Virus record (IMG/VR): IMGVR_UViG_3300020172_001601
Coordinates: 64,198-128,197 of that record
DNA length: 64,000 nucleotides
Direction: 5' to 3' (one strand)
Origin: a virus
Shown here one piece after another: positions 1-64,000 of this stretch (within the stretch, counting starts at the first letter, position 1; each line of letters opens with the position of its first letter). A model generated the notes under the pieces. It made no database searches. It was not told the DNA's origin and worked only from the letters and a program-made list of their open reading frames with translations. Made by a program: the position numbers and the translations under genes.

Positions 1-1
1 A

Positions 2-442
2 GTGCATCCTGGTTTTGTGGCTTGGGCGAAGAAGACCCAAGAGAACGCTTTGTATGCTACCGAGCGTACAACCAAGTTGAAGCCCGGTGCTACCTTCCGT
101 CGATTCTTGGCGACTGATAGCGGCGACAAGAATGGGTCGCAGTCCATTGTCAATAACCTCAAGCAAGAAATCATCACGGCGGTTGGAGCCATCGGTGGCG
201 ATATTCAATCCCTGTTGACCGCAGTGGACTTGGCTACTGAAAACCGTGAGAAGGCTCATGTTGAAACTCTCCAAGGCGTTCTGAAGGAAATCATTGTTCA
301 GGCATATGCTGAACTGTGGGAATACTTGCAGAAGCAACTTCAGGATGAGCGTGCCAAGCTGCAAAAGGAAATGCAGGAAGCCGCCAACAAGCTGAAGAAT
401 GATTTCGTGTATTACATGGACCAAAAGAAAAAGGTGTGGTAA
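2..442 (+). CDS. hypothetical protein, 5'-partial, helical/coiled-coil-like
   Basis: ORF runs in from window edge; Q/K/E-rich repeats; overlaps start of next ORF. Confidence 0.4.
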   Translation: MHPGFVAWAKKTQENALYATERTTKLKPGATFRRFLATDSGDKNGSQSIVNNLKQEIITAVGAIGGDIQSLLTAVDLATENREKAHVETLQGVLKEIIVQAYAELWEYLQKQLQDERAKLQKEMQEAANKLKNDFVYYMDQKKKVW

Positions 443-1482
443 TGGCCAATATCCAGGATACGATCCGTCGTATTCAGGAGGAAGCGAAACGCACGGTCGA
501 GGCTGCTCGTTTTAGCAAAAGCAAGCCGCCGATTCCCAAGGTCGCTGTTACTCCTGTCGCAAAGGTTCCCACGACTGATGAAGTCGTGGCGAGCCTTCGT
601 GAGCAGCTTTCTACGGCTATCGCTCAAGCATTGTCCACCAAGGCTGCACGCCGTTATATTGGCGACGTGACGGAAGAATTACAGGATATTGCTGCCGAAG
701 CTATTGAGAGCGCTCGGAACACAACCGACTTTGGTGGTGCTGTTAAGACTGGTGATAAAGTCATCATCTATCCCAACAATTGCAAACTTCTTGTGCAGAA
801 CGAGAATGGTCGTGGGTCTTTCATTATTGAGGAAGCCCCTCAATATCGAACAGTATTGACTCATAGTGGGCGAAAGCCACAGACCTATCGTATTCCCATG
901 CCATACATGGTTTACCTGATTGGTTTCCAATACCAAGGTGGTGAATATTACCATGCTGGTTCCGGTATTGGTTTTGGGAAAGAGCCGATTGATTCGATTG
1001 ACACTCGGATGCTTATGCCAAAGTTGCCGCACACCCAGGGCAATATGCACATTTGTCAGCCGATGAATAAAACCAATCACAAGACCGTAAAAGAGTTGGG
1101 CGAATATGTAGTTCAGACGTTTTGGAGTACCATCTTCCATTACTCGTTTGCACACTCACGTTGCCAATTCAAAGTCGATGGCAAGAGCATCAACAGTTTT
1201 GCTGATTGGGCTAAGATCAAAAATCCTCTTGATATTCTCAAGGGCGATTTTGAGCGGGGACAATCCGTTCAAGAAGTTTTGGGCCACTTTGGTCAAGTAC
1301 AAGAGACTCGTGGAACCAATACTGCCAATCACAAGATTCAGTCAGCGGTAACTCGTGTTGTAAACGGTGTCAACAGAAGCCTTTCGGCTGAAGAATTGTC
1401 GGATGTTATTCGCAGGACGGCAGAAGAAATCGTCAATGTTGCACTTCAAAATGCCATTGGCGATTCTGCTTTACAGCATTGA
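436..1482 (+). CDS. hypothetical protein directly upstream of the JAMM-E1-Ubl operon
   Basis: 348-aa ORF; no firm family match; contains segment LPHTQGNMHIC loosely reminiscent of a UBC-type HPN..C motif (speculative). Confidence 0.45.
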   Translation: MVMANIQDTIRRIQEEAKRTVEAARFSKSKPPIPKVAVTPVAKVPTTDEVVASLREQLSTAIAQALSTKAARRYIGDVTEELQDIAAEAIESARNTTDFGGAVKTGDKVIIYPNNCKLLVQNENGRGSFIIEEAPQYRTVLTHSGRKPQTYRIPMPYMVYLIGFQYQGGEYYHAGSGIGFGKEPIDSIDTRMLMPKLPHTQGNMHICQPMNKTNHKTVKELGEYVVQTFWSTIFHYSFAHSRCQFKVDGKSINSFADWAKIKNPLDILKGDFERGQSVQEVLGHFGQVQETRGTNTANHKIQSAVTRVVNGVNRSLSAEELSDVIRRTAEEIVNVALQNAIGDSALQH

Positions 1483-1498
1483 AAATCAGTGGTATAAT
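1470..1498 (+). promoter_or_regulatory. sigma70-type promoter TTTACA-N17-TGGTATAAT driving the JAMM-E1-Ubl operon
   Basis: -35 1470-1475, -10 1493-1498, 17-nt spacer; between upstream ORF stop and JAMM start. Confidence 0.6.
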
Positions 1499-1557
1499 CT
1501 TCCCACTCGATACGTTGTCGGTTTCAAGTTCAACAAGTTCTTTCACTGGAGTACCAA

Positions 1558-2481
1558 ATGGCAGACCAACCTCCTGTTCCCCTCGCACTGTTTCCGGTGT
1601 ATTTGTTCGATCATGAATTCGAGCCGCCGAAGACGGGAACGTATTATCTCGTCACCAAGACGGGCATCTATCTGCACAAAGAAACCAAGGCGGGCAATGC
1701 ACTCGTCAAGGTCGAAGGTATTCCTTGGTTGCAAGAGCCGACCATTGAATTCCGTCTCAAGCTGCCGAAGATTCCGGGGAGCATCATCGGTCAGGCCCTT
1801 ACCTTCTTTCGGAAGGTGTTTCAACAGTACAAGTCCGAAGCGTATGTGACGCTTTTGTACAGTGCCAAGTTGAATCAATATCGTCTCTGGTGTCCGGCAC
1901 AGAAGGTGTCCGCTGCCAGCGTCAACTACGACCGCACCGACCAGCCTTCGTTCGAGGATCGTCAGTCCAACGATTGGCAGATGTGTGGCACGATTCACTC
2001 GCACTGTGACTTCAGCGCCTATCACTCCGGCACGGATATTGGCGACGAAGCCAGCTTCGACGGTATCCACATTACCCTGGGCCACGTCAATCGGGCGCAG
2101 TTCAGTATGGAAGCCAGTGTCGCCATCAACGACAAGCGTGAGAAGTTGGAACCAGAAAACTGCTGCTCCGGCGTTATCCGGGTTTCCAACAAGGAAGTTG
2201 TTTCTCGCCCATACATGACCTGGGGTGAAAGTTGCTTCTTCGATCTCGAATTGTCGGAAGAAGACGCACAACAGCTTGTTGCTGATACGGCCATCATCAA
2301 CGCCGAGTGGATGCCCAAGGTCGAACACAATGGCTGGCAGGGCAACCAGATGGGCTTCTACGGTGGTGGAGGCAACTGGAAGGGCAAGGGGTCAAAAAAA
2401 AACGGAAACGATGATCTCTTCGACCAAGGCCCCGATGAAGGTACTGCCGACTGGTGGCGAAATCAGAATTTCATCGACTAA
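1558..2481 (+). CDS. JAMM/MPN+ family metalloprotease (deubiquitinase-like)
   Basis: Exact JAMM motif H-x-H-x7-S-x2-D in HSHCDFSAYHSGTD; GGAG RBS 9 nt upstream; first gene after promoter at 1470-1498. Confidence 0.75.
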   Translation: MADQPPVPLALFPVYLFDHEFEPPKTGTYYLVTKTGIYLHKETKAGNALVKVEGIPWLQEPTIEFRLKLPKIPGSIIGQALTFFRKVFQQYKSEAYVTLLYSAKLNQYRLWCPAQKVSAASVNYDRTDQPSFEDRQSNDWQMCGTIHSHCDFSAYHSGTDIGDEASFDGIHITLGHVNRAQFSMEASVAINDKREKLEPENCCSGVIRVSNKEVVSRPYMTWGESCFFDLELSEEDAQQLVADTAIINAEWMPKVEHNGWQGNQMGFYGGGGNWKGKGSKKNGNDDLFDQGPDEGTADWWRNQNFID

Positions 2482-2570
2482 TTGAACCTGATCGTCTTGA
2501 ACCTGATCGCCCTTTGGCTCTCTAGGTGTTTAGCAAAAACTCAATCTCCAATAACGAAGGGAATAGCCTC

Positions 2571-3341
2571 ATGGCAACAAAGAAGGCGGCGAAGGACGAA
2601 TCACCCGTCGCCAAGAAGCCGCTCAAGATTAAGGTGATTGGAACGGGCGGCATCGGCCTTTGCCTGCTTCCTTCGCTCTGTCGATACCTCAACTATAACG
2701 GCGAGAAATATCCCGCCGTGGAAGTGAGCCTGATCGACGGCGATACGTTCGAGGAACGCAATCGTGAGCGACAGGACTTTGTTGAGACGGGGCCGAAGGC
2801 GTCCATGACCGCTGCCGAATATCGGGGCAAATTCCCACGACTGATGTTTTGGGACCATCCGGTATACGTCGCCGATCACAACGTCATTCAGTTGATTCGG
2901 GAGAACGATATTGTTCTTCTCTGTGTGGATAATCACAAGACCCGCAAGCTGATTAGCGACCGGGCCGAAGAACTGAAGAATGTTACCGTCATCAGTGGCG
3001 GCAACGATTGGACTGATGGAAACGTGTTGCTTCATATTCGACGGGATGAGAAGAACCTGACGCCACCTTTGGCGAGCAAGTTTCACCCGGAGATTTTGAA
3101 TCCGACCGACGAGAACCCTGCCGACGTGGAACAGAAGGCAGAAGGTTGTGCAGAGTTGGCTGTTGCTGCACCGCAACTGCTGATTACGAACAACTACATT
3201 GCCGCCAACATGCTGGCGGGACTGTACAACGTGATTGACGAAGGGCGATACGAGAAGGTTCTCGCCGCTCCGCACAATTTCGCAGAGGTCTACTGTGATC
3301 TCTCCGTGATGAAGTCCATCCCACGAGAACGCAAGGTGTAA
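2571..3341 (+). CDS. E1-like adenylyltransferase (ThiF/MoeB/ubiquitin-activating family)
   Basis: Rossmann motif KVIGTGGIG; DGDTFEERNRERQ and CVDNHKTRK resemble ThiF/MoeB adenylation motifs; alternative GTG start at 2526. Confidence 0.7.
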   Translation: MATKKAAKDESPVAKKPLKIKVIGTGGIGLCLLPSLCRYLNYNGEKYPAVEVSLIDGDTFEERNRERQDFVETGPKASMTAAEYRGKFPRLMFWDHPVYVADHNVIQLIRENDIVLLCVDNHKTRKLISDRAEELKNVTVISGGNDWTDGNVLLHIRRDEKNLTPPLASKFHPEILNPTDENPADVEQKAEGCAELAVAAPQLLITNNYIAANMLAGLYNVIDEGRYEKVLAAPHNFAEVYCDLSVMKSIPRERKV

Positions 3342-3406
3342 TCCTTCGTTCGGTTCCACAAAACATACAGAAGTTTCTTTCTCAACCGTGACAGGAGTAA
3401 TTAGCA

Positions 3407-3739
3407 ATGGCTCAAGAGCAGAAAAAGCCGGGTGGTGGGTTTTCCAACAAGAAGGCGTCGAGCGAGACGCAGTTACCACAAGGTCAGACCAGCGCCCCAA
3501 GCGCTCAGGATGCCTTGGCAAAGCTGGACGCAGCCGTGAAGGTCATTCACGGTGCCAACGACGGGTCGTTCAATCTGGCTGGATCGAAGGTTTCGACCGT
3601 TCGAGCCTCGCTGGTGGACGCCTTCAATATTCCCGGTGACGCTCAAACCTTCGTCAACGGCGAACAGGTCGATGCCAACTACACGCTCCAGAGCAACGAC
3701 ACTCTGGAATTCGTGAAGCAGGCTGGAGTCAAGGGTTAA
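3407..3739 (+). CDS. ubiquitin-like beta-grasp protein (ThiS/MoaD-like), C-terminal Gly
   Basis: C-terminal VNGEQV..LQSNDTLEFVKQAGVKG resembles the ThiS/MoaD fold and ends in Gly; disordered N-terminus; AGGAG RBS; third gene of operon. Confidence 0.6.
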   Translation: MAQEQKKPGGGFSNKKASSETQLPQGQTSAPSAQDALAKLDAAVKVIHGANDGSFNLAGSKVSTVRASLVDAFNIPGDAQTFVNGEQVDANYTLQSNDTLEFVKQAGVKG

Positions 3740-3789
3740 GGACTCAGAATGAGCGCATAACTAAGGTGGTTATGCAGTGTTTCGATGGT

Positions 3790-3817
3790 TAACCACAGGC
3801 TCACAAGCCTGTGGTTA
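3790..3817 (+). terminator. perfect 12-bp hairpin after Ubl operon (no T-run)
   Basis: TAACCACAGGCT-CACA-AGCCTGTGGTTA. Confidence 0.35.
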
Positions 3818-3856
3818 CAACCATAGGTATGAGCCTATGTAGAAAGGGTATCTCAG

Positions 3857-4360
3857 ATGAGATTTATTGTAAGTTGTTTTGCTTTGATGGCTGTCATTCC
3901 AAGTGTATGTTTTGCTCAAACGTCATGTGTGAATGGCATTTGCAATACATCAAGGGTTGTTTCTAAACATGATCTTGGTGGATTTAATTTGGCCCCTGGA
4001 GAAACTTTGGTTTCTGTCAATGGAGTTCCAGTTTCTCAATTGCAAGGGCCTTTGGTTTCGGCGGCGCAAATTGTCAAAGGTTTTGTCGGTGCAGTTGATG
4101 CAATTAGTAGCCGCATAGTCAATCGTGACTCTGCTGCTTACAACCACGCATTACGAGAAGCGCAAATTCTGGCAAACAACAGGTGGAAAGGCCACCCGTT
4201 AGGAGTAGCCCCTGGTTGCTCTTACTCAGGAACGGGGACAAGTTCTCATCCTGAAGCCCCGAATCACTGTTACGCCGGAAGTTCAGAAAGTCGATTGGTG
4301 GCTAGAGCATGTGTGCTTGGATCAGATGGAAAGTATTATTGGTCTGCTCACTATCGTTAA
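3857..4360 (+). CDS. secreted protein of unknown function (signal peptide), AT-rich possible moron
   Basis: N-terminal MRFIVSCFALMAVIPSVCFAQ signal peptide; visibly lower GC than flanks. Confidence 0.5.
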   Translation: MRFIVSCFALMAVIPSVCFAQTSCVNGICNTSRVVSKHDLGGFNLAPGETLVSVNGVPVSQLQGPLVSAAQIVKGFVGAVDAISSRIVNRDSAAYNHALREAQILANNRWKGHPLGVAPGCSYSGTGTSSHPEAPNHCYAGSSESRLVARACVLGSDGKYYWSAHYR

Positions 4361-4397
4361 TTGGAAGTCACAGTGGAAGCCAATAAAATAAATGCAC

Positions 4398-4436
4398 AAG
4401 GCGGGCGTGCCATCAGTACGCCCGCCTTGTTTCGTT
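4398..4436 (+). terminator. rho-independent terminator
   Basis: AAGGCGGGCGT..ACGCCCGCCTT stem then GTTTCGTT. Confidence 0.6.
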
Positions 4437-4497
4437 ACAATTTCTTGTAGTTCATTGAAAGAGCATTGTATACAAATCTACTATTCCGTGGTAAGAT

Positions 4498-5190
4498 ATG
4501 TCCATGAAAACCACAGCACGCTTGATTTGCATAGGTGACATACATGGTTGTGCCAATACTCTTCGAGTAATATTGAAGGATATTGACCCACAACCAGAAG
4601 ACTCTTTCGTATTTCTCGGCGACTATATCAACCGTGGTCCTGACAGCAAGGGCGTGATCGACCAGATCATTGCTCTCGGCGAAAAGTGCCACGTCGATAC
4701 GATATTGGGAAATCACGAAGAAATGCTCTTGGGTGCATACCAAGGTGGCAAATCCGATCATGCGTTTTGGTGCAAGTTCGGCGGGGACCAAACGCTGGCA
4801 TCCTACGGAGTGAATAACGTCAAAGATATTCCCGGCCAGCATTTGTTGTTCATTGCTCATTGCAAAGAATATCTGGAAACAGATGACTTTATTTTCGTTC
4901 ACGCTGGTTGCGATCCTGATCTTCCGCTGGACAAGAATGACGGTGCCGCTTTGCGATGGAATAAATTGGATACCAAGCAGACCAAGAAGCACATGACAGG
5001 CAAGACTGTTGTGTGTGGTCACACAGTTCAGCGACAGATATTTGACTTGGGCTATATCTGTTGTATTGATACAGGGTGTGGCGTTTGGCCCGGTGGCCGA
5101 TTAACTGCGATTGACCTTCGCTCCGGCAAGATTTGGCAAGCCGGTGGAAGAAGCAAGAAGGCCACAATCAAGCAGAGGGAAAACACATGA
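4498..5190 (+). CDS. Ser/Thr protein phosphatase, PPP/calcineurin-like metallophosphoesterase (lambda-PPase-like)
   Basis: GDIHG, GDYINRG and GNHE motifs. Confidence 0.75.
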   Translation: MSMKTTARLICIGDIHGCANTLRVILKDIDPQPEDSFVFLGDYINRGPDSKGVIDQIIALGEKCHVDTILGNHEEMLLGAYQGGKSDHAFWCKFGGDQTLASYGVNNVKDIPGQHLLFIAHCKEYLETDDFIFVHAGCDPDLPLDKNDGAALRWNKLDTKQTKKHMTGKTVVCGHTVQRQIFDLGYICCIDTGCGVWPGGRLTAIDLRSGKIWQAGGRSKKATIKQRENT

Positions 5191-5624
5191 GCGGATTCAA
5201 GCCAGCAGGAGCCTTCGCATATAAAACCAAGGATGGTCAAGAAACCGTTGCAGCTACGGCGAGTATGGGTTTGGTGCATTGGTATATGAGATCGTTGCCT
5301 AAGTTGGGCGATGTTCCTGATCCTTTGCCGGTCCTCGAAGTGACACCGATGGCGAGGGAGTTTCCTGGGCCATATGAACCGAACTTTTTTACGGTCGTAA
5401 TCGGCTGCATCGAGAGAACTTATGGAACAGCGCCGGAAATCGCTTCTGAGTTTTTGAGTCGAGAATGGTACAATAATCTACCAGAACGCCTTAACGACCA
5501 TAAGATTGTTGTTCAGGCTCGTCGTGATGCCGACCCTAAAGTGGTCGCTTACGAGGAAGTTTGCCTGGGCATCCTCAAGTGGTTGGCAAAGTATGGAGAC
5601 ATTATTGACCTGGAGGAACCTTGA
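5187..5624 (+). CDS. hypothetical protein
   Basis: ORF with internal ATG start after preceding gene. Confidence 0.4.
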   Translation: MSGFKPAGAFAYKTKDGQETVAATASMGLVHWYMRSLPKLGDVPDPLPVLEVTPMAREFPGPYEPNFFTVVIGCIERTYGTAPEIASEFLSREWYNNLPERLNDHKIVVQARRDADPKVVAYEEVCLGILKWLAKYGDIIDLEEP

Positions 5625-5870
5625 GCGATTTGGTGATGTGGATATGTATCGGCACGATGCTGATCGTACTCACTGAGATTTTTGGTCCGCTTTATGTAAA
5701 GTATTTCTGGCATGATCCAGAACGCCGCCTCAAAGAAATTGAGCGGCAAAATGCTTTGCTTGACAGAATCGAAAACTTCTGATATTCTCTGAGCAGTGAA
5801 ATAAACCGGGGCAGCGATGCCCTGGTTCTTTTGAAAAACAAAAAGAAAGTCGCCAGAAACCCAAATCGAC

Positions 5871-5899
5871 TTTACAAGCCTTGAAGACCGTGGTAGAAT
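5871..5899 (+). promoter_or_regulatory. sigma70-type promoter TTTACA-N17-TGGTAGAAT, first of tandem pair
   Basis: -35 TTTACA 5871-5876, 17-nt spacer, extended -10 TGGTAGAAT. Confidence 0.6.
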
Positions 5900-5968
5900 G
5901 ATTGCACAACGCTGATGAAACCGACGACGGAATCAAAAAAGAAAAGTTGTCGGAAACCTGAAGTGGAC

Positions 5969-5997
5969 TTTACAAGGATGGAAAGCTGTGGTAGAAT
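5969..5997 (+). promoter_or_regulatory. sigma70-type promoter, second of tandem pair upstream of tRNA-like cluster
   Basis: TTTACA-N17-TGGTAGAAT; upstream block repeats sequence from first copy. Confidence 0.6.
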
Positions 5998-6127
5998 GAT
6001 GACACAACGGAAATGATCCAGCAACCTTGCAGCGATGGTTGATGGGTAACAAGGGTGTGTGAGGGAGGCGCTGTGACCTCCGCACTTAATGTAAACCTGT
6101 AAAATGGTTTCGCCCTTAAAACGATAT

Positions 6128-6218
6128 GGCGAGGTAGCTCAGTCTGTTAGAGCATTGTGAATAGGGGCCGAAAGGTCTACTAACGCAAGGGTCGGTGGTT
6201 AAAATCCATCCCTCGCCA
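6128..6218 (+). tRNA. oversized tRNA-like gene (91 nt); anticodon stem TTGTG/CGCAA encloses a 24-nt loop with GAAA-tetraloop hairpin
   Basis: Acceptor GGCGAGG/CCTCGCC, D-arm GCTC..GAGC, T-arm GGTGG-TTAAAAT-CCATC. Confidence 0.4.
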
Positions 6219-6295
6219 CTTTGTAAGTCAAATGCCGTCAGGACTACATTTGCAAAACGTAACGTCTTGGCAACCATTTGTTGACTTACATTTAT

Positions 6296-6410
6296 GGACT
6301 GTTAGCTCAGTGGCCTGTTTACAGGGAAGCCGGTTGTATTAGCCGAGAAATCGGATGATACAAACACTTCAGAGCGTCGTAGCAATACGAAGGTCGATGG
6401 TTCGATTCCA
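6296..6410 (+). tRNA. oversized tRNA-like gene (115 nt) with ~60-nt D-loop insertion and a 4-nt loop where the anticodon loop should be
   Basis: Acceptor GGACTGT/ACGGTCC, T-arm GATGG-TTCGATT-CCATC; internal GAAA/GCAA tetraloop hairpins. Confidence 0.4.
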
Positions 6411-6424
6411 TCACGGTCCACTAT

Positions 6425-6602
6425 GGGGAAGTAGTAGAATCCAACTCAGAGCAGTTGGAGTGGAAAAGCAGTTTAGGCTCACGGAGCAATCCGCATGTTG
6501 ATGGGGAAACCCATAAACATGAACCAAGAGGGGCGACCCTCGAACAACTGCCGAGAATACCGGGGTAACTCGGTGATGCTGGTTCGAGTCCAGCCTTCCC
6601 CA
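6425..6602 (+). tRNA. tRNA-like termini (GGGGAAG...CTTCCCC plus T-arm) separated by 178 nt; may be one interrupted gene or composite
   Basis: 5' acceptor/D-like start and 3' CTGG-TTCGAGT-CCAG T-arm with complementary acceptor strand. Confidence 0.25.
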
Positions 6603-6606
6603 CTAC

Positions 6607-6717
6607 GCAGCGGTAGCTCAAATAGAACCGTTTTACAGGTAGTGGCAACATTACTTGCATTTGGTAGAGCCTTCCGTAAGGAAGAGGTTGAAGGTGAGAG
6701 TCCTTCCCGCTGCACCA
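6607..6717 (+). tRNA. oversized tRNA-like gene (110 nt) with ~38-nt D-loop insertion and encoded CCA
   Basis: Acceptor GCAGCGG/CCGCTGC, D-stem GCTC/GAGC enclosing insert, T-arm GAAGG-TGAGAGT-CCTTC, ACCA end. Confidence 0.35.
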
Positions 6718-6880
6718 TGCTGGGGTAGTAGAATTGGAATGTATGACTAGGAAGCGACATGAGGTTGTAATGACCTTTAATTCGCCCCCATGACCATACA
6801 GAGAACGCTACAGTAATGTGGAAATGCAGGTTCGAGTCCTGCCCCCGGCACTTAACATTCAACACACAGGAGATTGCACG

Positions 6881-7351
6881 ATGGCATCAATTTCGCTTGC
6901 GAAGGCCCTGAAGCTGAAGAACCGTCTGGCTGGTCGTCTGAACAAAGTTCAGAATGATATTGTGACGTACAACTCAGTCCTGACCGAACAAGCGGGCAAA
7001 GTTGATGTTCCCGCTCTGTGCAAACTGCGTGATGAGATCGCCGACAACCTCATCGCATTGAAGACGAAGATCATCGTCTCCAATGCTGAGATTCAGGGCG
7101 ACCTGATTCGTCAGGGAGAATTGAAGTCCAAGTTGACGTGGCTTGCCACGCTCGACACCCGTGACGGCAAGGAACGTCATGGCTACCAAAACACCGAAGT
7201 AACCTGGACGGCCACGCTCAAGAAGAAAGACGTGGACGACGAAACCAGGAAGCTGGAAACCGAGATCGACGCCATCCAGGATAAGCTGGACAGCTTCAAC
7301 CACACGAAGAAAGTGGAAGTTGCTGATCGTTCGCTCGAACTCGCCAGCTAA
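6881..7351 (+). CDS. hypothetical protein (coiled-coil-like)
   Basis: AGGAG RBS then ATG at 6881; track ORF 6818 start trimmed because it began inside a tRNA-like gene. Confidence 0.45.
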   Translation: MASISLAKALKLKNRLAGRLNKVQNDIVTYNSVLTEQAGKVDVPALCKLRDEIADNLIALKTKIIVSNAEIQGDLIRQGELKSKLTWLATLDTRDGKERHGYQNTEVTWTATLKKKDVDDETRKLETEIDAIQDKLDSFNHTKKVEVADRSLELAS

Positions 7352-7392
7352 CGAGCCACCACGATCCGGGAGAGTAAGAGGGTCTGTGAGGA

Positions 7393-7440
7393 AACTATCG
7401 GGGGCTTCGGCCACCGATGGTCGTTTCTCCGAAAGGAGAG
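7393..7440 (+). terminator. two consecutive stable tetraloop hairpins (UUCG then GAAA) after ORF
   Basis: ATCGGGGGC-TTCG-GCCACCGAT and TCTCC-GAAA-GGAGA; contains GGGCTTCGGCCA 12-mer also found in tRNA-like inserts. Confidence 0.35.
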
Positions 7441-8146
7441 ACATTACATATTGTTCACGGTCAAGGTGACGCCTTATAGTTGAAACCTGATCGACTCAAA
7501 ATGTAAGCCTCAAGCTACAAAACTTTTCCCCTCCTGGCTTTCCCTTTTCCGGGTCGTGGCCTTTTCATGAACGGTAACTTCAGACGCTTAGTACGCAACC
7601 TTCGGAGGCAATCCATGAAGACTTACATCTTCACTCTCACAGATGAAGCGCAGGCAGAACCAGCACGGTTCTTGCCGTTCATCGAGAGCGAACTTGCTGC
7701 CCAGGGTTGTAGGAATTTCCAATACCTCACAGAAGTTGGTTGCATCACAGCCGACTTCCCAGGTGAACGGACTTTCGGCCCGATCAACGGTATCGGATCA
7801 GCGGAAGAAAGCGTCGATTGCACGACGCAAGCGTAACATGCCTTGGAAGGGGACCAGCATCCTCCCCAAAGTTGACTATATGTTGGTGATAGGTAGCATC
7901 TTCGGATGCCAACCCGCTTTAAGAACAAGCCAAACGTCTAGTGCCGAGTAGCTTGTTCTCCAACATGACTTCTACCTAAAAGGTGGAAGCGGCCCCTTCC
8001 AGGCACCTTATAACCCGATGGGCGTGGCGCAGCCCTAGTCAAAACGATATGCTCTACTGATTAGTAGTAGCTGGCGTATACTACGGGACACAATCAGTGG
8101 TGTATCTACCTTAAACGGTGGGCAGCAGCCCCCATCGGGTTCCTTC

Positions 8147-8452
8147 ATGACACTTGCTGAATTGAAAGACAACTGGCAAAAGTACGGCGTGGATATTCAA
8201 GGTCAGATCAGGCCCTTGAAAGATTGCTTTGTGATTTGTTGGGGACCGATGCCCGATATTCCCGATGCCCTGTTGTTCGATACAGGCGGCGAACAAGGCG
8301 CACCGGCATATGCGTTGAAGGTGGGAGAGAATGGGGAAGACCTGATTTCGGTCAACCCGGCCAATCCAGCCGAGACGACCGTGCTGGGGAAGTTGGTTCT
8401 TTTGGAAAATTCTGGAAATCGCAGTGAACCTTTTCCAGATTCGACTCTCTAG
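8147..8452 (+). CDS. hypothetical protein
   Basis: 101-aa ORF. Confidence 0.35.
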   Translation: MTLAELKDNWQKYGVDIQGQIRPLKDCFVICWGPMPDIPDALLFDTGGEQGAPAYALKVGENGEDLISVNPANPAETTVLGKLVLLENSGNRSEPFPDSTL

Positions 8453-8602
8453 TAATGTGCGGACGTGGAGGGCCGATATGTGTGGCTTTCTCTCGGCAGT
8501 CACATATGGTTAGCGAAGCCGGGAGTTTTTGAAAAAATAGATGACGAAAAAATTTCTTGGAAAAGTGAACCTTTTTTTGAAGTAAGTCGTCTATAATACT
8601 GT

Positions 8603-8673
8603 AGCGGGTTGGAGGAGTGGTTCCTTGCAAGGCTCATAACCTTGAGACACTGGTTCGAGTCCAGTACCCGCCA
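8603..8673 (+). tRNA. tRNA-Met/Ile2 (anticodon CAT); 1-72 unpaired (A1/C72)
   Basis: Anticodon arm CAAGG-CTCATAA-CCTTG; T-arm ACTGG-TTCGAGT-CCAGT. Confidence 0.7.
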
Positions 8674-8696
8674 CTAGGTCGAAAGACCTTATATAT

Positions 8697-8770
8697 CGTA
8701 GGGTGGAGCAGTCTGGTAGCTCGCAAGGCTCATAACCTTGAGGCCGCAGGTTCAAATCCTGCCCCTGCCA
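8697..8770 (+). tRNA. tRNA-Met/Ile2 (anticodon CAT), second copy; 1-72 unpaired (C1/C72)
   Basis: Same anticodon arm; D-arm GAGC..GCTC; T-arm GCAGG-TTCAAAT-CCTGC. Confidence 0.7.
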
Positions 8771-8771
8771 C

Positions 8772-8800
8772 TTTACAAGTCGAAAGACTTGTGGTAGAAT
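8772..8800 (+). promoter_or_regulatory. sigma70-type promoter TTTACA-N17-TGGTAGAAT
   Basis: Immediately 3' of tRNA; drives small ORF 8849-8986. Confidence 0.55.
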
Positions 8801-8848
8801 CTTGAAGTTCGATAAACAAACACACGGCTCGTTGCCGTGTCAGGAGAC

Positions 8849-8986
8849 ATGACAATGTTCGTTCAAATTACCAATATCGGTCGCTGGCATAATGGGCAAC
8901 AAGCCCAGCCACAGACAACGTGCGCCAAGCCCGCAGTGCGCACCGTCGTCGCCAATAAAGGTAATGAAGATACATTGCCTTCCTGA
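8849..8986 (+). CDS. small ORF (45 aa) with RBS and downstream terminator
   Basis: AGGAGA RBS, ATG 8849, followed by strong terminator at 9052. Confidence 0.3.
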   Translation: MTMFVQITNIGRWHNGQQAQPQTTCAKPAVRTVVANKGNEDTLPS

Positions 8987-9051
8987 CCGAACCATACAAG
9001 TTCGGCTCAGGATGCCTGAGCCGGACTGAAACAATATAAAGTTTCAGCAAA

Positions 9052-9089
9052 CCCCGCCCAGGCAAGAAAAGCCTGGGCGGGGTTTTTTT
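9052..9089 (+). terminator. rho-independent terminator
   Basis: CCCCGCCCAGGC..GCCTGGGCGGGG then TTTTTTT. Confidence 0.8.
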
Positions 9090-9103
9090 GTTGGATTTTT
9101 TAT

Positions 9104-9178
9104 TGCCGGGGGTTCTGTGCTGGTACGGAAACTTGACTCTGAATCAAGACGACGTAGGTTCGATTCCTACCCCGGCAG
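9104..9178 (+). tRNA. tRNA-Gln (CTG)
   Basis: U1-A72 acceptor TGCCGGG/CCCGGCA; anticodon arm CTTGA-CTCTGAA-TCAAG. Confidence 0.75.
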
Positions 9179-9242
9179 CTTCAAACTTGGGAGAATGATG
9201 ATGACAATGCACCGATATAAACGTGGAGCCATAACTGCATAT

Positions 9243-9315
9243 GGCTCCGACACCTTTAGTGGATGAGGCCCCGCCTTTTAAGCGGGTCAAGAGGGATCGT
9301 TACCCTACGGAGCCA
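9243..9315 (+). tRNA. tRNA-Lys(TTT)-like, atypical T-loop (possible pseudo-tRNA)
   Basis: Acceptor GGCTCCG/CGGAGCC, anticodon arm CCCGC-CTTTTAA-GCGGG; T-loop ATCGTTA. Confidence 0.45.
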
Positions 9316-9320
9316 CTTCT

Positions 9321-9405
9321 GCGCTCGACGCTGAATTGGTTGCAGCACCAGACTTTTAATCTGGTTTCCGCAAGGGACGTGTGGGTTCGAGTCCCACCGG
9401 GCGCA
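9321..9405 (+). tRNA. tRNA with anticodon TTT (Lys) carrying a 16-nt variable arm (85 nt)
   Basis: Acceptor GCGCTCG/CGGGCGC; anticodon arm CCAGA-CTTTTAA-TCTGG; T-arm GTGGG-TTCGAGT-CCCAC. Confidence 0.55.
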
Positions 9406-9430
9406 CTGTAACGAAATGAATGAACACTGA

Positions 9431-9856
9431 ATGAAACTGCAAGAATTGACGGGATTGAGTGACGCTGATCCGATTCATCGTTACTTAGGAATAGTGGATA
9501 GATTCCTTGGGGAACATGACTGGTTTGAAACTTGTCATAAACTCCAGAAGGACGAAGTGATTGAGGCGATGTGGTTGTGCCTCGGTCATCCAGTTCAATA
9601 TCCAATTGTTGAAGATTATTGTCTCGATAACTTCGAGGAATATCTTAAACAAAAAAGTGAACCTGAGATCGCCGATATTGTCTATAAGTTGAGGCGAAGG
9701 AAAGGGGAAGAAGGGATCGACAACCACGGGATTCGGGTAGTTATGATGTGGCTTATTGCCAATATCGACTATCTGAAAGAAAGATACTTGGAGGAAGGAT
9801 ACGGAAAACGCCATCGGAAAATAACAGCCGGTTGGTATCCAAGTATAGATGATTGA
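9431..9856 (+). CDS. hypothetical protein
   Basis: 141-aa ORF. Confidence 0.45.
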   Translation: MKLQELTGLSDADPIHRYLGIVDRFLGEHDWFETCHKLQKDEVIEAMWLCLGHPVQYPIVEDYCLDNFEEYLKQKSEPEIADIVYKLRRRKGEEGIDNHGIRVVMMWLIANIDYLKERYLEEGYGKRHRKITAGWYPSIDD

Positions 9857-9860
9857 ATAT

Positions 9861-9950
9861 TGTGAGATACGCTAGTTGGTAAGCGGCGAAGCTGTTAACT
9901 TCGTGCAATCCGTCTTGAACGGTACGCAGGTTCGACCCCTGCTCTCACAG
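9861..9950 (+). tRNA. tRNA with anticodon GTT (Asn) carrying a 22-nt variable arm (90 nt)
   Basis: Acceptor TGTGAGA/TCTCACA; anticodon arm CGAAG-CTGTTAA-CTTCG; T-arm GCAGG-TTCGACC-CCTGC. Confidence 0.55.
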
Positions 9951-9956
9951 CTTTCT

Positions 9957-10043
9957 ATTCCCGAACGGGAATAGAACGATCCCGAACGGGAATAATTTGA
10001 TGTTTTTGGCAACAGAATAGTCAAATTATTCCCGAACGGGAAT
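9957..10043. repeat. three copies of palindromic motif ATTCCCGAACGGGAAT within 90 bp between tRNA genes
   Basis: Copies at about 9957-9972, 9979-9993 (imperfect) and 10028-10043. Confidence 0.7.
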
Positions 10044-10047
10044 GAAA

Positions 10048-10121
10048 CGGGGTGTGGGCTAAAGGCGAGCCGCCTGCTTTGGGAGCAGGACAACGAGTGA
10101 GTTCGATTCTCACCACCCCGA
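10048..10121 (+). tRNA. tRNA-Pro (TGG)
   Basis: Acceptor CGGGGTG/CACCCCG; anticodon arm CCTGC-TTTGGGA-GCAGG. Confidence 0.75.
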
Positions 10122-10157
10122 CTCGGTTGGTTCTTTGACAATTTGGTGGCAAAAAAT

Positions 10158-10228
10158 GGGGTCGTGGTGAAACGGGATCACGTCTGCTTTGCAAGCAGAA
10201 ATTAAGGGTTCGATTCCCTTCGGCTCCA
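10158..10228 (+). tRNA. tRNA-Ala (TGC), G3:U70
   Basis: Acceptor GGGGTCG/CGGCTCC with G3:U70; anticodon arm TCTGC-TTTGCAA-GCAGA. Confidence 0.8.
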
Positions 10229-10240
10229 CTGGTTGATTGA

Positions 10241-10312
10241 CGGCGTATGTTGTAGTGGACTGCGAACTGCTCTGATAAGGCAGGAGTCCAGGTTCGATTC
10301 CTGGTACGCCGA
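10241..10312 (+). tRNA. tRNA-Ile (GAT)
   Basis: Acceptor CGGCGTA/TACGCCG; anticodon loop CTGATAA. Confidence 0.8.
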
Positions 10313-10318
10313 CTGAAT

Positions 10319-10386
10319 GGGGTAGCCTACGGGTAGGCTCTGTGCCTTGCAAGCACGGATATGGGGTTCAACTCCCCACTGCTCCA
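10319..10386 (+). tRNA. tRNA-Ala (TGC) second copy, shortened D-arm, G3:U70
   Basis: Acceptor GGGGTAG/CTGCTCC; anticodon arm TGTGC-CTTGCAA-GCACG. Confidence 0.6.
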
Positions 10387-10393
10387 CTGATAT

Positions 10394-10464
10394 AGGTGTG
10401 TGGTGTAGCGGTAGCACGCTGATCTCCAAAATCATCGGTGAGGGTTCGACTCCTTCCACACCTG
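10394..10464 (+). tRNA. tRNA-Trp (CCA)
   Basis: Acceptor AGGTGTG/CACACCT; anticodon loop CTCCAAA. Confidence 0.8.
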
Positions 10465-10517
10465 CTGAGTTTATTGGTTCTCGACAACTCTTCGGAGTAT
10501 AAAAACCAATACTGTAT

Positions 10518-10590
10518 TCCCTTGTAGCTCAATTGGTAGAGCGGCACGCTGTTAACGTGAAGGTTCTAGGTTCGAGTCCTAGCGAGGGAG
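10518..10590 (+). tRNA. tRNA-Asn (GTT)
   Basis: Acceptor TCCCTTG/CGAGGGA; anticodon loop CTGTTAA; standard class I. Confidence 0.8.
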
Positions 10591-10669
10591 CTTGGTTGAG
10601 AAATGTAGGTTCGATTCCTACCCTGAGTAAGAGTAGCATAATATGGCCTAATGCGACTCAACCAAATAT

Positions 10670-10745
10670 TGCCGGGTATTCGGTGTTGGTATCCGTTCTC
10701 TGCCTTTGAAGCAGAAGGTCGGTGGTTCGATTCCACCCCCGGCAG
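10670..10745 (+). tRNA. tRNA-Gln (TTG)
   Basis: Acceptor TGCCGGG/CCCGGCA; anticodon arm TCTGC-CTTTGAA-GCAGA. Confidence 0.75.
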
Positions 10746-10748
10746 CTA

Positions 10749-10995
10749 GAGAGTGTAGTGTGAATAGCCGCAGAGGTAAATTCACAAAAGTTGAAGGAAG
10801 TGCAAAGCTAAAACTGCAAGTAACAGTTGCAAAAGCTATAAAAACCGTGAGCGGCTGTAAGGGCCGACAGGCTTGGAGAAAATAACTTTGCATAGAGATC
10901 AATGAGTAGTGTTTCGAGATAAGCGGTAGGCAGCACAGAGGCTATAGCATTTGCAACCGGAGCCTCCAGTTTAGGTTCGAGTCCTAACGCTCTCA
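10749..10995 (+). tRNA. tRNA-like termini (GAGAGTG...CGCTCTC plus T-arm) flanking a ~170-nt structured insert (247 nt total)
   Basis: Complementary acceptor halves and TTAGG-TTCGAGT-CCTAA T-arm; no ORF inside; could be composite. Confidence 0.2.
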
Positions 10996-11008
10996 CTTGT
11001 TAGTTTAC

Positions 11009-11081
11009 GGTTCCGTGGTGTAGTGGTACTGCATACCTCCCTGTCACGGAGAAGGTACGAGTTCGATCCTCGTCGGAACCG
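11009..11081 (+). tRNA. tRNA-Asp (GTC)
   Basis: Acceptor GGTTCCG/CGGAACC; anticodon loop CTGTCAC. Confidence 0.8.
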
Positions 11082-11083
11082 CT

Positions 11084-11155
11084 GTGATTGAAGCCAAACG
11101 GTGCGGCGTCTCTTTGTGAAAGAGATAATAGTGGGTTCGACTCCCATCAATCACC
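11084..11155 (+). tRNA. tRNA-His (GTG), discriminator C73, no encoded G-1
   Basis: Acceptor GTGATTG/CAATCAC; anticodon loop TTGTGAA. Confidence 0.75.
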
Positions 11156-11167
11156 TGTTAGTTTTTT

Positions 11168-11240
11168 GGGCGTGGAGTTCGGTTGGTAGAACATCCCCCT
11201 GTCACGGGGAAGGCTGCGGGTTCAACTCCCGTCACGCTCG
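11168..11240 (+). tRNA. tRNA-Asp (GTC) second copy
   Basis: Acceptor GGGCGTG/CACGCTC; anticodon arm TCCCC-CTGTCAC-GGGGA. Confidence 0.8.
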
Positions 11241-11252
11241 CTAGTTAGTTTC

Positions 11253-11324
11253 GCCTTCGTGGTATAGTGGTATTACGCCTTCTTGGTAAGAAGGAAATCG
11301 TGAGTTCGATTCTCACCGAAGGCT
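11253..11324 (+). tRNA. tRNA-Thr (GGT)
   Basis: Acceptor GCCTTCG/CGAAGGC; anticodon arm CCTTC-TTGGTAA-GAAGG. Confidence 0.8.
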
Positions 11325-11327
11325 CTT

Positions 11328-11400
11328 GATCTTGAAGCTCAAATGGATGAGCGACCACTTGTCTAGTGGAAGGTTGTAGGTTCGACTCCTATTGAGATCG
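11328..11400 (+). tRNA. tRNA, anticodon ambiguous (loop TTGTCTA; GTC by position, pyrimidine at 37)
   Basis: Acceptor GATCTTG/TGAGATC; D-arm GCTC..GAGC; T-arm GTAGG-TTCGACT-CCTAT. Confidence 0.55.
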
Positions 11401-11467
11401 CTATGTTCATCAGGTCCGCTAACTTGGTGAACAGAAAGGTTGCGGCGAGTTTAGCGGCTCGTTTGAG

Positions 11468-11539
11468 GTTGTGTTCGTCTAGTGGTCTAGGATGCCGTCG
11501 TTGAAGACGGCGACATGGGTTCAAATCCCATACACAATC
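11468..11539 (+). tRNA. tRNA with non-canonical anticodon loop (6 or 8 nt, contains TTGAAG)
   Basis: Acceptor GTTGTGT/ACACAAT; T-arm ATGGG-TTCAAAT-CCCAT; anticodon stem GCCGTC/GACGGC. Confidence 0.5.
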
Positions 11540-11556
11540 TCGCAACTGAATTTTAT

Positions 11557-11635
11557 GGCCGTGGAAACGAAAGCTCCGTGGTGGGGCATCAGACTGCAAA
11601 TCTGACGTTAAGAGGTTCGACTCCTCCTGCGGCCT
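11557..11635 (+). tRNA. tRNA-Cys (GCA), enlarged D region
   Basis: Acceptor GGCCGTG/TGCGGCC; anticodon arm TCAGA-CTGCAAA-TCTGA. Confidence 0.65.
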
Positions 11636-11640
11636 CTCGA

Positions 11641-11708
11641 TTCGGGTTAGTGTAACGGTAGCACGGAGCCGTCAAAGGCTCCAGAGTGGTTCGACTCCAC
11701 ACCCTTAT
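11641..11708 (+). tRNA. tRNA-like gene, family member 1 of 3 (shared D-arm TAGTGTAACGGTAGCACG), anticodon-position loop only 6 nt
   Basis: T-arm AGTGG-TTCGACT-CCAC; stem GGAGCC/GGCTCC with loop GTCAAA. Confidence 0.4.
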
Positions 11709-11716
11709 CACAATAT

Positions 11717-11786
11717 GTTCTGTCCTGCGGATTCAGGCATTGAGTCTACGAAACTCGACTGGAAGGTTCGACTCCTTCACGGAACA
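11717..11786 (+). tRNA. tRNA-Arg (ACG)
   Basis: Acceptor GTTCTGT/ACGGAAC; anticodon arm TGAGT-CTACGAA-ACTCG. Confidence 0.75.
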
Positions 11787-11794
11787 CTTGATAT

Positions 11795-11865
11795 GCCCGG
11801 TTGATGAAATGGTATCGTGTCTGCATTACAAGCAGAATTCGGGGGTTCGATTCCCTCACCGGGTA
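11795..11865 (+). tRNA. tRNA-Val (TAC)
   Basis: Acceptor GCCCGGT/ACCGGGT; anticodon arm TCTGC-ATTACAA-GCAGA. Confidence 0.75.
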
Positions 11866-11878
11866 CTGGATTGAATAT

Positions 11879-11950
11879 GGCCCATTCGTCTACTGGCTAG
11901 GACCGCTGTTTTTCAGGCAGCAGAAGACGGATCGAAACCGTCATGGGTCA
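11879..11950 (+). tRNA. tRNA-Glu (TTC), T-loop ATCGAAA
   Basis: Acceptor GGCCCAT/ATGGGTC; anticodon loop TTTTCAG. Confidence 0.75.
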
Positions 11951-11955
11951 CTTAG

Positions 11956-12030
11956 TTGTTGGATAAATTAGTGTAACGGTAGCACGCCTCTCACCAAGGG
12001 GAAGATTGGTTCGATTCCAATACCAACAAC
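11956..12030 (+). tRNA. tRNA-like gene, family member 2 (extra ATAAATTA between acceptor and D-stem; 6-nt loop ACCAAG)
   Basis: Acceptor TTGTTGG/CCAACAA; D-arm GTGTAACGGTAGCAC; T-arm ATTGG-TTCGATT-CCAAT. Confidence 0.4.
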
Positions 12031-12032
12031 TA

Positions 12033-12105
12033 AATGAGACAAATTAGTGTAACGGTAGCACGCTCCCGTGGAGGGAGAAGATTGGTTCAACTCCAATACT
12101 CATTT
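12033..12105 (+). tRNA. tRNA-like gene, family member 3 (extra ACAAATTA; 5-nt loop GTGGA)
   Basis: Acceptor AATGAGA/ACTCATT; same D-arm; T-arm ATTGG-TTCAACT-CCAAT. Confidence 0.4.
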
Positions 12106-12107
12106 AC

Positions 12108-12180
12108 GCCGCTTTGAGCAGAGTGGGATTGCGCCTGTCTTGTAAACAGGAATGAGTGAGTTCGATTCTCACAGGCGGCT
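12108..12180 (+). tRNA. tRNA-Thr (TGT)
   Basis: Acceptor GCCGCTT/AGGCGGC; anticodon arm CCTGT-CTTGTAA-ACAGG. Confidence 0.8.
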
Positions 12181-12957
12181 CTGAAACATTTAACCTTTGG
12201 AGAAATACTATGGTGCGTCTTTGGCTCGAAACTGTGCGGATTTAGACCAACAGGTAGGTTACACCTGGGGCATTACTTCTCGGTGATTCAACCGGGACAA
12301 GCTGGGTGTACCGTACTGGTGGCAAACTATCATGCACCGGAGGTAAAGAATCTGGAAGTATCCGTGAACGCCTTACGGCAATACGGTGTCCAGACCATAG
12401 TGATTCAGAAGGACGTGTTTGACGCTGAGTTGTTCTTCCGACTATTGACGCTCGCTAAAATGGGCGACTTGAGCCGGATGACACAATTCAAGTCAACAGA
12501 AGAGGACGATAGGACTGGCCAATTGTTGACCTACCCTGTTCTCATGGCGCATGATGTTGCGGGTTACTCCGAAGTCATTGTGGGCCTGGATCAGAAGCAG
12601 CATTTGGAATATGCCAGAAAGCTGTTGAGAAAATACAACAGTGTATATGGCACGACATATCCAATCCCGATAGCGAATATCGTGGTGGGACGTGTCAAAG
12701 ATTTGCGTGACCCGACGAAGAAAATGTCGAAGTCATCACCACAAGGATGTTTATTCCTTGATGATAAGGTTGATGATATTCAACAAAAGATTCGGAAAGC
12801 GACCGCAGATGAAGAGGGCCTGAATAACTTGAAGTTTTTGTATGGGGAGTTTGTAAGAGAAACGCCTCCAACAAGTAATCAAGAACTAAAAGAAAAGCTG
12901 GCCGATGGTTTGGTGAAATGCTTTGCAAGCTGTAGTGGCACAGCATCCGGCTCTTAA
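12160..12957 (+). CDS. trpS: tryptophanyl-tRNA synthetase-like (short; no canonical start codon before the HIGH region)
   Basis: FRPTGRLHLGHY (HIGH region) at 12241-12276 lies upstream of first ATG/GTG; LTYPVLMAHDV and KMSKS present; frame opens at 12160 after TGA; 5' end abuts tRNA-Thr, 3' end overlaps tRNA-Lys. Confidence 0.6.
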   Translation, partial: VRFSQAALKHLTFGEILWCVFGSKLCGFRPTGRLHLGHYFSVIQPGQAGCTVLVANYHAPEVKNLEVSVNALRQYGVQTIVIQKDVFDAELFFRLLTLAKMGDLSRMTQFKSTEEDDRTGQLLTYPVLMAHDVAGYSEVIVGLDQKQHLEYARKLLRKYNSVYGTTYPIPIANIVVGRVKDLRDPTKKMSKSSPQGCLFLDDKVDDIQQKIRKATADEEGLNNLKFLYGEFVRETPPTSNQELKEKLADGLVKCFASCSGTASGS

Positions 12958-12992
12958 CCGGAAGGTTCAGGGTTCAAGTCCCTGGCGAAGCA
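12919..12992 (+). tRNA. tRNA-Lys (CTT); overlaps 3' end of TrpRS-like ORF
   Basis: Acceptor TGCTTTG/CGAAGCA; anticodon arm TCCGG-CTCTTAA-CCGGA. Confidence 0.7.
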
Positions 12993-12997
12993 CTCTT

Positions 12998-13079
12998 GCA
13001 GGTATGGCAGAACGGTTATGCACCTGACTCTTAATCAGGGATCGCAAGATCAACGTAGGTTCGACTCCTACTGCCTGCA
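12998..13079 (+). tRNA. tRNA with anticodon CTT by position but type-II-like scaffold (3-bp D-stem, 15-nt variable arm)
   Basis: Acceptor GCAGGTA/TGCCTGC; anticodon arm CCTGA-CTCTTAA-TCAGG; variable hairpin GATC-GCAA-GATC. Confidence 0.5.
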
Positions 13080-13087
13080 CTATTTAC

Positions 13088-13159
13088 GGCGTGTTCGACT
13101 TCTGGTGAGGTCATCTGCCTTTCAAGCAGATTAGATGGGATCGAAACCCATACACGTCA
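13088..13159 (+). tRNA. tRNA-Glu (TTC) second copy
   Basis: Acceptor GGCGTGT/ACACGTC; anticodon arm TCTGC-CTTTCAA-GCAGA; T-loop ATCGAAA. Confidence 0.7.
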
Positions 13160-13396
13160 CTTGTTGGTGGAAGAGTTCATATACAGTTGCCCAATACTAT
13201 TTGCCTTCTAAGCAAATATAGGGCTACCAGGGCCATATGAAGGTCAACTGAAAAAACTGGAATATCGGCCACCCGAAACCAACAAAACAAAAACGGTTAG
13301 AGGGTTTGTACTCGACGCCGTGGATTGCCAATCTTGGGTGGGCGGCATTCCGAAGGCTGGTCTTTGACAATTTGGTAGTTAAATTAAGGCCAAGAA

Positions 13397-13531
13397 GTGC
13401 CTGTGGTGTAAGCTGGTCGGCAGCGTCGTGGAAACACGAAACACTACATTGCACGTTAATCACATTTTCCGGCAAGACCGGCTCTGTGATTAGCGTATAA
13501 TGCCAATAGAGGTCGATTCCTCTCAGGCACA
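13397..13531 (+). tRNA. tRNA-like termini (GTGCCTG...CAGGCAC) flanking ~80-nt insert
   Basis: Complementary acceptor halves, GTGT D-like start, AGAGG..CCTCT T-like arm. Confidence 0.2.
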
Positions 13532-13710
13532 CTTCCCGGTCCAGAAATGGATCGGATTTTGGACTTGTCGTTCGTCTAAAATACGCTTCGGCGTATCTCA
13601 GGACGCCTGCACCGCCAATGCCGTTCGGCGGTTGATGATGTGATTGGTTGGGTTGGAATACTTCTCAAGCCAGGAAGCGCAAGCTGAACTTGCACGACAA
13701 GTCTCTTTAT

Positions 13711-13784
13711 GGTGATCGTAGTGTAGCGGCTCTGCACGTCTCCCTGTGAAGGAGAAAGTGGCGGTTCGACCCCGCTCGATCACC
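13711..13784 (+). tRNA. tRNA-His (GTG) with genome-encoded G-1 and C73
   Basis: G-1 then GTGATCG/CGATCAC; anticodon arm TCTCC-CTGTGAA-GGAGA. Confidence 0.8.
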
Positions 13785-13890
13785 CTTGATATTTTTCAAA
13801 TTGGGTCACTCTTTTAAGTCGGCATTGATCGACTACGAGATTTGGATATACTCATCTCGTCCCAAACTTCATTCAGGAAAGAGAGAAATT

Positions 13891-14697
13891 ATGGACCCAA
13901 AATATACCGTTGGCCAAAAGGTGCTTTTCGCCAATCAAGAAGCCATCATTCGTAAGCTCGAAGAGAGCGACGGAAAATTCAAGTATTACTGCGAAGTGGG
14001 CGGCGTCCCACTGACCATGTGGATTCCTGAAGATTCCCTTGATGTTGGAAATCCATCCGGCCCGCCATCAGTGTTCTTCAATCGAAGAATGCCACACTTG
14101 TTGATTGTGGATAACTTCTACAAAGACCCGGATGATGTGCGAGCCTTCGCCCTGGAGCAAGAGTTCAAGCCGAACTTGAGAAACTACAAGGGCGAAAGAA
14201 CTGATGAGCGATTCCTGTGGCCATTCCTCAAAGAAGAATTTGAGCGACTATTGGGCCGTCCGATTGTTGACTGGCTGAATCAGCCTTGCAACGGATGTTT
14301 CCAGATTACTGGTTTCAATGATCCGTTGGTGTGGCACTCCGACTTGCAGAGTTACGCCGCTGCTGTATATTTGACGCCAGATGCCCCGGTAAGTGCTGGG
14401 ACTAGCTTCTGGAAAGATACAAATCACGGAAGCCGTCGTCCACCAAATCACCCGCTTGAGTTCGACCGATTTGCTTCAGATGAAGCACGAGCTTTGGCGG
14501 CGAATGAGATTTACAGCGAATACAATATCCTTCACCCGGATAATTGGGAACTGGTCGATAAAGTTGGAGCCGTATATAACCGGCTTGCAATTTGGGATGC
14601 TCAAATGATCCACTCGGCAAGTTCCTACGAAGGCATGGTAAGTGGCGAGGCTGATAAGGCCCGACTTGTCCAATTGTTCTTCTTTACCGTAAGGTAA
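13891..14697 (+). CDS. hypothetical protein
   Basis: ATG 13891 after GAGAGAAATT; 268 aa. Confidence 0.5.
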   Translation: MDPKYTVGQKVLFANQEAIIRKLEESDGKFKYYCEVGGVPLTMWIPEDSLDVGNPSGPPSVFFNRRMPHLLIVDNFYKDPDDVRAFALEQEFKPNLRNYKGERTDERFLWPFLKEEFERLLGRPIVDWLNQPCNGCFQITGFNDPLVWHSDLQSYAAAVYLTPDAPVSAGTSFWKDTNHGSRRPPNHPLEFDRFASDEARALAANEIYSEYNILHPDNWELVDKVGAVYNRLAIWDAQMIHSASSYEGMVSGEADKARLVQLFFFTVR

Positions 14698-14702
14698 ACA
14701 AA

Positions 14703-14984
14703 ATGGCTTTCCGGTTGAGCAAAAAAGTCTCTCTCGAAGAGGGCGACAGGATACGAGTTTCAGGTGGTCCATACTTCCTCGCTCAATCTGGAAAAAAGAT
14801 CAGCATGGGTGAGCATGGGATTGGAACATTTGCTGGGGCAGAAGAAAATGGCGAAGCGATATACGTCAAGTTTGATCGCATGTCTGCTCCAAGATTTGTC
14901 TATATCGGGCCTGAGCGTTTGTCGGCATCAACTGGCACAACGCTCAGGCCCCATAAGATTGTCAAGCTGCGAAAGAAGGTGTGA
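14703..14984 (+). CDS. hypothetical protein
   Basis: 93-aa ORF. Confidence 0.4.
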   Translation: MAFRLSKKVSLEEGDRIRVSGGPYFLAQSGKKISMGEHGIGTFAGAEENGEAIYVKFDRMSAPRFVYIGPERLSASTGTTLRPHKIVKLRKKV

Positions 14985-15316
14985 CCATGTGGTATATTCT
15001 TGATGAAAATAATGATCCAGTTCCAGCCGACACATTGGTTGCAGCCCAATTCCTGGAAGATGGCAAGCGACGAACTGTTGCTTACGACGACATGCCTGAT
15101 GGCAGTTTGTTGTCCACGGTCTTCTTGTGTTTAGATCACGGCATGGGCCGGTCAGACGGTCCTGTGTTGTTTGAGTCGATGTGGTTTGGTGGTCCGCACG
15201 ATGGCCATCAGCGTCGGTACAAAACTTGGGACGAAGCCAAAGAAGGTCATGCCGATATGCTGGAGGCATATATGGAATATCAAAGATATAATGCGGAACA
15301 ATTGGCGAAGATGTAG
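14981..15316 (+). CDS. hypothetical protein
   Basis: 111-aa ORF overlapping previous stop. Confidence 0.4.
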   Translation: MTMWYILDENNDPVPADTLVAAQFLEDGKRRTVAYDDMPDGSLLSTVFLCLDHGMGRSDGPVLFESMWFGGPHDGHQRRYKTWDEAKEGHADMLEAYMEYQRYNAEQLAKM

Positions 15317-15320
15317 TTAT

Positions 15321-15392
15321 GCGACTATGGTGTAGGGGTTGTCACGCTTGCTTGCCATGCAAGAGGACAGGGTTCGAGTCCCTGTAGTCGCT
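15321..15392 (+). tRNA. tRNA-Gly (GCC)
   Basis: Acceptor GCGACTA/TAGTCGC; anticodon arm CTTGC-TTGCCAT-GCAAG. Confidence 0.8.
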
Positions 15393-15403
15393 CTGGTTTT
15401 TAT

Positions 15404-15475
15404 GCGGGTGTAGCTCAGTGGTAGAGCGTCACGTTGCCAACGTGGATGTCGTGGGTTCAAGTCCCATCACCCGCT
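15404..15475 (+). tRNA. tRNA-Gly (GCC) second copy
   Basis: Acceptor GCGGGTG/CACCCGC; anticodon loop TTGCCAA. Confidence 0.8.
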
Positions 15476-15479
15476 CTTT

Positions 15480-15550
15480 GCAGATATGATGTAGTGGTAG
15501 CCTTCGACTTTCCCAAAGTCGCTGTGTGAGTTCGATTCTCACTATCTGCT
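15480..15550 (+). tRNA. tRNA-Gly (CCC)
   Basis: Acceptor GCAGATA/TATCTGC; anticodon arm CGACT-TTCCCAA-AGTCG. Confidence 0.75.
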
Positions 15551-15561
15551 CTGTTCGATAT

Positions 15562-15701
15562 GCGTCTTTAGTGTAACTGTTAGAGCCGACCGACCTGAAA
15601 GGCCACCGGGCAACCGAGTTCTTCAGGCACGACAAGCGATAACGGCTGAAGCACGTCGCCTCTGGAGGGCAAGAGACTAGGTGCGAATCCTAGAGGACGC
15701 T
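15562..15701 (+). tRNA. tRNA-like termini (GCGTCTT...AGGACGC) with ~65-nt internal insert (140 nt)
   Basis: D-arm GTGT..GAGC; T-arm CTAGG-TGCGAAT-CCTAG. Confidence 0.3.
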
Positions 15702-15717
15702 CTTATAATGAAAGTAT

Positions 15718-15789
15718 GGCCCATTCGTCTAGCGGCTAGGACGTAACCCTCTCAAGGTTAAAACAGGAGTTCGATTCTCCTATGGGTCA
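15718..15789 (+). tRNA. tRNA-Glu (CTC)
   Basis: Acceptor GGCCCAT/ATGGGTC; anticodon arm TAACC-CTCTCAA-GGTTA. Confidence 0.8.
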
Positions 15790-15801
15790 CTGTTAATGAT
15801 T

Positions 15802-15926
15802 GCCGGGTTAGCTCAATGGTAGAGCGCCAAAAACTACTCTCAGCAATATTTGGGCTTCGGCCATGCTCGTTGGGAATACATTCCACTCGGAGGAGGAGGT
15901 CGTTGGTCCGATTCCAACACCCGGCA
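15802..15926 (+). ncRNA. tRNA-like RNA with ~50-nt structured insert at the anticodon-arm position; paralog of 41936-42058
   Basis: Perfect acceptor GCCGGGT/ACCCGGC, canonical D-arm, T-arm GTTGG-TCCGATT-CCAAC; insert has ATATTTGGGCTTCGGCCATGC (UUCG hairpin) and ATGCTCGTTGGGAATACATT hairpin. Confidence 0.5.
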
Positions 15927-15928
15927 CT

Positions 15929-16825
15929 ATGATTTGCGTTTACTTAGTAAATGAAGAACCGGCTTATATTGGGATGTTGTCCCTCAGCCTTAAAATGCTG
16001 CGACAGCATAACCCTAATGTGCCAGTTATTGTTTACTATGTCCAAGATGGCAAAAGGGATTCACGAAAAATCCCGCTCACTGAAATAACGAGAGCCTTGA
16101 ATAAGTTGCCAAACGACTATGCGTCGTTCAGTAATCTCTGCGAAGAACTCAATGTCGAGATTAGAGTTCGCAAGCCAAAACAAGAAGAAGCATATTACTC
16201 TCTGCATCGTTTGCTGTTGCAGGAGATCGAAGAAGAGACAGTGCTTCTGTTAGATGGCGACACCTTTATCTTCGGCAATATTGAGGAATTTCCCAAGATA
16301 TATGCTGGATACGATTTTGTCGCCACACCGAATTCTTGGGGCATGGTTCATCCGGTTCCTGGTTTAGACCCCAGCTTCAAGTCGTTCAACTCCGGCGTGG
16401 TGTTATGTCAGAACGGCATATTCAAGCGTTGGATGAATACAATAGGCGATTACTGTCAGAGATTATATGACGGTCGCCATCCACAGTCAGAATGGTTGTG
16501 GAGTGTAAGTTTAGAGTGTGCTGGCCGAGAAGAGTTGGCGGCGAGTTTGTTTGTTTTAGACAACGGTTTGAAGTACAGATACTTCGAGGATCAGCATGTG
16601 CAAATGGGGAGTTACGATGGCAACACCCGCATATTGCACACGCTAAGTCCTAGTTGGCATTCGTTGTATAACGAATGCTTCAAACCACAACGGCGAATGC
16701 TTTTTAAGCCACGCTTAAAAAATGATGCAGATGCCAGTCGTGAAGCAGATGATGATCTTGATTATCCACCAGAGGCCGATGGCAATACCGCCAACGCCCA
16801 GGCCGAACAACCAAGTTTTGAATGA
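15929..16825 (+). CDS. putative glycosyltransferase (GT8-like nucleotide-sugar transferase)
   Basis: LLDGDTFIF DxD-like motif; track start 15863 trimmed because it lay inside the tRNA-like RNA. Confidence 0.4.
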   Translation: MICVYLVNEEPAYIGMLSLSLKMLRQHNPNVPVIVYYVQDGKRDSRKIPLTEITRALNKLPNDYASFSNLCEELNVEIRVRKPKQEEAYYSLHRLLLQEIEEETVLLLDGDTFIFGNIEEFPKIYAGYDFVATPNSWGMVHPVPGLDPSFKSFNSGVVLCQNGIFKRWMNTIGDYCQRLYDGRHPQSEWLWSVSLECAGREELAASLFVLDNGLKYRYFEDQHVQMGSYDGNTRILHTLSPSWHSLYNECFKPQRRMLFKPRLKNDADASREADDDLDYPPEADGNTANAQAEQPSFE

Positions 16826-16909
16826 TTTAAGTTTAGAAATGAACTTGTCCTTGTCCATGTGTACCTCCTTGATACGATAAGGTATATATGCAACAATGAT
16901 GATGATTTT

Positions 16910-16985
16910 CAGGGTGTAGCTCAGTTTGGTAGAGCGCCTGGTTCGGGACCAGGAGGTTTCGGAGGTTCAAGTCCTCTCACCCTGA
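16910..16985 (+). tRNA. tRNA-Pro (CGG)
   Basis: Acceptor CAGGGTG/CACCCTG; anticodon arm CCTGG-TTCGGGA-CCAGG. Confidence 0.8.
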
Positions 16986-16998
16986 CTTGTAGAGACAA

Positions 16999-17018
16999 AT
17001 GCTAGTTGGGTTTACATT
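16999..17018 (+). repeat. copy of motif ATGCTAGTTGGGTTTACATT in 3' trailer of tRNA-Pro(CGG)
   Basis: Homologous to 15863-15882, 17182-17202, 42000-42018; region 16990-17092 bounded by inverted repeat AGAGACAA/TTGTCTCT. Confidence 0.55.
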
Positions 17019-17094
17019 GGATGCTAAGGCTCGGACCTAAAAGCTACCGCAAGGTGGCTGCAAAACAACTCAGCGCAATTTGTTGTCTCTATAT

Positions 17095-17169
17095 CAGGGT
17101 GTAGCTCAGTTTGGCTAGAGCGCCCGGTCTGGAACCGGGAGGCCGTAGGTTCAAGTCCTACTACCCTGA
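17095..17169 (+). tRNA. tRNA-Pro (TGG by position; C at 33)
   Basis: Acceptor CAGGGTG/TACCCTG; anticodon arm CCCGG-TCTGGAA-CCGGG. Confidence 0.7.
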
Positions 17170-17181
17170 CTTTTGTGACAA

Positions 17182-17202
17182 ATGCTCGTTTGGGATTACA
17201 TT
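17182..17202 (+). repeat. copy of motif ATGCTCGTTTGGGATTACATT in 3' trailer of tRNA-Pro(TGG)
   Basis: Region 17172-17300 bounded by inverted repeat TTTGTGACAA/TTGTCACAAA and contains a T-arm-like TTGG-TTCGACT-CCAA. Confidence 0.55.
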
Positions 17203-17327
17203 TGGTTCGACTCCAAGGGGCGGCTCTTTCAAAAACATGCCGCCCAACCAGCACAGGGCAACCTGGGGCTGGGGTCCGATCTCAGCACAATTTGTTGTCA
17301 CAAAATACACTTAAAAGAAAGATTGCT

Positions 17328-17699
17328 ATGCCAGAAAAATACAATTCGGTACTTTGGAAGGACTTTCCAACACTCGTTAAAAACGAACTGGAAAGAGCTA
17401 GGAATAAACACCCCGGCACTCAACATAACCTGCATGAAGGTTATGCGGTCATCCTTGAAGAAGTGGACGAATTTTGGGACATAGTAAAGAGCCAAAGGCC
17501 CGATCCGGTTCACGCCATTGAGGAATTGGTTCAAATCGCCGCTATGTGCCAAAGGACAGCGGAAGACTTGCTGTTGCGGAAAGAAAAGCGATGCAGTCGT
17601 TGCAATGTCCTATTGTCAGAAAACATTGCTAAGTATTGTGGCGATAGTGAAGAGAAAGAATCTCACAGATGGATGTCTGTTCCAGACGAGAAGACTTAA
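17328..17699 (+). CDS. MazG-like nucleotide pyrophosphohydrolase domain protein (putative)
   Basis: HEGYAVILEEVDEFWD resembles the MazG EExxE metal site; start trimmed to ATG 17328. Confidence 0.4.
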   Translation: MPEKYNSVLWKDFPTLVKNELERARNKHPGTQHNLHEGYAVILEEVDEFWDIVKSQRPDPVHAIEELVQIAAMCQRTAEDLLLRKEKRCSRCNVLLSENIAKYCGDSEEKESHRWMSVPDEKT

Positions 17700-17702
17700 T
17701 TC

Positions 17703-17776
17703 AGGCTGTAGCTCAGTTTGGCTAGAGCGCTTGCATGGGGTGCAAGAGGTCGGAGGTTCAAGTCCTCTCAGCCTGA
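17703..17776 (+). tRNA. tRNA-Pro (GGG)
   Basis: Acceptor CAGGCTG/CAGCCTG; anticodon arm CTTGC-ATGGGGT-GCAAG. Confidence 0.8.
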
Positions 17777-17963
17777 CTGAATTTCGTATTTTTTTTCTTA
17801 TTACGAATGCGACCATCGAGGCAACAAGAAAGGTGATGTAAGTGCAATGCTTACACTTAGCAAAAATTCTATATTAGCTGAAATGCAAAAATGCGATGTA
17901 AGATGTGTTCGTTGTCATCGTCTTAAAACAGCGAAAGAATTTGGCTATTACAAAATGATACTT

Positions 17964-18034
17964 GCTTCCTTGGTATAACGGTATTACGCCGCCCTCGTAA
18001 AGCGGAAATGAGTGTTCAATTCACTCAGGAAGCT
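17964..18034 (+). tRNA. tRNA-Thr (CGT)
   Basis: Acceptor GCTTCCT/AGGAAGC; anticodon loop CTCGTAA. Confidence 0.75.
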
Positions 18035-18043
18035 CTGATATAT

Positions 18044-18116
18044 GACAGCGAAGCCAAACGGCTCGGCGACAGTTTCATAAGCTGTTCATTAGTGGGTTCG
18101 ACTCCCACCGCTGTCA
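18044..18116 (+). tRNA. tRNA-Met/Ile2 (CAT) third copy
   Basis: Acceptor GACAGCG/CGCTGTC; anticodon arm ACAGT-TTCATAA-GCTGT. Confidence 0.65.
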
Positions 18117-18207
18117 CTTGGTTCAAATGCAGGCAGGATTACATTTATCGGGCGATGAGCCGAAAGGGTCGCTGGTTCGATTCCAGCCCCAGCAGCTTAG
18201 ATAGATT

Positions 18208-18789
18208 ATGTTGAAACCCACACGTTTAATTTGGCAAGACTTGGTTAGTCGGATTGTTCAATTGGGACATGATCGAGATCAAGTTGTGCATGGCTCAATG
18301 CCTGAAAGTACACTGGCTCTTTTGTCAAATGTATTGACAGGGAATGGTTTGCAAATTGGTGGATTTGTTGGCGTGTCTCATTGTTATTTGGCGTGGGCCT
18401 TGCGAGACAAAGGCTCGATATGCACTGTGGACCCCAATTTGAAACATCGTGGTATTGAAAATCCTTTCTTGGTTGCGACCAGGATGGTTTCTGAGTTTGG
18501 ATTATTGAAAAACTCAATGCTGATATGTGGATATGGCCTAAAACAAATGCGGTTGTTTGCGATCTTGGGAGTGAAATTTGATTTCATCATTTTGGATGGC
18601 AATCATGATTTTCAGATGGTGAATGATGAGATCGAGTGCGCCACACCGATATTGAAAGACGGTGGATATTTGGTCTTGGATGACATCGACCATTGGGACG
18701 GTCCAAAAAAGGTTTACAACAGCGGTCCAGCAGGGTATAATCGGATCGAACTGGATTCGAGGGCTGGACTTTTGCAGAAAATGGGGTAA
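18208..18789 (+). CDS. class I SAM-dependent methyltransferase (Methyltransf_24/TylF-like)
   Basis: ILDGNHDFQMV..LKDGGYLVLDDI matches the DGDHSYE..PGG..DD pattern. Confidence 0.5.
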   Translation: MLKPTRLIWQDLVSRIVQLGHDRDQVVHGSMPESTLALLSNVLTGNGLQIGGFVGVSHCYLAWALRDKGSICTVDPNLKHRGIENPFLVATRMVSEFGLLKNSMLICGYGLKQMRLFAILGVKFDFIILDGNHDFQMVNDEIECATPILKDGGYLVLDDIDHWDGPKKVYNSGPAGYNRIELDSRAGLLQKMG

Positions 18790-18865
18790 TTCGTCAGAGC
18801 ATCCTTTGAGAAGTGAAAAGAGAGTCTGCTGTACTTTTGCAGCACTTTTTTCAAAGGAGATTCAG

Positions 18866-19222
18866 ATGAAGATTTACCAAGTTGGTCCAGACGTTCCTTA
18901 CGATTTGCCTGGGGAGGACAACCAGCAGTTCGAGTGGGTAGTGTTCTGGTATGAGGACGGTGGATACGATGGTTCGGGTGAAGCAGTTGGACTGTGCAAG
19001 GATGACGGGCTGCTTTACATCAAGGACTTGGGACACTGTTTTTGCTACGGTCCAATGGACGGCGGGTTGGAATCCGGCGACAAGATGACCGTAGAGGATT
19101 TTTTGAAGCACAATGAAAGTGTACTTGCTTATGAACCCAAGGATGAAATCAAAAGCAAGGTAGCAGAACTACTTCAATGGAAGGCTCCGGTCTTCTTTGA
19201 AAAGTTTCACTTCCTTGGCTGA
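18866..19222 (+). CDS. hypothetical protein
   Basis: AAGGAG RBS and ATG 18866. Confidence 0.4.
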   Translation: MKIYQVGPDVPYDLPGEDNQQFEWVVFWYEDGGYDGSGEAVGLCKDDGLLYIKDLGHCFCYGPMDGGLESGDKMTVEDFLKHNESVLAYEPKDEIKSKVAELLQWKAPVFFEKFHFLG

Positions 19223-19284
19223 AATGTGATCGTGAATCCTAAATATTGTGGACTGCTTCGGTGGTCCATATTGTTTAGGAAAAT

Positions 19285-19359
19285 CGGGGTGTAGCTCAGT
19301 TTGGCTAGAGCGCCTGCTTTGGGAGCAGGAAGTCGCAGGTTCGAGTCCTGTCACCCCGA
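19285..19359 (+). tRNA. tRNA-Pro (TGG) further copy
   Basis: Acceptor CGGGGTG/CACCCCG; anticodon arm CCTGC-TTTGGGA-GCAGG. Confidence 0.8.
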
Positions 19360-19462
19360 CTTTCGCCTAAGACAACCAGTGCTGGTCTTGGATGACGTAA
19401 AATGCTGAAATTCTGCGGGGACTGATAAGGAAAACTAAAGAAGCTGGTCGAGGCGATCTATC

Positions 19463-19732
19463 ATGAAATTCAAACGTCGCAAAACTGACAAGGGATTCCT
19501 GTACATATTCTGGTGTCCAGGTTGTCGAGCAAACCACACATTTGATGTGCGGGATGGCGAATGGGAATTCGATGGTGATTGGGAAAATCCAACTTTCTCT
19601 CCATCACTGAATCTCATTCCTCAAGGCGGTCGATGCCACTTGTTTGTCAAGAACGGCATCATTGAGTTCTTAGGTGATTGCAAACATCATTTGTGTGGGC
19701 AACATATTCCAATGGTGGAATTGCCTGAATAA
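19463..19732 (+). CDS. small Cys-rich (zinc-ribbon-like) protein
   Basis: WCPGC...C..HLCGQH. Confidence 0.35.
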   Translation: MKFKRRKTDKGFLYIFWCPGCRANHTFDVRDGEWEFDGDWENPTFSPSLNLIPQGGRCHLFVKNGIIEFLGDCKHHLCGQHIPMVELPE

Positions 19733-19733
19733 T

Positions 19734-19806
<73 letters not shown>

Positions 19807-20030
19807 CTACCTCTGGTTGTTTTACGACCGGAAGGCTGAATCAACAGTGTATCGGTCGTATTACGACTGATGGGGTTTCGGATCAGACCGGCTTTGGATT
19901 AAGCTAACCCGCAGGGCGTAGCCTCGTGCAACATCTGTCCCGGCAAAACCGTTCTTCGGGTGCCTAGCGAGGGCTGTAGTGAGTGTCAGTCACCCACCCT
20001 GGGGAATCAACGAGTTGTTCCGAATTTTAT

Positions 20031-20101
20031 GGTCGATTGGTGAAACGGTATCACGCTACTATGACACGGTAGACTCAGAGGTTCGACTCCTCTATCGACC
20101 A
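20031..20101 (+). tRNA. tRNA-Val (GAC)
   Basis: Acceptor GGTCGAT/ATCGACC; anticodon loop ATGACAC. Confidence 0.8.
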
Positions 20102-20106
20102 CTATC

Positions 20107-20445
20107 TTGAATACGACATGGCTACTCACAATTCCAGCATTCATCGTCTTCTGTGCCGGTGCTTATTGCACATATACTAAAGGCATCCGGGAGTCGTGGG
20201 TATATTTGCCTGCGTATATTGGCCTGTCTCTCATTTCTTCGTTTATTTGGGTTGTCGTCGCTCGCCGACTTGACACGACAAATAACCTTCTCTTGTTCTC
20301 TTTGGTTTGGGATGTATTGATGGTCTTGGCGTATTACGCCGGGCCTCTCATCTTCAAAGGCGAGAACCTAAGTTGGCAGGCATATGCTGCTGCCGCCCTC
20401 ACTGTGACCGGCATATGTTGGTTCAAAATCGCCACGGGCGATTAG
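20107..20445 (+). CDS. small integral membrane protein
   Basis: Three hydrophobic segments. Confidence 0.4.
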   Translation: MNTTWLLTIPAFIVFCAGAYCTYTKGIRESWVYLPAYIGLSLISSFIWVVVARRLDTTNNLLLFSLVWDVLMVLAYYAGPLIFKGENLSWQAYAAAALTVTGICWFKIATGD

Positions 20446-20476
20446 TTTGTAATTGTCACCATCAAAGGATTCTGGT

Positions 20477-20749
20477 ATGAATACCGCTGACAAATGCGAA
20501 GCCATCATTCGACGTATCGTTGAACTGGCGAATGCAGGGAAGCCTGTTACATTTGAAGAAGATTGGGGAGGCAATTCGTTGACCATTAACGTGGGATCAG
20601 GACATACCCATGTCGGTTACGATGATGCTCCATTTGATCTTCTTGTTGATAATCTTTACAACACGCTTCATGGTGGTCCAGGTTTGTCTTGGGCCGGTCC
20701 TGGCCCTGACGATGAAGTTGATCCAAGCCCCGGCCAATTAGTCTCGTAG
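20477..20749 (+). CDS. hypothetical protein
   Basis: ATG 20477 (track start 20453 is TTG). Confidence 0.35.
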   Translation: MNTADKCEAIIRRIVELANAGKPVTFEEDWGGNSLTINVGSGHTHVGYDDAPFDLLVDNLYNTLHGGPGLSWAGPGPDDEVDPSPGQLVS

Positions 20750-20756
20750 GTGATAA

Positions 20757-21089
20757 ATGCTTCCTAGTGATATTGGTATTCAAAGAATGATCCGCAGGGA
20801 AGCGGCAAATGGAATGGCGGTAGCTGAGTTGGAATATCTCGGTCTATCTTTGCGAGTCATCAATACACTTGAAGAAAAGGTTGGCATTGTCTATATCAAG
20901 CAATTGATCGAAAAATCAAAAGAAGACCTGCTCGATATTCGCCAACTCGGATCAGGCGCAGTCAAACAAATCATTGCAGCCTTGGAACGCTTTCCAGAGC
21001 TTGAAAGCGAGCGACAACGCTGGCACCAAGGCTCAGAAAGAACTGAGTATTACAAGACCCGAATCAATATCAGAGCCATTCTTGCGTGA
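20757..21089 (+). CDS. hypothetical protein with RNA polymerase alpha-CTD-like helix-hairpin-helix (putative)
   Basis: LEYLGLSLRVINTLEE...DLLDIRQLGSGAVKQIIAAL resembles alpha-CTD. Confidence 0.3.
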   Translation: MLPSDIGIQRMIRREAANGMAVAELEYLGLSLRVINTLEEKVGIVYIKQLIEKSKEDLLDIRQLGSGAVKQIIAALERFPELESERQRWHQGSERTEYYKTRINIRAILA

Positions 21090-21099
21090 AGGGTAAATC

Positions 21100-21927
21100 A
21101 TGGCAGTCAATCTTGGTCCCCTCGGTCCTTCTGGTCCTCCAGGTTTACTTGGTCCTGTTGGAGTTGATCCAACATGGTATCAACCTTGTCGTGGGGCCGA
21201 AGATGGCGGCTATACAATTCGCATCTGCCCGCCATTGAAGGGCAGAAAGTTTTGCTTGCGAACTCGCAATCATCGAGTTGGCAGCAAGACGTTTCAATGT
21301 CACAAAGAGGTCGTTGACAATAAATGGCAAGGCGAATGTGCCATTTGCGATCAATATAGCAAGTTGTGGAAAGAGTATTTGGGCGATGGCTTTGAAATGC
21401 TGTCTTCTACTCCTATGTCCAAGCCAAGATTCTTCCCAGGAAGTCTCGAAGACTTTAAGCGTGAACTCACCGCAATTAAACCCAACGAACGATATTACTT
21501 CAACATTATTGTTCGTGACGAAGAAGAACGTGGCGTTGTTAAATGGTCCTGCGGCAAGACCATATACACCAAAATCCTTGAAGGCATTGTGGGAAACGAA
21601 AGCAACCCAAATGTGCCTCGGCTTGGTGATATAACCGATCCCAAAAAGGGATATGATCTGCATATCCGAAAGATTGCAAAGAATGGCGGTGGCTCTCACG
21701 GGTGGCCAGATTATTCTGCTTCTCAGTTCTTGCCATCTACGCCGCTGGGTAAACCTAAACAAATCAAATTGTGGTTATCGCAATTGCATGATTTGTCTGC
21801 GTTGCGTATATTGTCTTCTAAGGAGAGCATGGAATCTGCTCTCGAAGACGTGTTTGGGCATCTCGGTGCTGTGAACCCAAAACAAAAATATCGCTCTCTG
21901 ACCGACCCATTTGAACCAGCGTGGTAA
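21100..21927 (+). CDS. hypothetical protein, short collagen-like G-x-y N-terminus; ends KYRSLTDPFEPAW
   Basis: GPLGPSGPPGLLGPVG N-terminus; shared C-terminal motif. Confidence 0.45.
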   Translation: MAVNLGPLGPSGPPGLLGPVGVDPTWYQPCRGAEDGGYTIRICPPLKGRKFCLRTRNHRVGSKTFQCHKEVVDNKWQGECAICDQYSKLWKEYLGDGFEMLSSTPMSKPRFFPGSLEDFKRELTAIKPNERYYFNIIVRDEEERGVVKWSCGKTIYTKILEGIVGNESNPNVPRLGDITDPKKGYDLHIRKIAKNGGGSHGWPDYSASQFLPSTPLGKPKQIKLWLSQLHDLSALRILSSKESMESALEDVFGHLGAVNPKQKYRSLTDPFEPAW

Positions 21928-21937
21928 TAGATAACAT

Positions 21938-22351
21938 ATGCTCCCTAGCAAGCTAAAACTCTTTTTTGATGGGTCATGCGAGCCAAAAAACCCCGGTGGA
22001 ATAGCTGGGTATGGATGGCGTCTAGTTGACATGGATGGCAACGAGGTCGGGACAGACCGTGGTGAGGTCTGCCGGGGTCCGGGAGCAACAAACAATATTG
22101 CAGAATGGGCAGGTGTAACGAATGGATTGCGTTACCTAAAAGAAAAAGAATGGCAAGGCACGCTGGAAATACTCGGCGACTCTCAGCTTGTCATTCGACA
22201 ATTGCTTGGTGAATATAAGGTTCGCAAAGATACCTTAATCCCTTATCATCAAGAGTGCATGGGCCTACTGAAAGACCTTCAGTGGAAGGCAACGTGGATT
22301 CCACGAGAACAAAATGAGGAATGTGACCGGCTTTCTAAGCACGGAGATTGA
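21938..22351 (+). CDS. rnhA: ribonuclease H (RNase HI-like)
   Basis: FFDGSCEPKNPGGIAGYGW matches the RNase H1 TDGSC.GNPG.GG.G motif. Confidence 0.55.
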   Translation: MLPSKLKLFFDGSCEPKNPGGIAGYGWRLVDMDGNEVGTDRGEVCRGPGATNNIAEWAGVTNGLRYLKEKEWQGTLEILGDSQLVIRQLLGEYKVRKDTLIPYHQECMGLLKDLQWKATWIPREQNEECDRLSKHGD

Positions 22352-22409
22352 TCGAGGTATATCCTTCCCATATAATTGAACATTCCAGCTTCAAATATGG
22401 GAGATCAAT

Positions 22410-23657
22410 ATGCAGGTCAATTATCGTGTTTCAGCATCGGGCTATCCTGTTTACCATGTTCAAATGAAAGATGCCTCAGTATGTGAGGCGCATATCGTGT
22501 CTAACTGTGGGTCTGCCCACGAAGACGCTGATTCTTGGGGCGTGGCACACTTCCTGGAGCATATGTGCTTCCAAGGAACTCCCACTAAGAACAAACATCA
22601 AGTAAGCCGTGAACAGTCCTTGATTGGTTCGTACAACGCATACACAAACCAATTCAATACTGTCTATCACTTCGACGCACTTAACGAAGACTTTGAGAAA
22701 GGTTTTGTTCTTCTTAAAGAAGCCGTCTTCGATTCTTGTTATCCTGAAAAGGAATTCGAGAAGGAAAAGAGTGTTATTGTCGAAGAGTGGAGGATGTATG
22801 ACAATTATCCTTCCGAACACTTTTCTGACTATGTGATCGAGAAGTGCTTTGGGGCCGAAGAAGGCCACCCAATCATCGGCACAGAAGAGTCTATTCGGGG
22901 CATGAATCCCGAAAAGCTGCACAGATTCAGAAACAAGTGGTACGGCAAAAACAATATCTTTGTTGTTATTGTTGGTAACTTGGATTTTGAAAAGGTGATG
23001 GAAGTCGTTGACAAAACACTCCCGCCAGCACCAGAAGTAGAAACCAGCCCTGTATGTTTGAACGGCGTCTTTGCAGATCAACCGAAGTACACTTTCGAGA
23101 CTGATCGCTTTGAACAAGCTGCATTCGGCATGGTTCGCAAGTGGTCATCGCCAAAAGAGGTTTACAAGAACCGCTATATTGCGAGCTTCTTTTCCTCTGC
23201 TTTGTCTAAGTATATGTACGAGTATATTCGAGACGACCTGGGCTTGTGCTATGGTGTCTGGAGCAGTCGCTTCCGTCACTTCGATAATTCCAATTTGATG
23301 ATCTCGATGCTCACCAATAATGGATACTTGGAGAAGGCCGAAACTGAACTGGCGAATTTGTTTTCCAAAATTAAATCAGAGGGCTTCCCGAACGAAGTCT
23401 TTGAGATTGCCAAGAAGAGTTTGACTTATAACCAAGTCAAAACGCTTGATAACGTGGGCGGCATCGCTGGCTCAGTGGTTTTTGGTGTGCTTGGCTCGTC
23501 TGACAAAGACTGGTTCTTGACTGAAGGACAAAAGGGCATGGACCCTGTTTGGCTCAAGTCTGTGGCCGCACAACTGACCCAGGAAGACCTGAAGGAATTT
23601 GCTAACACTTGGCTCGGCGACTTCACGAAGTTCGCTATGGTTTCAACCAAGAAGTAA
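22410..23657 (+). CDS. M16 (pitrilysin/insulinase) family zinc peptidase
   Basis: HFLEHMCFQGT contains the inverted zincin HxxEH motif. Confidence 0.65.
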   Translation: MQVNYRVSASGYPVYHVQMKDASVCEAHIVSNCGSAHEDADSWGVAHFLEHMCFQGTPTKNKHQVSREQSLIGSYNAYTNQFNTVYHFDALNEDFEKGFVLLKEAVFDSCYPEKEFEKEKSVIVEEWRMYDNYPSEHFSDYVIEKCFGAEEGHPIIGTEESIRGMNPEKLHRFRNKWYGKNNIFVVIVGNLDFEKVMEVVDKTLPPAPEVETSPVCLNGVFADQPKYTFETDRFEQAAFGMVRKWSSPKEVYKNRYIASFFSSALSKYMYEYIRDDLGLCYGVWSSRFRHFDNSNLMISMLTNNGYLEKAETELANLFSKIKSEGFPNEVFEIAKKSLTYNQVKTLDNVGGIAGSVVFGVLGSSDKDWFLTEGQKGMDPVWLKSVAAQLTQEDLKEFANTWLGDFTKFAMVSTKK

Positions 23658-23661
23658 GTGC

Positions 23662-23690
23662 TTTACAGGTCAGTTGATTTGTGGTACTAT
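23662..23690 (+). promoter_or_regulatory. sigma70-type promoter TTTACA-N17-TGGTACTAT
   Basis: Upstream of ORF 23714. Confidence 0.5.
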
Positions 23691-23713
23691 CAGACGTAAG
23701 GAACGGAGATACC

Positions 23714-24217
23714 ATGAAGTACGTCGAAGCATTCTCAATGGAACACCCGGCTCAATATCGAGGCGGGCCTCTAGGCAATATCGTCCCAGGCGAAAACAGT
23801 TTATTCCTGGGCGGTGGCATCACGGGCTGTTTTGATTGGCAGGCCGAAATGTGTCGCCTATTGAAAGATGTGGACGACCTCGTGGTACTCAATCCTCGGC
23901 GCAAGAACTGGCCGATGAACGACCCTAGCGCCACTGACAAGCAAATCAAGTGGGAATACGAACATCTTCAGACAGCGAACATGATTATGTTCTGGTTCGC
24001 CCCTGAGACGCTGTGTCCCATCACTCTGTTTGAATATGGCAAGTGGTTGGTTCGCAACAAACCACTGTTCGTCGGTTGTGATCCGCAATATAAGCGGCTT
24101 CTCGACGTGCAGGTTCAGACTGCTCTGGAGCGACCCTTCCAGAAAGTTCATACGAGTCTTGAAGAAGTGGCAGATAGCATTCTGCTACATATCGACAGAT
24201 ACACGGCGACTGAGTGA
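23714..24217 (+). CDS. hypothetical Rossmann-like protein (nucleoside 2-deoxyribosyltransferase-like, tentative)
   Basis: SLFLGGGITGCFDWQ glycine-rich motif; ATG 23714 after GGAGA. Confidence 0.3.
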   Translation: MKYVEAFSMEHPAQYRGGPLGNIVPGENSLFLGGGITGCFDWQAEMCRLLKDVDDLVVLNPRRKNWPMNDPSATDKQIKWEYEHLQTANMIMFWFAPETLCPITLFEYGKWLVRNKPLFVGCDPQYKRLLDVQVQTALERPFQKVHTSLEEVADSILLHIDRYTATE

Positions 24218-24427
24218 CCATGCTAGTTACGACTATTGAAGAGTTGTGGCGTGAAGTCATGAAGGACGAAGTGCCGGGTTCAAAAGCCTACTACAAGGCT
24301 GAATACTATATGGGGCAAGCTGTTGCTTTGTATGGAGCCGAAACGCTCATTAAGGCTCATAATGAGCGAGAATTGGAAGCAAAGGTTTTTGATGATCCTT
24401 TTAATTTCTTGGTAAATAGATAAATAT

Positions 24428-24496
24428 GTCTCGGCCTGCGGATCAGGCGTTGGGCCTCCGAAGCCCGAATGAAAGGTTCGACTCCTTTCCGGGATA
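24428..24496 (+). tRNA. tRNA-Arg (CCG)
   Basis: Acceptor GTCTCGG/CCGGGAT; anticodon arm TGGGC-CTCCGAA-GCCCG. Confidence 0.7.
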
Positions 24497-24499
24497 CTT

Positions 24500-24567
24500 G
24501 CCCCTGGTGATGGACACAGCAGATCGTTCTAAGGTCAGCGTTGAGGGTTCGATTCCTTCCGGGGGCG
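24500..24567 (+). tRNA. tRNA, anticodon unresolved (loop region GTTCTAAGG; possibly TCT)
   Basis: Acceptor GCCCCTG/CGGGGGC; T-arm GAGGG-TTCGATT-CCTTC. Confidence 0.5.
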
Positions 24568-24697
24568 CTTGGGTCAAATGCCATGATGGGAGTACATTCT
24601 GTTAAAATGACCCCTCTCATCGAATAATTTGTTGACCCATTTTTTAGAAATTGTGCCTACCATTGGCACTTACTCAAGCTAAGGGTACGGGCGTGTA

Positions 24698-25126
24698 ATG
24701 GCAGTCAAGAAGAGGTTTGTCGAGTGTGAATGCGGCGAGGTATTCATAGAAGGCAAAAATAATCAACTTGAAGGCAATACAGCATTAGGTCCGTGGCGTC
24801 TCAAAGACAATCGCAAGCGTCAAGGCAAGACTACACAGCAGGGCGATATTTTAGCGGCTATATTTGAACGCAGTGTATTCTGCATCAAATGTAAAAATGA
24901 ACTAATGCGAGAAAAACGTCAGTACGAACTGACGCCGCCAGTCACACAGTCTGATGAACCAGTTACATCGTATTCGACTCGTGAGTTTGTGTATCGACAG
25001 GCTCCAAAGCCAACTGCGAGTGACTTGAGCGCTGTGAACATCAGTGTTTCGTCAGAAGGATACAATGCTGGTGAGTTGATCGCCGTAGATCAAGTCATAG
25101 CTGGATATGGTAAACATGGCTCGTAA
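24698..25126 (+). CDS. hypothetical protein
   Basis: 142-aa ORF; 3' end overlaps tRNA-Arg(TCG). Confidence 0.4.
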   Translation: MAVKKRFVECECGEVFIEGKNNQLEGNTALGPWRLKDNRKRQGKTTQQGDILAAIFERSVFCIKCKNELMREKRQYELTPPVTQSDEPVTSYSTREFVYRQAPKPTASDLSAVNISVSSEGYNAGELIAVDQVIAGYGKHGS

Positions 25127-25188
25127 GTGTACCGGAAACACGCTGGTCTTCGGAACCAGAAAAGCAGGTTCGATTCCTGCACGGGCTA
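25118..25188 (+). tRNA. tRNA-Arg (TCG)
   Basis: Acceptor GGCTCGT/ACGGGCT; anticodon arm CTGGT-CTTCGGA-ACCAG. Confidence 0.7.
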
Positions 25189-25191
25189 CTC

Positions 25192-25530
25192 ATGAAATAT
25201 GAAAAGATGGAAAACTTGCGACCCTGGGAAAAGAATCCTAAACAATATCTGTTATGCAGAAAGCATAGCATGGTGTTCTTAGAGGGTTGGGAGTGTCCAG
25301 ATTGTGAGCGGTCCCAGGCTCGAAACATATTCGATCCTTGGGAGCCGAGCGTTGAACAAGATCAACAAGAAGAAAACCACGACCCGCTCATTCTGAGTAT
25401 GGTCGCAGCGGCAGCAGAAGAAAAGATTCCTATGCCGGGCGTTTACAAACTTGAAGTATGTCCTCTACACAACTTACAATATGTGGCGGGGCTAAATGAA
25501 TGCCCGGAATGTAAATGTTGGGCCTCATGA
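25192..25530 (+). CDS. zinc-finger protein (two CxxC pairs)
   Basis: CPDCERS and CPECKC. Confidence 0.4.
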   Translation: MKYEKMENLRPWEKNPKQYLLCRKHSMVFLEGWECPDCERSQARNIFDPWEPSVEQDQQEENHDPLILSMVAAAAEEKIPMPGVYKLEVCPLHNLQYVAGLNECPECKCWAS

Positions 25531-25601
25531 TTCGGTAACTCAATTGGCAGAGTAGCAGACTCTTAATCTGTTTGTTGTGGGTTCGACTCCCACCCGGATC
25601 A
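25529..25601 (+). tRNA. tRNA-Lys (CTT) further copy
   Basis: Acceptor GATTCGG/CCGGATC; anticodon arm GCAGA-CTCTTAA-TCTGT. Confidence 0.75.
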
Positions 25602-25828
25602 CTATGGAAAACTTCAAAGGCATATTGGCTGGAGTTGGAATAAACGACCTACAGATGTTAGGCCGAGCCGTCAGGCCCTTGAACAACAAGGACGTTACTT
25701 GGAATGGCTCTCAATATTCCATCAATGCCTTTTTCGATCAATTTGGATACGAAACGCCGATTCATTTGACGATAAAGAAAAAGAAAAAGTATCGCTCGAT
25801 TGACGAACCGTTCGAGCCGAGTTGGTAA
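25577..25828 (+). CDS. small protein ending KKKKKYRSIDEPFEPSW
   Basis: 83-aa ORF with shared C-terminal motif; 5' region overlaps tRNA-Lys, true start may be downstream. Confidence 0.35.
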   Translation: MGSTPTRITMENFKGILAGVGINDLQMLGRAVRPLNNKDVTWNGSQYSINAFFDQFGYETPIHLTIKKKKKYRSIDEPFEPSW

Positions 25829-25831
25829 TAT

Positions 25832-25904
25832 AGTCGCATAGCTCAGTTGGCAGAGCATCACCCTGATAAGGTGGGGGTCGGTGGTTCAAGTCCACCTGCG
25901 ACTA
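25832..25904 (+). tRNA. tRNA-Ile (GAT) second copy
   Basis: Acceptor AGTCGCA/TGCGACT; anticodon arm TCACC-CTGATAA-GGTGG. Confidence 0.8.
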
Positions 25905-25909
25905 CTTGA

Positions 25910-25938
25910 TTTACAATGCCACCCATTCGTGGTACAAT
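25910..25938 (+). promoter_or_regulatory. sigma70-type promoter TTTACA-N17-TGGTACAAT
   Basis: Upstream of ORF 25965. Confidence 0.5.
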
Positions 25939-25964
25939 AAAGCATTCGTAGCTTTAACCATTGA

Positions 25965-26507
25965 GTGAGTTCGATGAATACTCAGTATTTCTTCATCCAT
26001 GTAATCCTGCTTGGGATTTTGACAGTTGTTGCATTCGTTGCCGCAGTGATTCTAGCAATCATTTGGTATAACGAAAAAGAAGAAAATCCAAGTTGGATGA
26101 TTGGCTCAAGAACAAAATGGGGCATAGCGTCTGTGCTTTGTTTTCTTTTGTTCGGCGGCGGTCTTGGTTGGTGGATTGCTTCTGGCAACGAGCCGTGGCG
26201 TCATGAATATACGTCCCTGCACGATATTAAGGACGTGACGTTCCCTGATGGAACGAAAGTGCAGATGTTTACTTGTGACAATACCCATCACAATGTAACG
26301 TCCATGTTCGGCAAAGTGATTGACGAGAAGGAATGGCAGATTCGCCGAGTTCGGTGGAGTCCGTTATACCTGGGAGTGAGTTGGTCTTGTTGTACAAGGT
26401 GTCAACAAGGCGATCACTATTTTCTTGAACATAAAAAGGGCGAACAACCCTCTATTGAATTGCAGGATAATCTTCCAGCAGAAAAGCTGCCTCCACCGGC
26501 TAAATAA
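25965..26507 (+). CDS. membrane protein
   Basis: Two N-terminal hydrophobic helices. Confidence 0.4.
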   Translation: MSSMNTQYFFIHVILLGILTVVAFVAAVILAIIWYNEKEENPSWMIGSRTKWGIASVLCFLLFGGGLGWWIASGNEPWRHEYTSLHDIKDVTFPDGTKVQMFTCDNTHHNVTSMFGKVIDEKEWQIRRVRWSPLYLGVSWSCCTRCQQGDHYFLEHKKGEQPSIELQDNLPAEKLPPPAK

Positions 26508-26615
26508 GTTGAACCCGGTCTGCTAGTGGTGGGCGTTTTTGCTGTTTCCTGCTCCGGTATCAGTTTGAATGTCTCCCGAAGATTAACAGCGTCAGGAGCA
26601 TTACGGGTTTAAGAA

Positions 26616-26688
26616 GCGGAATGCGCATAATGGCTGTTGCCCCTGATTTCCAATCAGGTCTGAATGGGTTCGATTCCCATATTCCGCA
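26616..26688 (+). tRNA. tRNA-Gly (TCC)
   Basis: Acceptor GCGGAAT/ATTCCGC; anticodon arm CCTGA-TTTCCAA-TCAGG. Confidence 0.75.
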
Positions 26689-26692
26689 CTAT

Positions 26693-26764
26693 GCGGGTGT
26701 AACTCAATGGTAGAGTACCTGCCTTCCAAGCAGGTTGTTGTGGGTTCGAGTCCCATCGCCCGCT
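26693..26764 (+). tRNA. tRNA-Gly (TCC) second copy
   Basis: Acceptor GCGGGTG/CGCCCGC; anticodon arm CCTGC-CTTCCAA-GCAGG. Confidence 0.8.
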
Positions 26765-26847
26765 CTAATCACCCTCCATGCCTCTTTTTGTGATTGCAAG
26801 TAGCAACGCTACCGATTACAATTACGCACACTTTGGAGGGTTTTTTC

Positions 26848-27231
26848 ATGAAACAAGAAACTGAAGATAAGATAGTTGCAGAGTTCCCGGAATACTTTCC
26901 TGATTTCCGTGGCGATCCGACCAAGACTTGCCTTGCGTGGGGCCTAGCTGTTGGCGAAGGCTGGAGTAACTTGTTCCACCAGTTGTGTCGTGATATAAAA
27001 GCAACCAACCCACCCGAAGGTTTCAAGTTCGAGCAGGTCAAGGAAAAGTTCGGCGGTTTGCGAGTGTACGCTTCTGGCGGCACGAGCGAGATCGGCAAAT
27101 TGATTGATGCCGCCGAAAACGATTCCTATACGATATGCGAAAATTGTGGAACTAAAGACGGCGTGAAGTCCGAGGGTGCTTGGATTACTACCTTGTGTGG
27201 CAATTGTCGTGGAACGATCAAAGCTGTATGA
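26848..27231 (+). CDS. hypothetical protein
   Basis: GGAGGG RBS, ATG 26848; Cys-rich C-terminus. Confidence 0.45.
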   Translation: MKQETEDKIVAEFPEYFPDFRGDPTKTCLAWGLAVGEGWSNLFHQLCRDIKATNPPEGFKFEQVKEKFGGLRVYASGGTSEIGKLIDAAENDSYTICENCGTKDGVKSEGAWITTLCGNCRGTIKAV

Positions 27232-27237
27232 GTAAAT

Positions 27238-27310
27238 GCCGGTGTAACTCAGTTGGTAGAGTAGCAGTTTTGTAAACTGCCTGTCGTGGGTTCGACTCCC
27301 TCCACCGGCT
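27238..27310 (+). tRNA. tRNA-Thr (TGT) second copy
   Basis: Acceptor GCCGGTG/CACCGGC; anticodon arm GCAGT-TTTGTAA-ACTGC. Confidence 0.75.
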
Positions 27311-27314
27311 CTTT

Positions 27315-27524
27315 TTGACAAGTCTGATTTGTGACCTATGCTTCAAGCAGGAGGCCACAATGAAAGTGATATGTGCTTGGTGCAAAAAAGATATGGGGCA
27401 AAAGGAACCGTTAGAAGATGATTTGATCTCTCACGGTATTTGCCCCATTTGTGCTTCTGCTATTGAGGCAGAAATACATACTCTTCAGGATATTTGCCCT
27501 GTGGGTTATTGCGATCCACAATAG
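27315..27524 (+). CDS. small Cys-rich protein
   Basis: CDLC..CAWC..CPIC motifs. Confidence 0.3.
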   Translation: MTSLICDLCFKQEATMKVICAWCKKDMGQKEPLEDDLISHGICPICASAIEAEIHTLQDICPVGYCDPQ

Positions 27525-28374
27525 GCAGAAATGGTACACCCGACTTTCCAAATATCGTGAAGTCGCCGCTCTTAGCGTGTACTCGACTGCCATAGGAGCC
27601 GTTGATGTTATTCATAAATGCCCTCAGTTCTGTGGCAGCAATCTTTCCATCCCCGTTCGGGTCGATGGCACTACTCTTCTCAGCCATAGCGTTGAATATC
27701 TTTGCCATGATATTTCCTTGAACATATGCAGCGCTTGTCTCGCTTGCCGATGAAGTAGCAAATATGGTTATGAGTTCTTGCTGGCGAGGCGACAAACTTC
27801 CAATATCAGGAAGCCCGGCACTCGCATAGCAACTCAGTTGCCACCAGAATATCTTCTGATTGTTCTTCTCAGCAATATCGGCGATGACCTTGAGGACATC
27901 TGATCTGCGTCCCATGTTGTCTAAGCTGCCACCAGGGAAACCGTGTCCAATAGTGAATAGAATCAATGTGTCGCCCGGTGTTGCATCGGTCTTGATATAC
28001 TGGTTCAGATATTGTGACAATGTTTCAATGGAGTACATTCTATCGACGGTTTCTGGATCATTATTTTGGAAGCCCATATACCGACCATCTACGAAGTGGT
28101 TGCCGACCACCTTGATGTTCAGGCCCTTTTCAGAAGCCTTCTGAGCGGCTTTAATGGCTAGATTGGCATCGCCGTCAGCCATGTGTTCTCTGGAGTGCTT
28201 GATGCACAACAAGCGAATCTTGGGGGTTGGTGCTTCGGCACCGTAGTACCGAGTTTGCACCGTGGGCTGTTGAATAGAATTGACATTGCTACAGCCGACA
28301 ATGCCGAATATAAACACAAGCGGAAGTATCCACCCGAATAGGCGTCGATCCATCGTATACCTCATTTTGAACAA
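27460..28374 (-). CDS. lipoprotein, clan CD cysteine peptidase-like (C11/C13/caspase-like His-Cys dyad)
   Basis: Lipobox IVGCS after signal peptide; FTIGHGFPGG (His) and WWQLSCYASAG (Cys); one of three minus-strand genes in the window. Confidence 0.5.
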   Translation of the reverse strand: MFKMRYTMDRRLFGWILPLVFIFGIVGCSNVNSIQQPTVQTRYYGAEAPTPKIRLLCIKHSREHMADGDANLAIKAAQKASEKGLNIKVVGNHFVDGRYMGFQNNDPETVDRMYSIETLSQYLNQYIKTDATPGDTLILFTIGHGFPGGSLDNMGRRSDVLKVIADIAEKNNQKIFWWQLSCYASAGLPDIGSLSPRQQELITIFATSSASETSAAYVQGNIMAKIFNAMAEKSSAIDPNGDGKIAATELRAFMNNINGSYGSRVHAKSGDFTIFGKSGVPFLPIVDRNNPQGKYPEEYVFLPQ

Positions 28375-28414
28375 TCCTTGTTGCTACATCTAGTTATGAA
28401 AGTGGGGACGATAA

Positions 28415-28807
28415 ATGGTAATCGTCGGTAGAATATCCTTAGTCGATCATCCTACGGCTGCTCACCTACAAGTTGGCACAATTCAGGGCAAAACCGTTGT
28501 TGTGGGTCGCCACTATGACGAAGGCACCTTTGGATTTTTCATTCCAAATGGGGCGATTGTGCCGGACAAGCTGGCTGATGAGATGTGGGTGAAGGGCAAA
28601 TTGTCCGGCAAAAACAAGGATCGGGTCAAAGCCAGGGAGATGCACGGCGTTTTTTCCGAAGGGCTGTTTTACGGCAGTCGGTACTTTGTGGTACAATCTG
28701 GAGAAAAGGTCTACATCGACACGCCAAGCTGGAACCCTGCCTGGGTTGAGGGTCAAGATGTAGCGAATGAAGTGGGCGTTCTTGAAAGTGGCCCACTATC
28801 AACTTAA
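28415..28807 (+). CDS. hypothetical protein
   Basis: 130-aa ORF. Confidence 0.4.
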   Translation: MVIVGRISLVDHPTAAHLQVGTIQGKTVVVGRHYDEGTFGFFIPNGAIVPDKLADEMWVKGKLSGKNKDRVKAREMHGVFSEGLFYGSRYFVVQSGEKVYIDTPSWNPAWVEGQDVANEVGVLESGPLST

Positions 28808-28850
28808 AATACTGAGTCAGTAGTCCATACATAAGGAGTAGTGCTTCAAT

Positions 28851-29189
28851 ATGAGTGAAACAATAACGCTCCCGGAGCCAAAAGAGAAAGTAGATAACAA
28901 GACTGATAATAAGACTAAGCGTCAACCGCCATATAACGTCATTCTGATGAATGACGACGATCATACGGTCGAATATGTCGTGACGTTGTGCCAAAAAATA
29001 TTTGGCTTTCCAATAGAGAAGGGTCTATTGAAAGCCAAAGAGGTTCACGAACAGGGTCGGTCTATTTTGTGGACTGGCGCTCTCGAATTGGCCGAGTTGA
29101 AGCAAGAACAAATTCACGCTGTTGGCAAAGACCCGCAGATTAAACGCTGCAAGGGTAGTATGACTGCGGTACTGGAACCGGCAGCGTAA
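28851..29189 (+). CDS. clpS: ATP-dependent Clp protease adaptor ClpS
   Basis: YNVILMNDDDHTVEYVVTLCQKIFGF...EVHEQG aligns with the ClpS core [24 protein letters not shown]...AVHYQG. Confidence 0.8.
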   Translation: MSETITLPEPKEKVDNKTDNKTKRQPPYNVILMNDDDHTVEYVVTLCQKIFGFPIEKGLLKAKEVHEQGRSILWTGALELAELKQEQIHAVGKDPQIKRCKGSMTAVLEPAA

Positions 29190-29199
29190 CAGGAGAACA

Positions 29200-29661
29200 A
29201 TGAGAGGAATATTGGTTTCGCTGGCCGTTGTATTCGGTTTTATAATCGTGGTCGCTCTCGTGTATCAAAAACCAAGCGAGCCACAACAGATTGCTGTTAT
29301 ATCAACAGAATCACCCATCCCCGCTCCCACACAAGTTGAGCCTCAAGTAAAAATAGATAATCCTCCGGCTGTTAAAATGCCGGAGCCAATGGTAATCACG
29401 TCATATAAAGACGTGAATCGCATTCCAGATGCGGGTCTTCGCACCTTTGTTCGCCGCAAGGCAGATTTTCGTCACGATAATGTTCTCTTCTTTGAGTGGA
29501 AGGGCATTTCTGGTGACAAGATGACTGGTGAGGTTAAAGACAAAAAATACACGATCACTTTGCATCCTGCACATACCGTCATGTTTGGACAAGAAGTTGT
29601 GCATCGCCAGATATTTGTGATTCCAGCTTCGTACCCTTATGTTTGCGAAGTCGCCAAGTGA
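29200..29661 (+). CDS. secreted or membrane-anchored protein
   Basis: N-terminal hydrophobic segment. Confidence 0.4.
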   Translation: MRGILVSLAVVFGFIIVVALVYQKPSEPQQIAVISTESPIPAPTQVEPQVKIDNPPAVKMPEPMVITSYKDVNRIPDAGLRTFVRRKADFRHDNVLFFEWKGISGDKMTGEVKDKKYTITLHPAHTVMFGQEVVHRQIFVIPASYPYVCEVAK

Positions 29662-29683
29662 GTGAATGTCTATACTGTAGATC

Positions 29684-29917
29684 ATGAACCTTTGGCTTAA
29701 ACTCGCCGTCGCAAGAAGGATTGCAGCGGAACTACAAATCAAGTATTGTGGCGTTCCTTACGGCGACGACTCCGAGCCTATCGAAGACGAGATGATCGAA
29801 CATCTCTGGAACCATCCAGAATACGATGAGGATATGTGGCTCAACGTCCATTGGGACGACTTCGATTGTGTTTGCTGGGTCCAGATTGGGGTCGGTCTTG
29901 AACTCGTTCCGAGATAA
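29684..29917 (+). CDS. small acidic hypothetical protein
   Basis: 77-aa ORF. Confidence 0.3.
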   Translation: MNLWLKLAVARRIAAELQIKYCGVPYGDDSEPIEDEMIEHLWNHPEYDEDMWLNVHWDDFDCVCWVQIGVGLELVPR

Positions 29918-29919
29918 AC

Positions 29920-30189
29920 ATGGCAAGAATCAGTAAAATCATTTGGATCGAAGATGATGATGGGACGATTTCTTTGGACACAATTCCTGGCATGACTCGT
30001 CAGGATATATTCCAAGCATCCCTTATCATGACCGATAAAGGCCGCATTCTGAAAAATCGTACTGGTCCGGCCAATCAAATGATTCCGTCATTCGAGCTTG
30101 TGAAGCAAGCGGTCAAGCCGCCCAAGAAAAAAACCAAGACCAAATATCGTTCGATATACGATTCGATGGATGTGAAAGCTGAATTATGA
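29920..30189 (+). CDS. small protein with C-terminal KKKTKTKYRSIYDS (partial shared motif)
   Basis: 89-aa ORF. Confidence 0.35.
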   Translation: MARISKIIWIEDDDGTISLDTIPGMTRQDIFQASLIMTDKGRILKNRTGPANQMIPSFELVKQAVKPPKKKTKTKYRSIYDSMDVKAEL

Positions 30190-30437
30190 GTGATTCAATT
30201 TGGCTGGAAGCATCGGTCAAGTTTCTCAAGACTTCATGGGAAGAAGTCCAAGACGGTGATGTGGTATATTACCAAATCATTCGGCGTCATCACGATAACA
30301 ATGCCCACGGGCCATTTATCGTTGTCGATAAAACCCGTGGCAGATTGCGGAATGGAAATGGGGTTGAATTGAATTTCAATTCTGATAATCTGCAACTATT
30401 GAAGTTCGACCTTGTGTCGATATTGATGGGCGATTAG
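30186..30437 (+). CDS. small hypothetical protein
   Basis: 83-aa ORF; stop overlaps tRNA-Val start. Confidence 0.3.
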   Translation: MSDSIWLEASVKFLKTSWEEVQDGDVVYYQIIRRHHDNNAHGPFIVVDKTRGRLRNGNGVELNFNSDNLQLLKFDLVSILMGD

Positions 30438-30501
30438 CTCAGTTGGCTAGAGCGCCACGCTTACACCGTGGATGTCGCAGGTTCGAGTCCTGCATCGCCC
30501 A
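30428..30501 (+). tRNA. tRNA-Val (TAC) second copy
   Basis: Acceptor GGGCGAT/ATCGCCC; anticodon arm CCACG-CTTACAC-CGTGG. Confidence 0.8.
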
Positions 30502-30507
30502 CTCGAA

Positions 30508-30536
30508 TTTACAAGTCATCAATTTCGTGGTATAGT
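30508..30536 (+). promoter_or_regulatory. sigma70-type promoter TTTACA-N17-TGGTATAGT
   Basis: Upstream of ORF 30546. Confidence 0.5.
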
Positions 30537-30545
30537 TCCATCACT

Positions 30546-31013
30546 ATGGCACAGAAACTTTTTATTCCGAATCTCGGAACGCTGATGATTTTGGCTGAAG
30601 ATTGGACCTTCAAGCTCTATTTTGAGGGTCGCAACTCCACCTTGTTAGAGGCGTTCGGCGGCGAAAAGAAGGCATGGTGGTCCCAACATCGTGGGTTGGA
30701 CCCCAAATACTTCGTGAACGGTGAAATCCCGTCCTGTGTCGAGTACGAGAAGGCCATGTCGGAAGAAGAGTTGGGTGAAGCCTACCAATCCTTCCGGGCC
30801 ACGAATGCCAGGGACAACCCGTTTATCCGGGTCACGTTTCCCAAAGGCACTCAACTCAAGGTTGACCGAATCTATATTCGCCGAGGCGGTGAATCATTCA
30901 GTTCTGTGACGTTTCGTACCACCAAGATTTCTCCTGATAAGCGCTTCGCAAGCAAGCGATTTTGGGTTAAACTTCGTGAAGCTAATGAAATTGTTGCTGA
31001 CGTTATTGGGTAG
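30546..31013 (+). CDS. hypothetical protein
   Basis: ATG 30546; track start 30468 lay inside tRNA. Confidence 0.4.
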   Translation: MAQKLFIPNLGTLMILAEDWTFKLYFEGRNSTLLEAFGGEKKAWWSQHRGLDPKYFVNGEIPSCVEYEKAMSEEELGEAYQSFRATNARDNPFIRVTFPKGTQLKVDRIYIRRGGESFSSVTFRTTKISPDKRFASKRFWVKLREANEIVADVIG

Positions 31014-31057
31014 TTCGCCCAAGCTATAAGCAACATACTCAAATTTGGAGACAGTTT

Positions 31058-33004
31058 GTGGAACAGCTAGTGTTTTATGCGGTCGCAGCAGGCGTTGTCC
31101 TACTCAGTGGTTTGTTTTTGTTTTGGCTCGGCTTCCGATATATCCCCAACCCAAAAGTGGGCATCGTCGAAAAGCTATGGTCCCGCAAGGGATCATTGAG
31201 TGAAGGCAACATCGTTGCCCTCAACGGCGAGGCCGGTTTCGAGGCTGATATTCTTCGAGGCGGTTTTCATTTTGGATATTGGCGGTGGCAGTATTCCGTG
31301 CATAAACGGCCTCTGATTACCATCAAGCAGGGCAAGATGGGTTACGTCTTTGCTCGCACTGGCGAAGCACTAGGCCCTAGCCAAACGCTTGCCAAGGTCG
31401 TGGATTGCAATCACTTCCAAAACGTGCAAGCGTTCCTAGAACATGGCCAGAAAGGTCGTCAACGAGCCATTCTTCGTGAAGGCGTATACGCCATCAACTT
31501 GGCTGTATTCAGCGTCATTACCGAAGACGGTATTTTCGCTATTGACGCCGACCGTGATCTGGCCGAATGGCAGCAACACTTGGCAGAAATCAACGGCTTC
31601 GATCCAGTTGTGATTGGCAGTAATGCCGAGAACAAAACTGACAATATCGGCGTCGTAACTACGCATGATGGGCCTTCCTGCCAACAGGGAGAAATCATTG
31701 CTCCTCCTGTCGGCAATGAAGTTGGTGATGAAAACTATCACAACAACTTCCAGGACGTTGAAGCCTTCTTGAAAGCTGGTGGTCGTCGTGGAAAGCAATA
31801 CGCCAGCTTGATCGACGGCACATACTTCATCAATCGTTGGTTTGCCACGATTGAGCTTATCCAGAAGGAAACCATCGAGATCGGCGAAGTCGGTGTCGTG
31901 GTGAGTTACTTCGGTAAGCAGGGCGACGATACATCCGGCAAGCAGTTCCGACACGGCGAACGAGTCCATCAGGGCGAGCGTGGTGTGTGGGACAATACGC
32001 TGGGGCCGGGCAAGTATCCGTTCAATACTTATGCTGGCAAGATCATCCGTGTGCCTACGACAAACTTCGTATTGCACTGGATCACCGGCAAGTCCGAAGG
32101 TCACAAGTATGATGAGAGCCTGAAGTCCATCGACTTGATTACGAAGGATGCCTACGAGCCGATTCTACCGCTTTCCGTGGTGGTGCATATCGACTACCAG
32201 AAGGCTCCGAACGTCATTCAGCGATTTGGCGACGTGAAGAAGTTGATTACGCAGACCATCGACCCGATGTTGTCGGCGTACTTCCGAGACGTGGCGCACA
32301 AGAAGACTATGTTGGAACTTGTCCATAGCCGTGATGAAATCCAGCAGCAGGCTCGGAATGAACTCAAGGCGAAGTTTGAACAGTTCGACATTCAGTGTGT
32401 GGACGTGCTGATCGGTAAGCCCGAAAGCAAGTCGGACGATGGCAAGATTGAGAATTTGCTCGAACAGCTTCGTCTCCGTCAGTTGTCGTTGGAGCAGATC
32501 GAAACCTACGGCAAGCAAGAGGCGGCAGCGGCTAAACGTCAGACGTTGAATGAAGCCAACGCTAAGTCTGAAATGCAGGCAGAATTGACTCAATCCTCAA
32601 TTCAGATCAGCATTCAGACGAACGAGGCTGAAGCACAACTGGCACGAGCCAGGAAAGACGCCGAGCGTAAGGTCGTTACGGCCAAAGCCGACAGCGAAAG
32701 TATTTCGCTTGAAGGCAAGGGTCAATCCGACAAGATCAGCTTGGTTGGTACGTCCGAAGCTGACGTGCTTCGCAAGAAGGTCGAATCGTTCGGCGATGGA
32801 AAGTTGTACGCTTTGTCCTTGGTGGCTGATGCACTGTCTCATAGCGAGCAACCGCTTGTGCCTGAGACGGTTCTTGGTGGCTCAGGTGACAATGGCGGCA
32901 TGATGGCAACTTTGATCGGTTTGATTACCGCCGAGAAACTTGGCGTTAAGATCGGGCCGATTCAGAAACCGGAAGTGCAACCTGCCGAGGCCGAAAAGGT
33001 CTAA
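31058..33004 (+). CDS. SPFH/band-7 (flotillin-like) membrane protein with long coiled-coil C-terminus
   Basis: N-terminal TM helix then GFRYIPNPKVGIVEKLWS... SPFH-like; E/Q/A/K-rich coiled coil. Confidence 0.6.
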   Translation: MEQLVFYAVAAGVVLLSGLFLFWLGFRYIPNPKVGIVEKLWSRKGSLSEGNIVALNGEAGFEADILRGGFHFGYWRWQYSVHKRPLITIKQGKMGYVFARTGEALGPSQTLAKVVDCNHFQNVQAFLEHGQKGRQRAILREGVYAINLAVFSVITEDGIFAIDADRDLAEWQQHLAEINGFDPVVIGSNAENKTDNIGVVTTHDGPSCQQGEIIAPPVGNEVGDENYHNNFQDVEAFLKAGGRRGKQYASLIDGTYFINRWFATIELIQKETIEIGEVGVVVSYFGKQGDDTSGKQFRHGERVHQGERGVWDNTLGPGKYPFNTYAGKIIRVPTTNFVLHWITGKSEGHKYDESLKSIDLITKDAYEPILPLSVVVHIDYQKAPNVIQRFGDVKKLITQTIDPMLSAYFRDVAHKKTMLELVHSRDEIQQQARNELKAKFEQFDIQCVDVLIGKPESKSDDGKIENLLEQLRLRQLSLEQIETYGKQEAAAAKRQTLNEANAKSEMQAELTQSSIQISIQTNEAEAQLARARKDAERKVVTAKADSESISLEGKGQSDKISLVGTSEADVLRKKVESFGDGKLYALSLVADALSHSEQPLVPETVLGGSGDNGGMMATLIGLITAEKLGVKIGPIQKPEVQPAEAEKV

Positions 33005-33106
33005 GCAACTCTGACAATTGTTGAATTCAACCGATCCCGTGGTCAAACTGCGGGATCGGTTTTTCGCTGTAAAAAAGACGAAAATTCGTGGTACAATGGA
33101 GGACAT

Positions 33107-33358
33107 ATGAAAGAGCCATTGAGAGGACCGAACCTGGAAGGTTTTTCAGTTGGTGCGTGGTGTCCGACACCAGATGGCACGGGGAAACCTACAGCGGTCG
33201 CCATCACTTTGCAGGTGAAGGGATTGGGAGATTTGGTTATGCGACTAAAATCTCCAGAACGTGTCGATGAAATGGTGCGATTGCTCCTACAATATAAGCA
33301 GGAGGTTTGGCCGAAACCGACAACGGATGGTCAGCATAGGCACGCAAGCCTCAACTGA
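33107..33358 (+). CDS. small hypothetical protein
   Basis: 83-aa ORF after promoter-like TGGTACAAT at about 33089. Confidence 0.35.
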   Translation: MKEPLRGPNLEGFSVGAWCPTPDGTGKPTAVAITLQVKGLGDLVMRLKSPERVDEMVRLLLQYKQEVWPKPTTDGQHRHASLN

Positions 33359-33361
33359 TAT

Positions 33362-33432
33362 TGCCCGATGGTGTAATGGTAGCACAATTGACTTTGACTC
33401 AATTAGACCAAGTTCGAGTCTTGGTTGGGCAA
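33362..33432 (+). tRNA. tRNA-Gln (TTG) second copy
   Basis: Acceptor TGCCCGA/TTGGGCA; anticodon arm ATTGA-CTTTGAC-TCAAT. Confidence 0.75.
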
Positions 33433-33621
33433 CTATGGCAAGATCACTACATAAAGATCAAAGCATCACTCAAAAGAATGATGCCAGCAGCATTGGGAAC
33501 AAGCGTCGGAAGGCTCGTAAGGCCAAGACGAATTCCAATAAACGTGACCGTCAATTTCTAAACAAAGACCTAAAGGAACAGATCATGAGCTTGTGCTAAC
33601 TTAAACGAAGCCCGGTCCTCG

Positions 33622-34092
33622 ATGGACAAGGCGTTTGAATTTTTCCGTGACCAAATGCGAGGCATCAGGCATGGAGAAATCTCCACTGGCCTCATCGACA
33701 CAATCCGGGTGGAAGCATACGAGCAGCGATTGCCGCTCAAGCAACTGGCCTGGACCTCACCAGATAAAAACAACCGAATCCTAGTGTCACCGTATGACAC
33801 GGCTTTATTGGGAGCAATTGATCGTGCCATTAAAGCAGAAGGGTTCAACTCCTATGTTTTCTCCAAAACCCAGGTGGTAGTCAATTGTCCGGTTCGTAGT
33901 GGTGAAGATACAGAACGGGTGATCCAACAGATCAATAAGCTGGCCGAAGAAGCCAGAGTTGTGATTAGGAATATCCGAAAGAAGATTCGCCAAAAAGCCG
34001 AAGAGGATATAGACAAACCACTTCAAAAGTTGACGGATGAAAAGATCAAAGAAATCAATGATCTCGTTGACTACAAGGTGAAGTGCTTATGA
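33622..34092 (+). CDS. frr: ribosome recycling factor (RRF/Frr)-like
   Basis: GLIDTIRVEAYEQRLPLKQLA..ILVSPYD..IDRAIKA..ARVVIRNIRKK follows the RRF pattern. Confidence 0.7.
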   Translation: MDKAFEFFRDQMRGIRHGEISTGLIDTIRVEAYEQRLPLKQLAWTSPDKNNRILVSPYDTALLGAIDRAIKAEGFNSYVFSKTQVVVNCPVRSGEDTERVIQQINKLAEEARVVIRNIRKKIRQKAEEDIDKPLQKLTDEKIKEINDLVDYKVKCL

Positions 34093-34520
34093 CGCATCCG
34101 AATATGATCCCGGTCAGTTGTGCCAACTTAGACGAAATGCGTATGCTGGCACAGCAGATGCGTGCCTTGTGTCTCGTGGACCCTGATAAAGTCGAAGGAT
34201 ATACGGCCTCGACTACTAAGGAAGAATGCGACAAGCGTTCTTTGGATGTTCAGGCAGACATAATCGCAAGTGGTCATTTGCGATTCATTCACTACCCACC
34301 AGATGGTCGTATTGTGAATGTTGTATGCACGCTATTGGAACCTGAGAGTGGCGAAAAGGAATGGAACCTTTCCATGAGCCATGCCACTCTTGCCGGGCCG
34401 AGGCGAGTTGAAGACGATCTTGCCAAGATGATTTGTGAAGCGTTCTTGGATGACTTTTACCAAGAAGTTGATCCCAAGGCGTATTGGAAAAACGTGAGGC
34501 ATTTCATCAAGGCTGCGTGA
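34083..34520 (+). CDS. hypothetical protein
   Basis: 145-aa ORF overlapping RRF stop. Confidence 0.4.
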   Translation: MLMTHPNMIPVSCANLDEMRMLAQQMRALCLVDPDKVEGYTASTTKEECDKRSLDVQADIIASGHLRFIHYPPDGRIVNVVCTLLEPESGEKEWNLSMSHATLAGPRRVEDDLAKMICEAFLDDFYQEVDPKAYWKNVRHFIKAA

Positions 34521-35159
34521 AAAACACGATGGTTGGTTTTGGTTTGCGTCAATTATATTATGATTGACTGCTAAACCAGGGATAGGAACCGATGATGGAC
34601 TCTTTAGTGTAAGCAACACGCCCAGAGATGGCTTCAAAGGGAAATGCTTGGTAAATCCAATAGGCCACCAGTTCGCTGGGTTCTATGGGCTAGTCCGAGA
34701 GAGAGCGAGTCAAAGGGTGGTATTCCCTGTACGCAAATTGACAACGCCTACGGGATTAACGACCGGGGCCGATAGTCTAGCAGTCCTTCGGCAGTGGGTT
34801 TGACCCCCACAGGGACCAGCCATCGTGCTTTTAAGAAACGTGCCTACCATTGGCACATATGGAAAGGATCAATGGATATTTACAAACCTATTCGTGACGG
34901 GCCAAACAGCATTTTAATGCTCGTTTGGAGCTACGTTGAGAATCTAATGCCAACAATCTCAATGAGATTAGTTTGGATGCTCCCTGGCCACCGGAAAACC
35001 GAGATCAGGGTCAATGATTTGAGTGGTTCTTGGCACTGGCAGGCTGTCATGAGTGGGGATTCTGTCATAGAATAGCCGAACTAAGGTTCGCTCAAAGGGA
35101 GTGGACTCGAATAAGGCGAATAAAGGCAGAGCGGGACCACAGATTATCTGCTAACTATG

Positions 35160-35229
35160 CCCCGTCCGTTGGATAGCGGCGTCGAGTTTCCTAAACTTGA
35201 TAAATTGGTTCGATTCCAATACGGGGTAC
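35160..35229 (+). tRNA. tRNA-Arg (CCT), short D-arm
   Basis: Acceptor GCCCCGT/ACGGGGT; anticodon arm CGAGT-TTCCTAA-ACTTG. Confidence 0.6.
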
Positions 35230-35483
35230 TTTGGTTTGTCGGAAAGGATTGCCATGAAATATTGCACTTACGTTAGATTCCAAGGCATCCTGGGTTGGTT
35301 GCATGGATGGTTCTTAGTCGGTATTTCCGACGAACAACGAACATCTGGATATGTGACCGAGTTTGCCCACTTTGGAATCAAAGTGTTGCTGCTCGAAATG
35401 CAACCTCCACTAACGCCAAGATTTCATTTCGTTCCCAAGGGAGCGAAGATCATGGGATCAGGGACCATATCGGTATACAGAAT

Positions 35484-35831
35484 ATGAAAACAATTTTCGA
35501 TTACCTCGATCAACATGGCGTCATTGACGATGAGTCGGTGGCTTATGCGAAACCCGGTGACTATCCGTTCTCTCTGGAAGAGTTCAGGGCATTCACGGAT
35601 AAGATATGGGACGATGCAGGCGGCTGGGATTCATCCGACAAGTACGTTGTCGAAGGTGCATGTTTCGAGACGTATTACATTCCATTCGATATGGAAGGCA
35701 AAAAGTATTGTCTTCACATCATGTATGGACAAGGCTCTGCTTGGACCGTCTTTACGGAGGCCGAGCATATCGAAGCCGCCAAGCGACTTGCTGAATTGGA
35801 CCTGAAACTGGAGTTGGAAGACGATGAATAA
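35484..35831 (+). CDS. hypothetical protein
   Basis: ATG 35484; track start 35295 lay in tRNA region. Confidence 0.4.
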   Translation: MKTIFDYLDQHGVIDDESVAYAKPGDYPFSLEEFRAFTDKIWDDAGGWDSSDKYVVEGACFETYYIPFDMEGKKYCLHIMYGQGSAWTVFTEAEHIEAAKRLAELDLKLELEDDE

Positions 35832-36018
35832 GTGGCTTATATTTGCTCTCTTTTGTTTGTTGTTATTGGGATGCAAACACAAACCAACCAAGGTGACGAA
35901 TCCAACTCCTGGCGGCATTATTGTTGTAGACGAAGAAGGCAACGAATCAGAGTTCCTTCCTTTGACTGAAGATGAGTTTAAGAAACTCCAAGACGATTTG
36001 CGAAAGCAAAAACCATGA
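35824..36018 (+). CDS. small lipoprotein
   Basis: MNKWLIFALFCLLLLGC lipobox. Confidence 0.4.
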   Translation: MNKWLIFALFCLLLLGCKHKPTKVTNPTPGGIIVVDEEGNESEFLPLTEDEFKKLQDDLRKQKP

Positions 36019-36227
36019 ATCAATATGTGATCTACAAAAAGCCCAAGGACTACCCAACCAAGTTCGTGGTGCGGCTATGGATCATTGGTCCTGGAACGGC
36101 ACAAGCAGGACCATTGATCTGTACCGCAGATACAATTGAGGAAGCACGAGCGAGTATGCCAGATGGCGTCGATCAGCTTCCTACGTTTGATTCCGACGAT
36201 CCGGTGATCGCCGAAGTTTGGATGTAA
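36015..36227 (+). CDS. small hypothetical protein
   Basis: 70-aa ORF. Confidence 0.3.
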   Translation: MNQYVIYKKPKDYPTKFVVRLWIIGPGTAQAGPLICTADTIEEARASMPDGVDQLPTFDSDDPVIAEVWM

Positions 36228-36232
36228 GCTAT

Positions 36233-36309
36233 GTCCCCATAGCTCAACTGGATAGAGCAACAGCCTTCTAAGCTGTAGGTTGCAGGTTCGAGTCCTGCTG
36301 GGGATACCA
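36233..36309 (+). tRNA. tRNA-Arg (TCT) with encoded CCA
   Basis: Acceptor GTCCCCA/TGGGGAT; anticodon arm ACAGC-CTTCTAA-GCTGT; A73-CCA. Confidence 0.8.
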
Positions 36310-36327
36310 TAAAGAAAGAAAATAAAT

Positions 36328-36702
36328 ATGTCTTGGGAAGGAAAGCCAAAATGGAACGGAGAGTATGCCAGCTTCGGAAAAATAATGGGCAAACTTTTTC
36401 CTGTGATGGGTGTAGAGCCATTCGTGATTGCCATTGAAGGCAGCGACGATATGTTCTTTATGCTTTTCTCCGATGAGGAAAAGCTGCGAGAAACCAGCAC
36501 GAAATTCCTCAAGAAATTGGGCGCACCAGAGAACCTTTTGAGTGTGGGTCGTGTCACAAGTGAAGAGTTTGTCGATGCCATGATTTCAATGGGGATTCGA
36601 CTCATGTGCGATCCGGTGGTGATTGACGACCACCATACAAAATGGTTGGAGATCGTTCGCCAGGGCGACGTTTACAAATATGTCGATGCCCAATCCAATT
36701 GA
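36328..36702 (+). CDS. hypothetical protein
   Basis: 124-aa ORF. Confidence 0.4.
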   Translation: MSWEGKPKWNGEYASFGKIMGKLFPVMGVEPFVIAIEGSDDMFFMLFSDEEKLRETSTKFLKKLGAPENLLSVGRVTSEEFVDAMISMGIRLMCDPVVIDDHHTKWLEIVRQGDVYKYVDAQSN

Positions 36703-36821
36703 TGCTGGTTTGCAAATTTCCAAATCATATTTGGAAAGTATTGAGTCTGGGCGAAGGATTCAAAGCAAAACAATAGATAATTACCTGCGGCTGTTTTTCG
36801 TAAGAGAGATAGCTTTTGCAC

Positions 36822-36924
36822 GGTCGGGTAACTCAGCGGCAGAGTCATCAGTGAATCCGGGTGGTTTTATAGTTGCCATTGCGGAAAGCTGATGAGGTCG
36901 CAGGTTCGAGTCCTGCCCCGGCCA
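36822..36924 (+). tRNA. tRNA (possibly Phe, TGAA in loop) with ~30-nt insertion in the anticodon loop (103 nt)
   Basis: Acceptor GGTCGGG/CCCGGCC; D-arm ACTC..GAGT; anticodon stem CATCA/TGATG enclosing GTGAA-[TCCGGG...GCGGA]-AAGC; T-arm GCAGG-TTCGAGT-CCTGC. Confidence 0.5.
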
Positions 36925-36943
36925 CTTGTTATAATGGAGTGAT

Positions 36944-37025
36944 GGGGGTGAACCCAAATGGTTGCGGGAACCGCCTTATAAGCGGCTTACAGTCAGATAA
37001 ACTGAGTATACAAGGTTCGATTCCT
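36944..37025 (+). tRNA. type-II-like tRNA (3-bp D-stem, 24-nt variable arm) with anticodon TAT by position
   Basis: Acceptor GGGGGTG/CACCCCT; anticodon arm CCGC-CTTATAA-GCGG; T-arm CAAGG-TTCGATT-CCTTG. Confidence 0.5.
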
Positions 37026-37331
37026 TGCACCCCTACTCAAAGTTGCAATGGGCAAGAACAACAAATACCATAAATTCCCTCCCCGCAAGCAGGTTCCTGT
37101 CGGCGGGGTTTGTCTTTTGTGTCAATGCAATAGACAAGTGCGAATGGCAGCACGACCCTTCGTTAAGGGCAAGTCGATTTCTCATGCCCTTGGTTTTCCG
37201 GCTGCGATGCCTTTGCTTTCTCCCGGAATGATATTCAAAGGCGTCAATAACTTGACAGGTGAAGAAGAATCATTCAAAGTACAATGTGTATTGATTTTGA
37301 ATCCAGAACGTAGTTCAGTAGAAAGAATAAA

Positions 37332-38240
37332 ATGAACATCACACGCATTGCTCCGTCGCCGACCGGCGATATGCACATTGGCACTGCCAGAACCGCATAT
37401 TTCAACTGGCTCGCAGCACGGGCCAGCGGTGGTAAGTTCATTCTTCGGGTGGACGACACCGATCAGAAGCGAAACGATCCAGCCTATACAGAAGTCATTC
37501 TGTCCACAATGAAGTGGCTAGGTTTGGACTACGATGAGATCGTCTTCCAGAGTTCCAGATTCGACGTATACAAGGCCGCAGCGGGCTTGTTGATCCATGA
37601 AGGCTGGGCCGTTCCAAAAGATGGAGCCACGGTTTTTAACTTGAAGAAGGACCATGTTTTTCCTTCTCATTGGAAGGACGAAATCAAGGGCGACATCAAG
37701 ATCAGCGATGATGACATATCCCATATGGATGGGATGGTTCTCATTAAGTCTGATGGGAGTCCATCTTATAACTTTTGTTCGATTGTTGATGATTTGCACA
37801 TGGGGGTCAACCTAATCATCCGTGGAGTGGATCATATAACAAACACAGCAAAGCAGGTGATGCTTTGGGATGTCCTCAATAGCGGACAGACGATACCAAG
37901 GTTTGCCCACCTGGGTCTTATTTGCATTGATGGAAAGCCTATGTCCAAAAGAGACGGGGCATCGAGCATGTTGAATTACATGAACGCCGGATATGATTCC
38001 GACGCCATGTTGAATTTTCTTGCACGCCTTGGTTGGGGGCCAACAAAGGACGACAAGTCCACAACCCTATTGCCGAGAGACAAGATGCTTGAAATGTTTC
38101 TAACTTCGGGTAAGATGAGGAGTCAGCCAGCTAGTTTCGATTCTGGCAAATTGGAGTCGTTCGACCGCAAGTACAAGGCCCGTAAGGGGACTTGGCGAAC
38201 GGGCGACAAGTTGATTTCTGACACTAACAAAGAGGCATAG
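37332..38240 (+). CDS. glutamyl-tRNA synthetase catalytic core lacking the anticodon-binding domain (GluQRS-like architecture)
   Basis: APSPTGDMHIGTARTAYFNWL (HIGH region), RVDDTDQKRN, KPMSKRDG (KMSKS); 302 aa, ends where GluRS anticodon-binding domain would begin. Confidence 0.7.
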   Translation: MNITRIAPSPTGDMHIGTARTAYFNWLAARASGGKFILRVDDTDQKRNDPAYTEVILSTMKWLGLDYDEIVFQSSRFDVYKAAAGLLIHEGWAVPKDGATVFNLKKDHVFPSHWKDEIKGDIKISDDDISHMDGMVLIKSDGSPSYNFCSIVDDLHMGVNLIIRGVDHITNTAKQVMLWDVLNSGQTIPRFAHLGLICIDGKPMSKRDGASSMLNYMNAGYDSDAMLNFLARLGWGPTKDDKSTTLLPRDKMLEMFLTSGKMRSQPASFDSGKLESFDRKYKARKGTWRTGDKLISDTNKEA

Positions 38241-38242
38241 GC

Positions 38243-38527
38243 ATGAACGAGGGAACTAAACCTGACATTGAACTGGCAAAGGATAAGGCGTGCGAGCAAT
38301 TCGTTCGTCGTTGTCGGTATGCCATTTGTATCGAGAAGATCGACAACGCCGGTCTACATGCTGGTGCGCCGATGTACTTCTACTGCAAGGACTGTGGCAT
38401 TCCTACAGAAGTTTTGCCCGAAGACTATCTGTTTACGCCATTGCGTCAGTGTAGCCAATGCCAAGGTCTTCACCAACAAGGCTGGCTGGACCATGCCAAG
38501 TCTATGGCGAAGGATGACGACCTGTAG
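38243..38527 (+). CDS. small zinc-ribbon protein
   Basis: CKDCGI...CSQCQG. Confidence 0.35.
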   Translation: MNEGTKPDIELAKDKACEQFVRRCRYAICIEKIDNAGLHAGAPMYFYCKDCGIPTEVLPEDYLFTPLRQCSQCQGLHQQGWLDHAKSMAKDDDL

Positions 38528-38579
38528 TATCGAATGAATATCTCAGGGATATGTTATACCCCGGACATACTTTCGGTGC

Positions 38580-38607
38580 TTGACCGATAGTTAGTCCGGG
38601 GTATAAT
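38580..38607 (+). promoter_or_regulatory. sigma70-type promoter TTGACC-N16-GGGTATAAT inside a 12-bp inverted repeat
   Basis: Inverted repeat TATACCCCGGAC/GTCCGGGGTATA flanks the -35 region. Confidence 0.45.
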
Positions 38608-38615
38608 TATTTACT

Positions 38616-38849
38616 ATGGATAATGAACAAGTCGTAGAGACAGAAAAGAAACCTCTGACACTCAGAGATGTATGCTTGGGAGTGTTGGGCGTATTCGTGA
38701 TTCTGGCGATATTTGCCTTGCCTATTATGTTTCTGATGAATTTCCTGTTACCAGTTTTCGGTGTAGAGCGGCAGATTGACTACCAGCACTCGTTGGCGTT
38801 TGCGGTTCTTCTGTTTTGCATGGGGCGTTGCTTCAGCCCAGCCAAGTGA
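38616..38849 (+). CDS. small membrane protein
   Basis: Two hydrophobic helices. Confidence 0.35.
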   Translation: MDNEQVVETEKKPLTLRDVCLGVLGVFVILAIFALPIMFLMNFLLPVFGVERQIDYQHSLAFAVLLFCMGRCFSPAK

Positions 38850-38850
38850 T

Positions 38851-38879
38851 TTTACAACTGAAGCAAATCAGGGTATAAT
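38851..38879 (+). promoter_or_regulatory. sigma70-type promoter TTTACA-N17-GGGTATAAT
   Basis: Supports ATG 38890 as the real start of the next gene. Confidence 0.5.
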
Positions 38880-38889
38880 CCGGGCTGTC

Positions 38890-39258
38890 ATGAAAAAAAC
38901 CGATGCCTACAAATTCTTGAATTCGTTGGTGGAAAAGTATCCGAGCGATGCGGCTCCGATGCTGATTGACATCATTGTGGACTATTTGCTGTTCCCAAAA
39001 GGTGACGGCACCAGTCCCCAACTTACTGGCATTGACCAAAAAGTTGCTGAAATGATGGTTGATTCGAGTCGCAAGATTGAGGCTGTGAAATACGTTCGGG
39101 AGCAACTGCAATGTGGTCTTAAAGAAGCCAAGGACTATGTTGAGCAACGAGTGTGGCCTGCTGGCGTCGGTCCTCAAAGTGAAAAGGCTTTAGAACTACA
39201 ATCCCGATATGTACAATCGGTTTTGGACAAAATTCGTGTTGATTATAACGTAGGGTGA
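38890..39258 (+). CDS. protein with ribosomal protein bL12 (L7/L12) C-terminal domain
   Basis: IEAVKYVREQLQCGLKEAKDYVEQ aligns with bL12 CTD [25 protein letters not shown]; N-terminal half unrelated. Confidence 0.5.
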   Translation: MKKTDAYKFLNSLVEKYPSDAAPMLIDIIVDYLLFPKGDGTSPQLTGIDQKVAEMMVDSSRKIEAVKYVREQLQCGLKEAKDYVEQRVWPAGVGPQSEKALELQSRYVQSVLDKIRVDYNVG

Positions 39259-39264
39259 TATTGC

Positions 39265-39837
39265 ATGGCTGGATCGTTAGAAAGATTCGACTTCCAAGGT
39301 CGAAGTCTTGTGCGTGATGTATTCATTGAAACTGGCACTTACCTGGGCCAGACTTCGGAGAATGCGGCTCGTGCGGGGTTCAAGCATGTCCATACCATCG
39401 AAGTCTCCGACAGGATATTTGCACTGGCTCAAGAGCGATTTGCAGGCCGAACAGACGTGACGCCACATCACGGCTCCAGCCCTAATGTGCTGCCAAGCCT
39501 TTGCGATCCTAAATTGTCAACTGTGTTTTATCTGGACGGCCATTACCAAGGTGGGCCGCTTGATGAAAATGATCCGTTGGTTGGGGAATGTCCTCTGATA
39601 TTGGAGTTGGATATTATTCGAGCGGTGGCTTGGGAAAAGTTGCCAGTCATCATAATTGATGACTCGAAGATATTCACTATTGCGGCTGAAAGTCGTGATG
39701 ACTATTTGAAAAACTGTCATCTTGATCCGGTCTTTTGGCCAAGTTATCAACAGGTGATTGATGCGTTGGGACCGGCCTATACGGTCTACGAAGAAGATGA
39801 TAGGCTGTACTGCATACCTGGGGATGACAATGAGTGA
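39265..39837 (+). CDS. putative SAM-dependent methyltransferase (TylF/Methyltransf_24-like)
   Basis: ETGTYLG glycine motif and VFYLDGHYQGG. Confidence 0.35.
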   Translation: MAGSLERFDFQGRSLVRDVFIETGTYLGQTSENAARAGFKHVHTIEVSDRIFALAQERFAGRTDVTPHHGSSPNVLPSLCDPKLSTVFYLDGHYQGGPLDENDPLVGECPLILELDIIRAVAWEKLPVIIIDDSKIFTIAAESRDDYLKNCHLDPVFWPSYQQVIDALGPAYTVYEEDDRLYCIPGDDNE

Positions 39838-40090
39838 CATGCCAAGGGCGTCTTGGATTCATCGTGTTGATGCCCGCCGATTTCATTCGGCGGCAAGAAT
39901 GATGGAAGACGATTTGGAAGGTGCCTACTTGACCTGTAGGGAAAAGTACGGTGCAGAAGTGGCTGGAGTAGTGTTGGTCACAATACTCCGACAAAAATTG
40001 AACAACAATCAAGACCAATGGCCTCCACCGGAAGACCTTATTCGCAAGGTGAACAACTTTCTCGTGGAACACGGCTTAATGATTGATTGA
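39824..40090 (+). CDS. hypothetical protein
   Basis: ATG 39824 overlapping previous stop. Confidence 0.35.
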   Translation: MTMSDMPRASWIHRVDARRFHSAARMMEDDLEGAYLTCREKYGAEVAGVVLVTILRQKLNNNQDQWPPPEDLIRKVNNFLVEHGLMID

Positions 40091-40134
40091 ATTTGTTGAC
40101 TGGATGTGGGGTGCGAACCTCACCATGACATAGT

Positions 40135-41880
40135 GTGTCTGGTCAAATAACTCGAAAGGCAATGGTGATTACGATGGCTAACAAGAATCTATTCAAGTCT
40201 GAGCGTGGCTCAATTGTTCCAGCAACGGACGTTCTCAACGAAGCTGGTGGTGTTGCATACAAGATGAGTGCAAAGCAGGCCCTTGCGCAGTACGTCTGCA
40301 CTGGCTGCTTGAACGGCACCTACTACACGTCTGCCAAGACGCAACTGGACACTGTTCGTCAGTTGCTTACTGAAGTCGAGCCTGAGTTCCTTGGTCAGTT
40401 GGCTGTGTACTCGCACGAAAAGTCCTTCATGAAGGACTTGCCTGCTCTGTTGGTCGCATTCCTCGCATCCGACAAGGGTGCTGGTGGTGGTCCAACTACG
40501 GCTACGCAGGAGCGAAAGCTGAAGACGCTCCGTAAGGTTTTCCATCGTGTCATCGACAGCGGCAACATGCTGCGCAACTTTGTGCAGATGATCCGTTCGG
40601 CAGCATTCGGTCGCAAGTCATTCGGTGAAGTGCCTCGCAAGCTGATTCGTGACTGGTTCGAGAATAAGTCTCCGGCTGGTATTTTCTTCCAGAGCATTGG
40701 CAATAGCCCATCCCTGGCAGATATTATCAAGCTGACCAAGCCGAAGCCGAACACGCCTGAAAAGGCGGCTGTATTGGCGTATCTGCTTGGTGCAGAAACC
40801 GTTGACGGCGAAGATGGCAAGTTGCTTGTTCGCAAGTATCTTGACCGTGCCGACAAGCAGGTGAAGGTTGCGTACTCGCAGCCTTACGACAACCTGCCGG
40901 AAATCATTCGTGAATACGAAGCGTGGAAGAAGGACAAGAGCCTCCCGGTTCCTGCCATCAACTTCCGCTTCCTGGACAACGAGAAGCTGTCAACTGCTCA
41001 GTGGGCAGATATTGCTTCCAAGGCAAACTGGCTTACGACCCTGAAGAACCTCAACGCATATGCCGACCACGGCGTATTCGGCGTTGAAGGCATGACTGAC
41101 ATGATCGCCGCACGTCTCAGCAATGCTGATGAAGTGCGTAAGGTTCGGGTATTCCCATACCAGATCATGATGGCCTACCTCGCAACCGATACGGAAGCGA
41201 AAGTACCGCCCAAGGTCCGTAACGCCATTCAGGATGCTATGGAAGTGGCATGTGAAAACGTACCAGCGTTGGGAAAGGTTAAGTTCTTCCCGGACGTGTC
41301 TGGTTCGATGAGGAGCGCTGCTATTACGGGCGACCGTGGTTCGGCGACTTCTAAGGTTCGGTGTGTTGACGTGGCTGCTCTGTTCGCAGTGGCAATGCTT
41401 CGTCGCAACCCGGAAGCGGAAGTAATTCCGTTCGAGCAGACGGTTCGTGAACTTACACTGAACCCTCGTGACAGCATCATGACCAACGCTACTCGCCTCG
41501 CAGCGATTGGCGGTGGTGGAACCAACTGTTCGGCCCCACTTGCTTTGCTCAACGCAAAGAAGGATTGGTCGGCAGACGTGTTGGTGTATATTTCGGACTA
41601 TGAGTCCTGGGTGGATAGCACTGGCTACCACGCTGGTAATGGCAACGGTACAGCACTGCTCAATGAGTGGGTGAAGTACAAGAGCCATAACAAGAATGCC
41701 AAGCTGATTTGCATCGACTTGACCCCTCGTGCAAACCATCAGGTCAAGGAACGTGATGATATTCTCCAGGTCGGTGGATTCTCGGACAACGTATTCAACG
41801 TGATCGCAAGGTTCGTTGAAGGCGGCTGGTCGAAGGATTTTTGGGTCAAGGAGATTGAAAGCGTTCAACTGGATACTTAA
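40135..41880 (+). CDS. rsr: Ro60 ortholog (Rsr): TROVE domain plus vWA domain with MIDAS
   Basis: NEAGGVAY..LAQYVCTGCLNGTYY matches Ro60 N..GG...L..F..G..GTYY; VRVFPYQIMMAY; MIDAS DVSGSM; GGGGTNCSAPL. Confidence 0.85.
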   Translation: MSGQITRKAMVITMANKNLFKSERGSIVPATDVLNEAGGVAYKMSAKQALAQYVCTGCLNGTYYTSAKTQLDTVRQLLTEVEPEFLGQLAVYSHEKSFMKDLPALLVAFLASDKGAGGGPTTATQERKLKTLRKVFHRVIDSGNMLRNFVQMIRSAAFGRKSFGEVPRKLIRDWFENKSPAGIFFQSIGNSPSLADIIKLTKPKPNTPEKAAVLAYLLGAETVDGEDGKLLVRKYLDRADKQVKVAYSQPYDNLPEIIREYEAWKKDKSLPVPAINFRFLDNEKLSTAQWADIASKANWLTTLKNLNAYADHGVFGVEGMTDMIAARLSNADEVRKVRVFPYQIMMAYLATDTEAKVPPKVRNAIQDAMEVACENVPALGKVKFFPDVSGSMRSAAITGDRGSATSKVRCVDVAALFAVAMLRRNPEAEVIPFEQTVRELTLNPRDSIMTNATRLAAIGGGGTNCSAPLALLNAKKDWSADVLVYISDYESWVDSTGYHAGNGNGTALLNEWVKYKSHNKNAKLICIDLTPRANHQVKERDDILQVGGFSDNVFNVIARFVEGGWSKDFWVKEIESVQLDT

Positions 41881-41905
41881 AATATATCCAGCTAGGTTTG
41901 GCTGG

Positions 41906-41937
41906 GGACCGGGTTGCCGGTCCTCGGCCTGCTTTTT
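41906..41937 (+). terminator. hairpin plus T-run after Ro60 gene
   Basis: GGACCGG-GTTG-CCGGTCC then TCGGCCTGCTTTTT. Confidence 0.45.
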
Positions 41938-42058
41938 GGCGGTAGCTCAATGGTAGAGCAAAAGTAAAAACAAATCTAAGCGATATTTGGGCTTCGGCCA
42001 TGCAGTTTGGATTACATTATCCAACTTTAGGTTGTGTGTTCGATTCACACCCCGCCAG
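41936..42058 (+). ncRNA. tRNA-like RNA with ~55-nt structured insert, about 55 nt downstream of Ro60 stop (Y-RNA-like candidate; alternatively an intron-bearing tRNA)
   Basis: Acceptor TTGGCGG/CCGCCAG, canonical D-arm GCTC-AATGGTA-GAGC, T-arm GTGTG-TTCGATT-CACAC; helix AAAGT/ACTTT encloses insert with ATATTTGGGCTTCGGCCATGC and ATGCAGTTTGGATTACATT hairpin, homologous to 15802-15926. Confidence 0.5.
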
Positions 42059-42205
42059 CTTCCAGCAGACTTTTATTTTCAGGTGATATATGGCTAAAGG
42101 CAATAACTCTCAGAAGAATGACAAGAAAGACAAAAAGCAACCCAAGAACGCTAAGAAGGCAGCAGCAAATCAGCCCGCTGTTATTGGCAAGTCTAAGGGT
42201 AAGTA

Positions 42206-42511
42206 ATGCCGAAAAGGACAAAACATCCTGACGGCTCTTTGTGTCTTGAAGGAATTCGCAGCATTCGTCGCAACAAGCAAGTCTGTTGCGACGAATTTTA
42301 CTTCCGCACTGCAACTTGTGTTTACGACATTAGGTATCAGTGGTATAATCGCCACAAGACTTGGGGCATTCCTGTTTGCGATGGCGGGAGTAGCTTCATT
42401 GCCATAACCTTCTGTCCACACTGCGGAGCGAAATGTGATCCCCGTCAAAGAAGACAAACTCCGACCAGTCCTGGCCACAATGACAGGGACCAGAGCCGAA
42501 GGCTTGCTTAG
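42206..42511 (+). CDS. small zinc-ribbon protein
   Basis: C..C...CPHCGAKC. Confidence 0.35.
   Translation: MPKRTKHPDGSLCLEGIRSIRRNKQVCCDEFYFRTATCVYDIRYQWYNRHKTWGIPVCDGGSSFIAITFCPHCGAKCDPRQRRQTPTSPGHNDRDQSRRLA
42321..42349 (+). promoter_or_regulatory. sigma70-type promoter TTTACG-N17-TGGTATAAT
   Basis: Conserved architecture; inside previous small ORF, upstream of 42435. Confidence 0.45.
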
Positions 42512-43289
42512 GTTCCACGACGATCACATCAGCGAAATCTTATCTGCCAAAGGCTCATCGGGCGGCAATCATCAAGCCTGGAGCGGCGGTCTTCACGACC
42601 ATCTTGTGCATTGCTTTGTATTAGCACAAGACCTCTATAAGCTCTTTCATGAGCGTATCGGCCCTGGTCCTCATGCCGGGCAACTCATCAATGGCGTGTA
42701 CGATCCACGTCCAATCCCGTTTTCTCTTGAAAGCGCAATCATTGTGCTTTATTTTCATGACATAGAGAAAATCTTCAAATACGGAAACAAGCCAGAGCGT
42801 TATCCTCAGCGGCTCATTGAAGCTAAGGACGCATGGTATCTTGGTATTTTGCCAACCAAATACGGTATTGTATTTGACGATCAAGAATATAACGCATTGA
42901 AGTACGCCCACGGCGAAGGCGATGACCATCGTAAAGATCAAAGAGTTGCCAGTCCCTTGGCGGGCTTCATTCATGCCATAGATTATCTATCGGCACGAGT
43001 TCTGTGGCAGATCAAAGATTTTGATTATGGTCTGGTCCCCAGGGAGCCAGTCTTGCCAGAAGCCGTTCAGAGCCTTCATTCCACTTGCTGTAAGGCAGTG
43101 GGCAAGCGTGTTAGGTACACCGGCACCAATGGCGATGAATACGACAAAATCAGGCATGGCCTCTTTGTCGAGGGCGAAGGGTTGTGTACAGAGCAACATG
43201 ACAGTCATGGACTGTGCATTATTGTTCAGCACGATGATCGCACTACCATTTGTGTTGATCCCATTACCGTCGAAATTCTCGGTGACTAA
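42435..43289 (+). CDS. hypothetical protein, possible HD-domain phosphohydrolase (tentative)
   Basis: GGLHDHLVH, YFHDIEK and HGEGDDH spaced like an HD domain; weak. Confidence 0.3.
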   Translation: MIPVKEDKLRPVLATMTGTRAEGLLRFHDDHISEILSAKGSSGGNHQAWSGGLHDHLVHCFVLAQDLYKLFHERIGPGPHAGQLINGVYDPRPIPFSLESAIIVLYFHDIEKIFKYGNKPERYPQRLIEAKDAWYLGILPTKYGIVFDDQEYNALKYAHGEGDDHRKDQRVASPLAGFIHAIDYLSARVLWQIKDFDYGLVPREPVLPEAVQSLHSTCCKAVGKRVRYTGTNGDEYDKIRHGLFVEGEGLCTEQHDSHGLCIIVQHDDRTTICVDPITVEILGD

Positions 43290-43624
43290 TGTTTAAGATC
43301 AAGCATGATTCTTTTGTCTATATTGACGACGCAAAGCGTATTGGCGAATGTCGCTATGACGTTATTGCAACTATTGATTCACGATGGATTGTGGTGTTCA
43401 CGGAATTGTTGAAGAATCCAGGGCCGAGCGTCACAAACGCTATTGAGTCTATTGTTCCACAATTTTGCCGATGCACTAGCCTCAAGCCAGAGGAAGTGAT
43501 GTTTATTGAGCGATACCAAACACATCCAGATGATCTTGATGTGATAAACTATCAGCCCGATGGCACAACGAGTTGGAGTAGGCTTCCAGAAGATCAAGCT
43601 CGTCCAATCTTGGAGTTGCTATGA
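43289..43624 (+). CDS. hypothetical protein
   Basis: 111-aa ORF. Confidence 0.35.
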   Translation: MFKIKHDSFVYIDDAKRIGECRYDVIATIDSRWIVVFTELLKNPGPSVTNAIESIVPQFCRCTSLKPEEVMFIERYQTHPDDLDVINYQPDGTTSWSRLPEDQARPILELL

Positions 43625-43690
43625 TTCCGTTGCCGGTAATAAAAGTGGACTATCCTTTGTCTGTGGTTCCGGCGTGGTGCCGGATGCCTA

Positions 43691-44416
43691 TTGAATATCA
43701 CCAAGATGGCATTGGTGGTTGTTGGGGAATCTATCACGGGGAAGTGGCAAAATATGGCGAAGCGCATTGCCAAACTTGCGAGTATAAAGCCGCAAGTACA
43801 AATGATCGAAAGTAATTTCTCTCCCATGTACAACGAAGGCGTTACTGTTATTTCACAGCCGCCCACTCGTCGTATTGTTCAAATCAATATGGAGTATCGT
43901 GGTGATGATGAAGACGAAGAGGGATACAACGGAAACTTCTTCCTGAGTTTTCCCTTGATGTATTTTCGTATTCAATACAAAAGATACTTTGAGAAAAACA
44001 AAGAACAATTTGTTGCATCGTCGCTTCACGTCATTTTTGCTGTTGCCGACAACAAAAGCAAAGCATTCATTCCACCACTTCCAAATGTTGACGACTCGAT
44101 GCGAGTTTGCATCGAGTTGCCAAAGAAGCGATTTTCAAATATTGACGACCTCTACAAAGAGGTTATTGCTTGCTTTTGGTCAACAGACTTCAATGATGGA
44201 ATGTACGACGCTTACGAACAATATGATTGGGAATCCTTGTTGGGCGATCACCGTAAATGGCAAAAGAAAACAAAGAAGCAGCCCACCTGGATTCCAAATG
44301 GTCGCAGCTTGAAGCCAATTGAAAATTTCGACAAGAAGTTTTTCTATGGAGCGTCCTTCAAAAAGAACATCCAGCCAGAAGACTGTTCCGATGACTACGA
44401 CGACGATGGTTACTGA
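43691..44416 (+). CDS. hypothetical protein with acidic C-terminus
   Basis: 241-aa ORF ending DDYDDDGY. Confidence 0.4.
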   Translation: MNITKMALVVVGESITGKWQNMAKRIAKLASIKPQVQMIESNFSPMYNEGVTVISQPPTRRIVQINMEYRGDDEDEEGYNGNFFLSFPLMYFRIQYKRYFEKNKEQFVASSLHVIFAVADNKSKAFIPPLPNVDDSMRVCIELPKKRFSNIDDLYKEVIACFWSTDFNDGMYDAYEQYDWESLLGDHRKWQKKTKKQPTWIPNGRSLKPIENFDKKFFYGASFKKNIQPEDCSDDYDDDGY

Positions 44417-44445
44417 TTTACAACCAGACAAGATTGCGGTATAAT
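44417..44445 (+). promoter_or_regulatory. sigma70-type promoter TTTACA-N17-GCGGTATAAT upstream of IleRS
   Basis: Conserved architecture. Confidence 0.55.
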
Positions 44446-44474
44446 CCCTCCTACTCTTTACTTGCGAGGGATCA

Positions 44475-47036
44475 ATGGGTTCGTTCAAAGATACGCTGCA
44501 ACTCCCGAAAACCGATATGCCCATCGCTGCCAACTTACCGGCCAGCGAACCCGCCGTTTACGCATCCTGGGGCAACGTCTATTCCCGCTTGAAGCGAGAC
44601 GGGAAGAACCCTTTCATTCTTCATGATGGCCCGCCGTATGCTAACGGCGATATTCATATCGGCCATGCTCTCAATAAAATCCTCAAAGACTTCGTTGTGA
44701 AGTTCCAATACTTCAACGGGCGAGCCGTCGAGTTTGTCCCCGGCTGGGACTGTCACGGACTTCCGATTGAATCGAAGGTTTATTCCATCATCCGAGTTGG
44801 CGGCGGCAATCCCAGCAAAGAGCCGTTGGAATTAGTCCAACGCATGTGTCGGAAATATGCCGGTGAGCAAATTGCTAAACAAAAAGAGCAATTTCAAACC
44901 CTGGGCGTAATCGCCGATTGGGAAAACCACTACGAGACGATGAGTCCGTGGTTTGAAAACATGATCTCTCAGCGACTTGCTGAATTGCGGGATCATGGAT
45001 ATTTGGTTCGCCGCAAGAAGCCTGTCTATTGGTCTTGGTCTTATGGCACTGCACTGGCTGAGGCAGAAGTCGAATATCGTGACCGAGTAGATAATTCGGT
45101 GTATGTCGTATTCAAAACTGATAAGTTCCCTTGGGGGCTTTTGGTTTGGACCACAACGCCGTGGACACTTCCGGCCAACGTCGCCGTGGCATTGAACCCC
45201 AAGATGAAATATCTTGCTGTTCGTGTGCGAGATTACAATCTCCCCGTGCTAGTAGCTGCCGATCTTGTCAAGACCTTGACAGATAAAGGAATCATTGAGC
45301 ATGTCTTTGACCTTTATAGTGCGCAAGGCGACGAGTTCAATGGTTGGCAATTTCAACATCCTGTTTATCCCGACCAAACCGTGCCGTGCGTAATGGCCGA
45401 CTTTGTGTCCGCTGATAGCGGCACTGGTTGTGTACATATCGCCCCTGGTCATGGAGAAGAAGACTATCGAGTAGGGTTGGCGAATAATCTTCCGGTCGTC
45501 ATGCCTGTTGACGGAACGGGCAGATACACCGAGGGCAAATACGAAGGTCAATGGATTTTTGATGAAACTGACGGTTCGTATAAAGAATACAACTCGAATC
45601 CCAATATCCTTGCTGATTTAAGGGAGCGTGGTCTATTGGTTCATACTGAGAAGATCACTCACAGCTATCCCTATTGCAGCCGATCTGGAACGCCGGTCAT
45701 CTTCCGTGCTACTGAACAGTGGTTCTTGGACTTGGACAAGATTCGCAATCTGATCTTGGGGCCGATGACTGCTATTGAGAATGTGCAGTTCTATCCAGAG
45801 CATTCCAAGAACCGTATGGTTCCGATGCTGGAGAACCGCCCTGACTGGTGCATCAGTCGCCAGCGAGTATGGGGCGTGCCGATCTTTGAAGGACCGGACA
45901 TTCTTGACGTATGGTTTGATTCAGGATTGACGTGGAACATCCTGGGAGATCGTCAGGCTGACGTTTATCTGGAAGGCAACGATCAGCACCGTGGATGGTT
46001 CCAGAGCAGCCTATGGCTGTCTGTGGCCCTTCAGGGCGTTGCGCCATACAAGAAGGTCATCACGCATGGCTTTGTTGTCGATCAAGACGGCAAAAAGATG
46101 GCTAAGTCCAAGGGCAATGTCGTGTCGCCATTGGAAGTGACTCAAAAGCAGGGAGCAGAAGTGCTTCGCTATTGGGTTGCGAGCATTGACTATACGAAGG
46201 ATGCGCAGTGCAGCCCGGAGATCATGAAGCGTGCTGCCGAGGGCCACAAGAAACTTCGTAATACTTTCAGATTCCTAGTGGCAAATATGCCCAAGGAATC
46301 TCCGTATAAGAACGACCAGAATATGGTTTTCCTGCCGGTCAATCGTTGGATTTACGAAAAGACTCAGAAGGTCTTTTCTGAAGTCCATCAGTTGTTTGCC
46401 GACAACCTGTTCCATGCTGGTCTGCAAAAGTTGACGGAGTATATCAATACTGATTTGAGCGGTATTTACATGAACGCCGTCAAAGACTGCTTGTATTGTG
46501 ATGCTGTCGATAGTGTGTCCCGAAAGAATGTTGTTCACGTCATGAGTAAAATCCTCAAGGCGATGATGACGCTTGTGGCTCCGTTGTTTACCTACACGGC
46601 GCAGGAAGTGTTCAATTATTGTCCTGAATGGGTGAAGGGTGACGCCAAGGATATTTTCGATCTTCAATACGAAGCATTGCCAGACTTGCCGCCACACTTG
46701 GCTCGGATGGACGAAGCGTATTGGAAAGAGGCGTTGTCCGCATTCCATACTGAGTTCGACAAGATCAAGACCGCAGGCAAGGCTCGTGATACTTTGGAAG
46801 TCGTTATTGAATCGACTTCTGGTGATACGTTCTTTGTCGGGGCTGAAGATTGGTTTGTCGTAAGTCATTGGGCATCACATCCTTCAACCTGTGAGGCCCT
46901 GGGGGAATTCTCGGTGGGCGACAAGGTTTATCGGATTGTCAAGAGTCAGAAGAATAAGTGCGAACGATGCTGGAAACGCAATGCAGAACAGGAGTTATGT
47001 CCTCGCTGTCTCGGTGTGGTGAATCCGCAGGTTTGA
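44475..47036 (+). CDS. ileS: isoleucyl-tRNA synthetase
   Basis: PPYANGDIHIGHALNKILKD (HIGH region), KMAKSKGN (KMSKS), C-terminal zinc finger CERCWKR..CPRC; 853 aa. Confidence 0.9.
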   Translation: MGSFKDTLQLPKTDMPIAANLPASEPAVYASWGNVYSRLKRDGKNPFILHDGPPYANGDIHIGHALNKILKDFVVKFQYFNGRAVEFVPGWDCHGLPIESKVYSIIRVGGGNPSKEPLELVQRMCRKYAGEQIAKQKEQFQTLGVIADWENHYETMSPWFENMISQRLAELRDHGYLVRRKKPVYWSWSYGTALAEAEVEYRDRVDNSVYVVFKTDKFPWGLLVWTTTPWTLPANVAVALNPKMKYLAVRVRDYNLPVLVAADLVKTLTDKGIIEHVFDLYSAQGDEFNGWQFQHPVYPDQTVPCVMADFVSADSGTGCVHIAPGHGEEDYRVGLANNLPVVMPVDGTGRYTEGKYEGQWIFDETDGSYKEYNSNPNILADLRERGLLVHTEKITHSYPYCSRSGTPVIFRATEQWFLDLDKIRNLILGPMTAIENVQFYPEHSKNRMVPMLENRPDWCISRQRVWGVPIFEGPDILDVWFDSGLTWNILGDRQADVYLEGNDQHRGWFQSSLWLSVALQGVAPYKKVITHGFVVDQDGKKMAKSKGNVVSPLEVTQKQGAEVLRYWVASIDYTKDAQCSPEIMKRAAEGHKKLRNTFRFLVANMPKESPYKNDQNMVFLPVNRWIYEKTQKVFSEVHQLFADNLFHAGLQKLTEYINTDLSGIYMNAVKDCLYCDAVDSVSRKNVVHVMSKILKAMMTLVAPLFTYTAQEVFNYCPEWVKGDAKDIFDLQYEALPDLPPHLARMDEAYWKEALSAFHTEFDKIKTAGKARDTLEVVIESTSGDTFFVGAEDWFVVSHWASHPSTCEALGEFSVGDKVYRIVKSQKNKCERCWKRNAEQELCPRCLGVVNPQV

Positions 47037-47065
47037 TTTACAACCATCAAAAATCGTGGTAGAAT
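47037..47065 (+). promoter_or_regulatory. sigma70-type promoter TTTACA-N17-TGGTAGAAT
   Basis: Overlaps IleRS stop; upstream of 47089. Confidence 0.55.
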
Positions 47066-47088
47066 CCCTGTAGGAAGGGAATAGAAAA

Positions 47089-47616
47089 ATGCAAAAGCAC
47101 AATGATCCAGAAGGTTGCAGGTGCGCTCGGTGTGAGGCTATTGCCGGGGGCATGACACCTGATGAAGCTGCCGCTGCTCAAACTGAGTGGGAGAACAAGG
47201 CGTTGGCCGAACGTGGATTTTATGTTCACTACGTCGGTGCCGATTCTTCTTCTCCGACAAACTTTAATGCCCATACTCATGGTATGCAGGCATTTGACAA
47301 TCATCTGGATTTTCAGCTTATTGTCCCTCTGCCGCCAGAATCCGCTCACAATATCATTTGCACACTTGCCGAACGAGTAAAGGCTGGTGAGCGGTTTGTG
47401 TCTGGTCAGAGGTTGGACAAGATTATTCGAGGATTTGAAATCAAGCTGGTCGAGGCTCCTGAAGACGACCGCAAGGTTCTTCGGATTGTATTGCCAGACC
47501 CGGATGGTAAATTGGAGCCTGAAGAAATCAACGAACAATACGCCGTCCAATACAAGGACGTTGAAGGGGTGAAGCTCCCGAAGCGTCCTTGGATGGCCTA
47601 CAAGCCAAGGCGATAA
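47089..47616 (+). CDS. hypothetical protein
   Basis: 175-aa ORF. Confidence 0.4.
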   Translation: MQKHNDPEGCRCARCEAIAGGMTPDEAAAAQTEWENKALAERGFYVHYVGADSSSPTNFNAHTHGMQAFDNHLDFQLIVPLPPESAHNIICTLAERVKAGERFVSGQRLDKIIRGFEIKLVEAPEDDRKVLRIVLPDPDGKLEPEEINEQYAVQYKDVEGVKLPKRPWMAYKPRR

Positions 47617-47620
47617 AGTT

Positions 47621-47911
47621 ATGACAGAAGACCCTCGTAATGTTGGCTGGTTGTGTCCCGACCACTCACCCAAGCCTGACCCGCAGTATTTCGACAAGCC
47701 CTTTGAATGGTTTGTCGGAAAGAATTGCAAATTGGGTTTTCCAACGGGTCGCACTGAGGCTCCGTTCACTGAGTTCATGTGGGTTTATGTCACTGGTCAA
47801 GAGAAAGACTTCCTGGTTGGCAGGTTGAATAACGATCCTTTATTCGTCGAAGAATATAAGGATGGTGATGGAGTTGCCTTCGAGCGTCATGAAATCTGTG
47901 CCGTTGAATAG
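47621..47911 (+). CDS. hypothetical protein
   Basis: 96-aa ORF. Confidence 0.35.
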   Translation: MTEDPRNVGWLCPDHSPKPDPQYFDKPFEWFVGKNCKLGFPTGRTEAPFTEFMWVYVTGQEKDFLVGRLNNDPLFVEEYKDGDGVAFERHEICAVE

Positions 47912-47920
47912 GAAGTTTTT

Positions 47921-48511
47921 ATGACCGTAATACTTGACTTTTACCGTGATGAGGCGGCTTGGGATAAAACCAAGACTCCGAACCCTAGCGGCTACACACA
48001 TTTTGACATTGTGAGGAATTGGTCAGACGACCAATGGGAAGGCGTACACGATTTCATTCAGTGGGTCTTTCCACTCAAGGAAGAATCAGCATTCAATCCA
48101 GATGCTCCATTGTTGACTGACGAAGACATAGCGATTTTTCGGGCCGATGACGAATTGAAGCAAGCCTTGTTTCTTTCGTTTCATCGGTTCCTTCGTTTTT
48201 TGGGTCTTCGTTGTCGATACGATCAACCAACCAACAAATGGATCACAACTCCTGTCGCAGCCAATGAACACGGTATTGGCGACGAGTTTTTGACCAAAGC
48301 GGAAATTGAAGAAAAACAAAAGGTGTGGGCATATCCGAACCATAATTGGTTGAGGATCACACGCTGCCTGCACAGCTTGCGTCTCCTGGGATTGGAGTAT
48401 GCTGCTGATTCCTTTTTTGATTCACTGTGTAAGTTGTATGACGAGAACCGAGGCATTACGCCAGATACATTCAAGTATTGGCAAGACGCCGCACAAGGAG
48501 GATTAGAATGA
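47921..48511 (+). CDS. hypothetical protein
   Basis: 196-aa ORF. Confidence 0.4.
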   Translation: MTVILDFYRDEAAWDKTKTPNPSGYTHFDIVRNWSDDQWEGVHDFIQWVFPLKEESAFNPDAPLLTDEDIAIFRADDELKQALFLSFHRFLRFLGLRCRYDQPTNKWITTPVAANEHGIGDEFLTKAEIEEKQKVWAYPNHNWLRITRCLHSLRLLGLEYAADSFFDSLCKLYDENRGITPDTFKYWQDAAQGGLE

Positions 48512-49017
48512 ACCTATTGCGTGATGTTGTGACCGAGTACGATGAGATACCGATCCAAGAGATCGGCAACGAGTTGAAGCCGGGCATGACTAAAGTGTTT
48601 TTCCCCGCTGAGACAAGGCGGTATGTTCACGTTAGCCGCTCGGCTATTATCCACAATACAAAGAATGGTCGCAATCATCCGACCATTCTGGTTGTGGACG
48701 AAAAAGGCAATAAACTCGCCTTTCATGCTGTGGTCCTGCGAGGGCCAGCAGCCTTGAAGTTTTCGCTGAATGAACCGGGTGTTGATGCCAATGCTTTCCT
48801 TGTTACCAAGGCTGGCATTGAAGCATACACCGACCCTTTTGGGGATGCTCCTGTCAAAGAAGTTCCCTTGTCTGGCGAATTGCCTACTGACAAGGAACCT
48901 TTCTCAATAGGGCGACTTCTTGTAAGGTCTGCCCGGCGAACTAAGCTGGGTGTCTGGAGATTCTTCTCCAGAATTCCTGTTGCATCCTGTTTGTTGCCAG
49001 ACCCACCGAGGGACTAA
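48508..49017 (+). CDS. hypothetical protein
   Basis: AGGAGG RBS then ATG 48508. Confidence 0.4.
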   Translation: MNLLRDVVTEYDEIPIQEIGNELKPGMTKVFFPAETRRYVHVSRSAIIHNTKNGRNHPTILVVDEKGNKLAFHAVVLRGPAALKFSLNEPGVDANAFLVTKAGIEAYTDPFGDAPVKEVPLSGELPTDKEPFSIGRLLVRSARRTKLGVWRFFSRIPVASCLLPDPPRD

Positions 49018-49019
49018 AC

Positions 49020-49571
49020 GTGCGAAGGCTAAATGACAGTCTGAAGTTCAATGAGGGTGAAGAACCTGAAAACGACATGCCGCATATTCACTACGCCACT
49101 GACGGCAAGGGCCGTTGGTGGAAGACTGAGTACAAGCGGCAATGTCCTGAAGGCGTCTTCTTGCGTGGTCGTTGTCAAGGCGTCGAAGGTCATTTAGGGG
49201 TTCACTGGAGCTATGATGCTCACGGTAGCTTCTGTTATGACGACAACGACAATGATCCAAGTGAAGGTGGCTGTTCTGGCAGTATCCCGCCAGACCATAA
49301 GAGCTATCGAACGCCATTAGAAATGTCGAGCCATTATTACATGAGTCATAGCACTCATGTTGAAGTGGTTGATCCCGCTGAGATTGCTCGGTTGGAAGCC
49401 GACGACGTTACTGAAGGTGAATCAGTAAGTCGTCCGGTCGATATGTCGAAACTTTCTCCTGAATATGCTGCCGAGTTACGGCAGCGTTCGGAAGAATACA
49501 AAGAAAACAAACCCAAGCGTCAGAATCCTTGGTGGGCATTCTGGCGTGCTGAAAAACCAAAGATCAACTAA
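49020..49571 (+). CDS. hypothetical protein
   Basis: 183-aa ORF. Confidence 0.4.
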   Translation: MRRLNDSLKFNEGEEPENDMPHIHYATDGKGRWWKTEYKRQCPEGVFLRGRCQGVEGHLGVHWSYDAHGSFCYDDNDNDPSEGGCSGSIPPDHKSYRTPLEMSSHYYMSHSTHVEVVDPAEIARLEADDVTEGESVSRPVDMSKLSPEYAAELRQRSEEYKENKPKRQNPWWAFWRAEKPKIN

Positions 49572-49593
49572 CCTTTCTCAGAGAAAGAACACG

Positions 49594-50970
49594 ATGTTTG
49601 ACTTCCTCAAGAATACGTTCTTGAACCGTGGCCGATACAAGACGCACTCCGAGGCAGTCGTTGTATCGTGTTTTTACAATCCTCAGAACAGCCCATACCG
49701 ACTTCTGGCCTTCCAGAAGTGGTATCACAGCATCAAGCACTTGAACTATCGCATCATCGAGTGCTTGATCGGTGATGCTAAGTCTCAACTCCCGGATGAT
49801 CCCAATATCATCCAGGTGCAAACCGACTCTGTTCTATGGCACAAAGAGTCGCTGTTGAACAAGGTCATTGCAGAGCTTCCCGAAAAGTTCAAGTATGTTT
49901 TTTGGGTGGACGCCGACGTATTGTTCACCAACGATAACTGGCTGGTCGATTCCGTGAAGGAACTCGAACGTGGTGCCAATATCGTTCAGCCCTTTGAGTA
50001 TTGTGTTCACTTGGAACGCAATCAACTCAAGCCTGGGTTTGATGTGGAAATGGCCAAGAAGACTGCTGGCATGACCAACAAGGAATTGGACAAGAAGAAG
50101 CGTCTCTGGCGTAGCTTCTGTGCCAACATTGTTGATATGCCTCAGCGTGGCAACGACAAAGACTATGACCGCCACGGTCACGTTGGGTTCGCCTGGGGCG
50201 CACGACGAGAAGTGCTGGAAGCGTGTCCTTTGTTCGACCGTGCCTTAATTGGCGGGGCCGACCATATTATTGCTCACGCAGCAGCCGGTCAAGTTCCTCA
50301 TACCTGCATCACCAACGGCTTTGCCGACAATATTGATGAAGTATTGGAATGGTCCAAGAACTTCTATCGTGTTGTTCAGGGCCAAATCGGATATGCTCCT
50401 GGTGATCTGTATCATATTTGGCACGGCGATATTGCCGCTCGCCAATATCTGAAGCGGATTCAGGATTTCACCGATCAGACGACGAAGATCAAAACTCGTG
50501 ACAAGAACGGTCTGCATGTGTCTGGTGGTCGGGATGGTTATGTCCGTCGATACTACCAAGATCGAGAAGTGGCCTATGTAGACGGCTATGACTACGAGGG
50601 CTTCGACGCAGGCTTCTACGAAGACATGGGGTATATGATTGCCGACATTGTTTATATGTTCGGCCAGCCCCAATATTATGACGAAGCAGCGGCTCCAGAC
50701 TATCAGCCCAACGACTTCTTGCCTTTCGATCAGGGTGGTGTTCCTGATTTTCAACAGAACGATCAGGTGCCTTTCGATCAGGGCGGCGCAGGCATCCCGG
50801 ATGATGGGCGTCATATCATCACTGATGAAATGCTTCAGGAAGCAACGATTTCTGGCGATGACGCTGAGTTGGAGACTGCCATCCATCACGCCAGTCAGCC
50901 GGACGATCAGCCAGACTTCACGCCAGCCGATGCTCTCGATCCTGCTGATGATGGTGGTAATTTCTCATGA
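49594..50970 (+). CDS. putative glycosyltransferase (DxD-type) with C-terminal acidic repeats
   Basis: VFWVDADVLF DxD-like motif; tandem PFDQGG peptide repeat from an 18-nt direct repeat at about 50718 and 50769. Confidence 0.35.
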   Translation: MFDFLKNTFLNRGRYKTHSEAVVVSCFYNPQNSPYRLLAFQKWYHSIKHLNYRIIECLIGDAKSQLPDDPNIIQVQTDSVLWHKESLLNKVIAELPEKFKYVFWVDADVLFTNDNWLVDSVKELERGANIVQPFEYCVHLERNQLKPGFDVEMAKKTAGMTNKELDKKKRLWRSFCANIVDMPQRGNDKDYDRHGHVGFAWGARREVLEACPLFDRALIGGADHIIAHAAAGQVPHTCITNGFADNIDEVLEWSKNFYRVVQGQIGYAPGDLYHIWHGDIAARQYLKRIQDFTDQTTKIKTRDKNGLHVSGGRDGYVRRYYQDREVAYVDGYDYEGFDAGFYEDMGYMIADIVYMFGQPQYYDEAAAPDYQPNDFLPFDQGGVPDFQQNDQVPFDQGGAGIPDDGRHIITDEMLQEATISGDDAELETAIHHASQPDDQPDFTPADALDPADDGGNFS

Positions 50971-51194
50971 GATTCCGCAAAGGTCGAGGCAAGGTCAAAG
51001 ACAAAGTATCTCTTACTGAAGGCGAAATCGTGCAAGCCTGTCACGATTTCCTTGAGAAGAAGGGATACCGTCTTTCCAATGTCAGTTATTTGAAAATTCC
51101 CATCAGGGATAACGTGGATTCTTTAGGCCGCAAGAAACGACGAGGGATCGAATTCCAAGTCGATATTGAGGGTCACGAAGAACCAGAAAGATAG
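50967..51194 (+). CDS. small hypothetical protein
   Basis: 75-aa ORF. Confidence 0.3.
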   Translation: MRFRKGRGKVKDKVSLTEGEIVQACHDFLEKKGYRLSNVSYLKIPIRDNVDSLGRKKRRGIEFQVDIEGHEEPER

Positions 51195-51197
51195 GCC

Positions 51198-51413
51198 ATG
51201 ACTTCAATTTATGAAAAACATAAACTTGAAGAGAAAGAGCTAGAGTCTCGTCACCAAAAAGAGCGAGAACAACTTAGGCTCTCTCTGAAAGCAAAACAAG
51301 CCTTATGTCCGCATCCATCATGGACACGATATGAGGAACTATTTTATGCTTTGGGCGAAACGTGTCCCGGTGAAATGTGTGACGAATGTGGGCAACAAAG
51401 ACACATTGGCTAA
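51198..51413 (+). CDS. small hypothetical protein
   Basis: 71-aa ORF. Confidence 0.3.
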   Translation: MTSIYEKHKLEEKELESRHQKEREQLRLSLKAKQALCPHPSWTRYEELFYALGETCPGEMCDECGQQRHIG

Positions 51414-51475
51414 AAGCACCAACTGGTCGTGGATTACAAGCCACGACCAGTTGGCGACCAACAAACCAGCAGGAG

Positions 51476-51934
51476 TTACTGGCAGATCACAGGTTTGATG
51501 TAGCTTTGAGTATTGAACATGCTGACAACTGCGTTGTCACGAGTTTCAGCGACCCAATACGGAAGCGACGTGTTGGGCTTCCAAAGGGCAAACTTTGTTT
51601 CATGGTCTTCGACCGATGGAACTTCAGTTCGCCCTTTGTTCGCATTGCGGAACTGGTAGTTGTGCATAAGTTCGTCAATGTACTTAGCACAAATACTGGT
51701 TGGGCTTAGACGATGACCGATGGCATCATGCTCGATAGGCACATTCAACTTGAGGTCGATCCTCTTGAAGTGTTTACAGTCTGCCACATCAGAATACTTG
51801 TTCTCGGTGAAGCGTGTTGTTCGTACAATGTCGCTATGAACAACGACTCCAGGTTGAATGGTGTCGATCCATTCTTTCACAGAGGTTACGTTGCCCTGAA
51901 GATTCAGGGTGAGATTGATAATCATTCTATCCAT
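51476..51934 (-). CDS. hypothetical protein (minus strand)
   Basis: 152-aa ORF co-oriented with the T5orf172 gene. Confidence 0.4.
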   Translation of the reverse strand: MDRMIINLTLNLQGNVTSVKEWIDTIQPGVVVHSDIVRTTRFTENKYSDVADCKHFKRIDLKLNVPIEHDAIGHRLSPTSICAKYIDELMHNYQFRNANKGRTEVPSVEDHETKFALWKPNTSLPYWVAETRDNAVVSMFNTQSYIKPVICQ

Positions 51935-51942
51935 ATTACTTC

Positions 51943-52722
51943 CTAATTTTTGATGTTAAAGGACTTTGAAACCGTGGTTAAACCATCTGCTGAATCAATT
52001 GCGATTCGTACTTTGCCAAGCACGGCATCTTGGCTAAGTGTCAGATTCACTCGTTCCAGAGGATCAAAACTCTGTACGAATTCCTGCACCATCTGAATCA
52101 GAAAGGAAGGGGTTATGCCCGGCAGCAATAACTCCTGTTGGTGCATTTGTTTTTTACGAATCTCCAACACCTGAGAGCGTGTATATCTTCGGTGGCCTTT
52201 TGTGGTATACTGTGGTTCAATCTTGCCCTGTTCTTCCCAATTTCTGAGAGTTTGTGACGAGATGCCAAGCAACCTAGCCGCCGAGTCAATACTCATGAGT
52301 TCTTCTGGTTCATCGCTCACCGGCAGGTTATTTGCGATTTTGATCCAGTTGTGGCATTCTTTGCCTTCACTCGTAGCGTCCTTACCCTTGAACTCCTTGA
52401 TGGCACGTCTCAGGTTAATTGGAGTATTCGCTTCCTTACTAACCCGCCCGATGAAATCGAGCAGTTCGGGTTCGGACTTATACCATTCCCCTTTGATGCG
52501 AAGACCGCTGAAGCGTTGGTGTAGCTTCATTTCTTCTGATATATCACCGGGAACAGCGCCCAATACTCTAAAGTTTGTGTCGTTGATTTTCACCGAATTG
52601 AAGCCGATCTGTATTGCTCCGGCCTCGATCTTAGTTGAGTTTTCACCACACCCGCAACAGAACTCGCTTAGGGCCTGGATGAAATAAATTGTCTTCTTCA
52701 TTGGTGAATTTCCTTCTTTCAT
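51943..52722 (-). CDS. T5orf172 (MUG113, GIY-YIG-related) domain protein fused to a MerR-type HTH (minus strand)
   Basis: N-terminus KTIYFIQ..KIGFNSVKI..RFSGLRIKGEWY fits T5orf172; MSIDSAARLLGISSQTLRNWEEQGKI is a MerR HTH; start may be the second Met at 52701. Confidence 0.55.
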   Translation of the reverse strand: MKEGNSPMKKTIYFIQALSEFCCGCGENSTKIEAGAIQIGFNSVKINDTNFRVLGAVPGDISEEMKLHQRFSGLRIKGEWYKSEPELLDFIGRVSKEANTPINLRRAIKEFKGKDATSEGKECHNWIKIANNLPVSDEPEELMSIDSAARLLGISSQTLRNWEEQGKIEPQYTTKGHRRYTRSQVLEIRKKQMHQQELLLPGITPSFLIQMVQEFVQSFDPLERVNLTLSQDAVLGKVRIAIDSADGLTTVSKSFNIKN

Positions 52723-52792
52723 TTGAGGTATCTATACATCACTTGAGAAAAATTCTCAATATTGTGTAGATTTTATCTAAAAGGATTAGAGT

Positions 52793-53233
52793 ATGAACGT
52801 AATCAATTTCTACAGCACCAAGGGCGAATATGGGTGCTTCTCCAATTTCTCCCGACATTCGGTGAAATTGGACGGCGAAGAATGGCCGACCACGGAGCAT
52901 TATTTCCAGGCGAAGAAGTTCGAGGGAACTCATCACGAGACAGAGCTTCGCAAGGCGTCGTCTGCAATGGAAGTGGCCAAGATGGGACGTGATCGCAAGC
53001 GTCCATTGCGGGCCGATTGGGAGCAAGTTAAGGACGACGTAATGCGAACGGCTGTGCGTGCCAAGTTTACTCAGCATAAGTCGCTTCAGGAAACCTTATT
53101 GTCCACTGGTGATGCCATATTGGTTGAGCATACGGTGAACGATTCGTATTGGGGCGATGGTGGTGATGGAACTGGCAAGAATATGCTGGGGAAGATTTTG
53201 GTGGAGATCAGGGAGGAATTGAAAAAGAAATAG
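52793..53233 (+). CDS. ybiA: NADAR/YbiA (DUF1768) family protein
   Basis: INFYSTKGEYGCFSNF..WPTTEHYFQAKKF..GRDRKRPLRADWE..LVEHTVNDSYWGDGGDGTGKN aligns along its length with E. coli YbiA. Confidence 0.85.
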   Translation: MNVINFYSTKGEYGCFSNFSRHSVKLDGEEWPTTEHYFQAKKFEGTHHETELRKASSAMEVAKMGRDRKRPLRADWEQVKDDVMRTAVRAKFTQHKSLQETLLSTGDAILVEHTVNDSYWGDGGDGTGKNMLGKILVEIREELKKK

Positions 53234-53268
53234 CTCGTATATCTTCATCCCTAATCAGAGAGGTTTGC

Positions 53269-53496
53269 GTGAAGAATTATCATGACCAATATATGAGGAC
53301 CGAAGAACTTGATTGGCAATGGAGTTTTGACTCCAAGTCCAAGACTCATACACTGAAGTTGACATATTTGCCCACCAATCAGTCTGTGAGTGGATCAATC
53401 GCTGAAGCGAGAGGGCGAAACCCTCTGTATCAGCGCAAGCGGGAACTACACGATTCGTTAAACGAACAATTGGAAAAACTGGTTTTTGGAGAATGA
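53269..53496 (+). CDS. small hypothetical protein
   Basis: 75-aa ORF. Confidence 0.3.
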   Translation: MKNYHDQYMRTEELDWQWSFDSKSKTHTLKLTYLPTNQSVSGSIAEARGRNPLYQRKRELHDSLNEQLEKLVFGE

Positions 53497-53830
53497 AATG
53501 AGCGAACCAAATGGGGTTTTCAAGGTCCAGGTTATTCCGTATCCTAACAACGGCGGTCCTGCTCCAGATGGTCCTGCTCCGAGAGTAGAATCAGGGGCCA
53601 TTCAGTTTGGCAATGATTGGCCGGGGATGTTTCTTCGTGGCGACAATGCTTTTGCAATCGCCATGACGATTGATGAGATTGGCGCATTTTTGAATGCGAT
53701 CCCGGACAAGCTGAAGGTTGAATGTGGTGGTGTTGGTTTGGCGATGGCATTCATGCGACTGAAGAGTTTGCGTGATACCATCATGACTGATGTTGTAAAA
53801 ATGGAACCGAAAAATGAAGACGGTAATTGA
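53486..53830 (+). CDS. hypothetical protein
   Basis: 114-aa ORF. Confidence 0.35.
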   Translation: MENEMSEPNGVFKVQVIPYPNNGGPAPDGPAPRVESGAIQFGNDWPGMFLRGDNAFAIAMTIDEIGAFLNAIPDKLKVECGGVGLAMAFMRLKSLRDTIMTDVVKMEPKNEDGN

Positions 53831-54230
53831 ACAACTGGCCGATTTCATTAAGTCCTCCGAGGACAGCCACACGAACAACCTGTGGTTGCAGGACGATATA
53901 ATGAAGGTGTACGTCCGCAAAGGTCGGCACATGGTATATCCAGGCAAGCTCTCTACGACTCTGGATATTGCCGCCGTCGAAGTGGATGAAGACAAGCAAA
54001 GTCAGGGACATTGGACGGCTTTTCTCGATAAGGCCCACGAAATGAATCCGTGGGAGGCAACCTATGTCGAGAATACGTTGAACCCTATTCTTGCTACATC
54101 CCTCATTCGACATGGGTGGATGCCGGTTCCGGGTGCGTATCCAGAATCCTTCTTCATGCCGAAAGATTCGGCAAAGTATTTCGAGCAACAGTTTTTACAA
54201 CAAAAGTTTTCTAAGAGAAATGTCTACTGA
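53814..54230 (+). CDS. hypothetical protein
   Basis: 138-aa ORF. Confidence 0.35.
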   Translation: MKTVIEQLADFIKSSEDSHTNNLWLQDDIMKVYVRKGRHMVYPGKLSTTLDIAAVEVDEDKQSQGHWTAFLDKAHEMNPWEATYVENTLNPILATSLIRHGWMPVPGAYPESFFMPKDSAKYFEQQFLQQKFSKRNVY

Positions 54231-54510
54231 AACACCAGTTTGCATGGGTTGCTTTGTGAGCAACCCAAATTCTTGGCATCCGTATATGTCGCCGCCAATC
54301 TTTGGTGCAACCGAGCGACCCGGTTTGACCGCCGACGAGAAATTATGTCTCAAGCATTTAGCTGATGCTTGGAGTGTGTTCGTCGATATGGCCGCAAAGC
54401 ATCCAGACGACAACAGCGAATTCCATACAGCAATACATGACGCACAAAAAATGATTGCTCTGCGGGTTGCCCGTCGAGTGGACACAGACGTATGGAAGCA
54501 GCCAGAATGA
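54220..54510 (+). CDS. hypothetical protein
   Basis: ATG 54220 within the longer track ORF. Confidence 0.3.
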   Translation: MSTETPVCMGCFVSNPNSWHPYMSPPIFGATERPGLTADEKLCLKHLADAWSVFVDMAAKHPDDNSEFHTAIHDAQKMIALRVARRVDTDVWKQPE

Positions 54511-55001
54511 TGAAAGTAATATCCGGTGGACAAAACGGTGCGGACCAAGCCGGTATTCGAGCGGCGAAGGCGTGCGGTTTTGAAACTGGAGGATGGTTGC
54601 CTCAAGGCTGTAAAACGCTTGATGGGCCACGACCAGACCTATTGACAGAATACGGCATGAAAGAGCATAGTAGTTCTCTCTACCCGCCCAGGACTGAGGC
54701 GAACGTCAAGGACAGTTGTGGCACCATAAGGTTTGCCAGGACATTCTCTTCAGCCGGGGAAAAGTGTACTCTCCGTGCGATCAAGTGGTTCAATCGTCCG
54801 TATTTGAACGTGGATATAAATAAGCCGATAGATAAACAAGAAGTATTGTCTTGGCTTAAAGAGCATGATATAAAGACTCTCAACATTGCTGGGAACTCTG
54901 AGGAAACCGCTCCCGGTATTGGTGATTTTGTCTTTAAGTATCTCATGGGTGTCTTTTCCGACTTAAAAAACGGGCTTGACAACATGACCCATACGGAGTA
55001 A
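54492..55001 (+). CDS. SLOG-superfamily, putative molybdenum-cofactor-carrier-like (LOG-fold) protein
   Basis: MKVISGGQNGADQAGIRAAKACGFETGGWLPQG...PPRTEANV matches ISGGQTG.D.A...A...G...GGW.P.G...RTE.NV. Confidence 0.6.
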   Translation: MEAARMMKVISGGQNGADQAGIRAAKACGFETGGWLPQGCKTLDGPRPDLLTEYGMKEHSSSLYPPRTEANVKDSCGTIRFARTFSSAGEKCTLRAIKWFNRPYLNVDINKPIDKQEVLSWLKEHDIKTLNIAGNSEETAPGIGDFVFKYLMGVFSDLKNGLDNMTHTE

Positions 55002-55006
55002 AACTG

Positions 55007-55324
55007 ATGTTGGACAAATTGAGAAGTCTGTTTACGACCCCTATCCAAAAGGAAGAACCGATGGCTGTGACTGCAACGACTGCAACGACCCCGACCCAAA
55101 CTCAGTCTCAAAAGACTTGCCCCGTTCAAGGAGCAGTTGAGCAATTGAGCGCTACATCCGAAACTTGTGAAAACACCGGATGCTGCGAGAACACTCTTTG
55201 CCAGGAGTCCGTCCGAGAGCGGGCTTATCTGCTGTGGGAGAAGGCTGGCTACCCAATCGGCGATGGCGTGGATTTCTGGATCACCGCCGAGCAAGAACTG
55301 TTGGCCGATGCCACTGCCGAGTAA
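55007..55324 (+). CDS. hypothetical protein
   Basis: 105-aa ORF. Confidence 0.35.
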   Translation: MLDKLRSLFTTPIQKEEPMAVTATTATTPTQTQSQKTCPVQGAVEQLSATSETCENTGCCENTLCQESVRERAYLLWEKAGYPIGDGVDFWITAEQELLADATAE

Positions 55325-55388
55325 ACCGGCCTGCCTTGATTCTTGGGGCGGGGTTTGGCGAGAGCTAAACCCTGCCTTTTTTTTTGAT

Positions 55389-55418
55389 TTTACAGAATGG
55401 TAGGCTCCGTGGTATAAT
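55389..55418 (+). promoter_or_regulatory. sigma70-type promoter TTTACA-N18-TGGTATAAT
   Basis: Conserved architecture. Confidence 0.45.
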
Positions 55419-55685
55419 CCACTGAAAATCTATGAAAGGCGTTCATGGAAAATATAGCCTATTTTTTCGCTGATATTGAGGTTCACAATGCTCGAATCAT
55501 GGCAATGGCTGTTTTTCTTCAATTTCCCGTGTCTTTTTTTGAATTTACTCGGCATGTACTTGTCGGTGTTTTCAATAAACGACGAGAAATTGGCCAAAAG
55601 ATGCTACTGGATAAATTCGGCGTGCATGTGCATGTCCATTGCGAACATACTGTCAAATTCTTTTTCCGTGGTCGCTACATAGGGC

Positions 55686-56033
55686 ATGGGCAAGAATGAT
55701 ACTTTGGTTGAAGGACTTCACTACTACATTGACGCAAAGGGCAAGTGGGTATTTACCTCTTACTTTTTGCTCAATCGTGGGTATTGCTGTCACAACGGTT
55801 GTCTTAACTGTCCATATGGTGCTAACATGAAAATCGAACCGGGTCAATATATCTGGAGATCGAAAGATACAGACCTTCCAGTAACAGTTGTTGAGTCCAT
55901 TGGCAAAGGCTCGGACGGGCGGTCCTATGTAAAAATCGCCGGTAGCACTACAGCCGTTCCAGCCGATGAACTCATAAAGGTTCCGAATGTGGCACAAGAA
56001 TCACGAAGACCCCAACCGAAGAGACTCTTTTGA
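55686..56033 (+). CDS. Cys-rich hypothetical protein
   Basis: GYCCHNGCLNCPYG. Confidence 0.35.
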   Translation: MGKNDTLVEGLHYYIDAKGKWVFTSYFLLNRGYCCHNGCLNCPYGANMKIEPGQYIWRSKDTDLPVTVVESIGKGSDGRSYVKIAGSTTAVPADELIKVPNVAQESRRPQPKRLF

Positions 56034-56154
56034 CGACTTGGTGATTGGGGGTTTACTTATTGTTACCCTTATCCTGTTGGGCGTTATGTCTTTTTATATG
56101 ATGATCTCGTTCATGACAATGACTCGTATTCATCCCATGTAGGCTATATACGGT

Positions 56155-56568
56155 ATGAAAAGGATATGCACATTCAACGAATTCATGGTCTTGAAGGAAG
56201 ATGATCGACGAACTGGTGGAAAGACTGGTTTGTATCCTCTTGGATATGGCGGCATTGGTCTATATCCAGATGCGGACATGATGACTCAATCTGCTGATGC
56301 TGTATTTTATCTGTCTATTGACAATAGATTGTTCAGCAATGGAGATGCAGCGCCTTTTAGCATTGCCCATTTGCCCGGACATAAACAATATGACAATCCA
56401 AATTCGGGCGAGAGTGAGCCATTTGACATTCGCCATCTCCCTGGTGATGCTGTTCCTCCGAAAGATAGCCCGTTGGCGGGTAAGTCCATACCGTTCAAGA
56501 GTTTTGTCAAGTTGGTAGAAAAACCAAAAGAAATTTCCCCGCCAGATTCCCCGAACCTTCCCAGGTAG
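56155..56568 (+). CDS. hypothetical protein
   Basis: 137-aa ORF. Confidence 0.35.
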   Translation: MKRICTFNEFMVLKEDDRRTGGKTGLYPLGYGGIGLYPDADMMTQSADAVFYLSIDNRLFSNGDAAPFSIAHLPGHKQYDNPNSGESEPFDIRHLPGDAVPPKDSPLAGKSIPFKSFVKLVEKPKEISPPDSPNLPR

Positions 56569-56581
56569 TTAGGGTCTTGTC

Positions 56582-56953
56582 ATGAAGCGTAATCCGATTG
56601 CCAACTACTGTAAGCAACAAGTAGAGGGCTGGGACAAGCTGCCAGAGTTCATGAATTTCGCCCCTCCTGGCGAAGAGAACTTTTGTTGCAGTTTTCTTCG
56701 TCGTGCTGACGGTATTCAAATGTTGGCGTCGGTGAAAGACCTGAATGCCCTTAATACCATCCATGTCTCTTTGGCTCCTATTCGAGATTGCCGCAAAGAC
56801 TGGACAGATGACGAACACAGCGGACACATATTCGATGTGGCCTTTGAAGTGGTTGAATCCTTTTTCCCCGGTCGAAGGTTTGCACGGCAACCTGATGATC
56901 CCCGCAGACCACAAGTGAAGCATTACTTCGCCATCCTGGAGGCCAATGAATGA
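56582..56953 (+). CDS. hypothetical protein
   Basis: 123-aa ORF. Confidence 0.35.
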   Translation: MKRNPIANYCKQQVEGWDKLPEFMNFAPPGEENFCCSFLRRADGIQMLASVKDLNALNTIHVSLAPIRDCRKDWTDDEHSGHIFDVAFEVVESFFPGRRFARQPDDPRRPQVKHYFAILEANE

Positions 56954-58599
56954 ACGAATTCCATATTTCGGAAAAAGACAACAACACCACGTTCGTCACA
57001 ACGGCGATTGATTATCCGAACGCTCTGCCACATATCGGCACAGCATTCGAGAAGATCGGCGCTGACGTATACGCCCGGTTCCGTCGTTTCCAGGGTCGTG
57101 ATGTATATTTCACGATGGGCAACGACGAGAACACTGTGAAGGTTCTCAAAGCAGCAAAAGCCGTAGACAAGCATCCTCAGCCATATGTCGATGAAATGGC
57201 CGATGCGTTTAAGGCTGTGTGGAAAGAACTCAACATTTCCTTTGACGACTTCATTCAGACCAGTGAAGATCGACACCTGTTGGGTGTTCAGAGATTCCTG
57301 CGTGCTGTGAATTCCGCTGGTTATATTGAGAAGCGACCATACAAGGCTTTGTATTGTGAGGGCTGTGAAGAGTTCAAGAGTCCAAATAGCTTGGACTATG
57401 CAAAGCGATGCCCGAACCATACTGGCACACCTTTGGTGGAACGGGAGGAAGAGAATTACTTCTTTCTTCTGTCTGCATTCAAGCAGCGTGTGGCTGATTT
57501 GATTTATCCCACTCCATTCCTCACTGCCTTCCTGAGTATTGAGCCTGAGTCTCGCTACAACGAAGTCACTAAGTTCATCGACACGGAACTGACGGATATT
57601 TCCATCAGTCGCCGTAATGAAGGCTGGGGCATTCCAATTCCGTGGGACGACACCCAAGCCACCTATGTCTGGTTCGACGCTTTGTTGAACTATTTGACTG
57701 TGATTGGTTTTGGGAACGATTGGGAGAAATTCCAAAAGTATTGGCCTGCTGAAGTTCACTTCATTGGCAAGGACATTACTCGGTTCCACTGTGCATTGTT
57801 CCCGGCAATGTGCATGGCCTATAACGAAGGATGTGATAAGCTGGGTGAGCCTCAATACAAGTTGAAGGCTTTTCCTCAGCGTGTATTTGCACACGGCTTC
57901 GTCAATCAAAAGAAGGGAAGTCAGGTTGTCAAGATTTCCAAGAGCGGAGATTCAATCCGACCTGGAGAACTGATTGAGCAGTTCGGGTCGGATGCGTACA
58001 GATACTATTTCTTGTCGAAGTTCAACTACGATACGGACGGTGAATATAGCCTGGACCACTTTAGAGAAGTGTATAACGCCGACCTCGCCAACTCCTTGGG
58101 CAACCTTGTGAGTCGCACCGTAGGAATGTCGTTGCAGTATTTCGACGGGAAGATTCCACCGATGGTCGCAGAAGGCCAGCCTTGGCTTGATGAGAAGACG
58201 GCGTTGGAATACGAGCAATTTATTGTTGATTGTTGTTCGTATCGGCACGCTATTGAATGGACGTGGAAGATCATCTTCAACGCCAACAAGTTGATCGAGA
58301 ATTCAAAGCCGTGGGAATTGGTTAAGTTGCCCGGCAACACCTGTGGTCAGGTGTTGGGCCAACTTGTGGGCAGTCTGAGAATCATCAGTCTGTTGATCCG
58401 ACCGTTCACGCCAGCGGTGGCCGAGAAGATTTACACGACGTTTCAGTGGGCTGAAGGATGGAATGAAGTTGATTGGGAGTTCGTTAAGAAGTTGGCGACG
58501 AACAACTTCCTGGGACTCGAAAACGGTATTGCCATCAACAGGAATGTTTTAGATAATGCTGGAAAGTTTCCGGTGCTTTTTCCGAGAGTCAAATCATGA
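56950..58599 (+). CDS. metS: methionyl-tRNA synthetase
   Basis: PNALPHIGTAFEKIGADVYARFRRFQG (HIGH region), CPNHTGTP zinc knuckle, KISKSGD (KMSKS); 549 aa. Confidence 0.85.
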   Translation: MNEFHISEKDNNTTFVTTAIDYPNALPHIGTAFEKIGADVYARFRRFQGRDVYFTMGNDENTVKVLKAAKAVDKHPQPYVDEMADAFKAVWKELNISFDDFIQTSEDRHLLGVQRFLRAVNSAGYIEKRPYKALYCEGCEEFKSPNSLDYAKRCPNHTGTPLVEREEENYFFLLSAFKQRVADLIYPTPFLTAFLSIEPESRYNEVTKFIDTELTDISISRRNEGWGIPIPWDDTQATYVWFDALLNYLTVIGFGNDWEKFQKYWPAEVHFIGKDITRFHCALFPAMCMAYNEGCDKLGEPQYKLKAFPQRVFAHGFVNQKKGSQVVKISKSGDSIRPGELIEQFGSDAYRYYFLSKFNYDTDGEYSLDHFREVYNADLANSLGNLVSRTVGMSLQYFDGKIPPMVAEGQPWLDEKTALEYEQFIVDCCSYRHAIEWTWKIIFNANKLIENSKPWELVKLPGNTCGQVLGQLVGSLRIISLLIRPFTPAVAEKIYTTFQWAEGWNEVDWEFVKKLATNNFLGLENGIAINRNVLDNAGKFPVLFPRVKS

Positions 58600-58781
58600 G
58601 TAGGTTGTCGTTGGTTCTCGGATTAGTCATTGGGTTTTGGGCGGGCCATTGGTTCGCCCGAACTTCATGGCATCAAAGATGGTACGCTCAGTGGTATGAG
58701 GGGTTTCTCAACGGCGCTGTTGTTGCAGCAATACTGGTAGGCATCTACTTTATTGTCATAAGAAGCCGTAATCAATCTTAG
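58596..58781 (+). CDS. small membrane protein
   Basis: Two hydrophobic helices. Confidence 0.35.
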   Translation: MSRLSLVLGLVIGFWAGHWFARTSWHQRWYAQWYEGFLNGAVVAAILVGIYFIVIRSRNQS

Positions 58782-58790
58782 TGGTATAAT
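58781..58790 (+). promoter_or_regulatory. extended -10 element GTGGTATAAT (weak -35)
   Basis: Same extended -10 as other promoters; upstream of 58799. Confidence 0.35.
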
Positions 58791-58798
58791 TAAACACT

Positions 58799-59563
58799 AT
58801 GAGAATCGCATCCGAATTCCACGACTACTACGATGTAGGCATGGCTGAGGGCCAGGATCAATCCTTGGTCTATCAGCGATACCCTATCGTAGAGGAACGG
58901 GAGCATTACCCGTTCGGTTCAATGTATTCAGGCTACAGCCTGAATGCTCGATCTCTTTACGTCCGCTCATATACCATTGGGTTCTGTGGCAAAATGTACA
59001 AGGTATTGGAACTCAATACCTTGGAGAACGGTTCACGCAACGACAAGGAAGGTCGATCTACTCGTAAGTGGGCATACAACCTGCGGGATGTTGACACTTA
59101 CATCCGTCACCATTATCCTAAGCAATACGCTGACTATTTAGAAAAGAATTGGCGGCGTGGCAATGGCTGGTCTGGCGAACAGCGTCAGCACGCCTTTGAT
59201 TCATTCTTCAATGGTCGTAATCAGTGGGATCGCAAGCCTACCGAAGAGGAATTGAACAAGAATGAAGAGTGGCGTCGAAGCTGGTTCGAGAAGCATCGCA
59301 GTCCTATATTCGTAGCTGAGTATTCTACTGTCGCCAACAAATACGGCGGTAGGATCACATATAACGCCCAACTGAAGCCATTTGAGTTTTATCGGGTGTT
59401 CGATCCTTATCAGGCTTATCAGGAAGTCGCCATGTGGCTTTCTAATCAAGCTGTTCCGATCAAGCCGATTCCAGAGCTTGATGATGTGACAATGGCTGAG
59501 AGCAAAGGTTTCAATAAGTTTAGTTTTAGAAAAGACCCCAGCAGCAAAAAGCGAAAGCACTAG
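58799..59563 (+). CDS. hypothetical protein
   Basis: 254-aa ORF. Confidence 0.45.
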   Translation: MRIASEFHDYYDVGMAEGQDQSLVYQRYPIVEEREHYPFGSMYSGYSLNARSLYVRSYTIGFCGKMYKVLELNTLENGSRNDKEGRSTRKWAYNLRDVDTYIRHHYPKQYADYLEKNWRRGNGWSGEQRQHAFDSFFNGRNQWDRKPTEEELNKNEEWRRSWFEKHRSPIFVAEYSTVANKYGGRITYNAQLKPFEFYRVFDPYQAYQEVAMWLSNQAVPIKPIPELDDVTMAESKGFNKFSFRKDPSSKKRKH

Positions 59564-59639
59564 GGGTTGAACGGTGAGTCCAATCGGTAAGGCGCAAGTC
59601 GCTCCGATGTAACTGAGGGTTCGATTCCCTCCAACTCCA
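59563..59639 (+). tRNA. tRNA-like gene with G3:U70 acceptor, non-canonical core
   Basis: Acceptor GGGGTTG/CAACTCC, T-arm GAGGG-TTCGATT-CCCTC; internal nested hairpins ATCGG..CCGAT. Confidence 0.45.
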
Positions 59640-59641
59640 CT

Positions 59642-59926
59642 ATGAATGAAAAACCAGCAGATGGCGTCCGAGGCTTTTTTCTTTACAGTCCGTTTTCGCA
59701 TCGGCACTTCTTCCGTGTTTACGGAGAAGTCGATCCGACGACGGGCCATAAGACGTTCACTGATTACAAGGTGTGCGCCGAAGATATAGAAGTCACTATT
59801 GAAGCAAATGGGTTGTCCCTGTATGAAGGGGATGAAGATAAAAACCGTCTCGATTGGTCCAGTCGTGTCTTAGGAAGAGATGGCAAAGACCACCTGGATG
59901 TGCGAACACCAAAAAAGGAACAGTAA
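59642..59926 (+). CDS. hypothetical protein
   Basis: 94-aa ORF. Confidence 0.35.
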   Translation: MNEKPADGVRGFFLYSPFSHRHFFRVYGEVDPTTGHKTFTDYKVCAEDIEVTIEANGLSLYEGDEDKNRLDWSSRVLGRDGKDHLDVRTPKKEQ

Positions 59927-60414
59927 TGGGACTTGCATTGCGTGTAGATGGAAATACTTATGCTGAGTGGGCATATTCTGGATATGGTCAATTCAGGAAG
60001 AAGATTGCCGCTCAGGTCGGAATTGATCTCCATCAAATGGAAGGATTTCACAATGTTGATAAGTCAATATTGTCCATTCAGGGTTGGGAAGCCTACCGAG
60101 AAGCAATTGAAACCGATCTGTCCCAGGAGAAGATTAGCTGGGACACAGTGAATGATCCCATCAAGATTTTGCTGAATCATTCTGATTGTGAGGGAGAAAT
60201 CCCGGCTGAGGATTGCAAAGTCTTGGCTGACCGGCTTGAGCAAATCATTAAGGAATGGCCTGAGCGGGTTAAATTGAAGACCGATCCTTTCTGGCAGGAT
60301 CGAGGCTATCCAGCAGAATTAGACCTGGATGCTTACGACACAACACAGGCAAAGGGTCTTATTGCGGGTTTGCGAGAAGCTGCTAAAATTGGCAAGCCCG
60401 TAGAATTTTCCTGA
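59926..60414 (+). CDS. hypothetical protein
   Basis: AAAGGAACAGTA-ATG start overlapping previous stop. Confidence 0.4.
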   Translation: MGLALRVDGNTYAEWAYSGYGQFRKKIAAQVGIDLHQMEGFHNVDKSILSIQGWEAYREAIETDLSQEKISWDTVNDPIKILLNHSDCEGEIPAEDCKVLADRLEQIIKEWPERVKLKTDPFWQDRGYPAELDLDAYDTTQAKGLIAGLREAAKIGKPVEFS

Positions 60415-60467
60415 TACGATCACTCCTTTATTATGTCTGAAAGATATAATGAACCAAGGAGTAAATC

Positions 60468-60683
60468 ATGGACAAAGACTACGCAAAAGCTGTTTCCAAC
60501 TTCGAGCAAGCGGGAGCGCACCTGGGAAACTTCGCCACATTATTGTTCACATATCATAAATCGCTATGTGAATCCGGCTTCCAGAGAGACGAAGCATTGG
60601 AATTGGTGAGAGAACTCCAGACGACCTTATTTGCACAGGCTTTTAATTTCGGCCCACAACCGAGTCAAGATGATGACGACTAA
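60468..60683 (+). CDS. small hypothetical protein
   Basis: 71-aa ORF. Confidence 0.3.
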   Translation: MDKDYAKAVSNFEQAGAHLGNFATLLFTYHKSLCESGFQRDEALELVRELQTTLFAQAFNFGPQPSQDDDD

Positions 60684-60764
60684 AGTAATCATTGTTAAGC
60701 CAGAAAGATTTGCAGGAACGGTCGCTGTTTATAGGCGACCGTTTTTCGTTACCGGAGCAATACA

Positions 60765-61022
60765 ATGAGTGACTGTGAAGTAGCCCAATTCAAAAGAATA
60801 AGCATTCCTTTGATGAGGAGGATATATCCTCAGCTTATTGCCAACCAGATATGCAGTGTTCAGCCATTGGCTGGCCCAACTGGTTTAGTGCATTATTTGC
60901 GATATAAATATTCTGAGAACAAGGGTGGCATCATCAACACTGATGGCTGGACCATCAAACCCAAGAAGAAAAAGATTTGGCGTGACATCAACGATCCGTG
61001 GGAGCCTTCTAGCAATGGCTAA
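60765..61022 (+). CDS. small protein ending KKKKIWRDINDPWEPSSNG
   Basis: 85-aa ORF with shared C-terminal motif. Confidence 0.4.
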   Translation: MSDCEVAQFKRISIPLMRRIYPQLIANQICSVQPLAGPTGLVHYLRYKYSENKGGIINTDGWTIKPKKKKIWRDINDPWEPSSNG

Positions 61023-61269
61023 GAATATATGGTATCGTATACGCAAGACGCTTGGGATGTTGTCCTATGAGGAACGTCGCCTTGAATCGACTGAGTGGGC
61101 AAGGAACTCGATCAGGGCGCAAATGATACATCCTGATGTTGTTTTGGACGCATCCAAGATTACAAAGGGGGCCGAGAATATTCCCGGTCCTCAACCCGTT
61201 CCCAAAAAAGAGAAAGTGCGGCCCAGGTCAATTCTCGAAGATTGGGAAGTAACCCAAGATTCGGGCTGA
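61015..61269 (+). CDS. small hypothetical protein
   Basis: ATG 61015 in the frame of track ORF 60925. Confidence 0.3.
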   Translation: MAKNIWYRIRKTLGMLSYEERRLESTEWARNSIRAQMIHPDVVLDASKITKGAENIPGPQPVPKKEKVRPRSILEDWEVTQDSG

Positions 61270-61313
61270 ACCTTTTGGCAGTGGCGCTCTCTAGGAGTGC
61301 AAGGAGAAATATC

Positions 61314-61718
61314 ATGGCAGTAAAGCAAGTTATCGTTTGGCGACACGATTTGGGTTGTCGAGTCGGGAAGAAGATGTCGCAAGCGGGTCATGCTGCTTTG
61401 GCCGACTTGTCGAACACGATTCGTGACAATGTTGATGCCGAAGGTAATGTATCGTTCAAGCTGTCGCCTGCACAGTTTGAGTGGTATTTGACGAACTTCC
61501 GCAAGATCGTTCTCCGTGTTGACAGTGAGGCCGACCTGTTGCTTCTGTACCATCGGGCGCAGGAAGTGGGGTTGCCGACTGAACTCATCATCGACAGCGG
61601 TTTGACGGAATGGGATCAGCCCACAAAGACTTGCATCGCTATCGGGCCAGCAGAAGATGCCGAGATTGACGAGATCACTGGCGAACGTGGCCCTTTGGGA
61701 AGATTGAAGTTGATGTGA
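61314..61718 (+). CDS. pth2: peptidyl-tRNA hydrolase, PTH2 family
   Basis: KQVIVWRHDLGCRVGKKMSQAGHAAL matches PTH2 K.V.VVR.DL.MGKGK.AAQ..HAA; AGGAGA RBS, ATG 61314. Confidence 0.55.
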   Translation: MAVKQVIVWRHDLGCRVGKKMSQAGHAALADLSNTIRDNVDAEGNVSFKLSPAQFEWYLTNFRKIVLRVDSEADLLLLYHRAQEVGLPTELIIDSGLTEWDQPTKTCIAIGPAEDAEIDEITGERGPLGRLKLM

Positions 61719-61720
61719 CC

Positions 61721-61750
61721 TTTACTGAATGGTGATTTTTGTGGTATATA
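61721..61750 (+). promoter_or_regulatory. sigma70-type promoter TTTACT-N18-TGGTATATA
   Basis: Upstream of ORF 61761. Confidence 0.45.
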
Positions 61751-61760
61751 ATACAATACC

Positions 61761-62270
61761 ATGATTGCAACCATCATAATTGCCGCAGCGACCTTTTTCG
61801 TCCTGATAGCCTTAACGTATTGCTGCCTACGTTTATGGTCGGCACGGAATGCTTTACAACATAAACTTTCCGTGGTAGAATCGACAGTAGCGGAGCAGGC
61901 AAGATGCCTTAGTGCATTTGGAGAGCGACTGTCTAGTGTTGAGGCTGCTCAAGAAGAAGAATTGACGCAAGATCAGGCCGAATACAGAGATCAGCTACAG
62001 GCACAATACGCTGCCCTGTTCAAGCAGATCGAAGACAACATGAAGAACGATCTGAAGACGGCGAGAACCGAAACTTCAGACTTGGTGAAGAAAAGTCGTG
62101 CTGAATTCGACAAGAAGTTGAAGGACGAGTTCGAGAAAGCCTGCGAACAAATCAAGTTCAACGAAATCGAATACAAGCGAACAATCACCAAAAAGCGGAA
62201 AGAATTCAGTCGCAAAAATGCAAAGAACGCCAAACCTCAGAGGATATGGCGATACATAGATGAAGAATAA
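61761..62270 (+). CDS. membrane-anchored coiled-coil protein
   Basis: N-terminal TM helix then charged helical region. Confidence 0.4.
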   Translation: MIATIIIAAATFFVLIALTYCCLRLWSARNALQHKLSVVESTVAEQARCLSAFGERLSSVEAAQEEELTQDQAEYRDQLQAQYAALFKQIEDNMKNDLKTARTETSDLVKKSRAEFDKKLKDEFEKACEQIKFNEIEYKRTITKKRKEFSRKNAKNAKPQRIWRYIDEE

Positions 62271-62384
62271 CCCGTATAAAAGCGGGGTCGAGTGAACCCC
62301 GTTCATGCGGGCATTGTCCCTTTGAACGCAGAGGAAAAAATGGGTCCGTAGATACACGAAAGGAACCATCAACCGGAGGTCAGT

Positions 62385-62999
62385 ATGTCATTAGCACAGA
62401 GAAAAGTCTTAGTTTTGAACAAGTCGTGGACTGCCATTGGCGTCGTCACGTTGGAAAAGGCACTCAAGAAAGTCGCCGGAACCTACAAAGACGGTACACC
62501 GAAGGCACGCATCATCGACGCACTTCATGACTTTGCTATGCTGACCTGGGATGATTGGGCAAAACTCCGTCCAGCGGAAAACGAGCCAGCAATGCGTTCT
62601 GTGAACGCAGTGTTCCGTATTCCTGAAGTTATCCAGTACACTCGATACGACAAGCTGCCTTCACAGAAGGTCCACTACAACCGTAGGACTATCTACCGGC
62701 GTGATGGTAACATCTGCCAGTATTGTGGAAAGCAGAAGCCGGGCAGTGAGTTGTCATTGGACCACGTTATCCCACGTTGCCAGGGTGGTTTGACCACCTG
62801 GGAAAACATTGTCGTGGCTTGCACTGACTGCAACGCACGGAAGGCTGGTCGTACTCCGAAGGAAGCCAATATGAAGTTGCTCTCTGTGCCTAAGAAGCCA
62901 AAGCACAACTTCTTCCCTGGTGATGTTCGGGTGAAGTCTTGGGAGCAATTCCTTGGCGAAGCGTACTGGCTCACAGAGCTAGAACATGACGGTGACTAG
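62385..62999 (+). CDS. HNH endonuclease
   Basis: CQYCGK..LSLDHVIPRCQGGLTTWENIVVACTDCNARK. Confidence 0.75.
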   Translation: MSLAQRKVLVLNKSWTAIGVVTLEKALKKVAGTYKDGTPKARIIDALHDFAMLTWDDWAKLRPAENEPAMRSVNAVFRIPEVIQYTRYDKLPSQKVHYNRRTIYRRDGNICQYCGKQKPGSELSLDHVIPRCQGGLTTWENIVVACTDCNARKAGRTPKEANMKLLSVPKKPKHNFFPGDVRVKSWEQFLGEAYWLTELEHDGD

Positions 63000-63022
63000 C
63001 TGTCTACGGATTGCTAAACAAT

Positions 63023-63062
63023 AGCCTCTGGCGTGTGGCGACATGCGCCAGAGGCTTTTTTA
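63023..63062 (+). terminator. rho-independent terminator after HNH gene
   Basis: AGCCTCTGGCG..CGCCAGAGGCT then TTTTTTATT. Confidence 0.8.
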
Positions 63063-63483
63063 TTCTTCATGGTGCGATATGGAAAAGTTATCACCCGCAG
63101 TTCAAAAACTCATTGCTATCCGCACCAAGTTGGAAGACGAGCGGCATCAATTTGCCCTGAAGCATGGCTTTGCATACAAGCGGGCGCAGGACTTCAAAAG
63201 CTGCGTAGTCATCCGTTGGAAAACATCTCGGAAGAAATACGAAATCAATTATCCTCGTCTCGATGAGTATGGCAAAATAACCCATGAACTCTCGGAAAAG
63301 TACGACCTGTACGTTGAGGAATATCCACTGCTTAGTGCGGACCTTCGATTGTTGAAGGCAGGCATTTACGTTTTCTCATCATGGGATTATCAGGCATGGG
63401 CCATCCCAAATGAAAACAAGGAAATTCAGGACTATGTTCTGAGCAAGTTACCTAAATGGGTCAAAGTGAGTGTGAAGAAATGA
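63043..63483 (+). CDS. hypothetical protein
   Basis: 146-aa ORF; its start overlaps the terminator, so true start may be downstream. Confidence 0.35.
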   Translation: MRQRLFYSSWCDMEKLSPAVQKLIAIRTKLEDERHQFALKHGFAYKRAQDFKSCVVIRWKTSRKKYEINYPRLDEYGKITHELSEKYDLYVEEYPLLSADLRLLKAGIYVFSSWDYQAWAIPNENKEIQDYVLSKLPKWVKVSVKK

Positions 63484-64000
63484 TTCGCCCTATTCCGCTA
63501 TCTCATGGCGTTGGGTTTTTCTCAATGCAGCAATTGCCTCAATTTGCAGGCAAGTACCGTGAGGAAAATGTCGGTCGCTATTGGAACTACTATGTCACTC
63601 CAGAGTGCCAGGAATGGCCCGAAGCTGTGACGTATAAGGGTCCGTATGTAATCGACGGGTTCTCCCCAAACCTCAACAAGAGTCTGCACGTCGGGCATCT
63701 ACGTCAATTGGCCTTGGCCAAGTCTTTGGAGAGCATTATGAACTTTGCTCAACCTAAGCCTAATGCCAAGTTCGTTTCCCTATTGGGAGCTTCACAAGGC
63801 GTTTTTCAATACGCTACTGAGCAACTGAATGGATGGTTCGATTTCTTGAACTTCCATCCAGAGTTGCACTATGACGTATTGATGCCACGAGATCAGGAGA
63901 TCGTTCCTCGTTACAAAACCAAGGTGCCGGTCAAAGACCCTATTTCGACTGACATTAACGGCAAGCCTTTCGAGCATGAAGAAGAATGTGAAGTATGGGA
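63480..64000 (+). CDS. argS: arginyl-tRNA synthetase-like, 3'-partial (runs off window)
   Basis: Open frame from ATG 63480 to window end, not in ORF track; GFSPNLNKSLHVGHLRQLALAKSL matches ArgRS HIGH region (E. coli NVAKEMHVGHLRS). Confidence 0.55.
   Translation, partial: MIRPIPLSHGVGFFSMQQLPQFAGKYREENVGRYWNYYVTPECQEWPEAVTYKGPYVIDGFSPNLNKSLHVGHLRQLALAKSLESIMNFAQPKPNAKFVSLLGASQGVFQYATEQLNGWFDFLNFHPELHYDVLMPRDQEIVPRYKTKVPVKDPISTDINGKPFEHEEECEVW

Follow-up and report, generated by a model that had tools for sequence, protein, structure and literature searches.

Gene content of the Ro60 locus

The window, a 64,000-nt stretch of the viral record IMGVR_UViG_3300020172_001601, belongs to a huge phage and contains a Ro60/Rsr gene with a structured leader, a tRNA-like RNA gene behind a terminator-like hairpin, and a small ORF:

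40091–40149, + strand: Ro60 mRNA leader element, AAUUUG, a 13-bp hairpin (UUGACUGG...CUGGUCAA) and AUA, then SD-like GAAAGG
40174–41880, + strand: Ro60/Rsr ortholog, 568 aa, predicted HEAT-repeat ring and vWA domain with MIDAS DVSGSM
41900–41936, + strand: intrinsic-terminator-like hairpin (13 bp) and U run, ending on the first RNA base
41937–42058, + strand: predicted tRNA-order Y RNA, 122 nt, 56 nt 3' of Ro60, with tRNA order and permuted YrlA parts
41974–42017, + strand: module homologous to YrlA's proposed Rsr-binding stem (Pa/S2, internal loop, Pb/S1, UACAU)
42091–42207, + strand: small Lys-rich ORF, 38 aa, MAKGNNSQKNDKK...

The program-made Ro60 ORF spans 40135–41880, and the preliminary description had placed the start at its first codon. 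We consider ATG 40174 (MANKNLF...) the likely start and disfavor GTG 40135, since SD-like GGTGAT lies 4 nt 5' of the ATG and homologs start alike. The identification of the ORF as Ro60 held up well. Pfam vWA_Ro60 matched at 7e-16, the DVSGSM MIDAS was found, Deinococcus radiodurans Rsr (2NVO) aligned end to end (E 7e-18, residues 19–550), and human (9NEN) and Xenopus (1YVP) Ro60 also matched over their full length. The N-terminal HEAT region was divergent yet aligned to 2NVO. Pfam TROVE matched weakly over a single stretch (1.4e-4), and its 21.6 bits did not reach the gathering score of 23. Homologs (n = 6552) included Acidobacteriota TROVE proteins at ~50% identity, and the closest cultured relative was in Myxococcus phage Mx1 (41% identity). 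Judged by these alignments, the predicted protein is a full-length Ro60/Rsr ortholog.

The terminator-like hairpin reported after Ro60 was confirmed as 13 pairs at 41900–41929 followed by a T run, and relatives carry a hairpin of other sequence at the equivalent place. An RNA gene does lie beyond it, as described, although its extent was revised from 123 nt about 55 nt downstream to 122 nt (41937–42058) at 56 nt. The Lys-rich ORF follows the Ro60/RNA pair in relatives, and was also present in a relative without the RNA; a Pfam search of 42091–42207 gave no match.

Architecture and conservation of the predicted tRNA-order Y RNA

The canonical tRNA acceptor, D arm and T arm noted previously were recovered by Rfam tRNA (RF00005), which matched across 41937–42058 at 37.9 bits against a GA of 29; tRNA-like bodies scored 37.9 and 46.4 bits with this model. 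The acceptor pairs 41937–41942 with 42051–42057 and is followed by discriminator G 42058, and the D arm (41945–41959), variable region (42029–42033) and T arm (42034–42050) complete the body. The acceptor stem is open, and relatives have 7 bp plus the discriminator. The window copy is short of one G in the 5' acceptor strand (GGCGG-UAGC, versus GGCGGGUAGC in every relative), a loss that may impair it. The anticodon-stem equivalent, YrlA S3, pairs 41961–41965 with 42024–42028, and the anticodon arm is indeed replaced: AAAGU and ACUUU enclose a 58-nt insert, previously given as about 55 nt.

Within the insert, the 8-bp Pa/S2 helix pairs AUCUAAGC (41974–41981) with GUUUGGAU (42005–42012), followed by the invariant UACAU (42013–42017). 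An internal loop sets GAUAUUUG (41982–41989) opposite AUGCA (42000–42004), and Pb/S1 is a 3-bp remnant, GGC-UUCG-GCC (41990–41999), with a UUCG tetraloop as its cap. The retained elements of the proposed binding stem, S2, the asymmetric loop 5'-(N)AUUUG / AUGC-N-3', YUACAU and the S1 remnant, lie at the end of the anticodon arm. In YrlA, S1 holds most of the proposed Rsr motif; here only 3 bp of it are left. The insert alone folded into this module structure. Single-sequence MFE folds of the full RNA did not recover the comparative structure.

All six helices were ~100% paired among twelve distinct relatives, and every helix had compensatory changes. Taken by itself, the module had 97.7% of cells paired and 12 cells changed on both sides; none of 500 shuffles did as well and slid controls collapsed. 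The Levitt pair A15:U48 became G15:C48 in one relative (L007). The parts of the insert beside the anticodon stem varied in length and sequence, and the interior was invariant or covarying. Two conserved hairpins had been claimed for the insert. GGC-UUCG-GCC is conserved and covaries, but the second (UUGGAU UACAUU AUCCAA) loses its 3' arm in relatives and competes with the conserved AUCUAAGC/GUUUGGAU helix. We also discarded a reading of group C hairpin A as a tRNA-Phe anticodon loop (CUGAAAA), because the loop there has 5 nt in L128 and is a UUCG tetraloop in L145. The 21-nt insert core occurred twice in the window versus 0 expected. A blastn search of the RNA against GenBank phages found no match. 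A loose 20-nt pattern gave 108 matches in viral contigs, mostly chance and real only on contigs of the Ro60 clade.

Relationship to YrlA

The covariance-model check proposed in the preliminary description did not favor YrlA. On the 41937–42058 RNA, Rfam YrlA (RF02553) scored 17.1 bits against a GA of 69 and was misaligned onto the terminator and D arm, and at gathering and E-value thresholds it had no match in the window and nine phage Ro60 loci. Rfam YrlA reached GA or more at bacterial Ro60 genes with 46–51% identity to the phage protein. The low score follows from a different topology, with homology itself present: the bacterial core runs S1a(..CGA)-AUGC-N-S2a(..GGAA)-CUACAU ... S2b-N-CUUG-S1b, and the phage module runs S2b-N-AUUUG-S1b-cap-S1a-AUGC-N-S2a(..GGAU)-UACAU.

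We built a model (R2) from bacterial YrlA cores only, permuted in silico with a neutral GAAA cap. It matched the phage modules at E-values of 6e-4 to 1e-3, with 30.9 bits for L145 (E 5.6e-4) and 29 bits for L013/L128. In the window (128 kb searched) the two window copies ranked first and second, with E-values of 0.16 and 0.31 when taken alone. R2 matches in bacterial loci were dismissed as tandem Y RNA junctions; they contained no capped modules. Re-permuting the phage RNAs gave a parallel result with a bacterial YrlA nhmmer profile. The window copy rose from 14.5 bits in native order to 38.1 bits, and across the phage RNAs native scores of 8–26 bits over half of the profile became 31–40 bits over profile positions 8–96 in 8/9 RNAs, L127 remaining at 14.2 bits. 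None of 180 shuffled controls exceeded 2.6 bits.

The RNA shares with YrlA the S2 helix, the AUGC / YUUG internal loop, the YUAY tract, and D and T arms of tRNA type in which the tertiary-pair nucleotides are conserved. It lacks the paired 5' and 3' ends that form YrlA's proposed Ro60-binding stem, and the closed acceptor hairpin. The proposed Rsr motif GNCGAAN0-1G (PMC4201824) was likewise absent, the window copy reading CGGCC-AUG and group C CGGGA-AUG. Because S2, the AUUUG/AUGC loop and YUACAU are homologous, yet the stem is UUCG-capped and the acceptor open, the sequence comparison identifies this predicted RNA as a circularly permuted YrlA whose strands are connected as in a native tRNA. 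The earlier suggestion of a Y-RNA-like gene is thereby upheld and made more specific by the R2 matches, the gain on re-permutation and the position after Ro60 in relatives.

Distribution of the RNA across Ro60 loci

The RNA lies directly after an intact Ro60 in the window and in L141, L007, L008 and L011, the other four Ro60s being 72–95% identical. It follows a truncated remnant in L005, where most of Ro60 has been lost, and is 0.8–1.6 kb 3' of Ro60 in L013/L070 and L145 (Ro60 58% identity). Where context was available, every genome found with the RNA family belonged to the Ro60-bearing clade. No such RNA was seen in the 2.5–4 kb flanks of five related Ro60 loci (L009/L010, L012, L143, L144, L014/15), and the module was not found near Ro60 in Mx1, L143, L144, L012, L009, L014 and L001–L004. 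Because tRNA genes are dense around Ro60, proximity counts for less as an argument.

Other Y-like RNAs in the window

Five further Y-like genes were found:

6222–6290, + strand: canonical-order Y-RNA-like gene, 69 nt, 4 nt after a tRNA; fold z -3.3
15802–15926, + strand: predicted tRNA-order Y RNA paralog, acceptor GCCGGGU/ACCCGGC, discriminator A; other tRNA-like body
16989–17092, + strand: canonical-order Y-RNA-like gene, 104 nt, between two tRNA-Pro genes; fold z -3.3
17172–17304, + strand: canonical-order Y-RNA-like gene, 133 nt, T-arm-like hairpin, 2 nt after tRNA-Pro; fold z -4.4
24570–24639, + strand: canonical-order Y-RNA-like gene, 70 nt; fold z -2.7

The paralog lies 26 kb away from the Ro60-linked copy inside a tRNA array, 12 nt after tRNA-Glu, with its module at 15837–15881 and an ortholog in L139. 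The four canonical-order Y RNAs abut tRNA genes. The 6222–6290 gene reads S1 UGUAAGUCAA/UUGACUUACA, AUGC-C, S2 GUCAGGA/UCUUGGC, CUACAU and ...AUUUG, and the L139 ortholog of 24570–24639 (10028–10097) has a compensatory change in S1. Canonical-order copies read GNCAA-AUG, one substitution from GNCGAAN0-1G. Rfam YrlA scored 17.2 bits on 16992–17092 and 16.6 bits on 17175–17304. Together, Rfam YrlA and ARAGORN missed six Y-like genes and one leader element in the 64 kb, and since standard searches miss the whole set, Y RNAs in phages may be under-counted. The word ATTTGTTGAC was rejected as a promoter (9 found versus 7 expected, no enrichment); its exact copies are Y RNA 3' ends.

A Y-RNA-like element in the Ro60 leader

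The leader at 40091–40149 has the shape of a capped Y-RNA stem S1 placed between both strands of the conserved internal loop. AUUUG-hairpin-AU(G/A) was found 4–60 nt 5' of the start in 11/14 phage Ro60 loci versus 1/45 bacterial loci, and the stems differ between phage loci and covary. Within a single genome the loose motif was unimpressive (25 found versus 13.5 expected), so the motif is informative only through its position across loci. The stem UUGACUGG/CUGGUCAA could be read as the vertebrate GGUCCGA/UUGACUA helix, but other loci do not keep its sequence, and we did not count this likeness as a feature of the family. A capped copy of S1 and the internal loop beside the Ro60 ribosome-binding site could provide feedback control by the Ro60 protein. 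If the leader binds Ro60, the gene would be autoregulated via a Y-RNA mimic, for which we know of no earlier suggestion.

Proposed function and alternatives

We regard the locus as probably a phage Ro60 ribonucleoprotein module with a YrlA-class, tRNA-order Y RNA to which Ro60 would bind. Ro60 would dock on the insert module, and the L-shaped tRNA-like body could be presented to a tRNA-recognizing partner; the RNA might instead gate the Ro60 ring, a role suggested for YrlA and Yrn1. Having tRNA ends, the RNA could be freed from a read-through or co-transcript by the RNase P and 3'-processing steps that would also serve ~55 neighboring tRNA genes. The genome would also make canonical-order Y RNAs directly abutting tRNA genes. 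During infection the ribonucleoprotein might survey or turn over misfolded tRNA and rRNA, or it might capture an exoribonuclease of the host in the manner of RYPER.

An ordinary tRNA gene with a short intron or insertion, spliced to an aminoacylatable tRNA and next to Ro60 only by virtue of a tRNA-rich region, would also have canonical acceptor, D and T arms. The group A acceptor (U1-A72, G2-C71, G3-C70, G73) resembles tRNA-Gln identity elements, a likeness that also favors this reading, as do several other tRNA-like genes with large insertions in the window and the density of tRNAs at Ro60 loci. It is nevertheless highly improbable. The insert flanks yield neither U33 nor a 7-nt anticodon loop, the loop being 58 nt, a size much below that of group I introns. 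Variable flanks around an invariant, covarying interior are the reverse of an intron pattern, and the interior is collinear with YrlA once permuted. ARAGORN made no tRNA call on the 41937–42058 RNA, and with introns allowed its calls on close orthologs were inconsistent in identity (Asp, Val, Tyr, Tyr, Arg, Glu, Glu, none) and in intron position, a single base change turning Asp into Val. The missing U33 loop and these erratic calls contradict the spliced, normal-size tRNA that had been put forward earlier as the refuting scenario.

It is unlikely, if less so, that the RNA is a tRNA-like ncRNA of YrlA descent whose module now binds another factor, with Ro60 no longer its partner; candidates are the downstream small basic protein, an Hfq/Sm-like protein, to which the AUUUG tract would bind, or an anticodon nuclease of the host, for which the RNA would be a decoy. 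S1, the main proposed Ro60 contact, is almost gone, the 15802 paralog is away from Ro60, one relative keeps the RNA despite losing most of Ro60, and a Lys-rich ORF is conserved beside the Ro60/RNA pair. But the permuted RNAs share the conserved internal loop and S2 with the canonical-order Y RNAs and with the Ro60 leader in the same genomes, the family turned up only in the Ro60-bearing clade where context was available, and the position after Ro60 persists down to 72% Ro60 identity. We also doubt strongly that the window copy is a decaying pseudogene of an otherwise real RNA class. Its 1-nt acceptor deletion (GGCGG, where relatives are all GGCGGG) leaves 6 pairs and shifts the D-stem junction, yet the remainder of the gene is identical to relatives at 95–97%, the 6-bp acceptor with one unpaired C still scores 37.9 bits as a tRNA, a 6-bp stem suffices for Salmonella YrlA (10.1101/312249), and an assembly miscall in the G run is equally likely.

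Beyond a Ro60 module with a YrlA-class RNA, we tentatively raise a possibility that we think does not hold the better odds: an undescribed topology linking tRNA and YrlA, an acceptor-ended tRNA mimic in which a Ro60 docking site replaces the anticodon. RNase P and the CCA-adding enzyme would mature it, aminoacyl-tRNA synthetases or EF-Tu might act on it, and it would tether Ro60 directly to the tRNA-handling or translation machinery, with feedback through the leader. The phage of this reading brings its own tRNAs and synthetases. A tandem YrlA dimer has the tRNA-order form as its middle, which suggests a route between the topologies.

The tRNA-order form bears on the origin of Y RNAs from tRNAs and on the partner of YrlA's tRNA-like domain. 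Its tRNA-like body and its proposed Ro60-binding element appear to be separable modules that can be joined in more than one way; the free acceptor end predicts processing by tRNA enzymes, and the ~44-nt single hairpin offers a compact candidate Ro60 site for binding and structural studies.

Comparison with known systems

Phage Ro60 with Y-like RNAs has already been described (PMC4201824, PMC12135203), and the resemblance of YrlA to a circularly permuted tRNA has been noted (bioRxiv 10.1101/312249). Ro60 plus a Y RNA in a phage was therefore known before, and the tRNA-order form has the same YrlA parts in a different order. YrlA (RF02553), a tRNA-like Y RNA, is found in many bacteria, among them Salmonella and Mycobacterium, and in phages (Chen et al. 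2014, PMC4201824; Wang et al. 2018, 10.1101/312249). Like it, the phage RNA is encoded beside Ro60/Rsr and has a D arm, T arm, variable region and tRNA-type acceptor helix, with S2, the AUGC-N versus N..YUUG loop and YUACAU leading into the anticodon-stem equivalent; ~90 profile positions are collinear once permuted. YrlA pairs its ends into the binding stem and closes its acceptor as a hairpin, whereas the ends of the phage RNA lie in the acceptor and its binding stem is capped by a tetraloop. S1 is 6–10 bp in YrlA versus 3 bp here, and GNCGAA is not kept in the window copy.

Deinococcus radiodurans, with the Rsr-Y RNA-PNPase complex RYPER, similarly encodes a Y RNA, Yrn1, next to its Ro60 ortholog, and Yrn1 resembles tRNA in part. 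Relative to the ends, the T and D elements of Yrn1 come in another order than in YrlA (PMC4201824), and the Rsr-binding stem is formed from the RNA ends, at the acceptor position, with an anticodon-like stem-loop; the phage RNA instead has the module at the anticodon position and a free acceptor end. Thermus phage phiLo (Yrl1/Yrl2), mycobacteriophage, CcrColossus and Bacillus phage G (YrlA) likewise combine a phage Ro60 with neighboring Y-like RNAs. These RNAs have a canonical 5'-3' stem with the CGAA motif and in phiLo lie upstream of Ro60 (PMC12135203), while the present clade has CAA-AUGC/AUUUG-UUG in its canonical-order Y RNAs plus the tRNA-order form. Circularly permuted tRNA genes of red algae and some archaea, as cited in 10.1101/312249, offer a parallel in their two topologies, with ends in the acceptor or the anticodon arm, related by circular permutation. 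They give precursors that are processed to real tRNAs, whereas neither form here has an anticodon loop.

Genomic setting and the Ro60 gene

The window, from a huge-phage-like genome, contains 49 tRNA genes according to ARAGORN, with a few extra from Rfam, and Pfam matches to a gp32-like protein, a GluRS-like catalytic domain, IleRS and a MetRS-like protein. The Ro60/RNA locus is flanked by phage-encoded aminoacyl-tRNA synthetase genes.

37332-38240: GluRS/GlnRS catalytic-domain protein, 302 aa, without an anticodon-binding domain
40091-40149: Ro60 leader element, AAUUUG-[hairpin UUGACUGG...CUGGUCAA]-AUA, just 5′ of the Ro60 ribosome-binding site
40135-41880: Ro60/Rsr ortholog ORF (Pfam and structure alignments)
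41900-41929: 13-bp hairpin with U run, directly after the Ro60 stop codon
41937-42058: tRNA-like RNA (Rfam tRNA, 37.9 bits)
44475-47036: full IleRS
56950-58599: MetRS-like protein

The preliminary assignment of the ORF to Ro60 was borne out by Pfam (vWA_Ro60, 7e-16; TROVE match sub-threshold) and by alignment of its product from end to end, both with human and Xenopus Ro60 and with Rsr of D. radiodurans (2NVO, E 7e-18). The ATG at 40174 was taken as the start on the evidence of homolog N-termini and an SD-like GGTGAT. The 6552 Ro60 homologs included closest relatives on contigs of 0.46-0.67 Mb and bacterial proteins ~50% identical, mostly from Pyrinomonadaceae. The terminator-like hairpin reported 3′ of the stop codon was also recovered. 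Right behind the Ro60/RNA pair is a 38-aa Lys-rich ORF (MAKGNNSQKNDKKDKKQPKN..., 42091-42207) with zero Pfam matches, which is kept in the related loci L005, L007 and L008 and also in L009, a locus without the RNA.

A tRNA-like RNA with a conserved insert

In the Rfam tRNA alignment, 58 nt separate the anticodon-stem strands AAAGU and ACUUU of the RNA at 41937-42058, for which ARAGORN made no default call. A 21-nt insert core occurs twice in the window (41983 and 15846) vs zero expected. Relatives collected from Ro60 homolog loci, and by scanning viral contigs and metagenome contigs once each with a pattern, yielded 12 distinct sequences in four groups (L numbers denote contigs or loci with Ro60 homologs or related RNAs).

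Group A: the window, L141, L007, L008 and L011, directly 3′ of Ro60 72-95% identical; L005, after a truncated Ro60
Group B: window paralog at 15802-15926 with a different tRNA-like body (Rfam tRNA, 46.4 bits; 21-nt core at 15846), and its ortholog L139
Group C: L013/L070 and L145, 0.8-1.6 kb downstream of a 58%-identical Ro60; L128
Group D: L127

The place after Ro60 is thus conserved in group A, with caveats: the paralog sits away from Ro60, the RNA was absent at some related Ro60 loci within the flanks read, and L005 retains it although Ro60 is down to its last ~100 residues. In this 97% relative (IMGVR_UViG_3300032053_005312), the Ro60 remnant (2941-3291) is fused behind an upstream methyltransferase-like ORF with loss of the leader and some 470 codons, and the RNA downstream is intact. 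At 41941-41943 the window RNA reads GGCGG-UAGC vs GGCGGGUAGC in all relatives, which leaves a 6-bp acceptor stem; the missing G could reflect either a true mutation or a homopolymer miscall.

In our manual structural alignment, the acceptor, D, anticodon-proximal, Pa, Pb and T helices had essentially complete pairing, with compensatory changes in every helix. Within the module alone (Pa, Pb and their AUUUG/AUGC internal loop), 97.7% of cells pair and 12 cells changed on both sides; this pairing measure was matched by 0/500 shuffles, and the measures collapsed once partners were slid as a control. The comparative structure has -34.3 kcal/mol vs -37.1 for the MFE; when only the insert is folded, its MFE fold is this comparative structure. 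Two conserved hairpins had been proposed in the insert. GGC-UUCG-GCC is kept, while the second is not: its 3′ arm becomes AUCUCA, AAGUAAAC or GUAAAA, it competes with the conserved helix AUCUAAGC/GUUUGGAT, and the invariant part there is a single-stranded UACAU.

The RNA is not an intron-containing tRNA. The insert flanks yield neither U33 nor a 7-nt loop, and intron-enabled ARAGORN was inconsistent over the 12 sequences (Asp, Asp, Val, Asp, Tyr, Tyr, none, none, Arg, Glu, none, Glu), with a single base difference between L005 and L141 flipping the identity. Variability in the insert is greatest at the would-be anticodon position and its interior is invariant.

Circular permutation of YrlA

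The Rfam YrlA search proposed in the preliminary description gave only 17 bits at 41937-42058, and there was no match to this model in nine phage Ro60 loci. Bacterial loci encoding Ro60 46-51% identical to the phage protein had above-threshold YrlA (13 matches in 20 loci). Element orders, 5′ to 3′, are as follows.

Bacterial YrlA core: S1a(..CGA)-AUGC-N-S2a(..GGAA)-CUACAU-S3a-V-T arm-acceptor hairpin-D arm-S3b-...-S2b(UUUC..)-N4-5-CUUG-S1b(UCG..)
Phage RNA: acceptor 5′-D arm-S3b-A-rich linker-S2b(AUCU..)-N-AUUUG-S1b(3 nt)-UUCG-S1a(3 nt)-AUGC-N-S2a(..GGAU)-UACAU-...-S3a-V-T arm-acceptor 3′

Both hold the same elements in the same cyclic order, with the break shifted from the binding-stem tip to the acceptor loop. 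This reading of the phage RNA as a circular permutation of YrlA is supported by two tests. R2, a covariance model trained only on bacterial sequences (eight cores, permuted in silico and closed by a neutral GAAA cap), matched phage modules in L145 (30.9 bits, E 5.6e-4), L013/L128 (29.0 bits, E 1.4e-3) and L127 (20.4 bits); with filters off, its best two window matches were 41975-42017 (16.9 bits) and 15838-15881 (15.6 bits). Against an nhmmer profile made from ten bacterial YrlAs, phage RNAs in native order scored 8-26 bits over only half of the profile; once re-permuted in silico, 8/9 RNAs tested scored 31-40 bits over positions 8-96 (L127 stayed at 14.2 bits). The window RNA scored 14.5 bits before and 38.1 bits after re-permutation, and none of 180 shuffles exceeded 2.6 bits. 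The earlier reading of a phage Ro60 with a tRNA-mimicking Y RNA is therefore supported, and narrowed to a YrlA permutation. As a caveat, the phage RNA has lost nearly all of S1 and does not retain the GNCGAA motif. Ro60 would bind the module, and the tRNA-like body could recruit a tRNA-recognising factor or gate the Ro60 ring.

R2 also gave 130 matches where adjacent Y RNAs meet in tandem arrays downstream of bacterial rsr, so the central part of a YrlA tandem dimer has exactly the tRNA-order arrangement, and such a dimer is a simple route from one topology to the other. These arrays run to as many as five or six Y RNAs in tandem (L148 3160-3900, L189, L220, L196, L150).

Canonical-order Y-RNA-like genes

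A script searching the window for S1a-AUGC ... YUUG-S1b found four canonical-order Y-RNA-like genes, all missed by Rfam at its thresholds.

6222-6290: canonical-order gene
16989-17092: canonical-order gene (Rfam YrlA, 17.2 bits)
17172-17304: canonical-order gene (Rfam YrlA, 16.6 bits)
24570-24639: canonical-order gene, with a compensatory S1 change in its L139 ortholog

The two Rfam matches are weak, full-length and end exactly as defined by the script. All four have an 8-10-bp S1 ending CAA/UUG, AUGC-N, a 7-9-bp S2, YUACAU and ...AUUUG, and fold as S1-loop-S2 (z -2.7 to -4.4). Their S1a/loop GNCAA-AUG and the proposed Rsr motif GNCGAA(N)G differ by one substitution, for which the opposite strand compensates. 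Each begins 2-4 nt 3′ of a tRNA or tRNA-like gene, and one stops 2 nt short of the next tRNA; this abutment suggests release by tRNA-processing enzymes, which may also mature the tRNA-order RNA.

Other tRNA-like genes, in which the D loop, anticodon arm or variable region holds a large insertion, cluster at 6128-6860 (e.g., 6299-6420, 6424-6600, 6608-6716 and 6719-6850) and 36822-37036; these insertions have no sequence relation to the Y module. Two sub-threshold Rfam matches are probably additional tRNA-like genes.

59563-59642: tmRNA (33 bits vs GA 47)
24500-24566: mascRNA-menRNA (32 bits vs GA 42.5), directly 5′ of the Y RNA at 24570

Ro60 mRNA leader

In sequence, the leader at 40091-40149 resembles a capped S1 between both internal-loop strands. 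AUUUG-hairpin-AU(G/A) lies 4-60 nt upstream of the start in 11/14 phage Ro60 loci with differing stems, even where Ro60 is only 40-46% identical (equivalent positions in L007, L008, L011, L012, L013, L143, L144, L145 and L003). It occurred in one of 45 bacterial Ro60 loci and was absent from 44; bacterial loci instead carry sigma-54-type TGGCAC-N5-TTGC boxes upstream of rsr. The loose motif is common by itself (25 in the window vs 13.5 expected), and the case therefore rests on position and recurrence, from which we infer that Ro60 could autoregulate through feedback at the leader. In the 58-65% Ro60 clade, tRNA-Gly(CCC) and then a ~75-nt elaborated leader hairpin directly precede Ro60.

L012 2332-2500, L013 2327-2500, L145 336-510: elaborated leader region behind tRNA-Gly(CCC)

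Comparison with known systems

YrlA has already been likened to a tRNA that is circularly permuted and closed at its acceptor, and that of M. smegmatis is opened by RNase P and has CCA added (bioRxiv 10.1101/312249; PMC4201824). The phage form differs as the un-permuted counterpart, of which we found no description in the literature. Phage Ro60 with Y-like RNAs is already known (PMC4201824, PMC12135203, PMC7824862); new relative to that system are the topology in tRNA order, the canonical-order Y RNAs that abut tRNA genes, and the element in the Ro60 leader.
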